Assembly: GCA_016929115.1 (NCBI GenBank)
Contig: JAFGJL010000023.1
Span: 1-56,324, forward strand
Direction: 5' to 3'
DNA: 56,324 nt
Source of the DNA: Candidatus Omnitrophota bacterium
GTDB taxonomy: Bacteria > Omnitrophota > Gorgyraeia > 2-01-FULL-45-10
The notes under the pieces are model-generated. The model saw only the letters and a list, made by a program, of their open reading frames with translations, ran no database searches and was not told the DNA's origin. How positions within the stretch are numbered: position 1 is the stretch's first letter; every line of letters begins with the position of its first letter. Positions 1-56,324 of the stretch are shown here, in pieces. The position numbers were made by a program, and so were the translations under genes.

Positions 1-22
1 AAATTTCGGAAGGGGGCGGAAG

Positions 23-463
23 ATGGCATTATCGCTGTTGGAATTCGCCGATAAGATAAATGAGATCATGCCGGTCATCATGAGGGAGTCGGCCAGGCAG
101 CAGAGGGGGGCGTTTTACAAGATAAAGGTCACAGTGCCGCAATTGGCTATCCTGGGTTTCCTCAAAAACCACGGGGAGGCCGCCATGACACACATGGCGC
201 GGTACATGTCCGTGACGACGGCCGCCGTGACAGGCATAGTGGAGCGTCTTGTGCGCGAGGGTTATGCGGTGAGACGGAGCGATCCCAAAGACCGGCGCGT
301 CGTCAAAGTAAAGCTTACGCCAAAGGGCGCGTCGCTTATCGGAAAAATGGAAGAGCAGCGCAGAAAAGCTATTATGGGCATGTTCAGCAAGGTATCGCAA
401 CGGGACCGCGAGGAATACCTGCGGATCCTCAAGCATATACAGGATAGTTTTAAGCGTCCTTAA
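23..463 (+). CDS. MarR family transcriptional regulator
   Basis: 146 aa wHTH with AVTGIVERLVREGYAVRRSDPKDRRVVKVKLTPKG MarR signature; heads an efflux operon. Confidence 0.92.
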   Translation: MALSLLEFADKINEIMPVIMRESARQQRGAFYKIKVTVPQLAILGFLKNHGEAAMTHMARYMSVTTAAVTGIVERLVREGYAVRRSDPKDRRVVKVKLTPKGASLIGKMEEQRRKAIMGMFSKVSQRDREEYLRILKHIQDSFKRP

Positions 464-488
464 ACCGACCGGAAGAGGTGCGCGTTTT

Positions 489-2021
489 ATGAAACGCCTA
501 TTGGCCATATTGTCATTGATAGCCTTTATTTGGGGCCCCGCGCTCCGGGCTGAGGAGATCAGGTCCTTCGATAAGGAGGCCTATCTGAAGACAGCGGCTG
601 TCCCGATAGAGCTGCGCATAAACATGGTCGACTGTATCGCCATGGCCCTTAAAAATAACTCCGAGATACTTATAAAGAGGATCTCGCCGCTCATCGCCGA
701 CGCGAACGTGAGGACGGAGAAGGGCAAGTTCGAGCCCAAGTTCTCGTTCGATTTCCAGAATGAGTTCGACGTCGACAACAGCGATTCGCCCCTTTTCGGG
801 CCCGACCCCACGAAGACGAGGACAGGTATATTTAATTTCGGATATGATGAGAAGTTCGTTACAGGGACGAGGCTTTCGGTGGATTTTAACAATACGCGGA
901 CGTCTTCAAATTTGAACCCCCTCATCCAGAGCGTGAACCCCATGTATGACTCGAAAGCCACTGTGACCGTCGTCCAGCCGCTCCTTAAGGGTTTCGGCAT
1001 CATAGTTAACAAGGCGGATTTCCTCATCGCCAGGAACAACAAGAAGAAGTCGGTCCAGGACCTTGCCAAAGAGCTCATCAGCGTCCTGACAGAGGTAAAG
1101 AAGGGCTACTATGATTTCCAGTACTCGCAGGAATTGTATAAAGTGGCTCTCGCGTCGCTCAAAAGGGCGCAGGACCTCTACGACATAAACAAGGAGCGCT
1201 ACGGCAAGGGCCTGGCCTCCAATGTCGACATCCTGCAGTCGGAGGCGGAGGTGGCGAGGCTCGAGCAGCTCCTCCTGGCCGCCGAGAACATGATGAAGCT
1301 TTCCGAGGACAACCTCAAGTTCATCACCAATCTCGTGGACGATCCCGGGCTCTGGAACGCCTCTATAGTGCTTCTGGACGTGTTGAAATACGAGAAAAAG
1401 GAGCCGGACCTTATCCAGGCGATAATGAAGGCATTCGTGCACAGGCCCGATTACGAGGCCGCCAAGCTAGACCTGAAGAACAGGGATATAACCGTCATCT
1501 ACAACCGTAACGGGATGCTCCCGACGCTTGACCTCACGGGGAGCCTCGGCTTTAACGGCCTCGGCAATACCTACGAGAAGGACCTGGGCCATGTCGGCGG
1601 CGGAAAATACCGGGACTGGATGGTCGGCGTCAGCGTCAAGATGCCGCTGTTCAATGACGAGGAGAAGGGAAAATACGAAAAGGCTAAATTTGAGAAACAA
1701 CAGGCGCTCATAGCCTTTAAGCGCCTTGAGCAGAAGATGATCCTGGAGGTCAGGGACGCTGTGCGCAACATCGACATAAAATACAGGATGCTCGAGGCAA
1801 GCCAGAAGTCCAGGAAGGCCGAGGCAGAGAACTATGACGCCCAAGAGACGCGTTTCAGGGCAGGCCTCGTTTCGACGCTTGACATGCGCGATTACCAGGA
1901 GAGGCTGGCGCGGGCTGAGGCGAACCTGGTGAAGAGCGAGATAGATTACAACGTCGCCTTGCTGGAACTTTCGAAGGTGCAGGGGACGACGCTTATAGAG
2001 GATAATATTAAGATCGAGTAA
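489..2021 (+). CDS. TolC family outer membrane efflux protein
   Basis: Signal peptide, two OEP-like repeats (ERYGKGLASNVDILQSE, RFRAGLVSTLD), operon context. Confidence 0.9.
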   Translation: MKRLLAILSLIAFIWGPALRAEEIRSFDKEAYLKTAAVPIELRINMVDCIAMALKNNSEILIKRISPLIADANVRTEKGKFEPKFSFDFQNEFDVDNSDSPLFGPDPTKTRTGIFNFGYDEKFVTGTRLSVDFNNTRTSSNLNPLIQSVNPMYDSKATVTVVQPLLKGFGIIVNKADFLIARNNKKKSVQDLAKELISVLTEVKKGYYDFQYSQELYKVALASLKRAQDLYDINKERYGKGLASNVDILQSEAEVARLEQLLLAAENMMKLSEDNLKFITNLVDDPGLWNASIVLLDVLKYEKKEPDLIQAIMKAFVHRPDYEAAKLDLKNRDITVIYNRNGMLPTLDLTGSLGFNGLGNTYEKDLGHVGGGKYRDWMVGVSVKMPLFNDEEKGKYEKAKFEKQQALIAFKRLEQKMILEVRDAVRNIDIKYRMLEASQKSRKAEAENYDAQETRFRAGLVSTLDMRDYQERLARAEANLVKSEIDYNVALLELSKVQGTTLIEDNIKIE

Positions 2022-2031
2022 GGAGAGTATC

Positions 2032-2919
2032 ATGAGAAAAGCGTCCATCTGTATATTGGTCATATTCATAGCTGCGGCAGGCATGGCAGGGTGCGGCCGT
2101 AAGGTCGGGAGGGAGAAAGCCGAGGAGATACCGGTCAGGGTCATGAAAGCAGAGCGCCGGCCGATCGCCGTTGTCCTCGACTATGTCGGAAGCGTCAAGG
2201 GGCAGGATGAGGCGGTCGTATATCCCAAAGTCCCCGGCAAAGTCCTGGAAAAGGTCAAGGAAGAGCGATCTCCCGTCAAGAAAGGGGAGCCCATAGTCTA
2301 TATCGACAGGGACGAGGTGGGGATGAAGTTCGAGAAGGCGCCGGTTGAAAGCCCTCTGGATGGCATATTGGGACGCGTCTATGTGGATATCGGCTCGCAG
2401 GTCACTCCGCAGACACCCATCGCGCTAGTCTCAACGCTGGATAAGGTCGAGATATACGTGGATATCCCTGAAAAGTACCTCCCCAGGCTGAAGTTGGGGC
2501 AGGAGGTCACTATAAGCGTGGACGCTTATCCGGGAAAAACCTTCACCGGCGCCATAACGGAGATAAGCGCGCTCATCGATACGATGACGCGGTCCGCGCC
2601 TGTCCAGGTAACCGTGGATAATGAAGACCACCGGCTCAAATCGGGAATGTTCGCCAAGGTCAGGATGGTCATAGATGAGCACAGGGACGCTATCGGCGTC
2701 CTGCGCGAGGCGCTAATAGGCAGGGAGCCGGATGTTTACGCCTATATCGTGAATAACGGCAGGGCATGGCTGCGCAGGGTCAAGACCGGCATTCGCCAAG
2801 GCTCGTATTACGAGATCCTTGGGGGCATAGACGAGGGAGATGTCGTTGTCATAATGGGCCAGCACCGGCTCCGCGACGGCTCTCTCGTGAAGATCGAAGA
2901 AAAGAAGATCGAGTATTAA
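2032..2919 (+). CDS. RND efflux periplasmic adaptor (MFP) lipoprotein
   Basis: Lipobox-like MAGC, SPLDG, LKSGMFAKV motifs; RBS AGGAGAG. Confidence 0.9.
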   Translation: MRKASICILVIFIAAAGMAGCGRKVGREKAEEIPVRVMKAERRPIAVVLDYVGSVKGQDEAVVYPKVPGKVLEKVKEERSPVKKGEPIVYIDRDEVGMKFEKAPVESPLDGILGRVYVDIGSQVTPQTPIALVSTLDKVEIYVDIPEKYLPRLKLGQEVTISVDAYPGKTFTGAITEISALIDTMTRSAPVQVTVDNEDHRLKSGMFAKVRMVIDEHRDAIGVLREALIGREPDVYAYIVNNGRAWLRRVKTGIRQGSYYEILGGIDEGDVVVIMGQHRLRDGSLVKIEEKKIEY

Positions 2920-2941
2920 AACGTAAAGTCAGGGTGAAGAG

Positions 2942-5900
2942 ATGAACCTTCCGGAATTCGGCGTCAAAAGGCCTGTAACGAACCTGATGATATTCTCCGC
3001 TATCATCATCATAGCGTTCTACAGCCTTAGCAGGCTCGGTATAGACCTATTCCCGACGATAGAGCCGCCGGTCATCTCCGTCATCGCCGCCTATCCCGGC
3101 GCCAGCGCTGAGGACGCGGAGATAAAGGTGACCGAGCCGCTCGAGAACCAGCTTGCTACGACGCCGGGGCTTGAGAAGATAACGTCGCGTTCCATGGAAG
3201 GCGTTTCCCTTATCTCACTCAAGTTCAAATGGGGGACGAACCTCGATGAGGCGTCGAACGATATACGCGACCGGATAGAGCTAGCCAAGCGTTTTCTGCC
3301 CGATATACCCGACGAAATGGAGATCCCGTTCCTCGTAAAGATAAATACCGCGAACATCCCGATACTGTTTTGCGGCATCACCGCCGAACAGAGTTATCCC
3401 GGCCTCTACGACCTGATAGACAAACAGGTCGGCGACCCCATACGCCAGCTGGCAGGCGTCGGCACGGTCCAGCTCTTCGGCGGGCTCGAGCGCCAGATCA
3501 ATGTCTGGCTAGACAGGGCGCGCCTCGAAGGCTACGGTTTTTCGGTCCAGAATATCTACGACGTCTTGAGAAGGGAGAATATCACCCAGCCGGTAGGCAG
3601 CATAAAGTCGGGCCTGACCGACTATCTCTTGCGGCTGCCCGGCGAGTTTGCCGATCCGGACGAGATGGATTATGTCATCCTGGGAAAACGTGACAATAAA
3701 TTCGTATATCTAAAGGATGTAGCGCGTATGGAGGACGGTTTCAAGGAAGTCAAGATGATCGTCAGGATCAACAAGCATCATGGCCTTATGATGATGATCC
3801 AGAAGCAGACCGGGACCAATACGGTCGAGGTCGCCGAGAAGGTCAAGAAACGGTTAAAACAGCTTGAGAAGAACCTGCCGGCCGACGTGCATATGTTCAT
3901 AATATTCGACAGCGCTAAGGACATCACAAATTCCATCCATTCGCTGACCTCGACCATCCGTATCGGCATCATCCTTGTCATCCTCGTTATCTGGTTCTTC
4001 TTAAGGCAGCTCGCGCCGAGCCTTATCGTCGCGCTCACCCTGCCGTTCTCGCTGCTCATAGCCTTCATATACCTATTCTTGAGCGGCAAGACGATAAATA
4101 CGATAAGCCTCTCGTCGCTGGCGATAGCGGCCGGTATGGTCGTCGATAACGCGATAGTCGTCGTGGATAACGCCTTCCGGCATGTCGAAAGGGGACAGAG
4201 GCCGAGCGAAGCGGCGATCTACGGCACAAGCGAGATGTTCCTTTCGATAGGCGCTTCAACACTCACTACCATCGTCGTCTTTTTGCCGATGCTCTTCATA
4301 ACGGGCTTCGTCGGTATAATGTTCGGTGAACTCGCGATGATAGTGACCGTCACGCTCCTCGCTTCCCTGTTCACGGCTACGACCTTCAGCCCCATGCTCT
4401 GTTCGAAGTGGATCAAACCGGCCGGCAGCACCGTTCGCGCGAAGCATCCTTATCTGCAAAGGTTTTACGACGCCTCGGAGCGGTTTTTCAAGTCGCTAGA
4501 GGAGAGATATTCAGGCGCTCTGGCATGGTGCCTCGGCCACAAAAAGTCCGTCATCTACGGCTTTCTCGCCGCTTTTATATTCAGTCTTTTCCTGAGCCGT
4601 TTTGTGGGTAACGAATTCATCCCTGAAGAGGATACCGGCGACCTGCGCCTCACGATCAGTCTCCCGCTCGGCACGCGGCTGGAGGAATCCGACAGCGTCG
4701 CTTACCGGATAGAAGAGATCTTTAAAGAGGAGGTGCCTGAAGCCCGGTTCATCTTCGTGAGAAGCGGCGAGACGCCGGGGACGGGAAGGGTGTGGGGAGG
4801 CGGCGCCGGAAAGCACGTCATCGTGGGCGGCGCAAAGCTTGTTACGAAGAGCGGGAGGAGGCGCTCGGACAAGGAGATCGCGAATATAGTAAGGAAGAGG
4901 ATATGGGAGATCCCGGGCGTCGAGAAGGTCGATGTCGCGACAGGCACGCCTATCGGCGCGCTCATCGCCGGCCGCTCGGCGTCGAAGTCGATCGAGGTCG
5001 ACATCATAGGCCACTCCTTCGATGATACGAACCGCCTTGCCAACGAGATAAAGGATATCGTGAAGGAAGTGCCGGGGGCCGTCGACGTCAGTATTTCAAG
5101 GGAGATAAACAGGCCGGAGCTGCGCATCGAGGTCGACCGGGAAAAGGCGGCGACGTTAGGGCTGGACATGTACACGATAGCCGACAGTATGAAGACGTTC
5201 GTGGAGGGCTCGACCGCCACCAAGTACAGGGAGAAGGGTGAGACCTATGACATCTACGTGCGGCTGGAGGATGAAGGGCGCTCCAAGATAGAGGACATCG
5301 AGGGCCTGCCTATCGTCTCTCCGATCACCGGCAAGCAGATCAAGCTCTCCAATGTCGCTAAGATAGTCGAGACGGCCGGACCGGTCGAGATAGAGAGACA
5401 GAACCGCGAGAGGATCGTGCGCGTCGAATGCAATACCTACAAGCGCTCCGCCGGCAAGGTCAGGGAGGACATCAAGGCGCGCCTGCGCTCGGTCCCGATA
5501 CCATCCGACATAATAATAGATTTCGGCGGCGAGGCGGAAGAACAGGCTAAGGCCTTCGGCGACCTCACGGTCTTGTTGCTTCTCGGCGTCTCGCTCGTCT
5601 ACATGGTCATGGCGGCCCAGTTCGAGTCGCTTCTCGACCCGTTCATCGTCATGTTCTCAATACCGTTCACCTTCACCGGCGTTATCCTTGCGCTCCTTGT
5701 CACGCGGATGACCCTTAATGTGATAAGCTTTCTGGGCATGGTCATGCTCATGGGTATCGTCGTCAATAACGCCATTGTGCTGATAAGTTATATCAATATC
5801 CTCAGGGCGCGCGGCCATACTTTGATAGAGGCGATAACGATGGGAGGCAGGGACCGTCTGAGGCCTGTCCTCATGACGACTATCACCACGCTCGCGGGCC

Positions 5901-6112
5901 TTTTGCCGCTGGCCTTTTTCCGCGGTGAAGGGTCGGAGTCGTGGCAGCCGCTCGGCATCACGATGCTCGGCGGCCTTAGCGTTTCGACCCTCATCACGCT
6001 CCTATTTGTGCCGACGCTGTACGCCGTATTCGAGATGCGGCTGAAGAAGGAAAAGAAGAGGAAGCGTCTTTTTGAAAGGTTCTTCGTAAAAGAGAAAGAG
6101 GCCAGGCCATGA
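2942..6112 (+). CDS. RND efflux permease (AcrB/MdtC-like)
   Basis: 1056 aa, GMVVDNAIVV, AAQFES, RLRPVLMTT motifs. Confidence 0.95.
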   Translation: MNLPEFGVKRPVTNLMIFSAIIIIAFYSLSRLGIDLFPTIEPPVISVIAAYPGASAEDAEIKVTEPLENQLATTPGLEKITSRSMEGVSLISLKFKWGTNLDEASNDIRDRIELAKRFLPDIPDEMEIPFLVKINTANIPILFCGITAEQSYPGLYDLIDKQVGDPIRQLAGVGTVQLFGGLERQINVWLDRARLEGYGFSVQNIYDVLRRENITQPVGSIKSGLTDYLLRLPGEFADPDEMDYVILGKRDNKFVYLKDVARMEDGFKEVKMIVRINKHHGLMMMIQKQTGTNTVEVAEKVKKRLKQLEKNLPADVHMFIIFDSAKDITNSIHSLTSTIRIGIILVILVIWFFLRQLAPSLIVALTLPFSLLIAFIYLFLSGKTINTISLSSLAIAAGMVVDNAIVVVDNAFRHVERGQRPSEAAIYGTSEMFLSIGASTLTTIVVFLPMLFITGFVGIMFGELAMIVTVTLLASLFTATTFSPMLCSKWIKPAGSTVRAKHPYLQRFYDASERFFKSLEERYSGALAWCLGHKKSVIYGFLAAFIFSLFLSRFVGNEFIPEEDTGDLRLTISLPLGTRLEESDSVAYRIEEIFKEEVPEARFIFVRSGETPGTGRVWGGGAGKHVIVGGAKLVTKSGRRRSDKEIANIVRKRIWEIPGVEKVDVATGTPIGALIAGRSASKSIEVDIIGHSFDDTNRLANEIKDIVKEVPGAVDVSISREINRPELRIEVDREKAATLGLDMYTIADSMKTFVEGSTATKYREKGETYDIYVRLEDEGRSKIEDIEGLPIVSPITGKQIKLSNVAKIVETAGPVEIERQNRERIVRVECNTYKRSAGKVREDIKARLRSVPIPSDIIIDFGGEAEEQAKAFGDLTVLLLLGVSLVYMVMAAQFESLLDPFIVMFSIPFTFTGVILALLVTRMTLNVISFLGMVMLMGIVVNNAIVLISYINILRARGHTLIEAITMGGRDRLRPVLMTTITTLAGLLPLAFFRGEGSESWQPLGITMLGGLSVSTLITLLFVPTLYAVFEMRLKKEKKRKRLFERFFVKEKEARP

Positions 6113-6402
6113 AGATGGTGATGGTATCCTACAATCAGGCTATGGACGACGAGGTGATGGAGGTGTTGCAGCACTGCGCGGTCAAAAACTACACGAAGAT
6201 ACCGTCTATCTTCGGCAAGGGCACCTCCTCCGGCACCCATATGGGCGACGACATATGGCCGGGCAAGAACAACCTCCTTTTTACCGCCTGCGACGATGAC
6301 GCCGCAAAGCACATACTCGCCTGCGTTACCGAACTGCGCAAGGCCCTCGGCTCGGAAGGCGTCAAGGCCTTCGTCCTGCCGCTCGAAGAGATGACACGGT
6401 GA
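6109..6402 (+). CDS. P-II-like transporter-associated protein (PG0541-like)
   Basis: 97 aa, ATGA overlap with RND gene, NYTK..GKG..G.H.G..IWPG.N pattern. Confidence 0.7.
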   Translation: MKMVMVSYNQAMDDEVMEVLQHCAVKNYTKIPSIFGKGTSSGTHMGDDIWPGKNNLLFTACDDDAAKHILACVTELRKALGSEGVKAFVLPLEEMTR

Positions 6403-6419
6403 GGGTTTAATGATATAAT
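6391..6419 (+). promoter_or_regulatory. sigma70-type promoter for greA
   Basis: ATGACA-N17-TATAAT with TGn extension. Confidence 0.6.
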
Positions 6420-6430
6420 AATTTAAAAGT

Positions 6431-6457
6431 GGAAAATAGGGACTGTCCCATTTTTCC
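6431..6457. repeat. REP-like palindrome, copy A
   Basis: GGAAAATAGGGACTGTCCCATTTTTCC; related copies at ~14905, ~20494 and ~34613. Confidence 0.75.
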
Positions 6458-6473
6458 CGAAAAGAGAGATATT

Positions 6474-6950
6474 GTGAGCGGGGATTTCTATCTTACTCAC
6501 GAAGGCCACGAGAAGCTGCGCAAGGAGCTCGAGCATCTCAAGACCGTCAAACGCCGCGAGCTGTCGAAGGCGATCGGCGAGGCAAGGGCCCACGGTGATA
6601 TAAGCGAGAACGCCGAATACGACGCCGCCAAGACCGCGCAGGGGCTTAACGAGAAAAGGATAGCCGAGCTGGAGGAAAAGCTGTCACGTGCCAAGATACT
6701 TGATGACACCGATATGCCAAAAGACGAGGTGCTCATAGGCGCGACGGTCACGCTAAGGGACCTCGATACGAAGCAGGAAGTCCAGTACATGCTCGTCTCA
6801 GAGGAAGAGGCCGATCTGGCTAAAGGGAAGATATCGGTCACTTCTCCTGTCGGAAAAGCCCTCATCGGCCATAAGGTGGGCAAGCTTGTGGAAATAGAAG
6901 TGCCGGCAGGCGTTTTCACCTATAAGATACTGAAGATCGAGAGGAAGTGA
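6474..6950 (+). CDS. greA: Transcription elongation factor GreA
   Basis: ARAHGDISENAEYDAAK, ISVTSPVGKALIG; start likely GTG 6474, since the 6429 start reads through the palindrome. Confidence 0.95.
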   Translation: MSGDFYLTHEGHEKLRKELEHLKTVKRRELSKAIGEARAHGDISENAEYDAAKTAQGLNEKRIAELEEKLSRAKILDDTDMPKDEVLIGATVTLRDLDTKQEVQYMLVSEEEADLAKGKISVTSPVGKALIGHKVGKLVEIEVPAGVFTYKILKIERK

Positions 6951-6966
6951 GGCGGGTTGGAAATAA

Positions 6967-7033
6967 AAGTTTAGCTCATAGGAAAAGCTTTCAAACCTAT
7001 GAGCCATGAGCTAAGAGCTATGAGCTAAAACTT
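6967..7033. repeat. Heptamer (CTATGAG)n tandem plus inverted repeat between convergent greA and ispH; may act as a bidirectional terminator
   Basis: CTATGAG CCATGAG CTAAGAG CTATGAG CTAAAAC at 6997-7031, complementary to GTTTAGCTCATAGG at 6969-6982. Confidence 0.75.
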
Positions 7034-7866
7034 GCTATATACTGTACTATATCACTCGTTGTCTCATCCGGCGTGGATGCCCCCGCGGTGACCCCGACCG
7101 TTTCAGCTCTCTTAAACCAGGCCTTCCGCAAGTCGGCTTTTGATCGGACCCAGTAGCTTCTCTTGTTCAGCGATTTTGATATTTCGTAGAGGCGTTTCGT
7201 GTTGGCGCTCGTCTTTGAGCCGATGACGATCATGACATCGTTGGCCAGAGGCATCCTCTTTATCTCATCCTGTTTTAGCCGTGTGGGCCTGCAGATGGTA
7301 TTAAAGAACCTCAATTCCCTGATATGCCGGCTCAATATGTCGACGATGCCGAGCACTTTGTCCAGGTTCTGGGTGGACTGCGCTATCACCGCGCACTTTT
7401 TTATCTTCTTGATCTTCTGCGAGATATCACCGGCGCTTTCCACGACAAAAGCCTTTTTCTTCAACTGTCCGATGATGCCTTGCACCTCATCATGCTTCTT
7501 ATCGCCTAAAATGATGACGGTGTAGCCCTTCCGCTCCATCTCCTTCGCTGTCTTGTGGATCTCTTTCACCATGGGGCAGGTCGCGTCGACGATACGGTAG
7601 CCTAGAGAGCGGGCTTTTTTAAATATATCCATGCTGGCGCCGTGGGCGCGGATGAGAAGCGCCTTATTCCTGCCGTTACCGAGCCGCTTTATCTTTTTTA
7701 TGCCCGCGCCGGTTATCTGGCGCACGACCTCTTCGTTATGCACTATATCGCCCAACATACATACAGGCGCGGGGGACTTCGCAGTCTCGAACGCTATGGC
7801 AAGGGCGCGTTTTACGCCAAAACAGAAACCGGCCGATCTTGCTACGGAGATCTTCATGCGTGTCAT
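7018..7866 (-). CDS. ispH: 4-hydroxy-3-methylbut-2-enyl diphosphate reductase
   Basis: AGFCFGVKRA, IVHN, RAHG, DATCP, NTIC, SANT, TAGASTP motifs. Confidence 0.97.
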   Translation of the reverse strand: MTRMKISVARSAGFCFGVKRALAIAFETAKSPAPVCMLGDIVHNEEVVRQITGAGIKKIKRLGNGRNKALLIRAHGASMDIFKKARSLGYRIVDATCPMVKEIHKTAKEMERKGYTVIILGDKKHDEVQGIIGQLKKKAFVVESAGDISQKIKKIKKCAVIAQSTQNLDKVLGIVDILSRHIRELRFFNTICRPTRLKQDEIKRMPLANDVMIVIGSKTSANTKRLYEISKSLNKRSYWVRSKADLRKAWFKRAETVGVTAGASTPDETTSDIVQYIASFSS

Positions 7867-8918
7867 ATGTTTAACAGATCTTTACAGTAGGAATCAAGCA
7901 GCTTCCTGTACCGCGGACGCATGGTAAGTGACGCGCTTGAGCGTTCAGCCTTCCTGAGGAAGCAAGAGACCTCTTTTTTCGCGTATTGCAGGGCGCCGGA
8001 GGACGAGACTATTGCGCGTATACGCATCAGCTCTTTCTTCGCGGGGTTTTCGCTCGCCAGGACATCCCGGATGGCCTTTCTGTCGCTTGGAGAGGAGGAG
8101 TGGTATGCGCGCCATAGAAGAATGGTCTTTTTTGACTCCTTAAGGTCGGTAAGCTGCGGTTTGCCGGTCTTTTTTTCGTCGCCGAACATGTCGAGGATAT
8201 CGTCCTTTATCTGGAAGGCCCTTCCGAGGTATGTGCCGTAGGTGAAGAGATTGTGTATTTCCGCCTTAGGCGCTCCTGCCAGGAGCGCCCCTATGGAGAG
8301 GGGCGACGAGAACGTGTAATTGGCGGTCTTCAGGTCGTATATCTTGTATATATCGTCCTTTGTCACCTTCTTGATGTCCTTCAGCCCGCCTAGAAGTTCG
8401 ATAAATTCGCCTCCGCCCGTGAAGAGGACGGATTCGGCGAAACGTTTTAACGCTTTTTCTTTGCGCCGGGGGTCTTCGTCTATCGACAGGAACGCGTCGA
8501 CGGCCATGGCGTAAACGATATCGCCGGCAACGATGGCAAGGTCGCTGCCGGAGAACTTGGCCTTCTTGCTTATAGGGATACGTTTTTCCAGAAGCCTGTG
8601 CATCGAGGGAAGGCCGCGCCGCAGGTCCGATTTGTCGATGATGTCATCGTGGATGAGCATGAAGTCATGAAGGAGCTCGAATGCGACGGCGCTTTCGTAT
8701 AAGCCGCGCTTTTTTTTGCCGGCATAGCCGAGGTAGCCTATTACAAAGAGAATGGGCCGGACCCTTTTCCCTTTCCGGGCGAGGAAGTTTTTTATGCTTG
8801 AGGAGAGGACCGGCGAGATCTCTTTCAGATAGTGGGCCGCGTCAAGCTTCCCGACGTAAAGCGCCAGGGCCTTCTCTATATCTTTTTTTATCTTCCTGAA
8901 TTTTATTTTATCGGCCAT
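7863..8918 (-). CDS. Polyprenyl diphosphate synthase (GGPP synthase-like)
   Basis: GKRVRP, LIHDDIID..DLRRG, FQIKDDILD motifs. Confidence 0.93.
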   Translation of the reverse strand: MADKIKFRKIKKDIEKALALYVGKLDAAHYLKEISPVLSSSIKNFLARKGKRVRPILFVIGYLGYAGKKKRGLYESAVAFELLHDFMLIHDDIIDKSDLRRGLPSMHRLLEKRIPISKKAKFSGSDLAIVAGDIVYAMAVDAFLSIDEDPRRKEKALKRFAESVLFTGGGEFIELLGGLKDIKKVTKDDIYKIYDLKTANYTFSSPLSIGALLAGAPKAEIHNLFTYGTYLGRAFQIKDDILDMFGDEKKTGKPQLTDLKESKKTILLWRAYHSSSPSDRKAIRDVLASENPAKKELMRIRAIVSSSGALQYAKKEVSCFLRKAERSSASLTMRPRYRKLLDSYCKDLLNI

Positions 8919-8925
8919 GGTTTTT

Positions 8926-8954
8926 ATGCTACCATATATTCATCGGGAATACAA
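8926..8954 (-). promoter_or_regulatory. sigma70 promoter, probably for a leaderless transcript of the polyprenyl synthase-ispH operon
   Basis: Minus strand TTGTAT-N17-TAGCAT (TGn extended), ATG 7 nt downstream, no SD. Confidence 0.55.
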
Positions 8955-8978
8955 GATTGCCCCATACCTCGTGAGATC

Positions 8979-9398
8979 ATGAAAATCGTTACTGAAAAGA
9001 TCAGGGTAAACACAAAGGGCGCCGGAGACCTCGTAGATATAACGGATAAGTTAAAGAGGATACTCGGCGCTTCCAGGATGAAGGATGGCCAGCTGACGGC
9101 GTTCGTGGTTGGCTCGACCGCCGCCATCACTACGTTCGAATACGAATCTGGCCTCGCGCAGGATATGCGTGATCTCTACGAGAAGATCGCGCCGGCTAAC
9201 AAGCACTACAGCCACGATGACACATGGGGTGACGCAAACGGGTTCAGTCATGTGCGCGCGGCTCTCCAGGGCCCGTCGGTTGCGGTGCCGTTCGAGGCTG
9301 GGAGGCTGATGTTGGGCACATGGCAGCAGGTGGTGCTCGCGGAATTTGATAATCAGCAGAGAGACAGGCAGATAATAGTGCAGCTTATGGGAGAGTAG
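8979..9398 (+). CDS. yjbQ: YjbQ/UPF0047 family protein
   Basis: GSTAAITT.E, NGFSHVRAAL.G, LGTWQQV..EFD; start ATG 8979. Confidence 0.88.
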   Translation: MKIVTEKIRVNTKGAGDLVDITDKLKRILGASRMKDGQLTAFVVGSTAAITTFEYESGLAQDMRDLYEKIAPANKHYSHDDTWGDANGFSHVRAALQGPSVAVPFEAGRLMLGTWQQVVLAEFDNQQRDRQIIVQLMGE

Positions 9399-9412
9399 CG
9401 GAAGGAGGATAT

Positions 9413-9682
9413 ATGGGCATAAAGGTGGAAAAGTTTGACCAGGCGGCCTTAAAGAAGATGGGCGTGTTCTCATGGCCCATATGGACGAAGGAGGTCTCGA
9501 GCTTTGATTGGCATTATGACCAGATGGAGCAGTGCTATTTCCTGGAAGGCAAGGTCACCGTTGAGACTAAGGACGGTGAGAAGGTGACATTCGGCAAGGG
9601 CGATTTTGTCACGTTCCCGGTAGGCCTTTCCTGCGTATGGAAAGTTGAGCAACCTGTTAAGAAGCATTATAATTTCAGTTAA
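9413..9682 (+). CDS. Cupin domain protein (DUF861/EutQ-like)
   Basis: WPIWTKEVSSFDWHY..E.CYFLEGKV, GDFVTFP.G. Confidence 0.85.
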   Translation: MGIKVEKFDQAALKKMGVFSWPIWTKEVSSFDWHYDQMEQCYFLEGKVTVETKDGEKVTFGKGDFVTFPVGLSCVWKVEQPVKKHYNFS

Positions 9683-9692
9683 AGGAGCGTTT

Positions 9693-9902
9693 ATGAAAGC
9701 CTTTTTGGTAGGATTGCTGTTCCTGGTCTTGGTGGGTATACTTGCCGCAGTCGGGTTTGCAGGTTGGTTCCTGCTGCTGCCGCTCTTCATGGTGCTGGGG
9801 TTGCTTTTGCGGGTCCTGTTCGTATTTTTCCTCTTTGTCCTTGTCGTGTGGCTTGTCGGCAAGTTCGTCCTTTACGTGATCCATTCGCTGAAGAACATAT
9901 GA
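9693..9902 (+). CDS. Small hydrophobic membrane protein
   Basis: RBS AAGGAG, 69 aa almost entirely hydrophobic. Confidence 0.65.
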
Positions 9903-10315
9903 GATCCTACACAGACCATCTCTGGTTCAATACTAAGAACAGGCGGGAGCTTGTCAATATCACCCCGCAAGTCGCGGAAGCCGTGAAGAAGAGCGGCATC
10001 AAGGAGGGCTTATGCCTGGTGAATGCCATGCACATCACCGCGAGCGTCTTCGTCAATGACGACGAGGGCGGGCTGCACAAGGATTTCATCAGGTGGCTCG
10101 AGAAACTCGCCCCTTACGGCAAAGAGCTCTACGACCATAACCGGACCGGCGAAGATAACGGCGACGCGCATCTTAAACGCACCATAATGGGCAGGGAGGT
10201 CGTCATCGCCGTCACGGGCGGCAAGCTCGATTTCGGGCCATGGGAACAGGTCTTTTACGGCGAATTCGACGGGCAGCGGAAGAAGAGAGTGCTGGTGAAG
10301 GTCATAGGAGAATAG
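9899..10315 (+). CDS. yjbQ: YjbQ/UPF0047 family protein (second paralog)
   Basis: [39 protein letters not shown]; ATGA-coupled start 9899. Confidence 0.9.
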
Positions 10316-10316
10316 G

Positions 10317-10700
10317 ATGAAGAAACGTATCTACTATTATGACACCGACTGCGGCGGGGTGGTATATTACGCCAACTATCTGAAATACCTCGAAGAGGCC
10401 AGGACGGAATATTTCGAGAAGAGGGGCATCTTCGTGAAGGACATCTGGGCCAAGGGCATAGGTTTCGTCGTCGCGCGTCAGGAGATCGACTATAAGCTGC
10501 CGGCCGTCTACGATGACGTCCTCGAGATCGATACGCGCGTAAAGAATATCTCACGCGCAAGCGCCGAGTTCGAATACGATATAAGAAATCAGAAGGCCCA
10601 GGTCATTTCCACGGCGAAGACCGTCCTGGTCTTTGTGGACAAGAACCTGAAGCCCAAAGCGATACCCGAGGATATTAAGGCAAAGTTGGCGGCTCATTAA
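10317..10700 (+). CDS. YbgC/FadM family acyl-CoA thioesterase
   Basis: RIYYYDTDCGGVVYYANYLKYLEEARTE hotdog-fold motif. Confidence 0.9.
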   Translation: MKKRIYYYDTDCGGVVYYANYLKYLEEARTEYFEKRGIFVKDIWAKGIGFVVARQEIDYKLPAVYDDVLEIDTRVKNISRASAEFEYDIRNQKAQVISTAKTVLVFVDKNLKPKAIPEDIKAKLAAH

Positions 10701-10705
10701 GCTGT

Positions 10706-10816
10706 AAATTATGAATTATGAATTATAAATTATGAATTGTTGTGTCGCTTCGCGACCTTCTATTAAGGCCCGAAGGGCACCTGAATTCATCATTCATAAT
10801 TAATCATTTATAATTC
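10706..10816 (+). repeat. Structured MITE/REP-like element copy 1: (AATTATG)4 arm, two-hairpin core, (CATAATT)4 arm
   Basis: Read directly from sequence; core hairpins GTCGC-TTC-GCGAC (10744-10756) and GCCC-GAA-GGGC (10768-10778). Confidence 0.9.
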
Positions 10817-10832
10817 AAATAAGAGAAGGTCG

Positions 10833-11942
10833 ATGGAGAGAGATAGCGACAAAGTAAAGCGATATACAAGGATAAAGCACACGGTGGCGATAATCGACAT
10901 CGTGTTCATGATCGTATTGCTCGTGCTTTTCCAGATATCGGGGCTATCCTCGGGACTGCGCTCTTTGATCGCCAGGTCCTTCAATAACCAGCCGCTGCTT
11001 ATCCTCATCTATTCGTTCGTGCTCATCAACGGCTACTTCGTCATAAACATCCCGCTATCTTTCTATAATTCTTATGTTGTTGAACATCGCTTCGGCCTTT
11101 CGAACCAGAGCGCCAAGGCTTGGTTTTCCGACTACTTCAAAGCCGGCTTTCTGAGTGTCGCCCTTTTCATCATCCTCATCGAGGCATTCGCGTATTTCCT
11201 GAGGTCCTATCCGGCTGACTGGTGGTGGATGTGCAGCGTCTTCTGGGTGATCTTGAGCGTCATCATCGCGCGCCTTTTTCCGGTCATCGTCATCCCGCTC
11301 TTCTACAAATACAAGAGGATAGAGAACGAGGAGATGCGCCGCCGCATCCTGGACTTGTCGGCTAAGATGGGCATCAAGGTCCTCGATATATTCCAGATCG
11401 ACATGAGCTCAAAGACAGAAAAGGCCAACGCCGGCCTCGTCGGCCTGGGAAGGACGAAGCGCGTCGTCCTCGGCGATACGCTCGAAGGCAAGTTCTCGCC
11501 GGAGGAGATAGAGGTCATCCTCGCCCACGAGTTCGCCCATTTCCGCTTAAGGCACCTGGTAAAGATAATCGTCCTCAACGCGGCCCTCATCTTCCTCGTC
11601 TTTTATATCTTCTTCAGGTTCGGCCATATCGTCTTCGATCCTTTAGGCGTGAGGATGTCCGACATAGCGGGCCTTCCGCTTTGGATACTCCTCTTCACCG
11701 TATGGCAGATCGCGCTTACGCCTATGCTCAACTGGATAAGCCGCGGCATGGAGAGGAACGCCGATAAGATGGCGCTTGCCTTCACGGGGAAGAAGGACGA
11801 ATTCATATCGATGATGGAGAAGCTGGCAGAACAGAACCTGTCTGAGCGTAAACCGCCCTTATGGATAAAGATATTCTTCTACGACCATCCGCCGGTGGAA
11901 GAGCGGGTGGCGTGCGCGAGAGAGTTTGAAGGGAAACAATGA
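10833..11942 (+). CDS. M48 family (Ste24-like) membrane zinc metalloprotease
   Basis: Multiple TM segments, [14 protein letters not shown] (HExxH), [13 protein letters not shown]. Confidence 0.92.
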
Positions 11943-12877
11943 AGATACGCGATTGCGAGATAAAAATAGTCCAGGGCGATATCACGGAGCTGAAGGTCGA
12001 CGCTATCGTCAACGCGGCCAATAACAAGCTTGTGATGGGCGGCGGAGTGGCCGGCGCCATAAAGCGGAAAGGCGGCAGCCGCATCGAGGACGAGGCCGTT
12101 AAAAAAGGCCCGATAGAGATAGGCGGCGCTATCGCCACAGGCGCGGGAAAGCTTGACGCGAAATACGTCATACATGCCGCGACGATGGATATGACCTTCA
12201 GGACCGACGAGCATAAGATAAGGAATTCCTGCAGGAGCGCGCTTAAGGTGGCGGAGGGCCTGAAGATCAAGTCGATAGCGTTTCCCGCGCTGGGCTGCGG
12301 CACGGGCGGTTTTCCGCCGCTTGCCTCGGCTAAAATAATGGCGCAGGAGGCCTTCAGGCACCTGCGTGAAGAAAAGACGGCCCTAAAAGAGGTCGTTTTT
12401 TGCCTTTACGACAAAGAGTCTTATGACGTCTTCCGGAAGGGCGCCATCGGATATCTCGAACATCTGACCGATGTCATCCAGTGGGGCCCGTTCGTGACCG
12501 TCGATGCTATCATAGAAACGGCCGAGGGCGTTGTCATCATAAAGAGGAGCAATCCGCCGTTCGGCTGGGCGCTTCCGGGCGGTTTCGTCGATTACGGAGA
12601 GACGCTGGAAGACGCTGTCACGAGAGAGGCGAAAGAGGAGACGGGCCTAACCTTGGAGGACCTGAAGCAATTCCACACTTATTCAAAGCCGGGCCGCGAC
12701 CCCAGGTTCCACACCATAACCACGGTCTTCACAGCGAAGGCGAAGGGTAAGCCGAAAGCGGGTGACGACGCAGGCCAGGCAAAGGTCATCCCGCTGAGCG
12801 ATATAGGCAAGATGGAATTCGCGTTCGATCACAGGCAGGTGTTGGAGGATTACGTTCGGAAAAATTATGAATTATGA
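11939..12877 (+). CDS. Macro domain-Nudix hydrolase fusion
   Basis: [26 protein letters not shown] (macro) and Nudix box [24 protein letters not shown]. Confidence 0.92.
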
Positions 12878-12972
12878 ATGATAAATTATGAATTATGGTG
12901 CCCTTCGGGCCTGAATATAAAGGTCGCGAAGCGACACATCAATTCATAATTCATAATTCATAATTTATTATT
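12862..12972 (-). repeat. Structured MITE/REP-like element copy 2, inverted relative to copy 1
   Basis: (AATTATG)5, GCCC-TTC-GGGC, GTCGC-GAA-GCGAC, (CATAATT)3-4; reverse complement of the core matches copy 1. Confidence 0.9.
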
Positions 12973-12975
12973 GAC

Positions 12976-14850
12976 TCATCCCTCCCTTAGCTGCTTCTCC
13001 GCATCCACAATATCCCGATTGATGAGCCGCAGGGCGTTCTTGATCCTATCCTTCAGCATGGGGGAGATCGGGGTATCGTTTATCTCCCGCAGTATCTGTA
13101 TCGCCATCCTGAAATACCGCACCAGTTCGCCCTCGTCCGTATCGGTCCATTGCCCGAGTTTATTGAACTGCTCGCCGCGCATCCAGTGCTCCATAGCCTG
13201 CGCAAGATGAAAATAGGGCGGCTTGGCTATAGGGTATATCCTGCCCCGCACCTCGCGGTGCCTTATCCTGTTGTAGGTCCCCTCGCACGTGCTCTGAAGC
13301 CGGCGGTGCGATTTCGATACGTTCAAAAGCCGCTGGTTCTTGCGTGGCTCGAAGACTGTTGCCATGGCCATCACGCCGAGCGATATCTCATCGAGTTGTT
13401 CGAAGACGCCTTCTGAATAAAGTTCAGAAAGCAGGAGCTCATACCCGTAGACCGCTTTAGCGAAGAGCCCCTTGCCGGTCAGGGCCCTGCTCTCTATGTA
13501 GCCCCATTCCCTGAGGAGGCCGAGCTTCGCCTCCATAAGGCGCAGCGCCTCTTTCTGGTGCTGCTTGCCCGACTGGAAATAATGCAGGGAAAGGGGATAG
13601 ACCGTGAAGAGGTCATCCTTGTATTTTTCATAGAGGTTCAGGATCGTAGCGTAAGAGGTGTTGAACTGGCTCTTTACCTCCTCGGGCTTTCCGTAGACCA
13701 CGCGCTTCACCTCGTCAAACTTCACCCGGTGCGGGTTTATCCGGCAGTAGACGAAGCCTTCGGTATCGATGCCGCGCCTGCCGGCGCGGCCGGCCATCTG
13801 GTAGAAGTCGCGCGTTTTCAGGACGCGAGTGTAGCGGCCGTAGAACTTCAGGAAGTCGTCGAATATAACGGTGCGGCTTGGCATGTTGATGCCGAGGGCA
13901 AAGGTCTCTGTCGTGAATATCACCTTCAATAGGCGGCTCGTGAAGAGCCGCTCGATGACCTCTTTAAGCGTCGGGAGCATGCCGGCGTGGTGGAACGCGA
14001 TGCCGCGGCTGATCAGATGGAGCATGTCCCTGGCGCTGCGCTCGGTCTTAAGCTCGTAGCGCTCGCAGAGCGCGTCGTAGAGGGCGAGTATCCTGTCCTG
14101 CTCCTCCTGCGTCAGGAAGTTGATGTTGTATAGTTCCTCCGCGAGATATTCGGCGCGCTTCCTGCCGAAAACGAAGTAGATGCAGGGAAGGCCGCCCTCG
14201 CGCCTGATATAGCTGATGAGCGATGTCAATTTATTCGGCTGCCACCGCTTGACGCGTTTAAGCGCATCGATATTGTCCGCGAGCTGGTTATGGCACTGGT
14301 AGAAGAAATGCAGCGGCACCGGGCGCTTGTCCTCGATGACCGTCTTGATCGGCTTCTTGTGGATAGTCTCGATCCAGCGCGCGAAGTTCTTTATGTTCGG
14401 TATGGTCGCGGAGAGGCAGAGTATCTTCATGTGCTGCGGCAAGAATATGAGCGACTCCTCCCAGACCGAGCCGCGCTCCGGGTTGTCGATATAATGGACC
14501 TCGTCGAATATGACCCACTGGTAACGCGACAGGCTCTCGGGCTGCTCGAGGATCTTGTTGCGGAATATCTCGGTCGTCATGATGAGGACCGGCGCGTTCT
14601 GGTTGAGCGAGACGTCGCCGGTCAGTATGCCGATGCGGTCCGGGAACTGGACCTGGAAGTCGCGGAACTTCTGGTTGGAGAGCGCCTTGATAGGCGCGGT
14701 GTATATGACGCCGACGTCGCCGCGTATGCATGTGTCGATGACGTGCTCGGCGATGGCGGTCTTGCCGGCTCCTGTCGGCGCGGAGACGATGACCGAGTAG
14801 CCCTCGTTTATGTGGTCTATCGCCTCCTGTTGGAACCTGTCGTATATCAT
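12976..14850 (-). CDS. Ski2-like DEAD/DEAH box RNA helicase (HelY-like)
   Basis: APTGAGKT, DEVH, SAT, QMAGRAGRRG, DSHCT-like C-terminus; start at 14850 (MIYDRFQQEA). Confidence 0.92.
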   Translation of the reverse strand: MIYDRFQQEAIDHINEGYSVIVSAPTGAGKTAIAEHVIDTCIRGDVGVIYTAPIKALSNQKFRDFQVQFPDRIGILTGDVSLNQNAPVLIMTTEIFRNKILEQPESLSRYQWVIFDEVHYIDNPERGSVWEESLIFLPQHMKILCLSATIPNIKNFARWIETIHKKPIKTVIEDKRPVPLHFFYQCHNQLADNIDALKRVKRWQPNKLTSLISYIRREGGLPCIYFVFGRKRAEYLAEELYNINFLTQEEQDRILALYDALCERYELKTERSARDMLHLISRGIAFHHAGMLPTLKEVIERLFTSRLLKVIFTTETFALGINMPSRTVIFDDFLKFYGRYTRVLKTRDFYQMAGRAGRRGIDTEGFVYCRINPHRVKFDEVKRVVYGKPEEVKSQFNTSYATILNLYEKYKDDLFTVYPLSLHYFQSGKQHQKEALRLMEAKLGLLREWGYIESRALTGKGLFAKAVYGYELLLSELYSEGVFEQLDEISLGVMAMATVFEPRKNQRLLNVSKSHRRLQSTCEGTYNRIRHREVRGRIYPIAKPPYFHLAQAMEHWMRGEQFNKLGQWTDTDEGELVRYFRMAIQILREINDTPISPMLKDRIKNALRLINRDIVDAEKQLREG

Positions 14851-14856
14851 AGGAGT

Positions 14857-14885
14857 ATTATAGTCTAACTGCGACCAAATGTAAA
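14857..14885 (-). promoter_or_regulatory. sigma70 promoter of helicase (leaderless)
   Basis: Minus strand TTTACA-N17-TATAAT with ATG 6 nt downstream. Confidence 0.7.
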
Positions 14886-14904
14886 TGAGGCCTGTCTGCA
14901 TGCC

Positions 14905-14935
14905 GAGAAAATGGGGACAGACCCTATTTTTCCCC
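14905..14935. repeat. REP-like palindrome, copy B, between divergent genes
   Basis: GAGAAAATGGGGACAGACCCTATTTTTCCCC; reverse complement closely matches copy A. Confidence 0.75.
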
Positions 14936-14976
14936 ATATGGAAATTTAAAAAATGCGGTATAATATGACTATTACT

Positions 14977-16947
14977 ATGGATAATATCATCCAAAAGCTC
15001 AAGCCTGTCGCGCCATTCATATTGCTGGCGGCGCTTGTCATAGGCGTCTACGCCAATTCCATCCACGGCAAGTTCCTGCTAGATGACAACATCCTCATAA
15101 AGGACAACGATTACATAAAGAGCTTCTCGCACGTGCCGAAAGTCTTCACTACTGACATGGGCGGCACATCCGGGTATGTCTATAAGTTTTACCGGCCCAT
15201 ACAGATGGTGGTCCACATGTCGCAGTACCACCTCTGGAAATTCGACGTGCGCTTCTACCACATGACGAGCATCCTCTTCCATATCCTCGTCGTCTTCGCG
15301 CTCTACCGGCTGATCAATATACTCTTCAAGGACGGCATCCTCGCGCTCTTCACCGCCGTGCTTTACGCCGTGCACCCCATACATTCCGAATCCGTCGCGG
15401 CCATTTCCGTCATAGGCGATCCTATAGTCGCGCTATTCATGCTCCTTTCGCTCAGCTTTTACATAAAACAGTTGGATGAGCCCCGTCCGGGGACGTATTT
15501 TCTGCTGTATTTGACCTTTCTTCTCGCGCTCTTCTCGAAGGAGAGCGGTCTCATGCTCTTAGGCTTGTTCCTGGCCTACCATTTCACCTTCCGGAAGAAG
15601 ATAAAGGTCCTGCCCCTCATGATCCTCGCCGCTATCACCGCCTTCTATCTTCTTTTCCGCATATTTTTCTTTAAGGCGGCTAAAACAGCTCCGCCCGACA
15701 TGTCGCTGGGCGGTATCGCTGCGAGGATACCGGGCATATTCGTCGCCATAGCCGGTTATATGCGGATACTTATCGCGCCCTTCGGCCTTCACATGGGGCA
15801 TGAACACGTATTGTTCAAGATGACAGACCCGGCGGCCATAACAGGCCTTGCCATAGTCATCGCATTGGCGGCCTTCGCCTTCATGGCATGGCGGAAAAAC
15901 AATACGCTGGTCCTTTTCGCGACCGCCTGGTCATTCATAACGCTCTTACCGGTATCGAACCTCTACCCGATATCTTTTTACATGGCCGACCATTACCTAT
16001 ACCTGGCTTCGATCGGCTTTTTCCTCCTCGTGGCGAAGGCGCTCCGCTCGGCTTATGATAAACAGCAATTAAAAAAATACGCTATCGCCGCGCTGGTGAT
16101 ATTGACGGCATTTTATTCCGTCCGCACCATGCAGCAGAACGGTTACTGGAAAGACGCGCGCACTTTTTACGAAAGGACGTTGAAATACACGCCGACGAGC
16201 GGCCGCTCATACAATAATCTGGGCAATGAATACCTGCTCGCCAACGATCTCGAAAAGGCGGCGGAATTTTACAGGAAAGCGATCGCGGCGGATCCGCGTT
16301 TCATGATGTCATATTACAATCTCGGCGTCGTGAGCTATAAGCTCGGGAAGATGGAAGACGCCATATGGTACTGCCAAAGGGCGATAGAGCTGGATCCCAA
16401 CTATCCGCATTCCTACAATGAACTGGGCCTGATATATTGGGCCATGGGCAAAAAGGACGAAGCGATAGCCGCTTACAAAACGGCGATATCGCTCTCTCCG
16501 AATCCGGTAACGTTCCGCAACCTGGCTATGGCCTATAGCGAACTCAATATGAGGGAGGAAGCCGTATGGGCCCTTAAAAAAGCCCTGGAGATAGATCCGA
16601 ACGCGGCCGACATCCATATGCGGTTGGGCTTCATTTATTTAACTATGGGCAGGAACGAAGATGCTGTCTTGGCTTATTCGAAGGCTATATCCCTTCGCCC
16701 TGACAATGTCGCTGCCATGAACGACCTCGGCGTCATCTATTTCCAGGGCGGCATGCGCGAGAAGGGGATAGACTTGATAAGGAAAGCTATATCGATAAAG
16801 CCCGACTATGCAGCGGCGCACGCGAATCTCGGCCTTATGTATCTTGAGAGCGGCAGGATGGAAGAGGCGACGGCGGCGTTCAAAAGAGCGCTGGAGACAG
16901 ATCCTGCGAATAAGCAAGCCCAAGACGGCCTTTCGAAAATAAAATAA
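14977..16947 (+). CDS. TMTC-like GT-C membrane glycosyltransferase with C-terminal TPR array
   Basis: LLDDN..I..N, FYRP, HPIHSESV, SKE, DHYLY motifs, many TM segments, ~8 TPRs (YNNLG, YYNLG, HANLG); start uncertain (14953/14965/14977). Confidence 0.8.
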   Translation: MDNIIQKLKPVAPFILLAALVIGVYANSIHGKFLLDDNILIKDNDYIKSFSHVPKVFTTDMGGTSGYVYKFYRPIQMVVHMSQYHLWKFDVRFYHMTSILFHILVVFALYRLINILFKDGILALFTAVLYAVHPIHSESVAAISVIGDPIVALFMLLSLSFYIKQLDEPRPGTYFLLYLTFLLALFSKESGLMLLGLFLAYHFTFRKKIKVLPLMILAAITAFYLLFRIFFFKAAKTAPPDMSLGGIAARIPGIFVAIAGYMRILIAPFGLHMGHEHVLFKMTDPAAITGLAIVIALAAFAFMAWRKNNTLVLFATAWSFITLLPVSNLYPISFYMADHYLYLASIGFFLLVAKALRSAYDKQQLKKYAIAALVILTAFYSVRTMQQNGYWKDARTFYERTLKYTPTSGRSYNNLGNEYLLANDLEKAAEFYRKAIAADPRFMMSYYNLGVVSYKLGKMEDAIWYCQRAIELDPNYPHSYNELGLIYWAMGKKDEAIAAYKTAISLSPNPVTFRNLAMAYSELNMREEAVWALKKALEIDPNAADIHMRLGFIYLTMGRNEDAVLAYSKAISLRPDNVAAMNDLGVIYFQGGMREKGIDLIRKAISIKPDYAAAHANLGLMYLESGRMEEATAAFKRALETDPANKQAQDGLSKIK

Positions 16948-16959
16948 ATTTTTGTCACC

Positions 16960-16987
16960 AGTTCCCGGCCGGGGCGGGAACTTTTTT
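16960..16987 (+). terminator. Rho-independent terminator
   Basis: AGTTCCCG-7 nt loop-CGGGAACT followed by a T run. Confidence 0.8.
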
Positions 16988-17028
16988 ATGCCCAAAATGT
17001 TAGGATACAAAAAAGCTAAATCTTTGAG

Positions 17029-17056
17029 TTGACTAAATTTTATTATATGTTAAACT
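17029..17056 (+). promoter_or_regulatory. sigma70-type promoter of giant gene
   Basis: TTGACT-N16-TAAACT with TGn extension in an AT-rich intergenic region. Confidence 0.55.
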
Positions 17057-17103
17057 TATAACAAGTTATATTTTCAATATTTTGATAGTATTAACATATA
17101 ATT

Positions 17104-20100
17104 ATGAGAAAATCCCTTACTTATATAAGACCTATCGCGCTACTCCTCGTTATCACTTTTCTCCTACAGGATATCGTCTGGGCAAATCCTGATATTATCC
17201 AGAGGAACGCCTGCTCCGCGTCCACTTTAGCTGTCCCCAATCGTCACACCGATATCGCCGGCATGGAACTTCGCGTCCAGAACCTGCTGGGGTTCTCCTT
17301 CAAGTATATCCTCGAAAGCACCGATATCTCGAAATTCAACCTCCGCCTCATGCCGGACGTTGATGGCACCCAGCTTGTGCTTGATTTTAATGAGAAGCAT
17401 AAGGAGGGGGAGGATTGGGTGGTGCCGTGTCTGGCCACGGACGAACATGGCGGCTCGTGGAGATATGAGGCGGTCGTGGCGCCTGACAATAAGTCCTTTA
17501 TACTGCGCAAACCCGGCGAGAAGACAATACCAGTCATCGCTCCGTTAGAGGCTGGCAAAATAGCCGCGCCTGATACTATCCGGAAAGGCGAAACAACCGA
17601 ACCGGATGCCGAAGCCGTTCTTACCGCTTCACTGAAAGAGCAGATACGAAAATACTTCTCACACGTTTCCGCGAGCCTCGTGCTATTCGCGGCCACGTCG
17701 CATGATGCCCTTGCCGGAGTCGCGGAAAACGCCGGTTCAGGCACGCTGCGCGCGCTTACCATAGCGACGCTTACCATCCTCATCATAGGCATCGCGGCGG
17801 CAATAACCATCATCTGGAGGATTTCTTATGCGAAGAAGTCCGTCAGGAAGAGGGATGATGGCGATGACGCGTATACTTTAGGCCAGGTGAAGAGGGCCCT
17901 TAATGTGTACGGCATACCCTCATCAAGATTCTTGTTGGGATGTATCAATAACGACCCGGAAGCGCTTGAGCAGCTTCCGGACCTCTCTCCGCAAAACAAT
18001 GCCAACCAGAGAAGATTGTATCTGGCGATCCTGACCGAGCTAAAGGCCGCTTTCCCCGAAGCGGATATCGGTACCGGCAATATCGAAGATGCCGCATTTA
18101 TCGCCTTCAGGAAGATATGCGACAACGAGATGAGCTACGATAATCCCATGTCTCCAAAATTCTTCCCCACCATAATAAATGTCCCGAAGGCGGGGCTGGC
18201 GCCGATAATGCAGAGCCGCTTCCCGTATAGGGGGAAGATCAAGGGCTTTTCACGCAAAGGCCCCAGACCCAGCGGTAAGGGCTCGATGGGCGCGGTCGAC
18301 AACAGATTGCTCGTGGCCATGGCCGCCGTTACCGCGTTGATAGCAGGATCGATCGCGATAGGGATGGCGATCCGGAAGATTTCCGGGGAACCGTCCCGGC
18401 CGCAGCTTGAGGCGCCAAGAGAGCCGGTAAAACCGGCTGCGGAAAAGATAAATGCGCTTGACCTTAATGTCGTTAAGCGCGTGGTCGATGGAGACACCGT
18501 TGAATTGGAAGACGGGGCTAAGGTGCGTTTTATCGGCATCGATACGCCGGAATCCCGCATGTCGCCGAAGCTTCGTAAGGATGCGGAAAGGAGCGGCCAG
18601 GATACGAAGACGATAATGGCTATGGGCAAGAAGGCCGCCGAATTTACACGCAAGCTCGTAGAAGGAAAGAAAGTGCGGCTTGAGTTCGATGTCGAAAGGA
18701 CCGACAGGTACGGCCGTACGCTCGCCTACATATATCTTGAGGACGGCACGTTCGTCAACGCCGAGATAATAAAACAGGGTTACGCTAGCGTCATGACGGT
18801 ACCGCCGAATGTAAGGCACGCCGACGAATTCCTGAAACTATACCGCGAGGCGAGGGAGAACAGCCGCGGCCTCTGGGCGCCTGAGCCCGTTCCCGGCCAA
18901 AAGCCCGAAAAACCGCCCGCGGGCCCGCTGGGTATCATCATAGGAATGATCAGGAAAAGGGAGGAGCGCGGCGACCGCTCTAAGGGAAGATCGAAAAAGA
19001 AGATGTCCGGAGGGGACGGAGACGCGTCCGACAGCGACAAGCCGCTCAGACAGAAGGAGCTCGCGGATATGCTCGCTGCCGGTGACCCAAATACCGTATT
19101 GGACAACATCCTCGAACAAGGCGACGACCGCATGATACTGGCGATCCTTGAATATGCCTCGGATGCCGGGATCGCCGCGGAACTTGTCTCGAAACTGGAC
19201 GGCCGGATGGCAGGCCTGCGCACGCGCACTGTCGGAGCGCTTCTGGAAAGCCTTGTGAGAGAAAAAGAATGGTTATTGGCCTGGGAGGCTGTAAAGCGTT
19301 ACAAACTGGACAATGTCCGTCATCCTGTCTTTGAGAAGATAAGGGCTATATACGCGAAGATGCCGCGCGATACCGTAAAGAGCGATAGGGATAGCGCCGG
19401 TTCCGGCTTGTCGGAAAAGATCCGTAAGAAGGTCATAGAATTACGCGGGCTGAGGCATCAACTGGTCCAATTGGCGTCCGACCTGGAAGTATGCGAGGAG
19501 GAACCCTATAGTTTCGACATAAGTAATGACGCGTATACCCGGCGCAGCACCGTCACCACGCTCATTATGGTCCTGAAGTACCTGAAGAAGGAAGAAATTA
19601 CAAAGGAAGTCCTGCGTGAAATAGATGTTTGCCGCGAGGCCCTTTCGCGCGCCGCTCCTTTATTGAAGATGACCGTGGAGGTGCAAAAATTCACGGAAGG
19701 GATGGTCGGCAAGGAAGACGCGCTAAAAGCGATAGCGGTCAGGAACATGATGAAGGAGATGGAGCAGGCGCTGAAGCTCTGCGAAAAATTCGTTCCCGGC
19801 GAATCGCCCGATATGGCGGCGGTCTCGGCCCTCCATGAAGACCGCAACAGGCGCCTCGCCGAGCTCATTTGGGATAACAAAGTATATAAGATAGCCGACG
19901 GCCGCGTATCCGCGCTGCTCTACGAAAAGAGCGAATTCGGCTCTTTCGGCGAGCGGCTGAGATACCTGCGCCACCGCCTTGCCCAGAAGATAAGGATCCC
20001 GTTCGCCGACCTCGGCATCTGGTGGACCGTGGCGCGCCGGTTGAAGCGCATCCGCCAAAAGGACGGCGTCCTGGAGAAGATGGCGGACAGCCAGAAACTC

Positions 20101-23100
20101 GATGTCTCGGGTCTGGTCACGGCCGAGTACTCCGCATCGGGCATCCGCGAATTGCTTTCCCGCGTTGCGCAGATCGGCAACAATATTCTCATAGTAAAAG
20201 ACCACTTCTGCCTATTCGACGACGGCCCGATAGCGCATACGAGGCGGGGCACAAGCGGCAGACATACCGCCCTGTGGCTCGGCAGCAAGCTCTTCACCCA
20301 CCCCGATATCACGGACGAGGACATAGCCCTCCTCATGCTCGAAGAGACCAAGCACATACTCTTCCCCGACGCGCCGCACGACAAGATCCGCCATTCCGAA
20401 GAGCTCAGGAAGAAACTTCTCAGATGCTCCAGAGGCCTGGGCGAAATCCCGTCCGAAAAGCTCTGTGAAGCCGACATGTCCGCGTCCAAAAATAAAATAG
20501 GGACAGACACCAATATCCCGGCGGCGCAAAAGATCCCTGAAGTGCAAGTATATTTGGAACACGATCGCGTTTTTTACCAGGTCACCGGCGCACTTGATGC
20601 CGGAAAGATCCCGGCCGGCCTGCCGCTTATCGTATTCGATTACCACAGCGATAATTTTGAGACTAACCCGGGGAACGGCATCGGCCCGGCGAATTGGGTA
20701 AGCTATGCGGCCCGGAGCGGGGCGGTGGGCGACATATTCTGGGCTTATCCTCCCGACGACCACTCGCTTTTATACAGGGAGAACGATTGTTTCAAAGATA
20801 CGGATAGCGATTGGAAGTCGCTTATTCTGAGGAACCTGCCGTTATTCGGAAAAGGGGTCATTCTGTCCTTCGACATGGATTATTTCGCGAGGATCGAGGA
20901 TGCCGGACAAGTTGGGCTCCTGCCGGAAGCAGGGCAGGTGAGGCGGCAAATCCTGGAGGTGTTCAGGTTCTTAAGAGAGAAAGGCATTCCCGTCCATCTG
21001 GTCAACGGCGCCTACTCTTCGCCGCGTCACGCTCCTATGAGCTACAACAAGGAATTTAGCGACGCGCTTTTCGAAGCGGTTTTGGAAAACAAGGGCTTCG
21101 GCCCCGGCACGCCGCACATCGACCAGCCGATGGATGACGAGAAAGAAGAAGACCCCGCTGAGTTTAACCGTAAGGCATTTTCACTGCTCGGCAATGTGGT
21201 AAGGGCGGAGCTCGGCGAAGATTTTAAGGGCACATACTGGGCCGGGGGATGCGATATTGAGATATGCAAAACAGTAGGAGGCGAATGGAATGTTCAGGGT
21301 TTGGATTATGAATCCGGAAAATATAACAAGCGTTATAAAAGAGATTATGATGACCCGAATAAGGTAAAAGAGGCGGGATTCACCCCTGTTTCCTGGGATG
21401 TCATGACTCTTGAGTTACCTCCGGCTATAAGTTTAGGCTCCCAGGACGCCGCTCTTATTAAACACCCGGGAGGGGATTATCACAGTTTCCGCGAAGGACT
21501 CTGGTATTGTGTGACAGCATCCCTGAGAGAAGGGGGCTTGTTGATAACGGATACCCCGATCCCGGAAGAATACACGGATGTTTACGAACGGATCGTTGAC
21601 CTTGCGGGGAAAGATGGGGTCGAGGAGATAGAATATATCTGGGACGAGGGGTGCCCAAGAAAGCTAAAATTAAAACTATATCGCAGAAAAACATATCCCG
21701 ATGTGACGCGACAGCTTCAGCTTATCGATAAAGCCGCGGTGGCTCCCGAAGATAAGATAAGAGTTTTAACAGGCTTTCTGGGAAATTACGGCCATCTTGA
21801 AGAGGTGAGGCGCAGGTTGGTCGATATCGGCCAACCTGCCATTCCCCACCTTGTGAAAGCGCTCATATCGTGCAAGGACGGATTTATCAGGGGCATTATT
21901 GTGCGGATATTGATAGAAAGCTCGCACAGGTCCATCATCCCGACGCTTATCGATTGCCTGGGAGATGAAGAACGCCTGGTAAAAAACTCCGCCTCTCAGG
22001 CGCTGGTTAAGTTCGGTTTAGTCGCAGTTCCCTTTCTGATAGAGGCCCTGCCGGATGATGAGATGAAAGTGGAGATGGCTTATGAAGAGAGGCAAGAGAT
22101 AAGAGCAAGAAGCGACAGAATAGAGGATGTACTGAAAGATATCGGATCGCCCGCGGTGCCGGTTATGATCGATGCCCTGAAAAGAAAGGCCGGAAACGAG
22201 TCCGAGGAGCGAAGGTGCCTTTCGATATTGTACGTTTTGGAAAAGATCGGAGATAAAAGGGCCGTGGGAGTATTATGTGAGATCGGGAAAAATAGATCCC
22301 AGAGCAAAGCCGGCGAACAAATGCGCCTTTTGGCAGTGAGGGCATTTGGGAAAATCGGTGGTAAAGCGGCCCTGAAAACATTGAGAGAAATTCTGTTTGA
22401 TGATGGCGAAGACGCCGACATGAAAAGTCGAGCAGCAACCTCTTATACAAGTATAGAGATCCCCGAGGCCAAGTCCGAAAATATTAGACTGCTTATCGGT
22501 CTTTTGGCGAGCTGGGAGCAAAATTACGTAGAGCCCGGAGAAAGATTGGTCCAGATCGGAGAGCCTGCCATTCCACCCTTGATAGCGGCTTTACGAGACA
22601 AGAGTAATGATAAGTGCATGCGTTTACGCATTGCGAATCTTCTTGGCCGGATAAAAGATGCCCGGGCCATTCCCGCGCTCACGGGCTTTTTGCTGGAGCA
22701 GGTTTCGGAGAGGGACGAACCTCCAGTAAAAAAAGGCGGTTTTTTATTTTTCGACGACAGGGGAGAGTTCTTTCCTTATATCGCAAAGATATTGGTTGGC
22801 TTCGGGCCTGAGGCGAGAGAAGCGATCCCGCTCCTTAAAAAAATGCTTAAGGATGAGGATGAGGAATATCGAAAGGCGGCCGAAGACGCCTTAAAAAATA
22901 TCGAACCCCAAAACACCGAAGGCCACGCTACCAGCGCCCCGCCTGCCGGCTCGCCGGCCGAGTGCCTGAGGACAATATTCTGCGACAGCGGCCTGAGGAC
23001 GAGGACGGATATATCGGCAAAGGACCTTCTCGGGAAGCGCAAAAAGGCCGATGGAACGGCCGCGCTCTCGCCAAGGACCATATATAAGGAGCTTGAGATC

Positions 23101-26100
23101 CTGAAGGCGGTGGGGATATTGATAAAAGGCACGAGGCCGCATACCTGTCAACTCAGGCCCGAGCTCTTAAATCTCCCTCCGCCCGTTAACGGTTCATTGC
23201 ATCCGACCGTCGAAAAACTCTGCGGCATCAAGGTGAGGGGTATCGAATGGCTCAGGCGTTATTCCGTACCGCCTGAAGCGATCAGAAAACTAAGAGCCAA
23301 GATAAGAGGCATATTACCCGCGCCATCCGGCAGTAACATCGTATACGGAACGGACATCGAAGAATTCAACGAGGCAAAGCGCGTTTTGCTGGGGCATGTC
23401 CCCTCGACCTCGAAAACGAAGACAGAGAAAATAAAGTTCCTCGCATTTTGGTATAATTCGTTGAAAGCGCTTGGGGTGCTCAAGGAAGCGCTTGATAAAT
23501 ACAAGAGAAAAACGAGGATAGCGGCAGAGATAATATCAGCCATACGCGACCTGAAGCGTTACGGTATTCTATATGAGCAGATCACGAAAAAAGGAGGAGT
23601 GGAGCAGAAGAGCGTCGTAGGCACCATCTGGCATGCCGCCACGGAGATAGCAAAGAGCGAAAATGTCAGGAAATTCTTCACCATCATCATAAATTACCCC
23701 GATAATTGCATCACCCTCCGGTTCCATTTCCCGCGAAACAGGCCTTTCCAACGTCTCGGCAGGCTCATGGCCCGCCTTCGCGGCCTGTTCAAACACAGAG
23801 GGATAGATACAGATATCAGGGCCGAAGACGTCGATACCGATAATACGCGCGGCGACATCAGGATCGAGCTTAATATAAATATAGCCAATCTCCACTCTTT
23901 CTGGCGGGCGCTGGGAACATCCGGCATCAAGACCAACGAACGCGGTTATTACAGGGCGTTCACCGACGAAGAGCTCATCGAAAAGACGGAACAGAGGGCC
24001 AAGAGCCTTCTCGACGGCATAAAAGACCGGAAGGAGCGCGAAGATTTTATAGCGTACGTGTGGGGAAGGGGCACAGAAGACGCTCCCGGCATCATCGGTA
24101 TTTTGCGCGACAAAAATAAATACGGCTGCCTGAGGCATATAACCGTAGAAACGTTAAGAGGCGGCGTCGAGACTTTTCAAGCGGCGCCCGGGAATAAATG
24201 TTCGTACAGCGATCTTCGCCTGCTGGGCAAGTATAACCCTTATTTCGCATCCTACATACCGGAAGATGAGGGGATAATACAGCGCTGGATATATCTCGCC
24301 AGAGGCGCGGGAAGCGTTTTCGAGACCGCTTACCTAAAAAGATTGCTAAAAGGCCGCCTTGACGAGGATTACATGTTCTTTATTTCCGAGCATACCCTGG
24401 GCCATCAGAGGAACCCCAGGCAGGGTGTCCGAACGGAAATGAGCGATCTTGTATTGGGAGGGATCAAGGACTTCAAGTCCCTTAAGCTTGCGATGATGAG
24501 GCGGCTGAGGAAAAGCTACTATACCCGGTGCGAGATAAGGATAGCAGGCAAGCCCGGGTGGGTGAAGTTCAGGAAGAACAGGCTCCGGGAGGATGAAGAA
24601 GGCCGGAGGCGGGAATCCATGCCGGTTTACGACAGGCCGGGAGGCGGAGCGAAGATCATAGCCTGGATCGAAAGGGTTAAACAGAACCCGGCTTCAGGCA
24701 AGCCGGTCATCGAATCTGTAAAGATGACCGATCAAGAAGAGAGATACCTCAGCAGCGATGAGATAGAGAAGATCGAGACCGTTGACGGCAAGGGGGAGGC
24801 CACAAAAGGCGTTGGCAGTGAAAACGATATCATCATCCCTTACGCCGCGAACGCCCTTTACGCGCAGCTCAGGGCCACTCCCATACTGAACGGCCTTAAA
24901 TATACGGATAAGAACGGCAAGCCGATAGTCCCAAAAGTGTGCATTATAGACGAGGTGGGCCACGGTTCGTGGGATCTGTTCGCTGCTTTCGTGATAGAAG
25001 AGCTTTCCAGAAAAGATATGGAAGATATCGACGAGCTCCGGTTGCGCGAGGAATGCGCGCGCAGGCTGGGCAGGGAGATCCGGCCGCCCGAAGACGGGCA
25101 TCTGTCCAGGATCACGGAAGAGGAACTGGGGGATTGGGAGGATCTGGAAAATGCGATAAAGGACATAAGGCGCAAGGATGATGAGTCGGTGGATGTGGTG
25201 AATTTTATAGGCAGGCAGGGGACAGGAAAGATCCTGACGCGGATCATCCCCGGCTACCCCTCTTTGAACGAGCAAAAGATGATGGATGATTTCGGGATAG
25301 GGCAGAAAGAGGCCAGGCGCGCCATCAAGTGGGTAACCGATAAAGCCGGTATCGTTCCGCACCCTTACATGGTCGACAGGTCAGAAGGTAGCGCGTTGCC
25401 CGTTTATTATGATTATATACCGATAAGACTCGAATCGAGGGAGATCCATATAGGCGCGTATTTAAAAGCGATGCTTATCTATAACGGCGTCATCGAATAC
25501 TATAAGAGGGGTTATAAGAGATGGGGGGTGAAGATCCTTAAAGGCCTGGTAAAGAGCAGGTCCTTGCCCGAGCGCGTGCGCCTGGCGGCGCTTGACGCTA
25601 TCGGGGTCTTCCCCTACAAGGAAACGATCGACGCCCTTTGTTCGATAGGGAAAAATAAGCGGTTATTCGATAAGGCGCAAGATACGGCGCTTGACGTATT
25701 GGAAATGATCATGGATGAAGCCGTTGTTTTTGGGGCCGATCGGGATATCGAGCGTGTTAAAGATTACCAGAGCCTGTTCCACAGGGAGGCGCTTGTCAGG
25801 AAAATATCAAAAAAGAGGGCTTTCCCTGAATTGAAAGACGCGGCGGGAAAGATCCTCGCTTGCATAAAAGACGCAAGGGAGAGGTTTATCGTCGTCGGGA
25901 TCGGGTTCAAGGATTACGACGGGCTTCCCATCATGGAAAGGAAGAGGTACAGGTTCGCGAGGGTGAATGAGTCCCTCATTTATGTGGTGCCGATCATGTC
26001 GGATACCACGGAAGGGGCGGCGAAAGAGCTTGACAGGCTGAAACAGACGCTTGACGCCGGCGCCGCGATCCTCGCCCCCAAGGATGTGGTTGCGCAGGAC

Positions 26101-29100
26101 GGACAGGGCGCCAGAATAGACCGCGGCTATCTGGCAAAATTGATAGGGCGTGAGAACCGCAAGAAGAAGTACGGGGAAAACGGGCCTGAAAGCGCCACGC
26201 CCCTGATAAAGAGCGCTGTCAAAGATATCCGCGTTGACGATTTCGCCGAGCGCATCAGCTGGGTGCTCGGCAACGATGAGATAGCGGGCAAATTCTATCC
26301 TAGCGGTAAAAAAATAAGCGGCATCACCATCACGGGCTTCTCTTCGAAGCGCGGCAGGGACATCCTGGACCTTTCGATAGAGGAAGAGGGCGGCGGCGCA
26401 ACCGCTTTCCGCCTCGCGCTTTACAAAAAAGGCTACGGCCTCGATACGGATATAAAGGACAGGTACGAACGCCTTGCCGACAGGTTCGTCATCATGTACA
26501 GGAACTTCATGCTCTTGGACCACGGCAGGGATTTTGACACTGTCAGGATCGGCCTGACGGACGAGATAACCGGCCTGATAATGGAGGCGTTCAGGAACCA
26601 TCTGGAGGGCGAGGTCTTTGAGTTTACGCAAAGCGGTTCGGATGCCCGGGTCTATAAAGACGCGTCTTCGAAGCTCGTGGTGAAAGAACTGGTCGATCAG
26701 CACAGGGATGTCTTCAGGATGCCTTCGCCTTTTTATAACAGCCCCATGATCAGTTACAAGCTTGCCCGGCAGTATCTGGGGCACCTGACCATAAGGTTCG
26801 CCTTGTTCGAGAACCTCAAAATAAAGGTGAAAGAAAAGGACGGCATCGTCAGGGAAAAGGTCATCAAGAACGCGGTGGTGCAGAAATTCGTCCAGGAATT
26901 CTTCAAGGAAGGCATGTGGGACCCCAAGGCCAACTACAGAAGGTACAACGGCATCCTCGCCGACGCCATATCAAGGGGCGATATGGATACGGCCAAATTG
27001 CTTATCGAGGAATACCTGATCAACATAAGGGCTTTGATAAAAAGGGGGATAGTGGATTGGGACGTGAAACCGGACAATTACGGTTATGACCCTTCGGTAG
27101 GCCATATAGGCTGTCTTGACATGGGCAAGGTCGTCAAGTGGAGCGACGTTAACCGCGATACGACGCGCATCTTCCTGCGCAACCTTCAGTTTACAAGGGA
27201 TTCTGTTCACGACTGGGCCAAGTCCGTGCTGCCTGCGGAAAAGGCCGATGAGCTGAAGAAATATTTCGAAGATGCCTGCAGGGATGTATTCAGGATACGG
27301 GACGATTTCTCCTTCGATATATCCAAGACAGTGGACGAGCTTGAAAATCAGACCTCCTACGGGGAGCTGGATGAGGACATCAAGGACCTTTCGGGCAGGA
27401 CGATAAGCGGTCTTCCGGTCTGTTACGCCGGATACGCTAAGACGCGCGAAAAAGCGGTAGGGCTTATCGCCGCTCATCTGCGCGATTCCGGAGTAGATGT
27501 CGACTCGCTGGAACGCCTTTTCGCGCGGATCGGGTTCAGCGAAGCCTCCAGAAGGTATGATTTGACCCAGTATTTCGGAAGGAGCGTCGCGTCGGCGGAC
27601 ATATTCTACGCCGATTTTGAGGATGATGACTATTGCGGCATCAAGGTGCGCAAGACCGGTACGGCGCCGACAGCGGCGGCGGTCCTGGCGAGGCGCGAAT
27701 ACGAAGGACAGCCGTTAACCGACGAAGAGTACGAGGCCATCGTGGGGGAGGTATGCAGGATACTCCTCAGATATTACATGCCCCAGCAGGATGTTTACAA
27801 TCTTCTGGCAAGGGTCTTGAACCTGGACGCGGCCGTATTCGTGAACCGCCGCCTTTCGGTGGAAAGGGAATTTTCCAAAATAGATTTTTCAAAGCTGAAC
27901 GAGAACCATAAGCTCCTCTTCAGGGATCTCCTGGGTATCGACGGAAGCGAGATAACGCTCGAGGATGCCATGGTGGCCTTCGATAAATTGAGGGAGACCA
28001 GGTTCTATCCATGGCATATAGGCCTGGACAATTTCTCCGTCAGGCGCGAAGGGGGCGGATTCAGGGTCGAGATACTCTCGTTCGACGAATTTGTGCGCAA
28101 ATGCCGGGAAGCCGAGGCCGTAATGCGCATGCACGACGAACTCGGCATCAAGTTGAGCGAGGTCTTCGATTCGCTCGAGCCGGTCCTGGGGCCGAGCGGC
28201 GCCGCGGCGTTCCTCGAAAAGCTCTATTTCCAGAGCTTGAACAATTTCCCGCTCCTGGAGGAAGTCGTCCCCAAAAGGCTGCAGACCCTTTATGAGAAAA
28301 AACAAGGCCTTTTATCAGGGGCTTATCTTGAGAAAAAGTTCCCTCTCGCGGTCGTCTCCCCGCGGGAGGAGCGGCGCATATCGCCTCATTCCGCGTATGT
28401 ATTGCTGAGGTCGGAATTCAATGGGAGCTGGCAATCCACCGCTATGATACGCCTCATGGTGCGCGGCAACGGCCTCCGCGGGCTATTCCCGTTCGACATT
28501 GTAAACCGGAACCTCGAAACGCTTGTTTATTTAGGGCTGGCCGAGAGAGAAGGGGAAGGGGCCGCCGCTTTCTACAAAGCGTTCGAAATCACAGGCCGTG
28601 AATTTACGGATATAGTGGAGCCCGTTTTAAAAAGGCTCGGTGGCGCCCCGACGTCTGTCGAGAAGGAGAACGCGAGAAATGAGTTATGGATCAGGGGGAT
28701 ACGCAACCTTGCGGATCGTGAAGGACGGCCTTTGAGCGCGCCGCGCGTTCCGGCCAAAAAAGCCCGTCCGGATACCGCCGAGGCGGAGCGCGAACCGGCA
28801 AAAAGCGGCGGCGAGGTCGTTCAGGATTGGTACAGGGATGTAAACCGCCATCTCGCGAAGTTGTCCGGGGTAACGTCCGGCAGCAGCGTTCTTGAGATCG
28901 GCGCCGGCACAGGCATCTCCACGGCCATCATCATGGAGCAATTGCAATATAAAGGCGATATAATCGCGCTGGAGCCGAACCCGGCGCATCTGAGATTCAC
29001 GCAGATGGCTATGGGCGATTCGCGCGCGCGATTCATACAGGCGGCGGCGGAACAGGTCAGGGATGTCGTAAAGGAGCCCGTTGACGCCTCATTCCTATTT

Positions 29101-30225
29101 AATACAGTCCACCTGATAAATGATCTCGACTCTTTGGCGGGCGACCTGGCGGCCGTCGTGAAGCCGGGCGGCATCGTAGCGTTCAACACCGGTTATTTCA
29201 GGGAGAACGAAAGCGAGCTCCGATACTTCCAGAGGTCTGCCATGGGCCGGATGGTCAGGGCCTTCAGGCGGGAAGGCAGGGACGATCTCATCAAGGCGCG
29301 CCAGCGGATAAAGATAAGGTCGGCGGAAGATTATAAGATAGCTCTGGAAAAGGCGGGATTCGAAATAGTTTCAATAGAGAGAAAGAAAACCGCGATAACG
29401 CTCGATGAGCTGGCGGCGTTTTATAAGAAGCCCTTGACAACCGACTACATCTCGCCTTCGATGAGCCCCCTGGACAGGCGGGGCCTTATCATAAAGCCGT
29501 TGCATGCGAAGATAGAAGAGATGAAACGCGAAGGAAAGGCATCGATAGAAGGGGAATGGCTCTATGTCGTCGCTAAGAACAAGACGAAAACAAAAGCGGA
29601 AAAACCGATCTTTGTCAGAAAGCTCACCGACGATAATGAGCTGATACAGAATGTGAAAGAGGCGATAGTGACCAGGTCGCTTACTAAGAAGGTCGTGCTT
29701 GCGTTCGACAAGGACCTGGCAGGGCTCCAGGGGGCAAAAGTGCTGGCGGTATTCAAGAGGCTGAAAGAACTGAAGGAGAACCCCGAATTTTCCAAGCTCC
29801 TCCCTGACTTCGAAATCGTAGGATTAGATTCCCCGGTCGAGAAACTGCCGGAAGAACTCCGGGAACATTTAGATAAGCAGGGCGTCGAGGTCTTCATGTT
29901 CGCCAGGGCCACTGAAAGAGCCAAGCTTTCCGCCGTTGAGCCAAAGACGCACGCCGCTTATATTGACGAAACTCAGTTCCAACTCTTTTCTTATGATACA
30001 TATTATCCTCTTATGGAGATAGTGACGATAGCATTGTCCCAAGCCATAGATCCGCGTACGATAGGCGAGGTCTCCCGCATAGCCGGTGAGCTTGGAATCG
30101 ATAAGCCCGCGATCGATGAAAGCGGCGCATTGTTATTTGTTCTATTGCCAAATGCCACGCCTATCAGGATAACCGATCCCATTAAGCAGTATGCTCTCCT
30201 TAAGCAGCTCCTCGTCAGCGCCTAA
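17104..30225 (+). CDS. Giant multidomain secreted/membrane protein (4373 aa): signal peptide, TMs, thermonuclease, UPF0489-like, HEAT repeats, wHTH-like, protein-kinase-like, class I SAM methyltransferase
   Basis: Uninterrupted 13.1 kb ORF; motifs DGDT/VRFIGIDTPE/DRYGRTLA, FDYHSD..SFDMDYF, IG.PAIP.LI.AL repeats, DWDVKPDN..DMG, VLEIGAGTG..KPGG. Confidence 0.9.
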   Translation: MRKSLTYIRPIALLLVITFLLQDIVWANPDIIQRNACSASTLAVPNRHTDIAGMELRVQNLLGFSFKYILESTDISKFNLRLMPDVDGTQLVLDFNEKHKEGEDWVVPCLATDEHGGSWRYEAVVAPDNKSFILRKPGEKTIPVIAPLEAGKIAAPDTIRKGETTEPDAEAVLTASLKEQIRKYFSHVSASLVLFAATSHDALAGVAENAGSGTLRALTIATLTILIIGIAAAITIIWRISYAKKSVRKRDDGDDAYTLGQVKRALNVYGIPSSRFLLGCINNDPEALEQLPDLSPQNNANQRRLYLAILTELKAAFPEADIGTGNIEDAAFIAFRKICDNEMSYDNPMSPKFFPTIINVPKAGLAPIMQSRFPYRGKIKGFSRKGPRPSGKGSMGAVDNRLLVAMAAVTALIAGSIAIGMAIRKISGEPSRPQLEAPREPVKPAAEKINALDLNVVKRVVDGDTVELEDGAKVRFIGIDTPESRMSPKLRKDAERSGQDTKTIMAMGKKAAEFTRKLVEGKKVRLEFDVERTDRYGRTLAYIYLEDGTFVNAEIIKQGYASVMTVPPNVRHADEFLKLYREARENSRGLWAPEPVPGQKPEKPPAGPLGIIIGMIRKREERGDRSKGRSKKKMSGGDGDASDSDKPLRQKELADMLAAGDPNTVLDNILEQGDDRMILAILEYASDAGIAAELVSKLDGRMAGLRTRTVGALLESLVREKEWLLAWEAVKRYKLDNVRHPVFEKIRAIYAKMPRDTVKSDRDSAGSGLSEKIRKKVIELRGLRHQLVQLASDLEVCEEEPYSFDISNDAYTRRSTVTTLIMVLKYLKKEEITKEVLREIDVCREALSRAAPLLKMTVEVQKFTEGMVGKEDALKAIAVRNMMKEMEQALKLCEKFVPGESPDMAAVSALHEDRNRRLAELIWDNKVYKIADGRVSALLYEKSEFGSFGERLRYLRHRLAQKIRIPFADLGIWWTVARRLKRIRQKDGVLEKMADSQKLDVSGLVTAEYSASGIRELLSRVAQIGNNILIVKDHFCLFDDGPIAHTRRGTSGRHTALWLGSKLFTHPDITDEDIALLMLEETKHILFPDAPHDKIRHSEELRKKLLRCSRGLGEIPSEKLCEADMSASKNKIGTDTNIPAAQKIPEVQVYLEHDRVFYQVTGALDAGKIPAGLPLIVFDYHSDNFETNPGNGIGPANWVSYAARSGAVGDIFWAYPPDDHSLLYRENDCFKDTDSDWKSLILRNLPLFGKGVILSFDMDYFARIEDAGQVGLLPEAGQVRRQILEVFRFLREKGIPVHLVNGAYSSPRHAPMSYNKEFSDALFEAVLENKGFGPGTPHIDQPMDDEKEEDPAEFNRKAFSLLGNVVRAELGEDFKGTYWAGGCDIEICKTVGGEWNVQGLDYESGKYNKRYKRDYDDPNKVKEAGFTPVSWDVMTLELPPAISLGSQDAALIKHPGGDYHSFREGLWYCVTASLREGGLLITDTPIPEEYTDVYERIVDLAGKDGVEEIEYIWDEGCPRKLKLKLYRRKTYPDVTRQLQLIDKAAVAPEDKIRVLTGFLGNYGHLEEVRRRLVDIGQPAIPHLVKALISCKDGFIRGIIVRILIESSHRSIIPTLIDCLGDEERLVKNSASQALVKFGLVAVPFLIEALPDDEMKVEMAYEERQEIRARSDRIEDVLKDIGSPAVPVMIDALKRKAGNESEERRCLSILYVLEKIGDKRAVGVLCEIGKNRSQSKAGEQMRLLAVRAFGKIGGKAALKTLREILFDDGEDADMKSRAATSYTSIEIPEAKSENIRLLIGLLASWEQNYVEPGERLVQIGEPAIPPLIAALRDKSNDKCMRLRIANLLGRIKDARAIPALTGFLLEQVSERDEPPVKKGGFLFFDDRGEFFPYIAKILVGFGPEAREAIPLLKKMLKDEDEEYRKAAEDALKNIEPQNTEGHATSAPPAGSPAECLRTIFCDSGLRTRTDISAKDLLGKRKKADGTAALSPRTIYKELEILKAVGILIKGTRPHTCQLRPELLNLPPPVNGSLHPTVEKLCGIKVRGIEWLRRYSVPPEAIRKLRAKIRGILPAPSGSNIVYGTDIEEFNEAKRVLLGHVPSTSKTKTEKIKFLAFWYNSLKALGVLKEALDKYKRKTRIAAEIISAIRDLKRYGILYEQITKKGGVEQKSVVGTIWHAATEIAKSENVRKFFTIIINYPDNCITLRFHFPRNRPFQRLGRLMARLRGLFKHRGIDTDIRAEDVDTDNTRGDIRIELNINIANLHSFWRALGTSGIKTNERGYYRAFTDEELIEKTEQRAKSLLDGIKDRKEREDFIAYVWGRGTEDAPGIIGILRDKNKYGCLRHITVETLRGGVETFQAAPGNKCSYSDLRLLGKYNPYFASYIPEDEGIIQRWIYLARGAGSVFETAYLKRLLKGRLDEDYMFFISEHTLGHQRNPRQGVRTEMSDLVLGGIKDFKSLKLAMMRRLRKSYYTRCEIRIAGKPGWVKFRKNRLREDEEGRRRESMPVYDRPGGGAKIIAWIERVKQNPASGKPVIESVKMTDQEERYLSSDEIEKIETVDGKGEATKGVGSENDIIIPYAANALYAQLRATPILNGLKYTDKNGKPIVPKVCIIDEVGHGSWDLFAAFVIEELSRKDMEDIDELRLREECARRLGREIRPPEDGHLSRITEEELGDWEDLENAIKDIRRKDDESVDVVNFIGRQGTGKILTRIIPGYPSLNEQKMMDDFGIGQKEARRAIKWVTDKAGIVPHPYMVDRSEGSALPVYYDYIPIRLESREIHIGAYLKAMLIYNGVIEYYKRGYKRWGVKILKGLVKSRSLPERVRLAALDAIGVFPYKETIDALCSIGKNKRLFDKAQDTALDVLEMIMDEAVVFGADRDIERVKDYQSLFHREALVRKISKKRAFPELKDAAGKILACIKDARERFIVVGIGFKDYDGLPIMERKRYRFARVNESLIYVVPIMSDTTEGAAKELDRLKQTLDAGAAILAPKDVVAQDGQGARIDRGYLAKLIGRENRKKKYGENGPESATPLIKSAVKDIRVDDFAERISWVLGNDEIAGKFYPSGKKISGITITGFSSKRGRDILDLSIEEEGGGATAFRLALYKKGYGLDTDIKDRYERLADRFVIMYRNFMLLDHGRDFDTVRIGLTDEITGLIMEAFRNHLEGEVFEFTQSGSDARVYKDASSKLVVKELVDQHRDVFRMPSPFYNSPMISYKLARQYLGHLTIRFALFENLKIKVKEKDGIVREKVIKNAVVQKFVQEFFKEGMWDPKANYRRYNGILADAISRGDMDTAKLLIEEYLINIRALIKRGIVDWDVKPDNYGYDPSVGHIGCLDMGKVVKWSDVNRDTTRIFLRNLQFTRDSVHDWAKSVLPAEKADELKKYFEDACRDVFRIRDDFSFDISKTVDELENQTSYGELDEDIKDLSGRTISGLPVCYAGYAKTREKAVGLIAAHLRDSGVDVDSLERLFARIGFSEASRRYDLTQYFGRSVASADIFYADFEDDDYCGIKVRKTGTAPTAAAVLARREYEGQPLTDEEYEAIVGEVCRILLRYYMPQQDVYNLLARVLNLDAAVFVNRRLSVEREFSKIDFSKLNENHKLLFRDLLGIDGSEITLEDAMVAFDKLRETRFYPWHIGLDNFSVRREGGGFRVEILSFDEFVRKCREAEAVMRMHDELGIKLSEVFDSLEPVLGPSGAAAFLEKLYFQSLNNFPLLEEVVPKRLQTLYEKKQGLLSGAYLEKKFPLAVVSPREERRISPHSAYVLLRSEFNGSWQSTAMIRLMVRGNGLRGLFPFDIVNRNLETLVYLGLAEREGEGAAAFYKAFEITGREFTDIVEPVLKRLGGAPTSVEKENARNELWIRGIRNLADREGRPLSAPRVPAKKARPDTAEAEREPAKSGGEVVQDWYRDVNRHLAKLSGVTSGSSVLEIGAGTGISTAIIMEQLQYKGDIIALEPNPAHLRFTQMAMGDSRARFIQAAAEQVRDVVKEPVDASFLFNTVHLINDLDSLAGDLAAVVKPGGIVAFNTGYFRENESELRYFQRSAMGRMVRAFRREGRDDLIKARQRIKIRSAEDYKIALEKAGFEIVSIERKKTAITLDELAAFYKKPLTTDYISPSMSPLDRRGLIIKPLHAKIEEMKREGKASIEGEWLYVVAKNKTKTKAEKPIFVRKLTDDNELIQNVKEAIVTRSLTKKVVLAFDKDLAGLQGAKVLAVFKRLKELKENPEFSKLLPDFEIVGLDSPVEKLPEELREHLDKQGVEVFMFARATERAKLSAVEPKTHAAYIDETQFQLFSYDTYYPLMEIVTIALSQAIDPRTIGEVSRIAGELGIDKPAIDESGALLFVLLPNATPIRITDPIKQYALLKQLLVSA
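20494..20516. repeat. Degenerate REP-like palindrome copy in frame inside the giant gene
   Basis: AAAATAGGGACAGACACCAATAT, compared with AAAATAGGGACTGTCCC / GGGGACAGACCCTATTTT. Confidence 0.45.
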
Positions 30226-30257
30226 GCCTATACAGCATAATAATAATACAATACTAC

Positions 30258-30286
30258 TTGACATGGCGGCCTGCCTGTGCTATCTT
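30258..30286 (+). promoter_or_regulatory. sigma70 promoter
   Basis: TTGACA-N17-TATCTT with TGn extension. Confidence 0.7.
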
Positions 30287-30317
30287 TTATGTTAAGATTT
30301 CTAAAAAGGAGGAAACA

Positions 30318-31094
30318 ATGTTAAGGAAAATAGGCGTTCTTTTTGTCTTTACGGCCGTTCTCGGCCTTATGGCCGCGCCGGCGTTTGTCCAGGCCGCCGG
30401 ATCGAGCGATGAAATAGAGATGAAGGCCACGGTCACTACCCTCAAAGGCGATGTCATGATAACGCCGGCCGGTTCAACAGCGGCCCATCCGGCAAAAGCC
30501 GGTGAGGTCCTCGGCACAGGCGATAAGATAGAGACAGGTGCCGGAAGCATCGAGATAACCATGACCAACAACAACGTTATCATCCTTGGCGCCGAATCGA
30601 AGCTTGTGCTCACCTCCCTTAAATTGAACTACAAGACGAACGAATACGAGAACCTGATGGCCTGCGACTACGGAGAGGTGCGCGCCAAGGTAGAGAAACT
30701 GCGCGGCAAGTCCAAGTTCCAGGTCAAGACGCCTACAGCGATATGCGGCGTTAGAGGCACGACATTCTATATGGTGGTAAGCCCGACAGGCGAGACAAGG
30801 GTATTCGTCGCCGACGGGACTGTCGATATGACGAACCCGGCTACCGGCAATACGTTCGTTGTAGTCGCCGGCGAAGCGGCGCTTTCATCGGTTGATGGCA
30901 CGCTCACAGAGCTTACCGGCGAAGAGAAGGATGCCATCATAGCGGAGTATGAGGCGGTCGCGGGCGGCGAAATACCGGGCGAGATAGTAGTCCCCGAAGC
31001 GCCGAACCAGATCGACGATCCGCAGTCAATAACCGAGAACATGCCGACTCAGGAGGGCGGTGCGACACCGACTTCTCCGAGCCCGAGCGATTGA
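30318..31094 (+). CDS. Secreted FecR-domain protein
   Basis: RBS AGGAGG, signal peptide, GDKIETG, FQVKTPTAICGVRGTTF, V..G.V. Confidence 0.85.
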   Translation: MLRKIGVLFVFTAVLGLMAAPAFVQAAGSSDEIEMKATVTTLKGDVMITPAGSTAAHPAKAGEVLGTGDKIETGAGSIEITMTNNNVIILGAESKLVLTSLKLNYKTNEYENLMACDYGEVRAKVEKLRGKSKFQVKTPTAICGVRGTTFYMVVSPTGETRVFVADGTVDMTNPATGNTFVVVAGEAALSSVDGTLTELTGEEKDAIIAEYEAVAGGEIPGEIVVPEAPNQIDDPQSITENMPTQEGGATPTSPSPSD

Positions 31095-31172
31095 CTGACG
31101 GAGAAGCGGTCCCTGACTAAAGATTGAGTTGGCAAGGTAACTTGCATTTATCATTCATAATTTAAGGAGGAA

Positions 31173-32348
31173 GTGATGGACCGAAGACTGGTTTTGTTGT
31201 GTGCGGTCATATTTTTGGCTGTAGCGTTCGTATCTTATGCAAACGCACAACCGGGTGAAGGCATAAAATGCGGACAAGGGACGATACACATCATCGGTAA
31301 GGCCCAGGAACAGTACGATTCCAACATATTCCTTGACCCGAGCGGCGCGAAGGATGACTGGGTCACCACGCTTACTCCCGGGATGACGGTTGAATATCCG
31401 TTCGCGGGTGATAACCTGCTCAGGGCCGGTTACATAGTGGATTTTCTCATGTACGGCGAATACACCAAGCAGAACGCCATCAATCATACAGTCAACGCCG
31501 GCGTCGACATGCAGTTGCGGGATGTGAAGATATCGGTCGACGATGTGTTCAGGCATGTCTATGACCGTCCGGACACGGAATTCACCCAGCGCCTGACAAG
31601 GGATATCAATAACCTCGGCGTGAAAGCATCGGCCGAGTATAACAGGCTTGGCTATGAGCTGGGGTATAACAATATATACACCTATTACGAAACAGAGGGT
31701 TACCAATACGAGAACAGGTTCGACAACCTGATCAACGGCATCATAACATACAGGATATACACAAAGACGAAACTCCTCTTTGAATTCGATTACGGCAATA
31801 TCAATTACGTGAAGAAGATAAACTCGGACTCCAATTCTTACCAGGGATTGGTCGGCATAAGGGGTGAGCTCACCGCGAAGTGCACGGGCGAGATAAAGGC
31901 CGGCTGGCAATACCGAGATTATACAAGAGAGACGGAAAACGACTTTGACAGCCTGGTTACCATGGCCGGCCTGGAGGAGCGATTTACCGAGCGTGATACC
32001 CTTAAAATAAACTGGCTGCGTTCGCCGTTCGAGTCCCTATACACAGGCACGAACTACTACATCATGAACATGCTTAACGGAAGCTATATCCATAAGTTTA
32101 CCGAGAAGTTCTCGGGTAATGTAGGCGCCGGCTACCAGCTCGCGCAATACCCGACGGAGACCACGGAGGCCGCCGTTACGCAGAAAAGACTGGACAGCAC
32201 ATGGTCGGTGGGAGCAGGCGTCGAGTATGCGCCCCAGAAGTGGATAGTCTGCAAGGCCGGCTATGAATTCAGGCAGAGAGATTCCAATTTCGGTATTTAC
32301 AGTTGGGACGAAAATTTAGCGACTGCTTCAGTAAGCATGATCTATTGA
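31173..32348 (+). CDS. Outer membrane beta-barrel protein (EPS-associated)
   Basis: Signal peptide, YDSNIF, alternating beta strands, terminal aromatic residue; upstream of wza/wzc. Confidence 0.8.
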   Translation: MMDRRLVLLCAVIFLAVAFVSYANAQPGEGIKCGQGTIHIIGKAQEQYDSNIFLDPSGAKDDWVTTLTPGMTVEYPFAGDNLLRAGYIVDFLMYGEYTKQNAINHTVNAGVDMQLRDVKISVDDVFRHVYDRPDTEFTQRLTRDINNLGVKASAEYNRLGYELGYNNIYTYYETEGYQYENRFDNLINGIITYRIYTKTKLLFEFDYGNINYVKKINSDSNSYQGLVGIRGELTAKCTGEIKAGWQYRDYTRETENDFDSLVTMAGLEERFTERDTLKINWLRSPFESLYTGTNYYIMNMLNGSYIHKFTEKFSGNVGAGYQLAQYPTETTEAAVTQKRLDSTWSVGAGVEYAPQKWIVCKAGYEFRQRDSNFGIYSWDENLATASVSMIY

Positions 32349-32405
32349 TCCCGCCGTTTGGCTTTCCTGGCTAGATCAGTTCCAAATACGGAATGGAACC
32401 ATATA

Positions 32406-32975
32406 ATGCGTATACTATCGGTGATCATATCGGTTTTATCGGTCTTTTTGCTGGCAACTCCCGTCTTATGCGAAGAGTATAAGATAGAGACAGGCGACCT
32501 GCTGCACATCACCGTTTTTGAGCAGCCCGACATGGAGACGAAGGCCCGCGTCACGAAGGGCGAGATATCGTTCCCGCTTTTGGGCAACGTCAAGGTCGAG
32601 GGGCTTGCCATATCGGAACTCGAGAAGAAGCTCGAAGCATTATTAGAGAAGGACTATCTTGTAAACCCGCGGGTGAGCGTCAGGGTCGAGGAGTACCATC
32701 CCAAGAAAGTTTTCGTATTGGGTTCGGTCGATAAACCGGGGGCATACGATCTCTCGAAAGAGAAGCCGACGACAGTCCTTGAGGCGATAACGATGGCCGG
32801 CGGGTTTACCAAGACAGCCGCTGTCAATGATACTAAGATAATACGGAAAAAATCCGGCGGCCAGGAAGAGACTATAAAGGTAAGGATAACGGACATCACC
32901 CAGAAGGGCGATAAGGATAAGGACGTCCAGGTCCAGCCCAATGACGTCGTCTTCGTCCCCGAGAGCTTCTTCTGA
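32406..32975 (+). CDS. wza: Polysaccharide export protein (Poly_export + SLBB; Wza-like)
   Basis: YKIETGDLLHITVFEQP, G.ISFPLLG, VLGSV.KPG, LEAITMAGGF, NDVVFVPES. Confidence 0.88.
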   Translation: MRILSVIISVLSVFLLATPVLCEEYKIETGDLLHITVFEQPDMETKARVTKGEISFPLLGNVKVEGLAISELEKKLEALLEKDYLVNPRVSVRVEEYHPKKVFVLGSVDKPGAYDLSKEKPTTVLEAITMAGGFTKTAAVNDTKIIRKKSGGQEETIKVRITDITQKGDKDKDVQVQPNDVVFVPESFF

Positions 32976-32976
32976 T

Positions 32977-34650
32977 ATGGACACACCTATCCAGGAACGC
33001 GAGATTGAAATAAACCTCCAGGATTACCTGAGGATAATCCAGCGCAGGCGCTGGGCCATCTTCACTTTCTTTGTCGTCACCGTCTTCACCGTCACCATCG
33101 CCACATTCCTGATGGTCCCGATCTATCGCGCCACCTCGACCGTTTTGATCGACGAAGAGACTCCCGACGCCCTTTCAGTGAGGGATAACTTCGCGTTGGG
33201 CTCGTCCGGCTATATCGGATACAGGGAGTATTATCAGACGCAGCTTGAGATAATAAAGAGCAGGGCCATCGCCAAAGAAGTGTATTACGTCCTGCAGCTG
33301 GCCAATATCCCGGAATTCGCCGAGGCCAAGGATCCCATAGAGCTCTTCCTGAAAAAGCTGAAGGTCGAGCCCTCGAGGAATACGCGGCTGGTCTATATCC
33401 ATTTCGAGGATAAGGATAAAGAGATAGCAACTTCCGCGGTAAATAAGCTCGCGTCGGTCTATGCGGCGCGAAACCTCATCGCTATTTCAAAGAACGAGAA
33501 CGTCAACCTCATCAAGAACGAATACCTGAAACTGCAGTCGAAATACTCCGAGATGAACAAGATATACAAGGATAAGCATCCGCAGATGATCCGCCTGAAA
33601 CAAGAGATAGCCCAGATGGAAGAGAGGATGCGAAAAGAGCAGGAGGACCCGTTTAAGGCGACAGGCCTTAAATCGAACAATGTCAGGGTGATAGACGAGG
33701 CAGAGGTCCCCAAGAATCCCGTAAGGCCTAAAAAGGCGCAGAATATACTCATCGCGATGATAGCCGGGTTATTGGGCGGCGTCGGTTTGGCTTTTCTGGC
33801 AGATTATCTGGATAATACCGTCAAGACGGCCGATGATGTCGAGCGCCTCGCGAAGTTGCCGCTTCTTGGTTACGTTCCTACTATTGAATCAAAATACTCG
33901 GAGATAGAAAAAGACAAGTTCGTCCATCTGATGCCGAAATCCGCGGTGAGCGAGGGCTACCGCGCCATACGGACGAGCATCCTCTTCTCGAGCCCGGAAG
34001 AGCAGATGATACGTGATATCCTTGTAACGAGCGCCGGCCCGAAAGAAGGTAAATCCACAACCGTCTCCAATCTCGCCATCACCATGGCGTCAAGCGGTAA
34101 CACCGTCCTTCTCGTCGACGCCGATATGCGCAAGCCCAGGGTCCATACGATATTCAAAATAAAGAACGACGTGGGCTTGAGCAGTTTTCTCACAGGTAAG
34201 GCAGGCCTGGAAGAGGTGGTAAGAAAGACCGATGTCCCGAATCTCTCCATCGTCACCTGCGGCCATATCCCGCCGAACCCGTCCGAGCTTTTAGGCACAA
34301 AGCGCATGAAGGAATTCATAGAGCAGGCAAAGACAAAGTTCGACAGGATATTCTTTGACAGCCCGCCGCTCACCATAGTCACCGATAGCGTTGTCCTGTC
34401 CGGCATAATCGGCAATACCGTCGTCGTCATAAACAGCAAAAAGACCTCAAAGAGCGCGCTCCACCATTCAAAACAGCTCCTTACCAACGCGAGAGCCAAT
34501 GTCCTTGGCGTTGTCCTGAACAACCTCGTCATAGAGCGCGGGGACCATTACTACTCGCACCATTACTATTACAGCAAAGACGGAAGTTATTACGGCAAAG
34601 ATACGGATAAGGAAAAAATAGGGACTGTCCCCAGCGTGTCTAAAGCGTAG
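32977..34650 (+). CDS. wzc: Polysaccharide co-polymerase / BY-kinase (Wzc-like)
   Basis: Two TMs, Walker A GPKEGKST, VDADMRKP, DSPP, C-terminal Tyr cluster. Confidence 0.92.
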   Translation: MDTPIQEREIEINLQDYLRIIQRRRWAIFTFFVVTVFTVTIATFLMVPIYRATSTVLIDEETPDALSVRDNFALGSSGYIGYREYYQTQLEIIKSRAIAKEVYYVLQLANIPEFAEAKDPIELFLKKLKVEPSRNTRLVYIHFEDKDKEIATSAVNKLASVYAARNLIAISKNENVNLIKNEYLKLQSKYSEMNKIYKDKHPQMIRLKQEIAQMEERMRKEQEDPFKATGLKSNNVRVIDEAEVPKNPVRPKKAQNILIAMIAGLLGGVGLAFLADYLDNTVKTADDVERLAKLPLLGYVPTIESKYSEIEKDKFVHLMPKSAVSEGYRAIRTSILFSSPEEQMIRDILVTSAGPKEGKSTTVSNLAITMASSGNTVLLVDADMRKPRVHTIFKIKNDVGLSSFLTGKAGLEEVVRKTDVPNLSIVTCGHIPPNPSELLGTKRMKEFIEQAKTKFDRIFFDSPPLTIVTDSVVLSGIIGNTVVVINSKKTSKSALHHSKQLLTNARANVLGVVLNNLVIERGDHYYSHHYYYSKDGSYYGKDTDKEKIGTVPSVSKA

Positions 34651-34671
34651 GCGGGGACTGTCCCTATTTTT
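34613..34671. repeat. REP-like doublet (REPIN-like)
   Basis: AAAAATAGGGACTGTCCCC-N20-GGGGACTGTCCCTATTTTT inverted pair. Confidence 0.8.
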
Positions 34672-34699
34672 ATAAGAACCGCGTATTCCCGATTTCCCG

Positions 34700-35944
34700 A
34701 TGAATGGATCCCTTAACCGCGCCACAGCTGTTTGCAATGCTATCATCGAGATCTGCCTCATAGCTATTCTTGTATTTACCCCCCTCGTCCTCGGCGCAGT
34801 GCGGCCCTGGGCTCTTGTTTCCGCGCAGTTGTTAATACTCGTTATGTTCTGCGCATGGCTATTCAAGATGAATGTTGATGGGAAGCTTTTCTTCAAGCCG
34901 ACCGCTCTCAATATCCCGGTAGTGCTCTTTCTTTTTATCTCTATTGCCTCATCCCTGCGCGCTCCATACAGGCACGACGCGGTGATAGCGCTTTGTAGAG
35001 TGGCCTCTTACTGCGCCCTCTATTTCGTTTTTGTCAATAACATGGATTCGCGGCGCAAGCTCATGCGAACAGTGGCAACCTTGGTAGCAATGGGGGCATT
35101 GTTGTCGCTTATAGGCATTATCCTGCATCTTAATTACGTTCTTTGCCGCTCCTGGACCCCCGGCCAATCGGTTAGCTCTACCTTCGCTAATCGTGACCAC
35201 TTCGCGGGGTATCTTGAGATGGTAATCCCTCTCGGCATTGGCCTCTTATTCACTCAAATATCTAAAGAGAAAAAGACTCTCCTGATATTTTTAGTGATTG
35301 TCATGGCGGTTTCTTTTGTCCTTGCCTCATCGCGCGGAGCATGGCTGTCGCTTACCCTATCCTGTTTTGTAATGCTGCCTTTGTTTATGCGAAAAAAGCC
35401 GTTTAAAACCATAGCTTTAGTTTGTATCATATGCGGCGCCGTCTTATATTTCACTTTATCGCAGTTCGATCTGGGCATGGTAACAGCGCGTCTTGCAAGC
35501 ATAGCCGAAGGCGTTGGCATTGATGATACGCGTATCCTTATATGGCAGGGGGCGATAGGGCTTATTAAGGCAAATCCCATACTAGGGTACAGTCCGGGGA
35601 TGTTCATTCATGCCTTTCCACAATATAGACCCGCCGGCATAAACCCATCTTACCTTATAGACTATGCGCACAATGATTATCTGCACATGGCATCCGAGAT
35701 AGGACTAATTGGGCTTATTTTCATCTCTTGGATAATATGTGCAGCCTTATGGGCAGGTTTCAGGGAGGCCTATTCTACGTCTAGCACATTCCGGATGGGT
35801 GTTTCAGCAGGCGCCAGTATAGGTATCATGAGCATGGCGTTACACAGCTTTGTGGATTTCAGCCTGCATATACCTGCAAATGCGATCGTCTTCGTAGTGC
35901 TTCTGGGATTAGTAACGTCCGCAGCAAAAGATAGCTCCGCATAA
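34700..35944 (+). CDS. O-antigen ligase family protein (WaaL/PglL-like)
   Basis: TFANRDHFAGYL, SSRGAW, R..IW, G..PG.F, AHNDYL. Confidence 0.88.
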   Translation: MNGSLNRATAVCNAIIEICLIAILVFTPLVLGAVRPWALVSAQLLILVMFCAWLFKMNVDGKLFFKPTALNIPVVLFLFISIASSLRAPYRHDAVIALCRVASYCALYFVFVNNMDSRRKLMRTVATLVAMGALLSLIGIILHLNYVLCRSWTPGQSVSSTFANRDHFAGYLEMVIPLGIGLLFTQISKEKKTLLIFLVIVMAVSFVLASSRGAWLSLTLSCFVMLPLFMRKKPFKTIALVCIICGAVLYFTLSQFDLGMVTARLASIAEGVGIDDTRILIWQGAIGLIKANPILGYSPGMFIHAFPQYRPAGINPSYLIDYAHNDYLHMASEIGLIGLIFISWIICAALWAGFREAYSTSSTFRMGVSAGASIGIMSMALHSFVDFSLHIPANAIVFVVLLGLVTSAAKDSSA

Positions 35945-35974
35945 GAAAAATAAAAGTTAGCCATAAAAATTTCA

Positions 35975-36003
35975 TTGACTTTTTATCTGGGGAGATGTAT
36001 CAT
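35975..36003 (+). promoter_or_regulatory. sigma70 promoter of the sugar-biosynthesis operon
   Basis: TTGACT-N17-TATCAT. Confidence 0.7.
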
Positions 36004-36028
36004 AAAAGTCCGTTCAAAGGATGAACAC

Positions 36029-36373
36029 ATGAATAGAAGCGACTATATCCTGGAATCCGAAAGAACGCTGGAACTTTTGAGGGAAATAGAAGCGAATTCT
36101 AACTTGACCCAGCGTTATCTTGCCCAAAAGTACGACATCAGCCTCGGGAAGACCAACTTCATTATTAAAGCACTCCTTGATAAAGGCCTCATAAAGGTGC
36201 AGAGCTTCAAGAATTCAAAGAATAAAATGGGGTATATCTATCTCATCACTCCTCATGGCATATCCACCAAAGTTCAGTTGATACATAAATTCTTTATAAA
36301 GAAGGTCGGGGAATACGAGCGGTTGAAAAGAGAGATAGAGGGTTTTAAGGGAGAGTTTTTGCTCAATAAATAG
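36029..36373 (+). CDS. MarR family EPS-associated transcriptional regulator
   Basis: LTQRYLA...ISLGKTN..IKALLDKG..K...F.NSKNK.GY.Y.ITP.G. Confidence 0.88.
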   Translation: MNRSDYILESERTLELLREIEANSNLTQRYLAQKYDISLGKTNFIIKALLDKGLIKVQSFKNSKNKMGYIYLITPHGISTKVQLIHKFFIKKVGEYERLKREIEGFKGEFLLNK

Positions 36374-36415
36374 TCTACTGGATGGGGAAGAGCAGTTCCA
36401 TGGGAGAATATTGAT

Positions 36416-37141
36416 ATGAGGAAAAGCTTAAGAAGCAAAAATAGTATAATAGATCCAAAAGCTCAAATAGGGAAGAACGTAAAAATTGGAGATTATACCA
36501 AAATCTCAAGCACTGCCGTAATAGGAGATAATGTAGCGATTGGGGACAGGTGTAAGATTGGGTTTGATGATGTTATAAAAGAGGACTTCATAATCAAACA
36601 AAACCCGTATTACGTGGATTTTGTTCTTGCCAATAAATGTGTTATAGGCAATGGGGCAACTGTTTGCGATGGTGCATATGTTTATAACAAGGTTATTATA
36701 GGGAATGACAGCCTCGTAGGAAACAATGCCTATATAAGAGGCAATACCATGATAGGTTCACATGCTGTTATAGGCTTTAGTGCTTATATCGGTCCGTTTG
36801 TGGAGATTGGCGATAATTCATTGGTATTAAATTATAGTGCGATTGGATCTACTTCTAAAATTGGGAAAAATGTGTTCATAAGCCCATCCGTGATGCTTGC
36901 GGAAAATAAACATATGACTATGGACTACACGGGGCGGAGAGGCCCGATAATAGGAGATTATGTTCGTATAGGTGCTTTAAGCACGATTGTGTCCTGTAAT
37001 GTAGGGAATCTTTCAGTGATAGGAGCGAATTCCGTAGTTACAAAAGATTTGCCAGAAGGGTCTGTCTATGTAGGAAAACGACTTCAAAAAGTAAATTCTA
37101 TATTATTGAAACAAATAAACAGGCATAGGTATTCTTATTGA
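36416..37141 (+). CDS. Hexapeptide-repeat (left-handed beta helix) acyltransferase
   Basis: Many IGxNxx repeats, IGANSVVTKDLP. Confidence 0.85.
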   Translation: MRKSLRSKNSIIDPKAQIGKNVKIGDYTKISSTAVIGDNVAIGDRCKIGFDDVIKEDFIIKQNPYYVDFVLANKCVIGNGATVCDGAYVYNKVIIGNDSLVGNNAYIRGNTMIGSHAVIGFSAYIGPFVEIGDNSLVLNYSAIGSTSKIGKNVFISPSVMLAENKHMTMDYTGRRGPIIGDYVRIGALSTIVSCNVGNLSVIGANSVVTKDLPEGSVYVGKRLQKVNSILLKQINRHRYSY

Positions 37142-37190
37142 AGACCTGTGAAAGATTTTTTATGAGAGTAAATAAACAAGGACAAGATTT

Positions 37191-38369
37191 ATGTTATCCA
37201 TAAAGCCTTTTGAAAAACCAATTTATGTTATGCGGCCATTATTGCCGGAAATAGGCAGCTTTATTGATAAGATGAGGCAGGTCTGGGATTCCGGATGGTT
37301 GACTAATCGTGGACCACAGCATCAGCAATTAGAAGAAAGTTTGAAAAGGGTCCTTAAGATTCCCCATGTATCACTCTTCAATAATGGTACAATAGCCATG
37401 ATAGTAGCTTGTCAGAGCTTGAGATTGTCGGGAGAGGTTATAACAACGCCTTTTACTTTTCCCGCTACGCCGCACGTTTTGAGTTGGAATGGTATCAAGC
37501 CCACATTTTGCGATATAGACCCTATTACGATGAACATTGACCCAGCGAGGATTGAATCATTGATAACTCCTCAAACAACCGCGATTCTGGCGGTACACGT
37601 TTTCGGTACGCCGTGCGATGTTATAAAGATTCAGGAAATGGCCGACAGGTACGGGCTTAAGGTCGTATATGACGCAGCTCATGCTTTTGGCGTTGAAATT
37701 AACGGCAGGGGTATTGGTGAATTTGGTGACGCGTCGATGTTCAGTTTTCATGCCACGAAACTTTTCCACACGGCCGAGGGCGGAGCGGTAGCAGTGAAGA
37801 ACGACCAGTTAAAGACCAGAATAGATCTATTGCAAAACTTCGGAATAAAAAATGAAGAAGAAGTTATTATGCCTGGAATTAACGGTAAGATGAATGAACT
37901 GCAAGCCGCCATGGGATTGGCAGTTTTGGATTATATAGAAGAAGAGCGCGGCAAGCGCCAAAAACTGTTTAAAGCTTATTGTCGTTTCCTTGAGGGTGTA
38001 AATGGTATCAGCATATGCGATAACAATGGCAAAAACAAAGAGGATGGAATTAAGAAGAGCTATCAGTATTTTGTTATCAGGATAGACGAAAATAAATTTG
38101 GTAAATCCAGAGATGAGGTATATGAGATGTTCAAAAAATTTAATGTGTTTACGCGAAAATATTTTTATCCTTTGTGCAGCGACTATGCCTGTTATTCGCA
38201 ACTCCCATCATCGAGGGAATCAAATTTGCCCGTAGCGCATAAGGTGGTTAAAGAAGTTCTTTGTTTGCCATTTTACGGAGGACTTGGAATAGACGACGTG
38301 GAAAGAATATGCATGATATTAAAGAGTTTCCAGAGCTCGATAAAAGTGAATGCGGTCGTATCTTCTTAA
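37191..38369 (+). CDS. DegT/DnrJ family sugar aminotransferase (VioA-like)
   Basis: LTNRGP, YDAAHAFG, FSFHATKLFHTAEGG, GINGKMNE. Confidence 0.9.
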   Translation: MLSIKPFEKPIYVMRPLLPEIGSFIDKMRQVWDSGWLTNRGPQHQQLEESLKRVLKIPHVSLFNNGTIAMIVACQSLRLSGEVITTPFTFPATPHVLSWNGIKPTFCDIDPITMNIDPARIESLITPQTTAILAVHVFGTPCDVIKIQEMADRYGLKVVYDAAHAFGVEINGRGIGEFGDASMFSFHATKLFHTAEGGAVAVKNDQLKTRIDLLQNFGIKNEEEVIMPGINGKMNELQAAMGLAVLDYIEEERGKRQKLFKAYCRFLEGVNGISICDNNGKNKEDGIKKSYQYFVIRIDENKFGKSRDEVYEMFKKFNVFTRKYFYPLCSDYACYSQLPSSRESNLPVAHKVVKEVLCLPFYGGLGIDDVERICMILKSFQSSIKVNAVVSS

Positions 38370-38399
38370 AAGTTTGTAAGGTTTAATAGAAAAAATAAA

Positions 38400-39851
38400 A
38401 TGGGCGAAAACGTTCTCAGGCATAAAGCAATTTCCGGTTTTCAGTGGAGTTTCGCTAGAAATTTTGTGAATCAAGGGTCGAATTTTTTAGTTGGGATCGT
38501 GTTGGCCAGATTGCTCTCGCCAAAGGAGTTCGGATTGATCGGGATGTTGGCCATTTTTATCGCTGTTTCGCAGGCATTCATTAACTGCGGTTTTACGGAA
38601 GCGTTGATAAGAAAAAATAACTCCAGCCAGGATGATTATTGCACCGTATTTTACTTTAATTTGGCAGCCGCAATTGTTTTATACATAGTATTATTTCTTA
38701 GTGCGGCCGCGATAAGCAGGTTCTTTAATGAACCCCTATTGATTCCCTTGATCCGGGCGTTGAGCAGCGTGCTTGTCATAAGCAGCATAGGGATGGTGCA
38801 GTTGACTATTTTAAAAAAGAAAGTCGATTTCAAACTTCAAACAAAAATTACATTTTTTGCCGCTGTATTTTCAGGGATTGTGAGCATCAGTATGGCTTTT
38901 TTCGGATGGGGCGTATGGAGCTTAATTTGGAAGATCTTGTTATTTCAGCTCATTATGTCTTTGCTGCTTTGGGTCTGGAATGATTGGCGGCCAAAACTTT
39001 TGTTTAGTCTGGCCTCATTCCGAGAGCTTTTTAATTTTGGGTCAAAACTTTTCTTATCGAGCGTTATCTATAAAGTTTATTACAATATTTATTATGCTGT
39101 GATAGGAAAGTTTTTTTCCGCAACTATGCTTGGGTACTATACTTACGCATATAATTTATCGCACTTCCCTCCGCAAAATATAGAAATCGTTGTTCAGCAA
39201 GTTAGCTACCCTATTTTCTCCTCTATTCAGGATGACTTGGAGAGATTTAAAAGGGGATACAAAAGGGTAATGAGGAACACGATGTTTATCTCTTTTATGT
39301 TGATGATGGGCATTGCTGCTTCTGCAAAGCCCTTGGTATTAACTCTTATCGGAGAAAAATGGTTGCCAACGGTGCCTTATTTGCGCTTGTTATGCTTTGT
39401 GGGAATGATCTATCCGTTGCATGCATTGAATCTTGATGTTTTGAAAATAAAAAAACGTTCCGATCTCTTTTTGACAATAGAGATAGCCAAAATATTATTA
39501 GCTATACCGGTTATAGTTCTGGGTATTTTTTTCGGCATTAAAATCATGATAATCGGCATGATTCTTTTTTCAATAGTAGCTTATTTTATAAACAGTTTTT
39601 GGACAGGAAAATTTATAAGGTATTCATCTAAGGAGCAGATAGTGGATATGATGCCACTATTTATTAGTGCTCTGGGAGTAGGAATAATCCTTTTTAGCAT
39701 TGGTTATTTTTGGCAGGGGTATCCGGCTGCTGTTTTATGTGTGCAAGTTTTAATAGGTTTTCTCTGCGCTATTCTTATTGCAAAATTCATTAAGATGGAT
39801 TTTTATGAGGAAATAGAGAAAAAAGTTATCTTGAAGATCTGGAGGCGATGA
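38400..39851 (+). CDS. wzx: Wzx flippase (WzxC-like)
   Basis: LARLLSPKEFG, GWGVWSL, FNFGSKL, LGYY, many TM segments. Confidence 0.9.
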   Translation: MGENVLRHKAISGFQWSFARNFVNQGSNFLVGIVLARLLSPKEFGLIGMLAIFIAVSQAFINCGFTEALIRKNNSSQDDYCTVFYFNLAAAIVLYIVLFLSAAAISRFFNEPLLIPLIRALSSVLVISSIGMVQLTILKKKVDFKLQTKITFFAAVFSGIVSISMAFFGWGVWSLIWKILLFQLIMSLLLWVWNDWRPKLLFSLASFRELFNFGSKLFLSSVIYKVYYNIYYAVIGKFFSATMLGYYTYAYNLSHFPPQNIEIVVQQVSYPIFSSIQDDLERFKRGYKRVMRNTMFISFMLMMGIAASAKPLVLTLIGEKWLPTVPYLRLLCFVGMIYPLHALNLDVLKIKKRSDLFLTIEIAKILLAIPVIVLGIFFGIKIMIIGMILFSIVAYFINSFWTGKFIRYSSKEQIVDMMPLFISALGVGIILFSIGYFWQGYPAAVLCVQVLIGFLCAILIAKFIKMDFYEEIEKKVILKIWRR

Positions 39852-40834
39852 TTGTGAAGCCGCTTGTGGCCGTTTTAATGATCACGTATAATCACGAAAA
39901 ACATATCGGGCAAGCAATACAAAGTGTGGTTGAGCAAAAAACCTCTTTTCCATTTAAATTATTTATCGGGGAAGATTGCTCCATAGATAAAACACGAGAA
40001 ATCTGTGTTTCTTATCAGACTAAGTATCCGGATAAGATTCAATTGTTATTAAACAAAAATAATTTAGGTATGATGTCCAATTTTTTTATGACACATAAGG
40101 CTTGTGTTGATAGCGGCGCTGAATACATTGCTCTCTGTGAAGGAGACGATTGCTGGACCTCTGCTCATAAGCTACAGAAACAAGTGGATTATATGAGATC
40201 CAATAGAAATTGTGCCGGCTGTTTTCATCCTGTTCAGTACTCTTATCTAGATGAAGCCATTCCGGAACATGTTTATAGGCCTCGGTGTATTCCCCTGAGC
40301 CATAAATATACGACTAGGGATGTGCTACTGCGAAAGGGAAGATTTTTCGCGACGGCATCTGTGATTTTTCGCACAGAAGCCGTGAAGCATTTTCCGGAAT
40401 GGTTTTACGATGCTCCCGTAGGGGATTACCCCTTAATGGTCCTTGCCGCCACTAAAGGCGAGATAGGGTACATTGATGATATTATGTGCGTGCATCTAAA
40501 AAATGTAAAAAACTCATGGTCCGATACATTTGGTAAGAGCTTAGAAGGGGTAATAAAATATCGTGCGGGTTCCCTAAAATATCTAAATGAATTTAATGAT
40601 TGGACAAATAATGTTTTTCGAAAAGAAGTGAAGCTGATGGTAAAGGCCGTAAATTATTCTTACCTCTCAGGGTTGGTTTGGTGCGCTCCCAAGTCCAAAC
40701 AATTAGTGGATTTTTTTAAATTATCCTTACAATTGGAAATCCAAAGTGTTGTAAAGATATTGTTTAAGATTATATGCCCTAAGAAAATATACGGGGGCAT
40801 AAAAAAAAGATTTATGGCTCGCTGCCCATTTTAA
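39848..40834 (+). CDS. Glycosyltransferase family 2
   Basis: ITYNHEKHI, EDCS.DKT, YIALCEGDDCW. Confidence 0.9.
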   Translation: MIVKPLVAVLMITYNHEKHIGQAIQSVVEQKTSFPFKLFIGEDCSIDKTREICVSYQTKYPDKIQLLLNKNNLGMMSNFFMTHKACVDSGAEYIALCEGDDCWTSAHKLQKQVDYMRSNRNCAGCFHPVQYSYLDEAIPEHVYRPRCIPLSHKYTTRDVLLRKGRFFATASVIFRTEAVKHFPEWFYDAPVGDYPLMVLAATKGEIGYIDDIMCVHLKNVKNSWSDTFGKSLEGVIKYRAGSLKYLNEFNDWTNNVFRKEVKLMVKAVNYSYLSGLVWCAPKSKQLVDFFKLSLQLEIQSVVKILFKIICPKKIYGGIKKRFMARCPF

Positions 40835-40867
40835 ATAAGAAAACCCTACGAGGACAGTTTTTAGAAT

Positions 40868-42190
40868 ATGGATAATCTTTTAGAATATTCAATGGTGGTA
40901 TTTTTGTATGCGGGTTTGATCTCCTACCTGGTTTTTGCTCTTTTTTACATGCGCAGATATTTTTTGAGCTTTGATATTATCATGACTTGCGTGATGCTGG
41001 TTGGTTTTTTATTTGTTTTTGAAAATTTGGGCTCGGAGAAGAACTTATCCATTTTACTTTTATATATACTGTTTGCAGCATCTTTTCTGATTGCATATAA
41101 TATCCGGAGCCTTGCCCAGCAAAATAATATATCGGTATCTAACAACGGGCAATATAACTATAAGTTTCTTGGCCGGGTTAGTTTAGCAGTTCTGTGTTTT
41201 GCCGCGCTCCTGTGGAGTTTTTATATTTTTAAAATAGGTGGCCTTTATAGTTTGCTTGCGGTTTCAAAGATGGGGAGATCAGTGCTTACGCGGGAACTAA
41301 GTATAGGTTACCTTACGGTATCCGAATCTTTTATTCTCATCACTTATACTATTTTTCTTGTTTTAGCTTTTGAAAAAAGAAAGCCCTTTTATTACTTAGT
41401 CGTTACGGTTACTTTTGCTTTGTTGGGTTTTTTGGCTTTTGTAAACATATCGCGCGGGCAACTTGTCGCCTTATTTATTATTCCAACGGTTATCTGGGCG
41501 GCGTATTCAAAAAAAAGGATTACGGCGATTATTATATTTGTTTGCATATCCTTAGCGATCCTTGGTATTGGATTTAAAGAATCCATGGCTGACCTGCACA
41601 AAAAAGCCGTAGGCGGATATGCGGTATTGGAATTATCGGCGTATCAAAACCATTTAACGATCGAACGGATCGCGCATCCATACAGCCAGCAATATTATAT
41701 TTTGAAGGATATATTGGCTTACTACGATTTGTTCCCGTCTTCCGAAAAGTACGGTCTTGGGTTATTAAAATCCGCTTTTATCAGGACTATCCCGTTCATT
41801 GATGCGCCCAGCATTTCGACGCTTTATGTGCAAACATTCTTCCCTCAAACGTATGAGAAGGGAGGAGGGCGAGGTTTTTCTTTGCTTGGCGAGTTCTTTT
41901 TGAACTTCAATATATTTGGCGTGGTTCTTTTAGGGTTTTTTCTTGGGAAAATCACCAGATGGCTTTATATAAAATCTTTTTATGCCAAAGACCCTTTGTA
42001 TATTGCTATTTATTCTTTTGTCTATCCTTCAGCGTTTGGTTTGTTGCAGGCAAGCAGCACAACCATTATGAACTCGCTTATATTATACAAAGTCTTACCT
42101 TTATTGTTGGTATTTGGGCTGGCAAAGCGAAAATTTATCAATATACACATAAAGAAGTACCCGCTTGAAATAATACACGAAACTGTATAA
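40868..42190 (+). CDS. wzy: O-antigen/EPS polymerase (Wzy-like)
   Basis: ~11 TMs, SRG, GFSLLGEFFLNF.IFG; AT-rich. Confidence 0.75.
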   Translation: MDNLLEYSMVVFLYAGLISYLVFALFYMRRYFLSFDIIMTCVMLVGFLFVFENLGSEKNLSILLLYILFAASFLIAYNIRSLAQQNNISVSNNGQYNYKFLGRVSLAVLCFAALLWSFYIFKIGGLYSLLAVSKMGRSVLTRELSIGYLTVSESFILITYTIFLVLAFEKRKPFYYLVVTVTFALLGFLAFVNISRGQLVALFIIPTVIWAAYSKKRITAIIIFVCISLAILGIGFKESMADLHKKAVGGYAVLELSAYQNHLTIERIAHPYSQQYYILKDILAYYDLFPSSEKYGLGLLKSAFIRTIPFIDAPSISTLYVQTFFPQTYEKGGGRGFSLLGEFFLNFNIFGVVLLGFFLGKITRWLYIKSFYAKDPLYIAIYSFVYPSAFGLLQASSTTIMNSLILYKVLPLLLVFGLAKRKFINIHIKKYPLEIIHETV

Positions 42191-42192
42191 GC

Positions 42193-43278
42193 ATGAAGAT
42201 ATTATATTTGCTCATCGGAATTACTGAAACCAGCATGGCGTACAATGAGCTTGTGCTGCCGCTGGCGGGGAAACATAATATCGCCGTATGTTCGTTTTTT
42301 CCTTTTTTGGGAGAAAGGAACATGTCGGTCAATTATCGGGAGGGTGACGGTACGCTGGGCGGTTTTATCCGCGTGGTTTCTGGGATTGTCAGAAGCGGGA
42401 AATTTGACGTGGTCCATTGCCATTCGCCGCATCTGGCAGCGATCTGGGCTCTCGTGTTACTTGGGAAAGGCAGAATAGACCTCTTGAAACATACCCTGCT
42501 AACAGTGCATAGCTCTTATGCTAATTATAAGCCCAGGAACAGGATTCTTCTATTGCTAAGTTTTTTGGTCGTGCGAAAAATAGTTTTTGTAAGTCGTTCT
42601 TCGCTGGAGAGTTTTCCCTGGTTTTTCAGGGCCATAGCCGGCAAAAAAGCCAGTGTCATCAAAAATTGCGTTAACCTTAACAGGATAGACCGGGTCATAA
42701 GGTCTTTTAGGCCGGAGGCAGGCAAAAAGGGCGCCATGCGTGTTATATGCGCGGCCCAGCAGATAAAAGCAAAGGATCTGGGGGTACTGCTATCTGCCTT
42801 TTACGGTTTCTCAGGATTAGGGGATGAGCTTGTTCTAGTAGGCGATGGACCGCTTCGTCAAAAACTTGAACGGAAAGCGGAGATGCTGGGAATCGGGGAA
42901 AGAGTGAGATTCCTTGGCATAGTCAATCGCGAACAGATTTATAGGCTTTTTTGTGACAGCGATATTTTTGTTTCGTCTTCGAAAATAGAAGGGCTGCCGG
43001 TGGCCCCATTGGAGGCGATGGCTTGCCGGTGTCCTGTCATCCTATCGGATATCGCGCCTCACAAAGAGATAGCGGAAGACAATTCCGGTGTGGTTTTTTT
43101 TAAACAAGGTGATTCTCGGGAACTGGCGGGCATACTGAAGGTTTTCCGAACACTGGAAAGAAATGAAATTCAGCACCTGACTCATAAAAGCAGAAAACAC
43201 ATAGAAACAAACTTTCCTCTTGAAAACATGAACCGTGCTTATGAATCGATATACGAGGAAATAGGGGATAAGCGATGA
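42193..43278 (+). CDS. Glycosyltransferase family 4
   Basis: VHCHS, VGDGP, EGLPVAPLEAMAC. Confidence 0.9.
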   Translation: MKILYLLIGITETSMAYNELVLPLAGKHNIAVCSFFPFLGERNMSVNYREGDGTLGGFIRVVSGIVRSGKFDVVHCHSPHLAAIWALVLLGKGRIDLLKHTLLTVHSSYANYKPRNRILLLLSFLVVRKIVFVSRSSLESFPWFFRAIAGKKASVIKNCVNLNRIDRVIRSFRPEAGKKGAMRVICAAQQIKAKDLGVLLSAFYGFSGLGDELVLVGDGPLRQKLERKAEMLGIGERVRFLGIVNREQIYRLFCDSDIFVSSSKIEGLPVAPLEAMACRCPVILSDIAPHKEIAEDNSGVVFFKQGDSRELAGILKVFRTLERNEIQHLTHKSRKHIETNFPLENMNRAYESIYEEIGDKR

Positions 43279-44021
43279 TAGTGGAATTTACGGGTTGTAC
43301 CGCCTCAGGTAAGACAGCCATATCTTACAGGGTGATCGAGAAACTTGCCGCTGAAGGAATAGACGCGGTATCCGTGCACCCCAGGGCGTTTAACCTTCCG
43401 GGGCTTCCGTTTTGGGGTATTAAAAACGAAAGCATTCAAAACATCATACTTGATGTCAGGGCCATAGGCCCTCTTGCGGGAAGTTTCAAATATAACAGGC
43501 GCTTATTGGGATTTTCCTGCGGTGTTTTAAAGCGAGGCTCGGATACTTTTTACGAAGCCCTGAACCTTTTCAGGAGCGTTTGTAGAAAATTGGGCATTTA
43601 CCGGCTTTTAAGCGCTAGTAAGTTTAAAGACCGTATGGTGATATTAGATGAGGGTATAGTACATGCCGCACATAATATCTTTGTCCACCGGGATTCTAGG
43701 CCGGATACGGAAAGCCTTCGCCTCTTTTCTGATATGGTGCCATTGCCGGATCTCATAGTTTATGTCCGTTCTCCTCTCGAGATCCTTTGCGATCGTACCG
43801 GGAAGCGCGAAGACAAGAGCCGTAGGATAAAAAGCGGAAGCGAGCGGCGTTTTATAGAGAATGCGGAAGAGGCTTTCGAGGAGTTATTCAAGGTCGGCAG
43901 GATAAGGGAGAGGGCCATTGCTCTCGACAATGTCAGTGACGATCCGAGCCTTATCGATGTTCTGGCCTGCAAGGTAATAGAGCGCATGCGGGAGATAAAG
44001 AGCGATGCTAACCATTGTTAG
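43275..44021 (+). CDS. P-loop NTPase / nucleotide-kinase-like protein
   Basis: MIVEFTGCTASGKT Walker A, ILDEG, PDLIVYV. Confidence 0.7.
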   Translation: MIVEFTGCTASGKTAISYRVIEKLAAEGIDAVSVHPRAFNLPGLPFWGIKNESIQNIILDVRAIGPLAGSFKYNRRLLGFSCGVLKRGSDTFYEALNLFRSVCRKLGIYRLLSASKFKDRMVILDEGIVHAAHNIFVHRDSRPDTESLRLFSDMVPLPDLIVYVRSPLEILCDRTGKREDKSRRIKSGSERRFIENAEEAFEELFKVGRIRERAIALDNVSDDPSLIDVLACKVIERMREIKSDANHC

Positions 44022-45486
44022 TGGACTTTTTGAGAAACTTAACGAACAGGACATAAGGTATTGCCACTGGAAGAGCAACGAGAGCCTTGAAGAAGCCTTG
44101 AAGGGCAAAGGCGATCTCGATATTCTAGTGGACAGACGTTCTGCCGATGCTTTCGTGTCGCTGATCGAATATCTGGGTTTTAAGAATGCGGTCGATAAAG
44201 GAAAAAAGGAGCCGGATTCGATCAGCCATTATTATGGCATGGATGCCGCTTCCGGATGCATTGTTCACCTCCACGTTTATTTCCGGCTCATAACGGGAGG
44301 GACGCTGCTTAAGAATTACTGGCTTCCGTTGGAAGAGATGCTGCTCAACAGCACAGAAAATTTGGGTGTTGTAAAAATACCGTCCAAAACGGCGGAATTC
44401 GTCCTACTTGTTCTGAGAAAAGCGCTTGAGCACGGAGCACTTTGGGAAATACCATTCTTTTATCGGGAATATGACAGGATACAGCGCGAGATAGACTGGC
44501 TTGGAGGGGAAGATGGTATCGAAAGCACGGCCAGGCTCATTGAACATTGGCTTCCATCGGTTGATAAAGAATTGTTCAGCGCATGTGCCAGGGAGTTGAT
44601 GCCGGGAGGCAGCTTCATTAAGAGAATAACGCTGGGGAGAAAGCTGCGAGCGCGCCTGCGCAATTATTCTATATATAACCCCGCCAAGGGCCTGCTGATG
44701 GCCGGCGCTTCGTTATCAAGGAAGGTATTACGAAAACTATCGGCAAGGAATGGAAAGGCATTGGGTAGGGGGGTTGTTATCGCAATTGTAGGGCCGGAAG
44801 CGGTGGGTAAATCGACATTGCAGGCGGGCCTGAAAAAATGGCTTGAGGGATATTTATGGGTCGAGGCTGTACATGCCGGAAGGCCGCCCTCCACGGCCGC
44901 GACCTTTTTGCCTAACCTTGCCATGCCTTTAGCGCGGAAGTTATTGCCTTCCTTAAGGACTTCCAGGTTGAGGCAGGAAGTTTCTTCGAAAGAGAGGGAG
45001 CCGTTGAAAAAGATCGAGGGACCCGCACTTTTCGTCTACGCGCTCCGCTCCACGATGGTCGCTCTCGACAGGATGTCGCTTATACGGAAAATGGCGTTCA
45101 GGGCCTCGAAAGGGGCGATCGTGATCTGTGACCGTTATCCCTCACGTTGCGCTGGGGCGATGGACAGCTCTCAATTTGGAGATACGTTTTTTGAAAATAG
45201 AAGGTTCTCCCTAACCAGTGTTTTAGCGAGAACCGAGAGCAGGATCTATAAAAGTATTCCGGCCCCGGACATGGTTATCAAGCTGCGATTGCCGGTTGAA
45301 ACCGCCGTTGAAAGGAATATATCGCGAAATAAGAGGGGGGTTGAAAGCGACGAATATGTGCGGTTAAGGCATGTCCAGAGCCACAACCACCTATTTGACA
45401 GCGGGCATGTTTATGAAATGGATACGGATAAACCTCTTGAGGAAACATTGCTTGAGGTTAAGCGTTGTGTCTGGAGCGTTTTATAG
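44005..45486 (+). CDS. Nucleotidyltransferase-like / thymidylate-kinase-like fusion
   Basis: YCHWKSN...GDLDILV N-terminus; IVGPEAVGKST, ICDRYP, PDMVIKL C-terminus. Confidence 0.7.
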   Translation: MLTIVSGLFEKLNEQDIRYCHWKSNESLEEALKGKGDLDILVDRRSADAFVSLIEYLGFKNAVDKGKKEPDSISHYYGMDAASGCIVHLHVYFRLITGGTLLKNYWLPLEEMLLNSTENLGVVKIPSKTAEFVLLVLRKALEHGALWEIPFFYREYDRIQREIDWLGGEDGIESTARLIEHWLPSVDKELFSACARELMPGGSFIKRITLGRKLRARLRNYSIYNPAKGLLMAGASLSRKVLRKLSARNGKALGRGVVIAIVGPEAVGKSTLQAGLKKWLEGYLWVEAVHAGRPPSTAATFLPNLAMPLARKLLPSLRTSRLRQEVSSKEREPLKKIEGPALFVYALRSTMVALDRMSLIRKMAFRASKGAIVICDRYPSRCAGAMDSSQFGDTFFENRRFSLTSVLARTESRIYKSIPAPDMVIKLRLPVETAVERNISRNKRGVESDEYVRLRHVQSHNHLFDSGHVYEMDTDKPLEETLLEVKRCVWSVL

Positions 45487-45494
45487 ATATACCT

Positions 45495-46655
45495 ATGAAG
45501 ATAGCGCTTATACTGAATGACGATTTTTCGATGCTGCATTTTAGAAAGGGGCTTATCTCTTTTCTGAAAAGCAAAGGTCATGAGGTCTTCGCGATAACGC
45601 CGGATGGACCTTATGTGGCTGCCATAAGAGGCCTGGGAGCAACCCATATTTCTATTCCCGGAGCAAGGTTCATAGACCCCTGGAACGACTTGAAGCTGCT
45701 TTTCCGTTTATACGCGATCTGCACCAGGGAAAAGTTCGATATAGTACATACGATGACGATAAAACCGAATATCTATGGCACTATCGCGGCCAGGCTTACC
45801 GGTGTTAAGCGGGTAGTAGGGCTTGTCTCAGGAGCCGGAGCTATGTTTTCGGATGGGCTCAGCCCGGCATTGCGGCTGATGCGGCCGATTATCTTTCTGA
45901 TGTACAGGTTCGCTTTCTTTTTTAGCGATGGCGTTTGGTTCCAGAACGAAGAGGATGCCCGCTTTTTCGCGGCTAAAAAAATATTACCTGCGAAAAAGGC
46001 GGTAGTGATAAAGGGCGGCGGGATAGATACGGAAGAATTCTCACCCGATTCGCTGGATAAGAGAGCTCTCGAAGAGAAGAAGAAGGAACTTGGCGTTGAG
46101 AAAAAGGACGCGATCGTTTCAATGGTAATTGCAAGGATGGTGTGGTCGAAAGGTGTCAGGGAATTTATCGAGGCAGCGGAAATGGCCGGTAGAAAACACG
46201 CGAATGCCGCGTTTTTGTTAGTCGGACCCGTAGAGAAAAATTCCCCGGATTCCGTGCCGGAGGATTATTTAAAAGAGCGTTCCGGCGGGGTGGTCAGGCC
46301 GGTTATAGGTTTCAGGACGGATGTTAAGGAGATAATAGCTTTGTCCGACATTGTCGCGCTGCCGTCTTATTACAGGGAAGGGGTGCCGCGGGTGCTTCTC
46401 GAGGGGCTTTCCCTCGGAAAGCCGGTGGTGACGACGGATAGCATCGGTTGTAGGGAGACGGTGGATCAGGGTATTAACGGATATCTCGTTCCGCCCCGCG
46501 ACCCGGTGGCTTTGGCTGAAGCCTTTGATAAGCTCTTGTCCTCAAAGAACGCACGGGAAGAATTCGGTGCGAGGTCAAGGATGAAGGCGCAAAGGGAGTT
46601 CGAGCAGGAGTTGACCGCCCAGAAGGTGGCCGATCAATTATACAGGATTAAATAG
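45495..46655 (+). CDS. Glycosyltransferase family 4 (PglA/WbnH-like)
   Basis: HFRKGLI, TIKPNIYG, FQNEED, LPSYYREGVPRVLLEG. Confidence 0.9.
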   Translation: MKIALILNDDFSMLHFRKGLISFLKSKGHEVFAITPDGPYVAAIRGLGATHISIPGARFIDPWNDLKLLFRLYAICTREKFDIVHTMTIKPNIYGTIAARLTGVKRVVGLVSGAGAMFSDGLSPALRLMRPIIFLMYRFAFFFSDGVWFQNEEDARFFAAKKILPAKKAVVIKGGGIDTEEFSPDSLDKRALEEKKKELGVEKKDAIVSMVIARMVWSKGVREFIEAAEMAGRKHANAAFLLVGPVEKNSPDSVPEDYLKERSGGVVRPVIGFRTDVKEIIALSDIVALPSYYREGVPRVLLEGLSLGKPVVTTDSIGCRETVDQGINGYLVPPRDPVALAEAFDKLLSSKNAREEFGARSRMKAQREFEQELTAQKVADQLYRIK

Positions 46656-46666
46656 GCGGAGTTCGC

Positions 46667-47491
46667 ATGGAAGAGCGTAAGGATGGGGAGAAGCAATTTC
46701 ACGATGCTTTGCGGTCCTTTTCTTCGGAACAAAGGTGGTCGAGGGAATTGGAAGGTTTGATCCGAAACGATCCCATGTGGGTCAACATGAAATATTACGC
46801 GATTGAAAGGAAAAGCCGCGCGCTTGTGAACCGCTGGTACGAAGAGAACTGCGCAGGGCGGAAGGTCCTCGACTTCTGCTGCGGTAATGGCGATGATAGT
46901 TTTCTTATCGCGAGGTCCGGCGCAAGGGAAGTGGTAGGCGTGGATATTTCGGAAGTTTCCATAGAGAATTGCAGGAAAAGAGCGGCTGAGGAAAAAATAC
47001 AGGGAGACATGTCTTTTTACGCGATGGACGCGGAGGGCCTCGGGTTCGATGGCGCAACTTTTGACGTCGTTTCCGAATACGGGGCGCTTCACCATCTTGA
47101 CCTTGAGAAGGCCTATTCGGAGATTGCGCGCGTCCTTAAGCCGGGGGGAAAATGTATTTGCACGGAAACTCTCGGCCATAATCCCCTAATACATCTTTAC
47201 AGGAAAAAGACGCCCCATCTGCGGACGCCATGGGAAGTTGAGCACATCCTGAAGAAGAAAGATATTGAAAAGGCAAGGTACTTTTTCGATAACGTCCATA
47301 TCCTTGGTTTTTTCTATTTGGCGATCCTTGCAGCGGTGCCTTTCAGGAGATCTCGCTTTTTTAGCTCGCTGCTGGGCTTATTGGAAACTGTGGATGATGC
47401 GCTGCTTAAGATGCCCTTTTTGAAGTGGCAGGCGTGGCAGGTTGTCTTTGTATTGGAAAATCCGAAAGTCCCGGACAGGGGAAATAAATAG
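46667..47491 (+). CDS. Class I SAM-dependent methyltransferase
   Basis: VLDFCCGNG, GVDIS, GALHHL, RVLKPGG. Confidence 0.9.
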   Translation: MEERKDGEKQFHDALRSFSSEQRWSRELEGLIRNDPMWVNMKYYAIERKSRALVNRWYEENCAGRKVLDFCCGNGDDSFLIARSGAREVVGVDISEVSIENCRKRAAEEKIQGDMSFYAMDAEGLGFDGATFDVVSEYGALHHLDLEKAYSEIARVLKPGGKCICTETLGHNPLIHLYRKKTPHLRTPWEVEHILKKKDIEKARYFFDNVHILGFFYLAILAAVPFRRSRFFSSLLGLLETVDDALLKMPFLKWQAWQVVFVLENPKVPDRGNK

Positions 47492-47511
47492 ATCTGGATA
47501 AAAGGAATGGC

Positions 47512-48303
47512 ATGATAAATCTTGAAGAAAAATCTGATTTCAGCAAGATAACGGAAGCGCCGGGACAAAAGGCCACCGCTGAGCAGATATCCAGGGTCTA
47601 TCAACGATATCGTTTTGCGAAAGATTTCATAAGGAACAGAGATGTGCTGGAGGCTGCTTGCGGGACCGGTATGGGGCTGGGATATCTGGCTTCCGCTGCA
47701 AAAAGCGTTATCGGAGTTGATATAGATGAGAAAAATCTATCTTTAGCCAGGCGATGCTATGATGGCAACACAAAGGTTCGCGTGTTGAAGGGGGACGTAC
47801 ATGAATTGGATCTGCCTGACAAAAGCGCCGATCTTGTATTGCTTTTTGAGGCCATATATTATTTGAATGAACCGCAAAGGTTTGCAAAAGAAGCTCGCAG
47901 GATACTGCGCGATGATGGGCATATCATTATCTGCTCCGTAAACAGGGACTGGGAGGATTTTCATCCCTCTCCTTATACATACAGCTATTTTTCCGTGCCG
48001 GAACTTAGGGGGCTTTTGGAGCCGCATTTCAGGGATATCAGGTTTTACGGCGGATTTCCCGCGGGGGAAAGGGGACTAAAGGAATATTTTGTGTCCTTTA
48101 TAAAGCAAGCGGCTGTAAAGTTTGATCTCATTCCCGGCAACTTAGAGTCGAGGGCATACCTCAAAAGGATATTTATCGGGAAGCTTTTAAATTTGCCTGC
48201 CGAAGTTACCGAAGGCATGGCGCCTTATGAAGTACCGGTGGAGCTGAGCCCGGACAGTGTAAATAAAGACCATAAGATAATATATGTGGTGGCGAAAAAA
48301 TAG
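47512..48303 (+). CDS. Class I SAM-dependent methyltransferase
   Basis: RYRFA, VLEAACGTGMG, GVDID, FEAIYY, RILRDDG. Confidence 0.88.
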   Translation: MINLEEKSDFSKITEAPGQKATAEQISRVYQRYRFAKDFIRNRDVLEAACGTGMGLGYLASAAKSVIGVDIDEKNLSLARRCYDGNTKVRVLKGDVHELDLPDKSADLVLLFEAIYYLNEPQRFAKEARRILRDDGHIIICSVNRDWEDFHPSPYTYSYFSVPELRGLLEPHFRDIRFYGGFPAGERGLKEYFVSFIKQAAVKFDLIPGNLESRAYLKRIFIGKLLNLPAEVTEGMAPYEVPVELSPDSVNKDHKIIYVVAKK

Positions 48304-48306
48304 GTG

Positions 48307-48945
48307 ATGGTTGAAAAGATGCCATACGAGTTTTTTAAGAGGGCTTTTGATATAATCGCGTCGGTGGCCGGACTTATCTTGCTTAGTCCGGTGCTTCTGT
48401 TTGTCGCTACGCTTATTAAGCTCGAAGATGGAAGGCCAGTTTTTTACCGTAGCGTGAGGATAGGCAGATACGGCGTCCCTTTTGCCATGTATAAATTTAG
48501 GACCATGATAGAAGACGCCGAAACGCAGGGCGCTAGTTCCACGTCTGTGGACGATCCCAGGATAACCGGTATAGGGAGGTTCCTGCGAAGATACAAGATC
48601 GATGAGATACCGCAACTCATAAACGTTTTCAAGGGAGATATGAGTTTGGTGGGTCCCCGGCCGCAGGTGAAGTGGGCTGTCGATATGTACGATAACGAGC
48701 AGAAGAAACTTCTTTCCGTTCGCCCCGGCATAACAGATTACGCATCACTTAAGTTTAGCGATGAGGGCGAGATCCTGAAAGGCAGCGATGATCCGGATAG
48801 GGCTTATCTGGAGAAGATCGCGCCTGAGAAAATACGATTGGGGCTGGAGTATGTGGCCAATAAGTCATTAATGATCGATCTTAAAATATTGCTGATGACA
48901 TTGAAGACATTATTTGTCAGAAACATTAACCAGGCAGGAGATTAA
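48307..48945 (+). CDS. Undecaprenyl-phosphate sugar phosphotransferase (initiating)
   Basis: KRAFD, YKFRTM, DPRIT, DEIPQLINV..GDMSLVGPRP, RPGIT. Confidence 0.93.
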   Translation: MVEKMPYEFFKRAFDIIASVAGLILLSPVLLFVATLIKLEDGRPVFYRSVRIGRYGVPFAMYKFRTMIEDAETQGASSTSVDDPRITGIGRFLRRYKIDEIPQLINVFKGDMSLVGPRPQVKWAVDMYDNEQKKLLSVRPGITDYASLKFSDEGEILKGSDDPDRAYLEKIAPEKIRLGLEYVANKSLMIDLKILLMTLKTLFVRNINQAGD

Positions 48946-48947
48946 GG

Positions 48948-49700
48948 ATGGCAAAGATAAAAGCTGATGGCGGTTTCAGGACAGGCGCTGAACGGTTGGT
49001 CGGAAAAAGTATAGAAAAGGTCTTTAATAGTTCTCCGGACACCATTGAAACCAAACTCGACAATTTCACTAAATACATAAGAAGACAGCGTCTGACCCGC
49101 CTGTTGGCGTTGTATGAAATATTCAAGAGAGTGATCCCGATAAAGGGCTCCATAGTAGAATGCGGTGTGTATCGCGGATTTAGCCTTATGGCCTGGGCGC
49201 AGATGAGCGCGGTTATGGAACCGAACAACCTGACCAGAAGGATTTACGGTTTTGATACGTTCGAAGGGTTTGCCGGGGCAAGCGCAGAGGATTCAAACAG
49301 ACTGCGTAAGACGAGCATGGGAGAGCTGAAGAGCGATTCATACGAAGAGCTTAAACAGCTTATAAAGATATATGATTCCAACAGGTTTTTGGGGCATGTA
49401 AATAAAATCCAACTGATAAAGGGCGATGTGACAAAGACCATACCCGAGTTCATCAACAAAAACCGCCATCTTGTGGTGAGCTTGCTTTTCCTTGACATGG
49501 ATCTCTATAATCCCACTAAGGCCGCTATCGAAGCATTCTATCCGCGTATGCCGAAAGGCGCTATAATAGCATTTGATGAACTTGATAATCCGATTTGGCC
49601 TGGAGAGACGGCGGCGCTTCTGGAGACACTGAAGATCAACAAGCTTAAGGTTGAGAGGATAGAGTTCGATCCGTATATAGGATTCGCGGTAGTCAAATAA
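48948..49700 (+). CDS. TylF/MycF family O-methyltransferase-like protein
   Basis: GSIVECGVYRG, YGFDTFEGF, LDMDLYNPT, FDE. Confidence 0.85.
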   Translation: MAKIKADGGFRTGAERLVGKSIEKVFNSSPDTIETKLDNFTKYIRRQRLTRLLALYEIFKRVIPIKGSIVECGVYRGFSLMAWAQMSAVMEPNNLTRRIYGFDTFEGFAGASAEDSNRLRKTSMGELKSDSYEELKQLIKIYDSNRFLGHVNKIQLIKGDVTKTIPEFINKNRHLVVSLLFLDMDLYNPTKAAIEAFYPRMPKGAIIAFDELDNPIWPGETAALLETLKINKLKVERIEFDPYIGFAVVK

Positions 49701-49722
49701 AGTGATCGGGTGACAGGGCATA

Positions 49723-50544
49723 ATGAAGAACAAGAAGAATGAATATGGTGAGTTGGGTATTTTGTCGAGAAAGATAAGGCTTTCCGTTCTGGATATGATA
49801 CATCGGACGAAGAGCCCTCATATCGGATCTTCTCTTTCTGCTGTTGATATATTAGTGGCTCTTTATTTTGAGATTATGAATATTGATCCCAAAGGTCAAT
49901 GCGGGAAGAATAAAGACCGTTTTATCTTGAGCAAGGGCCATGCATGCGCCGCTTTATATGCGGTTATGGCTGAGAGAGGCATAATCGATGCCGATACAAT
50001 AAACGGTTTTGCGAGGAACGGCGGAGCATTGGAGCAGCATCCCAATAAGCATCATTGTGAAGGCATAGAGGTATCGACGGGTTCTTTAGGACATGGCCTG
50101 TCAATAGGGGCCGGCATGGCCCTTTCCGGTAAGGTGGATCGCAAGGCCTATAAAGTATACGTTCTATTGAGCGACGGTGAGATGAACGAAGGATCTGTCT
50201 GGGAAGCGGTCATGTTCGCGGCGCATCAGGGCCTGGACAATCTAATAGCATTGGTGGATGCGAACAAGATACAGGCGATGGGATGTACAAAGGATATTAT
50301 AGGCCTGGATCCGATATCGGAAAAATGGAGGTCTTTTGGGTGGCATGTCCAGGATATAGACGGCCATGATTTTAGGGAGATCATCAATGCTTTTAAGAAT
50401 ATAATGCCCGGGAAACCAAACGCGATAATATTGAACACATCAAAGGGCAAGGGTGTCTCTTTTATGGAAAATAACGTTTTGTGGCATTACAGATCTCCGG
50501 ATGAAGTGGAATACAGAGACGCGCGCAAGGAGTTGGCTAAATGA
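49723..50544 (+). CDS. Transketolase N-terminal (TPP-binding) subunit
   Basis: HIGSSLS, ILSKGHA, STGSLGHG, SDGEMNEGSVWE, KGKGVSFME. Confidence 0.92.
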   Translation: MKNKKNEYGELGILSRKIRLSVLDMIHRTKSPHIGSSLSAVDILVALYFEIMNIDPKGQCGKNKDRFILSKGHACAALYAVMAERGIIDADTINGFARNGGALEQHPNKHHCEGIEVSTGSLGHGLSIGAGMALSGKVDRKAYKVYVLLSDGEMNEGSVWEAVMFAAHQGLDNLIALVDANKIQAMGCTKDIIGLDPISEKWRSFGWHVQDIDGHDFREIINAFKNIMPGKPNAIILNTSKGKGVSFMENNVLWHYRSPDEVEYRDARKELAK

Positions 50545-51455
50545 GATCGGCTTTTTTCGGGGAAATAGAAAAAATTTATAAAAGGCGCAACGACATTTTT
50601 GTGCTTACTGCCGACCTTGGTTATAAATTATTCGATGCGATAAAAAACGCTTCTCCTGAACGCTTTTGCAATATTGGGGTAGCGGAGCAGAATATGGTCG
50701 GTGTGGCTGCCGGGCTGGCGCTGTCGGGTAAGAATGTCTATTGCTATACTATAATACCTTTTTTGGTAATGAGAGCCTATGAACAGATAAGAGTGGATGT
50801 GGATTATCACAATCTTGATGTTAAGCTGGTAGGTGCCGGCGCGGGCTTTTCTTACGGGTTTGAGGGCATTACACATCTGGGGCTTGAGGATCTGGGCATG
50901 ATGAGGGCATTGCAGAATACCTCTGTGGTTGTTCCCGCAGATCCTCTGGAAGCAGCCTGTGCGGCGAAGGCATCCGTTAATTATAAAGGGCCTTTATATA
51001 TACGCCTTGGGCAGACGGGTGCGCCTTCCGTTCATGAAGGACCTCCCGCGTTCGATATCGGCAAGGCCATGGTTATAAAAGAAGGGAAAGGCCTGGCTAT
51101 ATTCTGCAACGGCAGTATGGTATATGCAAGCAAGCTGGCTGCTGATATGTTGTCAAAGAAAGGGATCAGCCCTACCATAGTAAATATGCATACTTTGAAA
51201 CCCCTCGATACCGACACCATAGGATCCATCGCAGAGACACACGGGAATATTTTTACTGTCGAAGAACATAATGTCAACGGAGGATTAGGATCGGCCATTG
51301 CCGAGGTGCTTTTGGAAAAAGGCTATAAAGGGCGTTTTAAAAGAATAGGCATACCGCCAAAACTGGGCTATGAGGTTGGAAACGCGGATCATTTAAGGCA
51401 GGCGTATGGTTTAACTCCCGAAAGCATTTTTAAAAAGATATCGGAGTCCTTTTAA
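50541..51455 (+). CDS. Transketolase C-terminal subunit
   Basis: LTADLG, NIGVAEQNM, YEQIR, THLGLED, VEEH..GGLGS. Confidence 0.92.
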   Translation: MRSAFFGEIEKIYKRRNDIFVLTADLGYKLFDAIKNASPERFCNIGVAEQNMVGVAAGLALSGKNVYCYTIIPFLVMRAYEQIRVDVDYHNLDVKLVGAGAGFSYGFEGITHLGLEDLGMMRALQNTSVVVPADPLEAACAAKASVNYKGPLYIRLGQTGAPSVHEGPPAFDIGKAMVIKEGKGLAIFCNGSMVYASKLAADMLSKKGISPTIVNMHTLKPLDTDTIGSIAETHGNIFTVEEHNVNGGLGSAIAEVLLEKGYKGRFKRIGIPPKLGYEVGNADHLRQAYGLTPESIFKKISESF

Positions 51456-51458
51456 AAA

Positions 51459-52577
51459 ATGGCTAAATATAATTATAAAATCAGGTTTGTCGATCCCGCA
51501 AGAAATTACAGGATGATAAAAGACGAGATAGACGCCGCCTATTTTGAGGCAATGTCCAAAGGCGATCTGGTCGACCGGGATCAGCTGAAAAGTTTCGAGG
51601 CGGATCTGGCGAAATTTGTAGGTGCCAAATACGCCATCGGGCTTAACAGCGGATACGATGCCCTCCACATGTCGCTTCGCGCGGCCGGTATAGGACCTGG
51701 CGATGAGGTTATCATCCCGGCGCATACGTTTGTCGCTACATGCTCCGCGATCGTAAATACGGGCGCGACACCCGTTTTAGTGGACGTGACGAAAGATTTT
51801 AATATTGATGTCGACAAGATAGAGCCGGTGATCACCAAAAAGACGAAAGCCGTCATCCCGGTCCACCTTAGCGGCTGGATGGCGGATATGCCGAGGATAA
51901 TTAAGATAGCGGAGAAATGCAAACTGGTCGTTATCGAGGACGCCTGCCAAAGCCTTGGCTCAAGCATAAACGGCAAGGGCGCAGGATCGTGGGGGCTGAC
52001 CGGTTGCTGGAGTTTCTATCCGTTCAAGATACTGGGTGGATACGGCGACGGCGGCGCTATCACCACTAACGACCCGGATGTCGCGTTGTTTGCCAGACGC
52101 ATGAGATATAATGGCGAGGACCGCGAAACGGGCGAGTATCATGGTCACGGATTTACGTGCCTTCTCGATAACCTGCAGGCCGCTTTTCTTGATGTAAAAC
52201 TGAAACATCTTCCCAGATGGATTGTGCGCAGGAAGGAGATAGCAGAAAGGTACCGTAAAGGACTTTCGGATATACCGGACCTCCTCCTGCCTCATTACAA
52301 CAAGCCCGGATTTGACCATGTTTACCAGAACTATACTGTCAGGGCGAAACAGGGCAACGATTTCTCAGAATTTCTTAAAAAGAATGGCGTAGAGGTACTA
52401 ACGCAGTTCAGGAAGCCTTACTATAAACACAAAGCACTTAAGCTTCTGGACAAGGGTTTTCCGGAAACCGAGGCGCTTAGCTGCGAAGTTTGTTCGCTGC
52501 CGATGAATATCGAGGTCACTGATAAAGAGGTGGATTACGTCATCAGCGTTATCCGCAAGTTCTATGGAAAGACATGA
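51459..52577 (+). CDS. DegT/DnrJ family sugar aminotransferase
   Basis: IEDACQSLG, SFYPFKILGGYGDGG. Confidence 0.9.
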   Translation: MAKYNYKIRFVDPARNYRMIKDEIDAAYFEAMSKGDLVDRDQLKSFEADLAKFVGAKYAIGLNSGYDALHMSLRAAGIGPGDEVIIPAHTFVATCSAIVNTGATPVLVDVTKDFNIDVDKIEPVITKKTKAVIPVHLSGWMADMPRIIKIAEKCKLVVIEDACQSLGSSINGKGAGSWGLTGCWSFYPFKILGGYGDGGAITTNDPDVALFARRMRYNGEDRETGEYHGHGFTCLLDNLQAAFLDVKLKHLPRWIVRRKEIAERYRKGLSDIPDLLLPHYNKPGFDHVYQNYTVRAKQGNDFSEFLKKNGVEVLTQFRKPYYKHKALKLLDKGFPETEALSCEVCSLPMNIEVTDKEVDYVISVIRKFYGKT

Positions 52578-52578
52578 T

Positions 52579-53742
52579 ATGGGCAAATTGAAACTGAGCT
52601 CAAGAACGGAATGGGTCGTGCGCTCCGAGATACGCAACATGTCGATAGAGTGCGATCGCATCGGCGGTATCAATCTTTCGCAGGGTATCGTCGATACGGA
52701 AGTGCCGTTGGTAGTCCGGCGCGGCGCTCACGAAGCCATAGACCGCGGCATAAACACATATACTCGGCATGACGGATTGAAAGAGCTTCGCCGGGCCATA
52801 GCCCTGAAAGTGAAAAGATGCACAGGCCTAAAATACGATCCTGAGACCGAGATCGTGGTAAGCGCCGGCGCGACAGGCGCCCTTTACTGCGCGTGTCTGG
52901 CGTTGTTGAACCCGGGCGATGAGGTGATAGTTTTCGAGCCGTATTACGGATATCACATCACCACTTTGATCGCGGCCGAGGCTGTCCCGAAGTTCGTTCG
53001 TCTCATGCCCCCTGATTGGGCATTTACAAAGGAAGGCCTGGAAAAGGTTGTTACCAGGCGAACCCGGGCGATAATAGTAAATACACCAGCGAACCCTTCC
53101 GGCAAGGTGTTCAGCCGGAAAGAATTGGAGATAATAGGAGCTGTAGCCGAGAAATACGATCTTTTTATATTTACCGATGAGATATACGAACATTTTGTCT
53201 ATGACGGGAAAAAACACATCGCTCCTGCGGCGGTCAAGGGCCTCAGGAAAAGGGTCATAACCATATCCGGGCTTTCAAAGACATTCAGTATAACCGGTTG
53301 GCGTATCGGATATTGCCTCTGCGATAAAAAATGGGCGAAGCCGATAGGCTACTTCAGCGACCTGATATATGTGTGCGCGCCGGCGCCTTTACAGATGGGT
53401 GTGGTTAACGGGCTATTGAAACTTGGCGATGAATATTATTCTTCACTGAAGAAGGCCTACCACGCCAAGCGCGATAAGATATGTGATGCCCTGTCAAAAG
53501 CAGGGCTCAAGCCTTATGTGCCGCAGGGTTCTTATTATGTATTAGCGGATATCTCCCGCATAAAAGGTAGGAACAGCAAAGAGCGCGCGATGGACCTCCT
53601 TACCAAAACGGGGGTGGCCTGTGTTCCGGGCGAGGCCTTTTATCATGATGATGCCGGAGAGGCGCTTGCGCGCTTTTGTTTTGCGAAGAATGACAAAATA
53701 TTAGATGAAGCTTGTAAAAGGCTGGAGCGATTAGCGCGATGA
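52579..53742 (+). CDS. PLP-dependent aminotransferase class I/II
   Basis: INLSQG, NTPANPSGKV, DEIYE, SKTFSITGWRIGY, RFCFAK. Confidence 0.92.
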   Translation: MGKLKLSSRTEWVVRSEIRNMSIECDRIGGINLSQGIVDTEVPLVVRRGAHEAIDRGINTYTRHDGLKELRRAIALKVKRCTGLKYDPETEIVVSAGATGALYCACLALLNPGDEVIVFEPYYGYHITTLIAAEAVPKFVRLMPPDWAFTKEGLEKVVTRRTRAIIVNTPANPSGKVFSRKELEIIGAVAEKYDLFIFTDEIYEHFVYDGKKHIAPAAVKGLRKRVITISGLSKTFSITGWRIGYCLCDKKWAKPIGYFSDLIYVCAPAPLQMGVVNGLLKLGDEYYSSLKKAYHAKRDKICDALSKAGLKPYVPQGSYYVLADISRIKGRNSKERAMDLLTKTGVACVPGEAFYHDDAGEALARFCFAKNDKILDEACKRLERLAR

Positions 53743-55577
53743 CAAAAATAAGACACTTCATACACAATAACCGGCGGGCTGTTATAATAACCACTCATAT
53801 AGTCCTGGCGGCGCTGGCGTATTTCTTCGCATTTCTTCTTAGATTTGAGTTTGCAATACCCGCAAGTAACGCCCTCGCGTTCTACAAGACCCTGCCGCTT
53901 CTTGTCATAGTAAAGATCTTCTTCCTTTACCGCTTCAGGTTATTCAGCGGCCTATGGAAATATGTCAGCGTTGACGATCTGTGGCGCATCTTAAAAGCGA
54001 GCGTCATGTCAAGCATCGTCTTTGTGCTTGGCGTGGTCTTTGTATACGGTCTGACCGGTTACCCGCGTTCTGTGTTCATACTTGACTGGGTGCTGTATAC
54101 ATTCGCGGTAGGCGGCATCCGCTTTTTTAACAGGCTGCTTAAAGAAAGGGTCAGTTTTAACGGTTCAGACAAAAAGGCCAGGAAGGCCATAATCATAGGT
54201 GCGGGCGAAGCCGGCGTATTAACGCTGAGGGAATGCCGGAAAAACGCGGCTGTCAGCATGGAAGTGGTCGGTTTTGTCGATGATGACCCTTCGAAGCGTG
54301 GAGAGATCATACAGGGAATAAAAGTGGTCGGCTCCAGAAAAGACATACCCTCCATCGCAAAGGCTAAAAATATAGAAGAGATAGTGATAGCCATGCCTTC
54401 CGCCAAAGGGGAGGCTATCCGCGATATACTCTCGTATTGTGAGATCCCGGGCGTTAATATAAAAATAGTGCCTGGATTCGATACGCTAATACAGGGAAAG
54501 CTGGAGTTAAAACCGCGTGCCGTTAAGCCGGAGGACCTCCTTGGTAGGGAGAAGGTGGATATTGATACAAAAGGTATAAGCGCCTATTTAAAAGGTAAGC
54601 GTGTGCTGGTGACCGGAGCGGGCGGGTCCATCGGTTCGGAACTTTGCAGGCAGATAGCGCGCTTTGAGCCGGAAAAGATAGTGCTTTTTGACCACAATGA
54701 GAACGACGTATATTTCCTCGTAGTCGAATTTAAGACGAAATATCCCAAGATCAAGTTCAGGACCATCATAGGCGATGTGCGGGATGTGGGGTTACTGAAG
54801 CGCGTGTTTTCGCGCTTTAAGCCGCACGTTGTCTTCCACGCGGCCGCCCACAAGCATGTGCCGCTCATGGAGGAGAATGCCGTGGCCGCCGTTAAGAACA
54901 ATATAATAGGCAGCATGGACCTCATATATGCGGCGAGCCATTATAACATCGAGAGGTTCGTCCTCATCTCGACCGACAAGGCCGTCAACCCGGTGAATAT
55001 TATGGGGATGAGCAAGCGCATAGCCGAGATAATCATGCAGGCGAAGGCCGCGAAGAGCAGGACGAAGTTCATGGCTGTGCGGTTCGGAAACGTTCTTGGT
55101 TCGGCGGGGAGCGTTGTCCCCCTGTTTAAGCGGCAGATAGAGGAAGGCGGGCCTGTGACAATAACGCATCCGGATGCCAGGCGCTATTTCATGAGCGTCG
55201 GTGAGGCAGTGGCGCTGGTTTTGCAAGCGGGGGCGTTCGGCAGCGGCGGTGAGATATTCATCCTCGATATGGGTGAGCAGATAAAAATAGCCGATATCGC
55301 CAAGAACCTGATAAGCCTTTCGGGGTTGGAGCCGGGGCGGGACATAGAAATGAAGTTCGTGGGCCTGCGCGAAGGCGAAAAGCTTAAAGAGGATATATTG
55401 CTGGATAAGGAAAAGCACGGCGTCACGCGGCATGACAAGATATTTGTTACCAAGACAGGTAGTTTAGAGCCGGCGGAACTGCGTAAATATATCAAAGAGC
55501 TGCACAGGCTCTCCCAGCTCATGGACGAAGATAAGATTGTCACGAAGATGAAAGAGATCATAAAGTTGGCAGATTGA
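53739..55577 (+). CDS. Membrane-bound UDP-GlcNAc 4,6-dehydratase (CapD/PglF/WbpM-like)
   Basis: N-terminal TMs, GAGEAG, VTGAGGSIGSEL, HAAAHKHVP, STDKAVNP, RFGNVLGS. Confidence 0.93.
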   Translation: MTKIRHFIHNNRRAVIITTHIVLAALAYFFAFLLRFEFAIPASNALAFYKTLPLLVIVKIFFLYRFRLFSGLWKYVSVDDLWRILKASVMSSIVFVLGVVFVYGLTGYPRSVFILDWVLYTFAVGGIRFFNRLLKERVSFNGSDKKARKAIIIGAGEAGVLTLRECRKNAAVSMEVVGFVDDDPSKRGEIIQGIKVVGSRKDIPSIAKAKNIEEIVIAMPSAKGEAIRDILSYCEIPGVNIKIVPGFDTLIQGKLELKPRAVKPEDLLGREKVDIDTKGISAYLKGKRVLVTGAGGSIGSELCRQIARFEPEKIVLFDHNENDVYFLVVEFKTKYPKIKFRTIIGDVRDVGLLKRVFSRFKPHVVFHAAAHKHVPLMEENAVAAVKNNIIGSMDLIYAASHYNIERFVLISTDKAVNPVNIMGMSKRIAEIIMQAKAAKSRTKFMAVRFGNVLGSAGSVVPLFKRQIEEGGPVTITHPDARRYFMSVGEAVALVLQAGAFGSGGEIFILDMGEQIKIADIAKNLISLSGLEPGRDIEMKFVGLREGEKLKEDILLDKEKHGVTRHDKIFVTKTGSLEPAELRKYIKELHRLSQLMDEDKIVTKMKEIIKLAD

Positions 55578-55584
55578 ACTATTG

Positions 55585-56136
55585 ATGGCCTACGACACCG
55601 CGTTAAACAACAGCTGGAACGGATTGGCGGAAGTTTCGGATGCCGGTAAGCACGCCATTGAGTTCCTCGCCGATGCGTACGATATAAATTTAGAAAAGAG
55701 AACGGTCCTCTCCAAGTCCCGCAACGCGCCTGCCAAAGATTACATAACCATATTACTCCTGCATTATCTCATCGGTATCTCAAAGAAGAAATGCGCCCCG
55801 AGCGGGGAGTGGGTGTCGTTCAAGGAGATGGAATCCGGGCGGTTCTACTATTCGGCATTCTACGAGGGCGCGATAAAGCCCATCGTCAAGAAATACGGCG
55901 AGGATCCGGGCAAGCTCTCCGAGGCGATGAAGAAGTTCGGCGGAAGGGACATCGAGACAGGCGATGCGGGAATCGAGATAAGCGTTTTTCCAGATGTTCC
56001 TGTGCGCATAGTGATATGGAAGGGCGACGAAGAGTTCGAGGCGGAAGCGACGATGTTGTTTGATAAGAGCATATCGAGCATATTCTCTACGGAGGATATA
56101 GCAGTGTTGGCGCGGGTTTTAGCTCATTCGATTTAG
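55585..56136 (+). CDS. DUF3786 domain protein
   Basis: ILLLHYL, GEWVSFKEM..G..Y, W.GDEEF....LFD.SI. Confidence 0.8.
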   Translation: MAYDTALNNSWNGLAEVSDAGKHAIEFLADAYDINLEKRTVLSKSRNAPAKDYITILLLHYLIGISKKKCAPSGEWVSFKEMESGRFYYSAFYEGAIKPIVKKYGEDPGKLSEAMKKFGGRDIETGDAGIEISVFPDVPVRIVIWKGDEEFEAEATMLFDKSISSIFSTEDIAVLARVLAHSI

Positions 56137-56180
56137 ATCGCGGGGGACCGAAAGCATGTCCGGTAGATGTATAATTTTTA

Positions 56181-56209
56181 TTGCAATAAGTTAACGAATA
56201 TGTTAAGTT
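56181..56209 (+). promoter_or_regulatory. Probable promoter with overlapping inverted repeat
   Basis: TTGCAA-N17-TAAGTT; TTAAC-N6-GTTAA at 56191-56206. Confidence 0.45.
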
Positions 56210-56215
56210 AATGCT

Positions 56216-56324
56216 ATGAAACTGAATGACCTATTTGATCTCGTTAAAGATTTACCGGTAATCGACACGGAAAGCCTATTGGTAGGTGTTGACAATCCTG
56301 CGTCTTTGCGCGTTCAGATCAGCC
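56216..56324 (+). CDS. 5' fragment of a possible AbiEi-like (type IV TA antitoxin) wHTH protein, truncated by the window edge
   Basis: MKLNDLFDLVKDLPVIDTESLLVGVDNPASLRVQIS resembles AbiEi-like N-termini; only 36 aa visible. Confidence 0.45.
   Translation, partial: MKLNDLFDLVKDLPVIDTESLLVGVDNPASLRVQIS

Follow-up and report, generated by a model that had tools for sequence, protein, structure and literature searches.

Intervening sequences (IVS) of 23S rRNA genes are sporadic in distribution and are known from Salmonella, Leptospira, and Coxiella. Their terminal inverted repeats form a long stem whose loop is either short or occupied by a PF05635 "S23p" gene. In Salmonella, short-loop forms of about 100 nt are found. 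The "four helix bundle"/S23p proteins are very common, and the only studied relative that we know of is Avd of the diversity-generating retroelements. The Correia elements of Neisseria are gene-less MITEs with inverted ends that are co-transcribed, and their stems are cut by RNase III. In Coxiella, the IVS is described as containing GACAGAT heptamers and as undergoing RNase III cleavage within the stem (PMC4990558). Heptamer repeats are also known from Xanthomonas. According to the account in PMC4692102, the GGGAATC repeats often occur as convergent inverted pairs, of which a genome has 70-75, differ in length among closely related species, and are for the most part transcribed; the same account views the Xanthomonas and cyanobacterial STRR heptamers as G-quadruplex repeats. 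REP palindromes are described as carrying GTAG or CGTC as a conserved tag on one side (PMC3733652).

The window analyzed here, 56,324 nt of a Candidatus Omnitrophota genome (G000), contains two elements of ~110 bp each, one at 10706-10818 on the plus strand and one at 12862-12972 on the minus strand. Each is probably a non-autonomous, insertion-polymorphic, gene-less palindromic repeat that is related to the rRNA IVS. In both, inverted arrays of the AATTATG type flank a core of 42-43 nt. Two arrays of four to five degenerate heptamers form a stem of ~35 bp that closes a three-way junction with two small hairpins and an AT-rich linker. Scans of the window placed the cores at the positions given by the original prediction. 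The only sites of TGTGTCGCTTCGCGACCTT are 10741-10759 (+) and 12920-12938 (-), two matches against 0.02 expected, and those of AGGCCCGAAGGGCACC are 10766-10781 (+) and 12897-12912 (-), two against 0.04 expected. The two core strings quoted earlier agree with the sequence in every letter. The double heptamer AATTATGAATTATG, with two mismatches or fewer, has 14 matches in the window against 0.77 expected; 13 fall within the two elements and the other is at 31149-31162.

Copy 1, in the spacer between a thioesterase gene and an M48 peptidase gene, begins with a left arm of ~5 degenerate AATTATG heptamers (10706-10740), where a period-7 array was called at 10703-10740. Ear 1, the hairpin GTCGC-TTC-GCGAC, lies at 10744-10756 and ear 2, GCCC-GAA-GGGC, at 10768-10778; both are indicated by pairing and covariation. 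Between them is the AT-rich linker CTTCTATTAAG (10757-10767). The right arm of complementary CATAATT-type heptamers (10782-10818) ends 15 nt upstream of the M48 peptidase gene's start codon (10833). Copy 2 is reversed. Its arm adjoining ear 2 (12862-12896, minus strand), delimited by heptamer matches and by comparison with a related locus, encodes a Macro-Nudix gene's final five codons together with its TGA stop (12875-12877). The element is thus able to provide the stop codon of an abutting gene, and this explains odd gene ends in annotation. The core (12897-12939, 70.9 bits with the core model R1) comprises ear 2 at 12900-12910, the linker, and ear 1 at 12923-12935. The arm adjoining ear 1 (12940-12972), recognized by heptamer matches and a period-7 array, has its outer end 3 nt before the stop codon of a convergent helicase gene (12976). 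The two copies are 80-86% alike overall, in agreement with the earlier remark that the ears are identical while the arms and linker drift. The element had also been said to fall in no known feature class, and Rfam did not match it; at a loose threshold over 10000-13500, the best hit was a plant microRNA model, which scored 21.6 bits (E 0.28) where its gathering score is 230.

Both strands fold strongly. RNA folding gave -32.7 to -41.4 kcal/mol, with z from -4.2 to -6.6 relative to shuffled sequences, and DNA folding gave z from -4.8 to -6.6. The T or Y shape that had been proposed calls for one correction: for 40 of the 49 family members, the minimum-energy fold is a single hairpin, long and imperfect. 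The comparative data nevertheless favor the two ears. Across 47 aligned cores, which start with (A/T)(T/G)GTGTC and end with GACAC(A/C), 94.3% of cells are paired in the two-ear fold, and six pairs show compensatory double changes. None of 500 shuffles equalled its paired share, its count of double-change cells, or its covariation score, and two equalled its number of double-change pairs. The long-hairpin fold pairs 84.1% of the cells, a value equalled by 365 of the 500 shuffles and so no better than chance. This comparison of sequences supports a three-way junction with two hairpins over a single long hairpin, and the covariation bears out the suggestion of structural selection on the two small hairpins. 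The element would presumably exist in a folded form, either as DNA or as RNA. Mismatches in the arms comprise 54 G.T and 61 A.C; there is no G-U excess, and therefore no pointer to an RNA of one strand. The likeness to parvoviral T-shaped ends holds for the shape, a stem topped by two small hairpins, and for nothing beyond it. Unlike parvovirus ends, the Omnitrophota element is chromosomal, internal, and multi-copy, falls short of replicon size by a factor of ten, and lacks a Rep gene.

A total of 10 cores was identified on nine contigs of the 1.50-Mb genome, at unlinked intergenic sites, in addition to one copy truncated at a contig end and one lone arm. The C7 and C67 copies are near-identical over arms and core while their flanks are unrelated. 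According to the hand-read table for this genome, from which alone the orientation of flanking genes was taken, eight of the 10 lie between co-directional genes, two between convergent genes, and none between divergent genes; three are sense and five antisense relative to the genes. A wider count of orientation by longest open frame gave near-equal classes of 14, 13, 11, and 10, and was dropped since known genes of this genome were mis-called. Of the 44 genomes of the order, 22 have matches to the core model R1, and a single genome has as many as 12 copies. In a phylum-wide sample, matches were found in four of 151 genomes, all inside the order. The arms are always heptameric, shared within a genome, and different in sequence between genomes.

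The closest relative found, a metagenome locus (L138), is collinear with the window at 90% protein identity and 84-91% DNA identity. It lacks both elements, having 26 bp in place of 165 bp at one site and 15 bp in place of 123 bp at the other, and its genes there overlap or abut. At such divergence no target-site duplication or clean junction is readable. The core is also absent from all 70 orthologous loci with the Macro-Nudix gene, and no period-7 arrays were found in these loci (307,900 bases). Thus, the whole unit is copied to unlinked intergenic spacers in either orientation, and is present or absent between close relatives. The earlier proposal of a gene-less, multi-copy element that inserts at new sites is upheld by the 10 cores and by the two empty sites. 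Like MITEs, the element is short, gene-less, multi-copy, and present or absent at orthologous sites. It also resembles the Correia elements in its size of about 100-150 bp, its inverted ends, and its insertion beside genes, with which it would be co-transcribed. In contrast to these, its ends are tandem heptamers and not unique inverted repeats, and it has no known parent insertion sequence encoding a transposase; at the diverged junctions no target-site duplication is readable. The sole gene within matching arms encodes a 121-aa PF05635 protein, which is no known transposase. With the Xanthomonas and cyanobacterial STRR heptamers it shares the presence of intergenic heptamer arrays. However, the Omnitrophota arms are not G-rich, and the account of those repeats in PMC4692102 names no core, four-helix-bundle gene, or mobility.

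What is general is the arms: the genome is full of heptamer-armed hairpins with many different sequences, and some of them contain a PF05635 gene. There are 67 period-7 arrays in the genome, compared with 0-5 for each other period among 4-12. Both of its PF05635 genes (four-helix-bundle, "23S rRNA IVS protein") lie within heptamer arms, one of them with AATTATG arms and a core. The gene-bearing form of the element was located at C6. Among PF05635 loci of the family, 19 of 30 have inverted arms, compared with none of 30 controls, and PF05635 genes within heptamer arms were found in Omnitrophota and in four further phyla. Heptamer arrays flank nine of 10 plasmid loci of other phyla, and one of these loci, L272 of Azospirillum lipoferum 4B, is a true 23S rRNA IVS of the same build, with tandem heptamers in its stem. 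Genomes of the family with a strong core match (E<1e-5) have PF05635 in nine of nine cases, compared with 11 of the 31 others. The arms of the two-ear elements match those of a four-helix-bundle gene of the same genome in this genome and in G001, and in none of the seven other genomes tested. In addition, for the largest heptamer families of this genome, TAGCGTA and GAGCTAT, the 90%-complete assembly contains no four-helix-bundle gene bearing their arms. In a literature search, supplements aside, no paper other than the Coxiella study was found to tie heptamer arrays to PF05635 genes.

Thus, the element is one family within a wider class of heptamer-armed hairpins whose gene-bearing members carry a PF05635 gene and whose build is that of the 23S IVS. 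The inverted-repeat stem, the gene-bearing form, and the Azospirillum counterpart all agree with this build, and tandem heptamers in the stem are shared with Azospirillum and, as reported, with the GACAGAT repeats of Coxiella (PMC4990558). The distribution is sporadic in both. The Omnitrophota copies differ in that they number about 10 per genome and lie between protein genes; neither copy in the window is at a 16S or 23S helix tip, and the assembly contains no 23S rRNA gene. The conserved two-hairpin junction is, likewise, unreported for rRNA IVS.

Other explanations of the locus can be weighed against an IVS-related mobile repeat. The two copies are oppositely oriented and 2.1 kb apart with two genes between them, and could be read as bounding a composite transposon or an invertible segment, with the M48 peptidase and Macro-Nudix genes as its cargo. 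This is extremely improbable. In the closest relative the four genes stand in unchanged order and the element is missing, the enclosed genes keep their order in the 70 related loci where the core is missing, and the remaining eight copies are each solitary. The composite transposon was rejected on these loci, and the two copies do not form a functional pair. As for inversion, no contig was found with an inverted segment; the sole opposite-strand joint, on an RNA-library contig, belongs to a different element. Substrates of the REP/REPIN type, recognized at the ears on single-stranded DNA by HUH Y1 (RAYT-like) transposases, would account for short multi-copy intergenic palindromes that occur in both orientations and consist of two inverted half-units, each with a small hairpin. 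The ear loops are mostly C-GNA-G triloops, which are very stable in DNA, and the 1.5-Mb genome has five Y1_Tnp (RAYT-like) genes. With a Y1 gene in 34 of the family's 40 genomes, such co-occurrence carries no information. Against this reading, every Y1 gene here has its own flanking inverted repeat, two of these repeats being dispersed families (37 and about 20 matches) unlike the ears, and none of the genes is flanked by the element. The GTAG/CGTC tag is absent from the 47 aligned cores, and the arms are heptamer arrays that change wholly between genera. One genome (G003, 79% complete) has the core and no Y1 match, and another (G015) has 11 cores and a single weak Y1 match. A REP/REPIN system is therefore quite improbable, and nothing supports the single-stranded DNA/HUH substrate of the original prediction, the five Y1 genes each having different repeats around them.

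It is unlikely, though less so, that the mobile unit is the 44-nt two-ear core alone, a very small element landing in the loops of pre-existing heptamer hairpins whose arms grow in place by slippage and by template switching between the halves of the quasi-palindrome. Very small dispersed repeats within cyanobacterial heptamer repeats were reportedly described by Elhai et al. in 2008. One spacer bears, in either orientation, hairpins with a plain loop, one ear, a different core, or two ears. Genomes G027 and G024 have near-identical cores within two different arm families, and on a contig from a different sample AATTATG arms enclose a loop of 13 nt. However, arms and core are copied together within the genome, as in the C7 and C67 copies, and all 10 of its cores are in AATTATG arms, with none in the roughly 34 arrays of two larger families. 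Rather doubtful, too, is a host-serving RNA element that processes or insulates operon transcripts as an inter-cistron RNase III site, a stabilizing end, or a weak two-way terminator. It would fit the lack of copies between divergent genes, the core kept with compensatory changes across an order, and the motif formed by ear 1 and the CTTTATATT that follows it, which a scan called terminator-like in each of the two copies. The murA-rpsP spacer has a heptamer-armed hairpin in nine of 30 genomes of the order, and at two orthologous sites the occupied genomes belong to different genera or families; occupation of the same spacer in different genera fits long host retention as well as repeated insertion. 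On the other side, 15 of the 30 spacers are empty, as are both window sites in the closest relative. The orientation relative to the genes is mixed, neither strand has a G-U excess, and terminator-like sites number four against 2.8 expected, which is within chance.

If the IVS-related repeat is accepted, it could be selfish, non-autonomous DNA that is copied by a trans-acting factor, whose target would be the conserved junction, the arrays, or the two together. The candidate for this factor is the four-helix-bundle protein. The acting factor had been placed outside the window, and this was borne out; no enzyme is tied to the element in the present analysis. When host operons are transcribed, the arms would form a long duplex that, by analogy with the rRNA IVS, may be cut by an RNase III-type enzyme. 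The sole RNase III homologue found has 152 aa with the catalytic domain alone, and scores just under the cut-off. A reverse-transcriptase route is unsupported, as PF00078 has no match in the 90%-complete assembly. It is a tentative idea, at best possible, that heptamer arrays and PF05635 genes make up one widespread and so far unrecognized class of mobile elements that unites the rRNA IVS, the cyanobacterial STRR, the Xanthomonas repeats, and the Omnitrophota hairpins. A pentameric Avd-like protein would recognize the periodic arms and promote copying without a known transposase, and the two-ear elements would be its gene-less riders.

The IVS-like build hints at the origin of the rRNA IVS. 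Three old puzzles may share one answer: the origin and spread of the rRNA IVS, the role of the S23p protein, and the over-representation of heptamer repeats among bacterial genomes. The Omnitrophota family offers a handle on these. Its conserved junction covaries, its arms turn over completely between genera while remaining complementary heptamer arrays, close relatives differ in whether a site is filled or empty, and within one genome forms with and without the gene share their arms. The element may likewise account for contig breaks among these metagenome-assembled genomes. A sigma-70-like TTGATG-17-TATATT in copy 2 was set aside, its first hexamer not being conserved among the copies. No RNA run was listed as containing the locus. 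Two RNA-library runs contained short contigs, in themselves not proof of transcription, with AATTATG arms from other loci.

The two-ear element is a palindromic unit that carries no gene and has a three-way junction under selection. The unit has been copied to unlinked spacers, and close relatives differ by its gain and loss. The window contains two such elements, each of about 110 bp, copy 1 (10706-10818) on the forward strand and copy 2 (12862-12972) on the reverse strand. Each has a core, a 42-43-nt piece with two small hairpins (ear 1 and ear 2) and an AT-rich linker, and arms of 4-5 degenerate AATTATG units and their complements. The left and right core motifs each have exactly two matches in the 56 kb, one per element on opposite strands, compared with about 0.02 and 0.04 expected. 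There are 14 double-heptamer matches in the window (0.77 expected), and 13 are inside the two elements, which are thus located where the original prediction placed them. Each element strand folds much better than shuffled sequence, both as RNA (z -4.2 to -6.6) and as DNA (z -4.8 to -6.6). A search of Rfam returned nothing resembling the element, in agreement with the prediction that it matches no standard feature class.

The surrounding genes are ordinary and encode a 4HBT thioesterase, an M48 peptidase, a Macro-Nudix fusion, and a DEAD/DSHCT helicase. Copy 1 occupies the thioesterase-peptidase spacer. Copy 2 fills the space where the Macro-Nudix and helicase genes converge, and the Macro-Nudix reading frame ends inside its arm, which contributes the final five codons and the stop. 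A scan of metagenome contigs with the Macro-Nudix protein identified 70 related loci. The core is absent from all 70, and no period-7 arrays were found across their 307,900 bases. The closest locus, L138, has 90% protein identity and is collinear with 9411-15165 of the window. Here, the thioesterase gene runs into the peptidase gene by an ATGA overlap (26 bp versus 165 bp in the window) and the convergent stops abut (15 bp versus 123 bp). The empty-site alleles that were to be looked for are therefore present for both window sites, and both elements are insertions in the window's lineage. Target-site duplication is unreadable at these junctions, with DNA identity of just 84-91%. The genes between the two copies were not carried in by the elements. 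The two copies were also considered as a functional pair; this was discarded, as L138 is collinear without either and the core is absent from 70 of 70 loci. In addition, a short arm-like piece of the AATTATG family (TTATCATTCATAATT) is present at 31134-31162, directly upstream of a ribosome-binding site, with an ORF start at about 31177. This piece may be the remnant of an element, or an arm standing alone.

The genome assembly (1.50 Mb, 79 contigs, 90% complete, 55% G+C; the window is contig C51) contains 10 cores spread over 9 contigs, a number to be read as a lower bound since repeats have probably broken the assembly. A further copy is truncated at the end of C27, and C30 carries an arm by itself. 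All 10 copies are in short intergenic spaces, and the neighboring genes are co-directional for eight, convergent for two, and divergent for none. Core orientation is mixed, with three sense and five antisense to the co-directional neighbors. The copies on C7 and C67 are near-identical across arms and core and have unrelated flanks; thus, the whole unit was copied. Many elements are at or near contig ends (first 1.5 kb of C38, C27, C7, C14, C48, and C67), and two contigs start within an arm. The lone AATTATG array on C30 (5102-5135, locus L018) makes up the entire 25-nt spacer between two genes, and its last unit contains the start codon of the downstream gene.

For 40 of 49 elements, energy minimisation favors a single long, imperfect hairpin that runs through the core. 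This fold and the two-ear fold were compared in a MAFFT alignment of 47 cores with 500 shuffles. Two ears with a two-pair closing helix give 94.3% of cells paired and 6 compensatory double-change pairs. None of the shuffles attains the paired share, double-change cells, or covariation score of this fold and two attain its number of double-change pairs, counts that overstate significance because the core sequences are related. The long hairpin gives 84.1% of cells paired and 5 compensatory double-change pairs; its paired share is attained by 365 of 500 shuffles and its covariation is not in excess. A smaller set of 18 cores had the same outcome. The pairing and covariation indicate that the T/Y shape with two ears, as originally predicted, is the conserved form. 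The variants themselves (GTCAC/GTGAC, GCCGCC/GGCGGC, GTCTC/GAGAC; GTCC/GGAC, GTCAC/GTGAC) are spread over several genera. Arm complementarity reaches just 82% of positions (1292/1579). The arm mismatches have no strand bias (54 G.T, 61 A.C, 172 others) and therefore do not distinguish one-strand RNA from DNA as the folded form.

A pattern scan gave nine matches, eight of them in Candidatus Omnitrophota genomes. DNA searches of 40 relatives found the full element in the window's genome only, and the core alone in three other genera, where the flanking heptamers are quite different. A covariance model of the core (R1), proposed as a check, was built and has matches beyond the window's genome. 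At E<=0.01 it matched half of the genomes searched in the order (22 of 44), with no more than 12 copies in any one of them. At E<=1e-4 it matched 4 of 151 genomes in a phylum-wide sample, every one within the order. Among the first 16 matches inspected, all 13 at E ~2e-6 or better are heptamer-armed, and the three weakest (E ~7e-5 to 5e-4) match little beyond ear 1. Heptamer arms were found in 19 of a second set of 20. Arm sequence is similar inside one genome and different from genome to genome.

Occupied orthologous sites in different genera or families were seen in two cases, with opposite core orientation and unrelated arms. The murA-rpsP spacer was obtained from 30 of the 40 genomes that have murA. 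It is empty (5-30 nt) in 15 and contains a heptamer-armed hairpin in nine, with a different heptamer and loop each time. G014 and G015 have the two-ear core as the loop, G003 has a single ear, G054 has a different core, and the loops of G001, G007, G018, G004, and G052 are plain. Two of the remaining spacers are doubtful and four have other short inserts.

The element is one of a wider class; the members of this class that bear a gene have a four-helix-bundle gene and include rRNA intervening sequences. The window's genome possesses 67 period-7 arrays versus 0-5 per period (periods from 4 to 12), in families such as AATTATG, TAGCGTA, GAGCTAT, and ACTCCCA, and many are inverted pairs with short plain loops between. 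The window itself has a heptamer-armed hairpin of another family at 6970-7031 (TAGCTCA/TGAGCTA units, loop of about 15 nt, short left arm, long right arm); this family numbers about 14 arrays genome-wide. On C6, AATTATG arms surround a core and a 121-aa PF05635/TIGR02436 gene (E 1e-29 and 9e-34), the "23S rRNA intervening sequence protein" or four-helix-bundle protein. The second and last such gene, on C38, is flanked by inverted AGACCGT/AGACCAA arrays. PF05635 is present in 20 of 40 genomes of the family. By a score threshold, inverted arms flank 19 of 30 PF05635 loci returned and 0 of 30 controls; the repeat unit is particular to each locus and mostly of seven bases. The gene is present in 9/9 family genomes with a strong core match (E<1e-5) versus 11/31 others, which is a lead rather than a test because the genomes are kin. 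In five of ten such murA-rpsP spacers, many 8-mers of the arms recur beside a four-helix-bundle gene of the same genome, and few recur beside those of other genomes. Arms of two-ear elements match the flanks of such a gene in G001 and, through the C6 copy, in the window's genome, and not in the other seven genomes tested, in a comparison that covered part of the PF05635 loci and left out the C67 copy.

Outside the phylum, tblastn of plasmids returned 34 PF05635 records, mostly cyanobacterial. Of ten loci inspected, six show inverted heptamer arms. Three others carry an array on either side, in direct order or without complementarity, and the tenth has hardly any. In Azospirillum lipoferum, the locus is a 23S rRNA gene (Rfam LSU positions 978-1449), and thus contains a true intervening sequence with heptamer arms and a four-helix-bundle gene. 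The Coxiella intervening sequence is reported to have tandem GACAGAT heptamers, variable in number among strains, before an S23p gene, and a 28-bp terminal stem cut at its middle by RNase III; the same paper gives the origin of intervening sequences as unknown (PMC4990558). Xanthomonas genomes possess 70-75 convergent GGGAATC array pairs each, described without a mechanism (PMC4692102). On a Pseudanabaena galeata plasmid (L264, 45968-46903), the four-helix-bundle gene sits between cas6 and cas4. Its flanking arrays, of about 16 AAAAGCT units on the upstream side and about 12 AAAAGCC units on the downstream side, are direct, not inverted.

The element is probably selfish DNA that a factor acting in trans mobilises, and the candidate for this factor is the four-helix-bundle protein. 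A likeness to REP/HUH substrates had been noted, and there are five Y1 (IS200/RAYT-like) genes in the genome. Every one of these genes has an inverted repeat of its own at its flanks, and two of the repeats form dispersed families (37 and about 20 matches). These are ordinary REP/RAYT systems distinct from the element, and a REP/HUH substrate is unlikely. Y1 genes are present in 34 of 40 genomes of the family, which makes their co-occurrence with the element uninformative. No reverse transcriptase was found in the window's genome. Single copies of two REP-like repeats are present in the window at 16962-16981 and 20498-20511. The 37 matches of TTCCCGGCCGGGGCGGGAAC are often inverted pairs, and this repeat and TAGGGACAGACACC, of the family of about 20, each flank one of the Y1 (RAYT-like) transposase genes on other contigs. 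Three Y1 genes (C62, C48, and C13) have a common conserved upstream box, TTGCAACAATTTAG...CGTCTTTATATAT, which may be a promoter element of the group; within it, CTTTATAT is similar to the linker between the two ears of the core.

Since 7 is coprime to 3, a repeat unit that contains a stop triplet blocks all three reading frames within 21 nt. Stops in every frame were found in 44 of 94 arms read inward versus 27 +/- 4 in shuffles, counted in 47 of 49 elements, among which same-genome copies are not independent. Such stops may explain the tolerance of insertion at gene ends. In transcripts, the arms would pair into a duplex of about 35 bp, like those cut by RNase III in intervening sequences. 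The only RNase III homologue found in the genome (C73:5107-5565, locus L263:1471-1929; 152 aa) has the catalytic domain without the double-stranded-RNA-binding domain and scores 160.8 bits versus a cut-off of 166. A GAGCTAT-family hairpin is present about 300 nt downstream of this gene.
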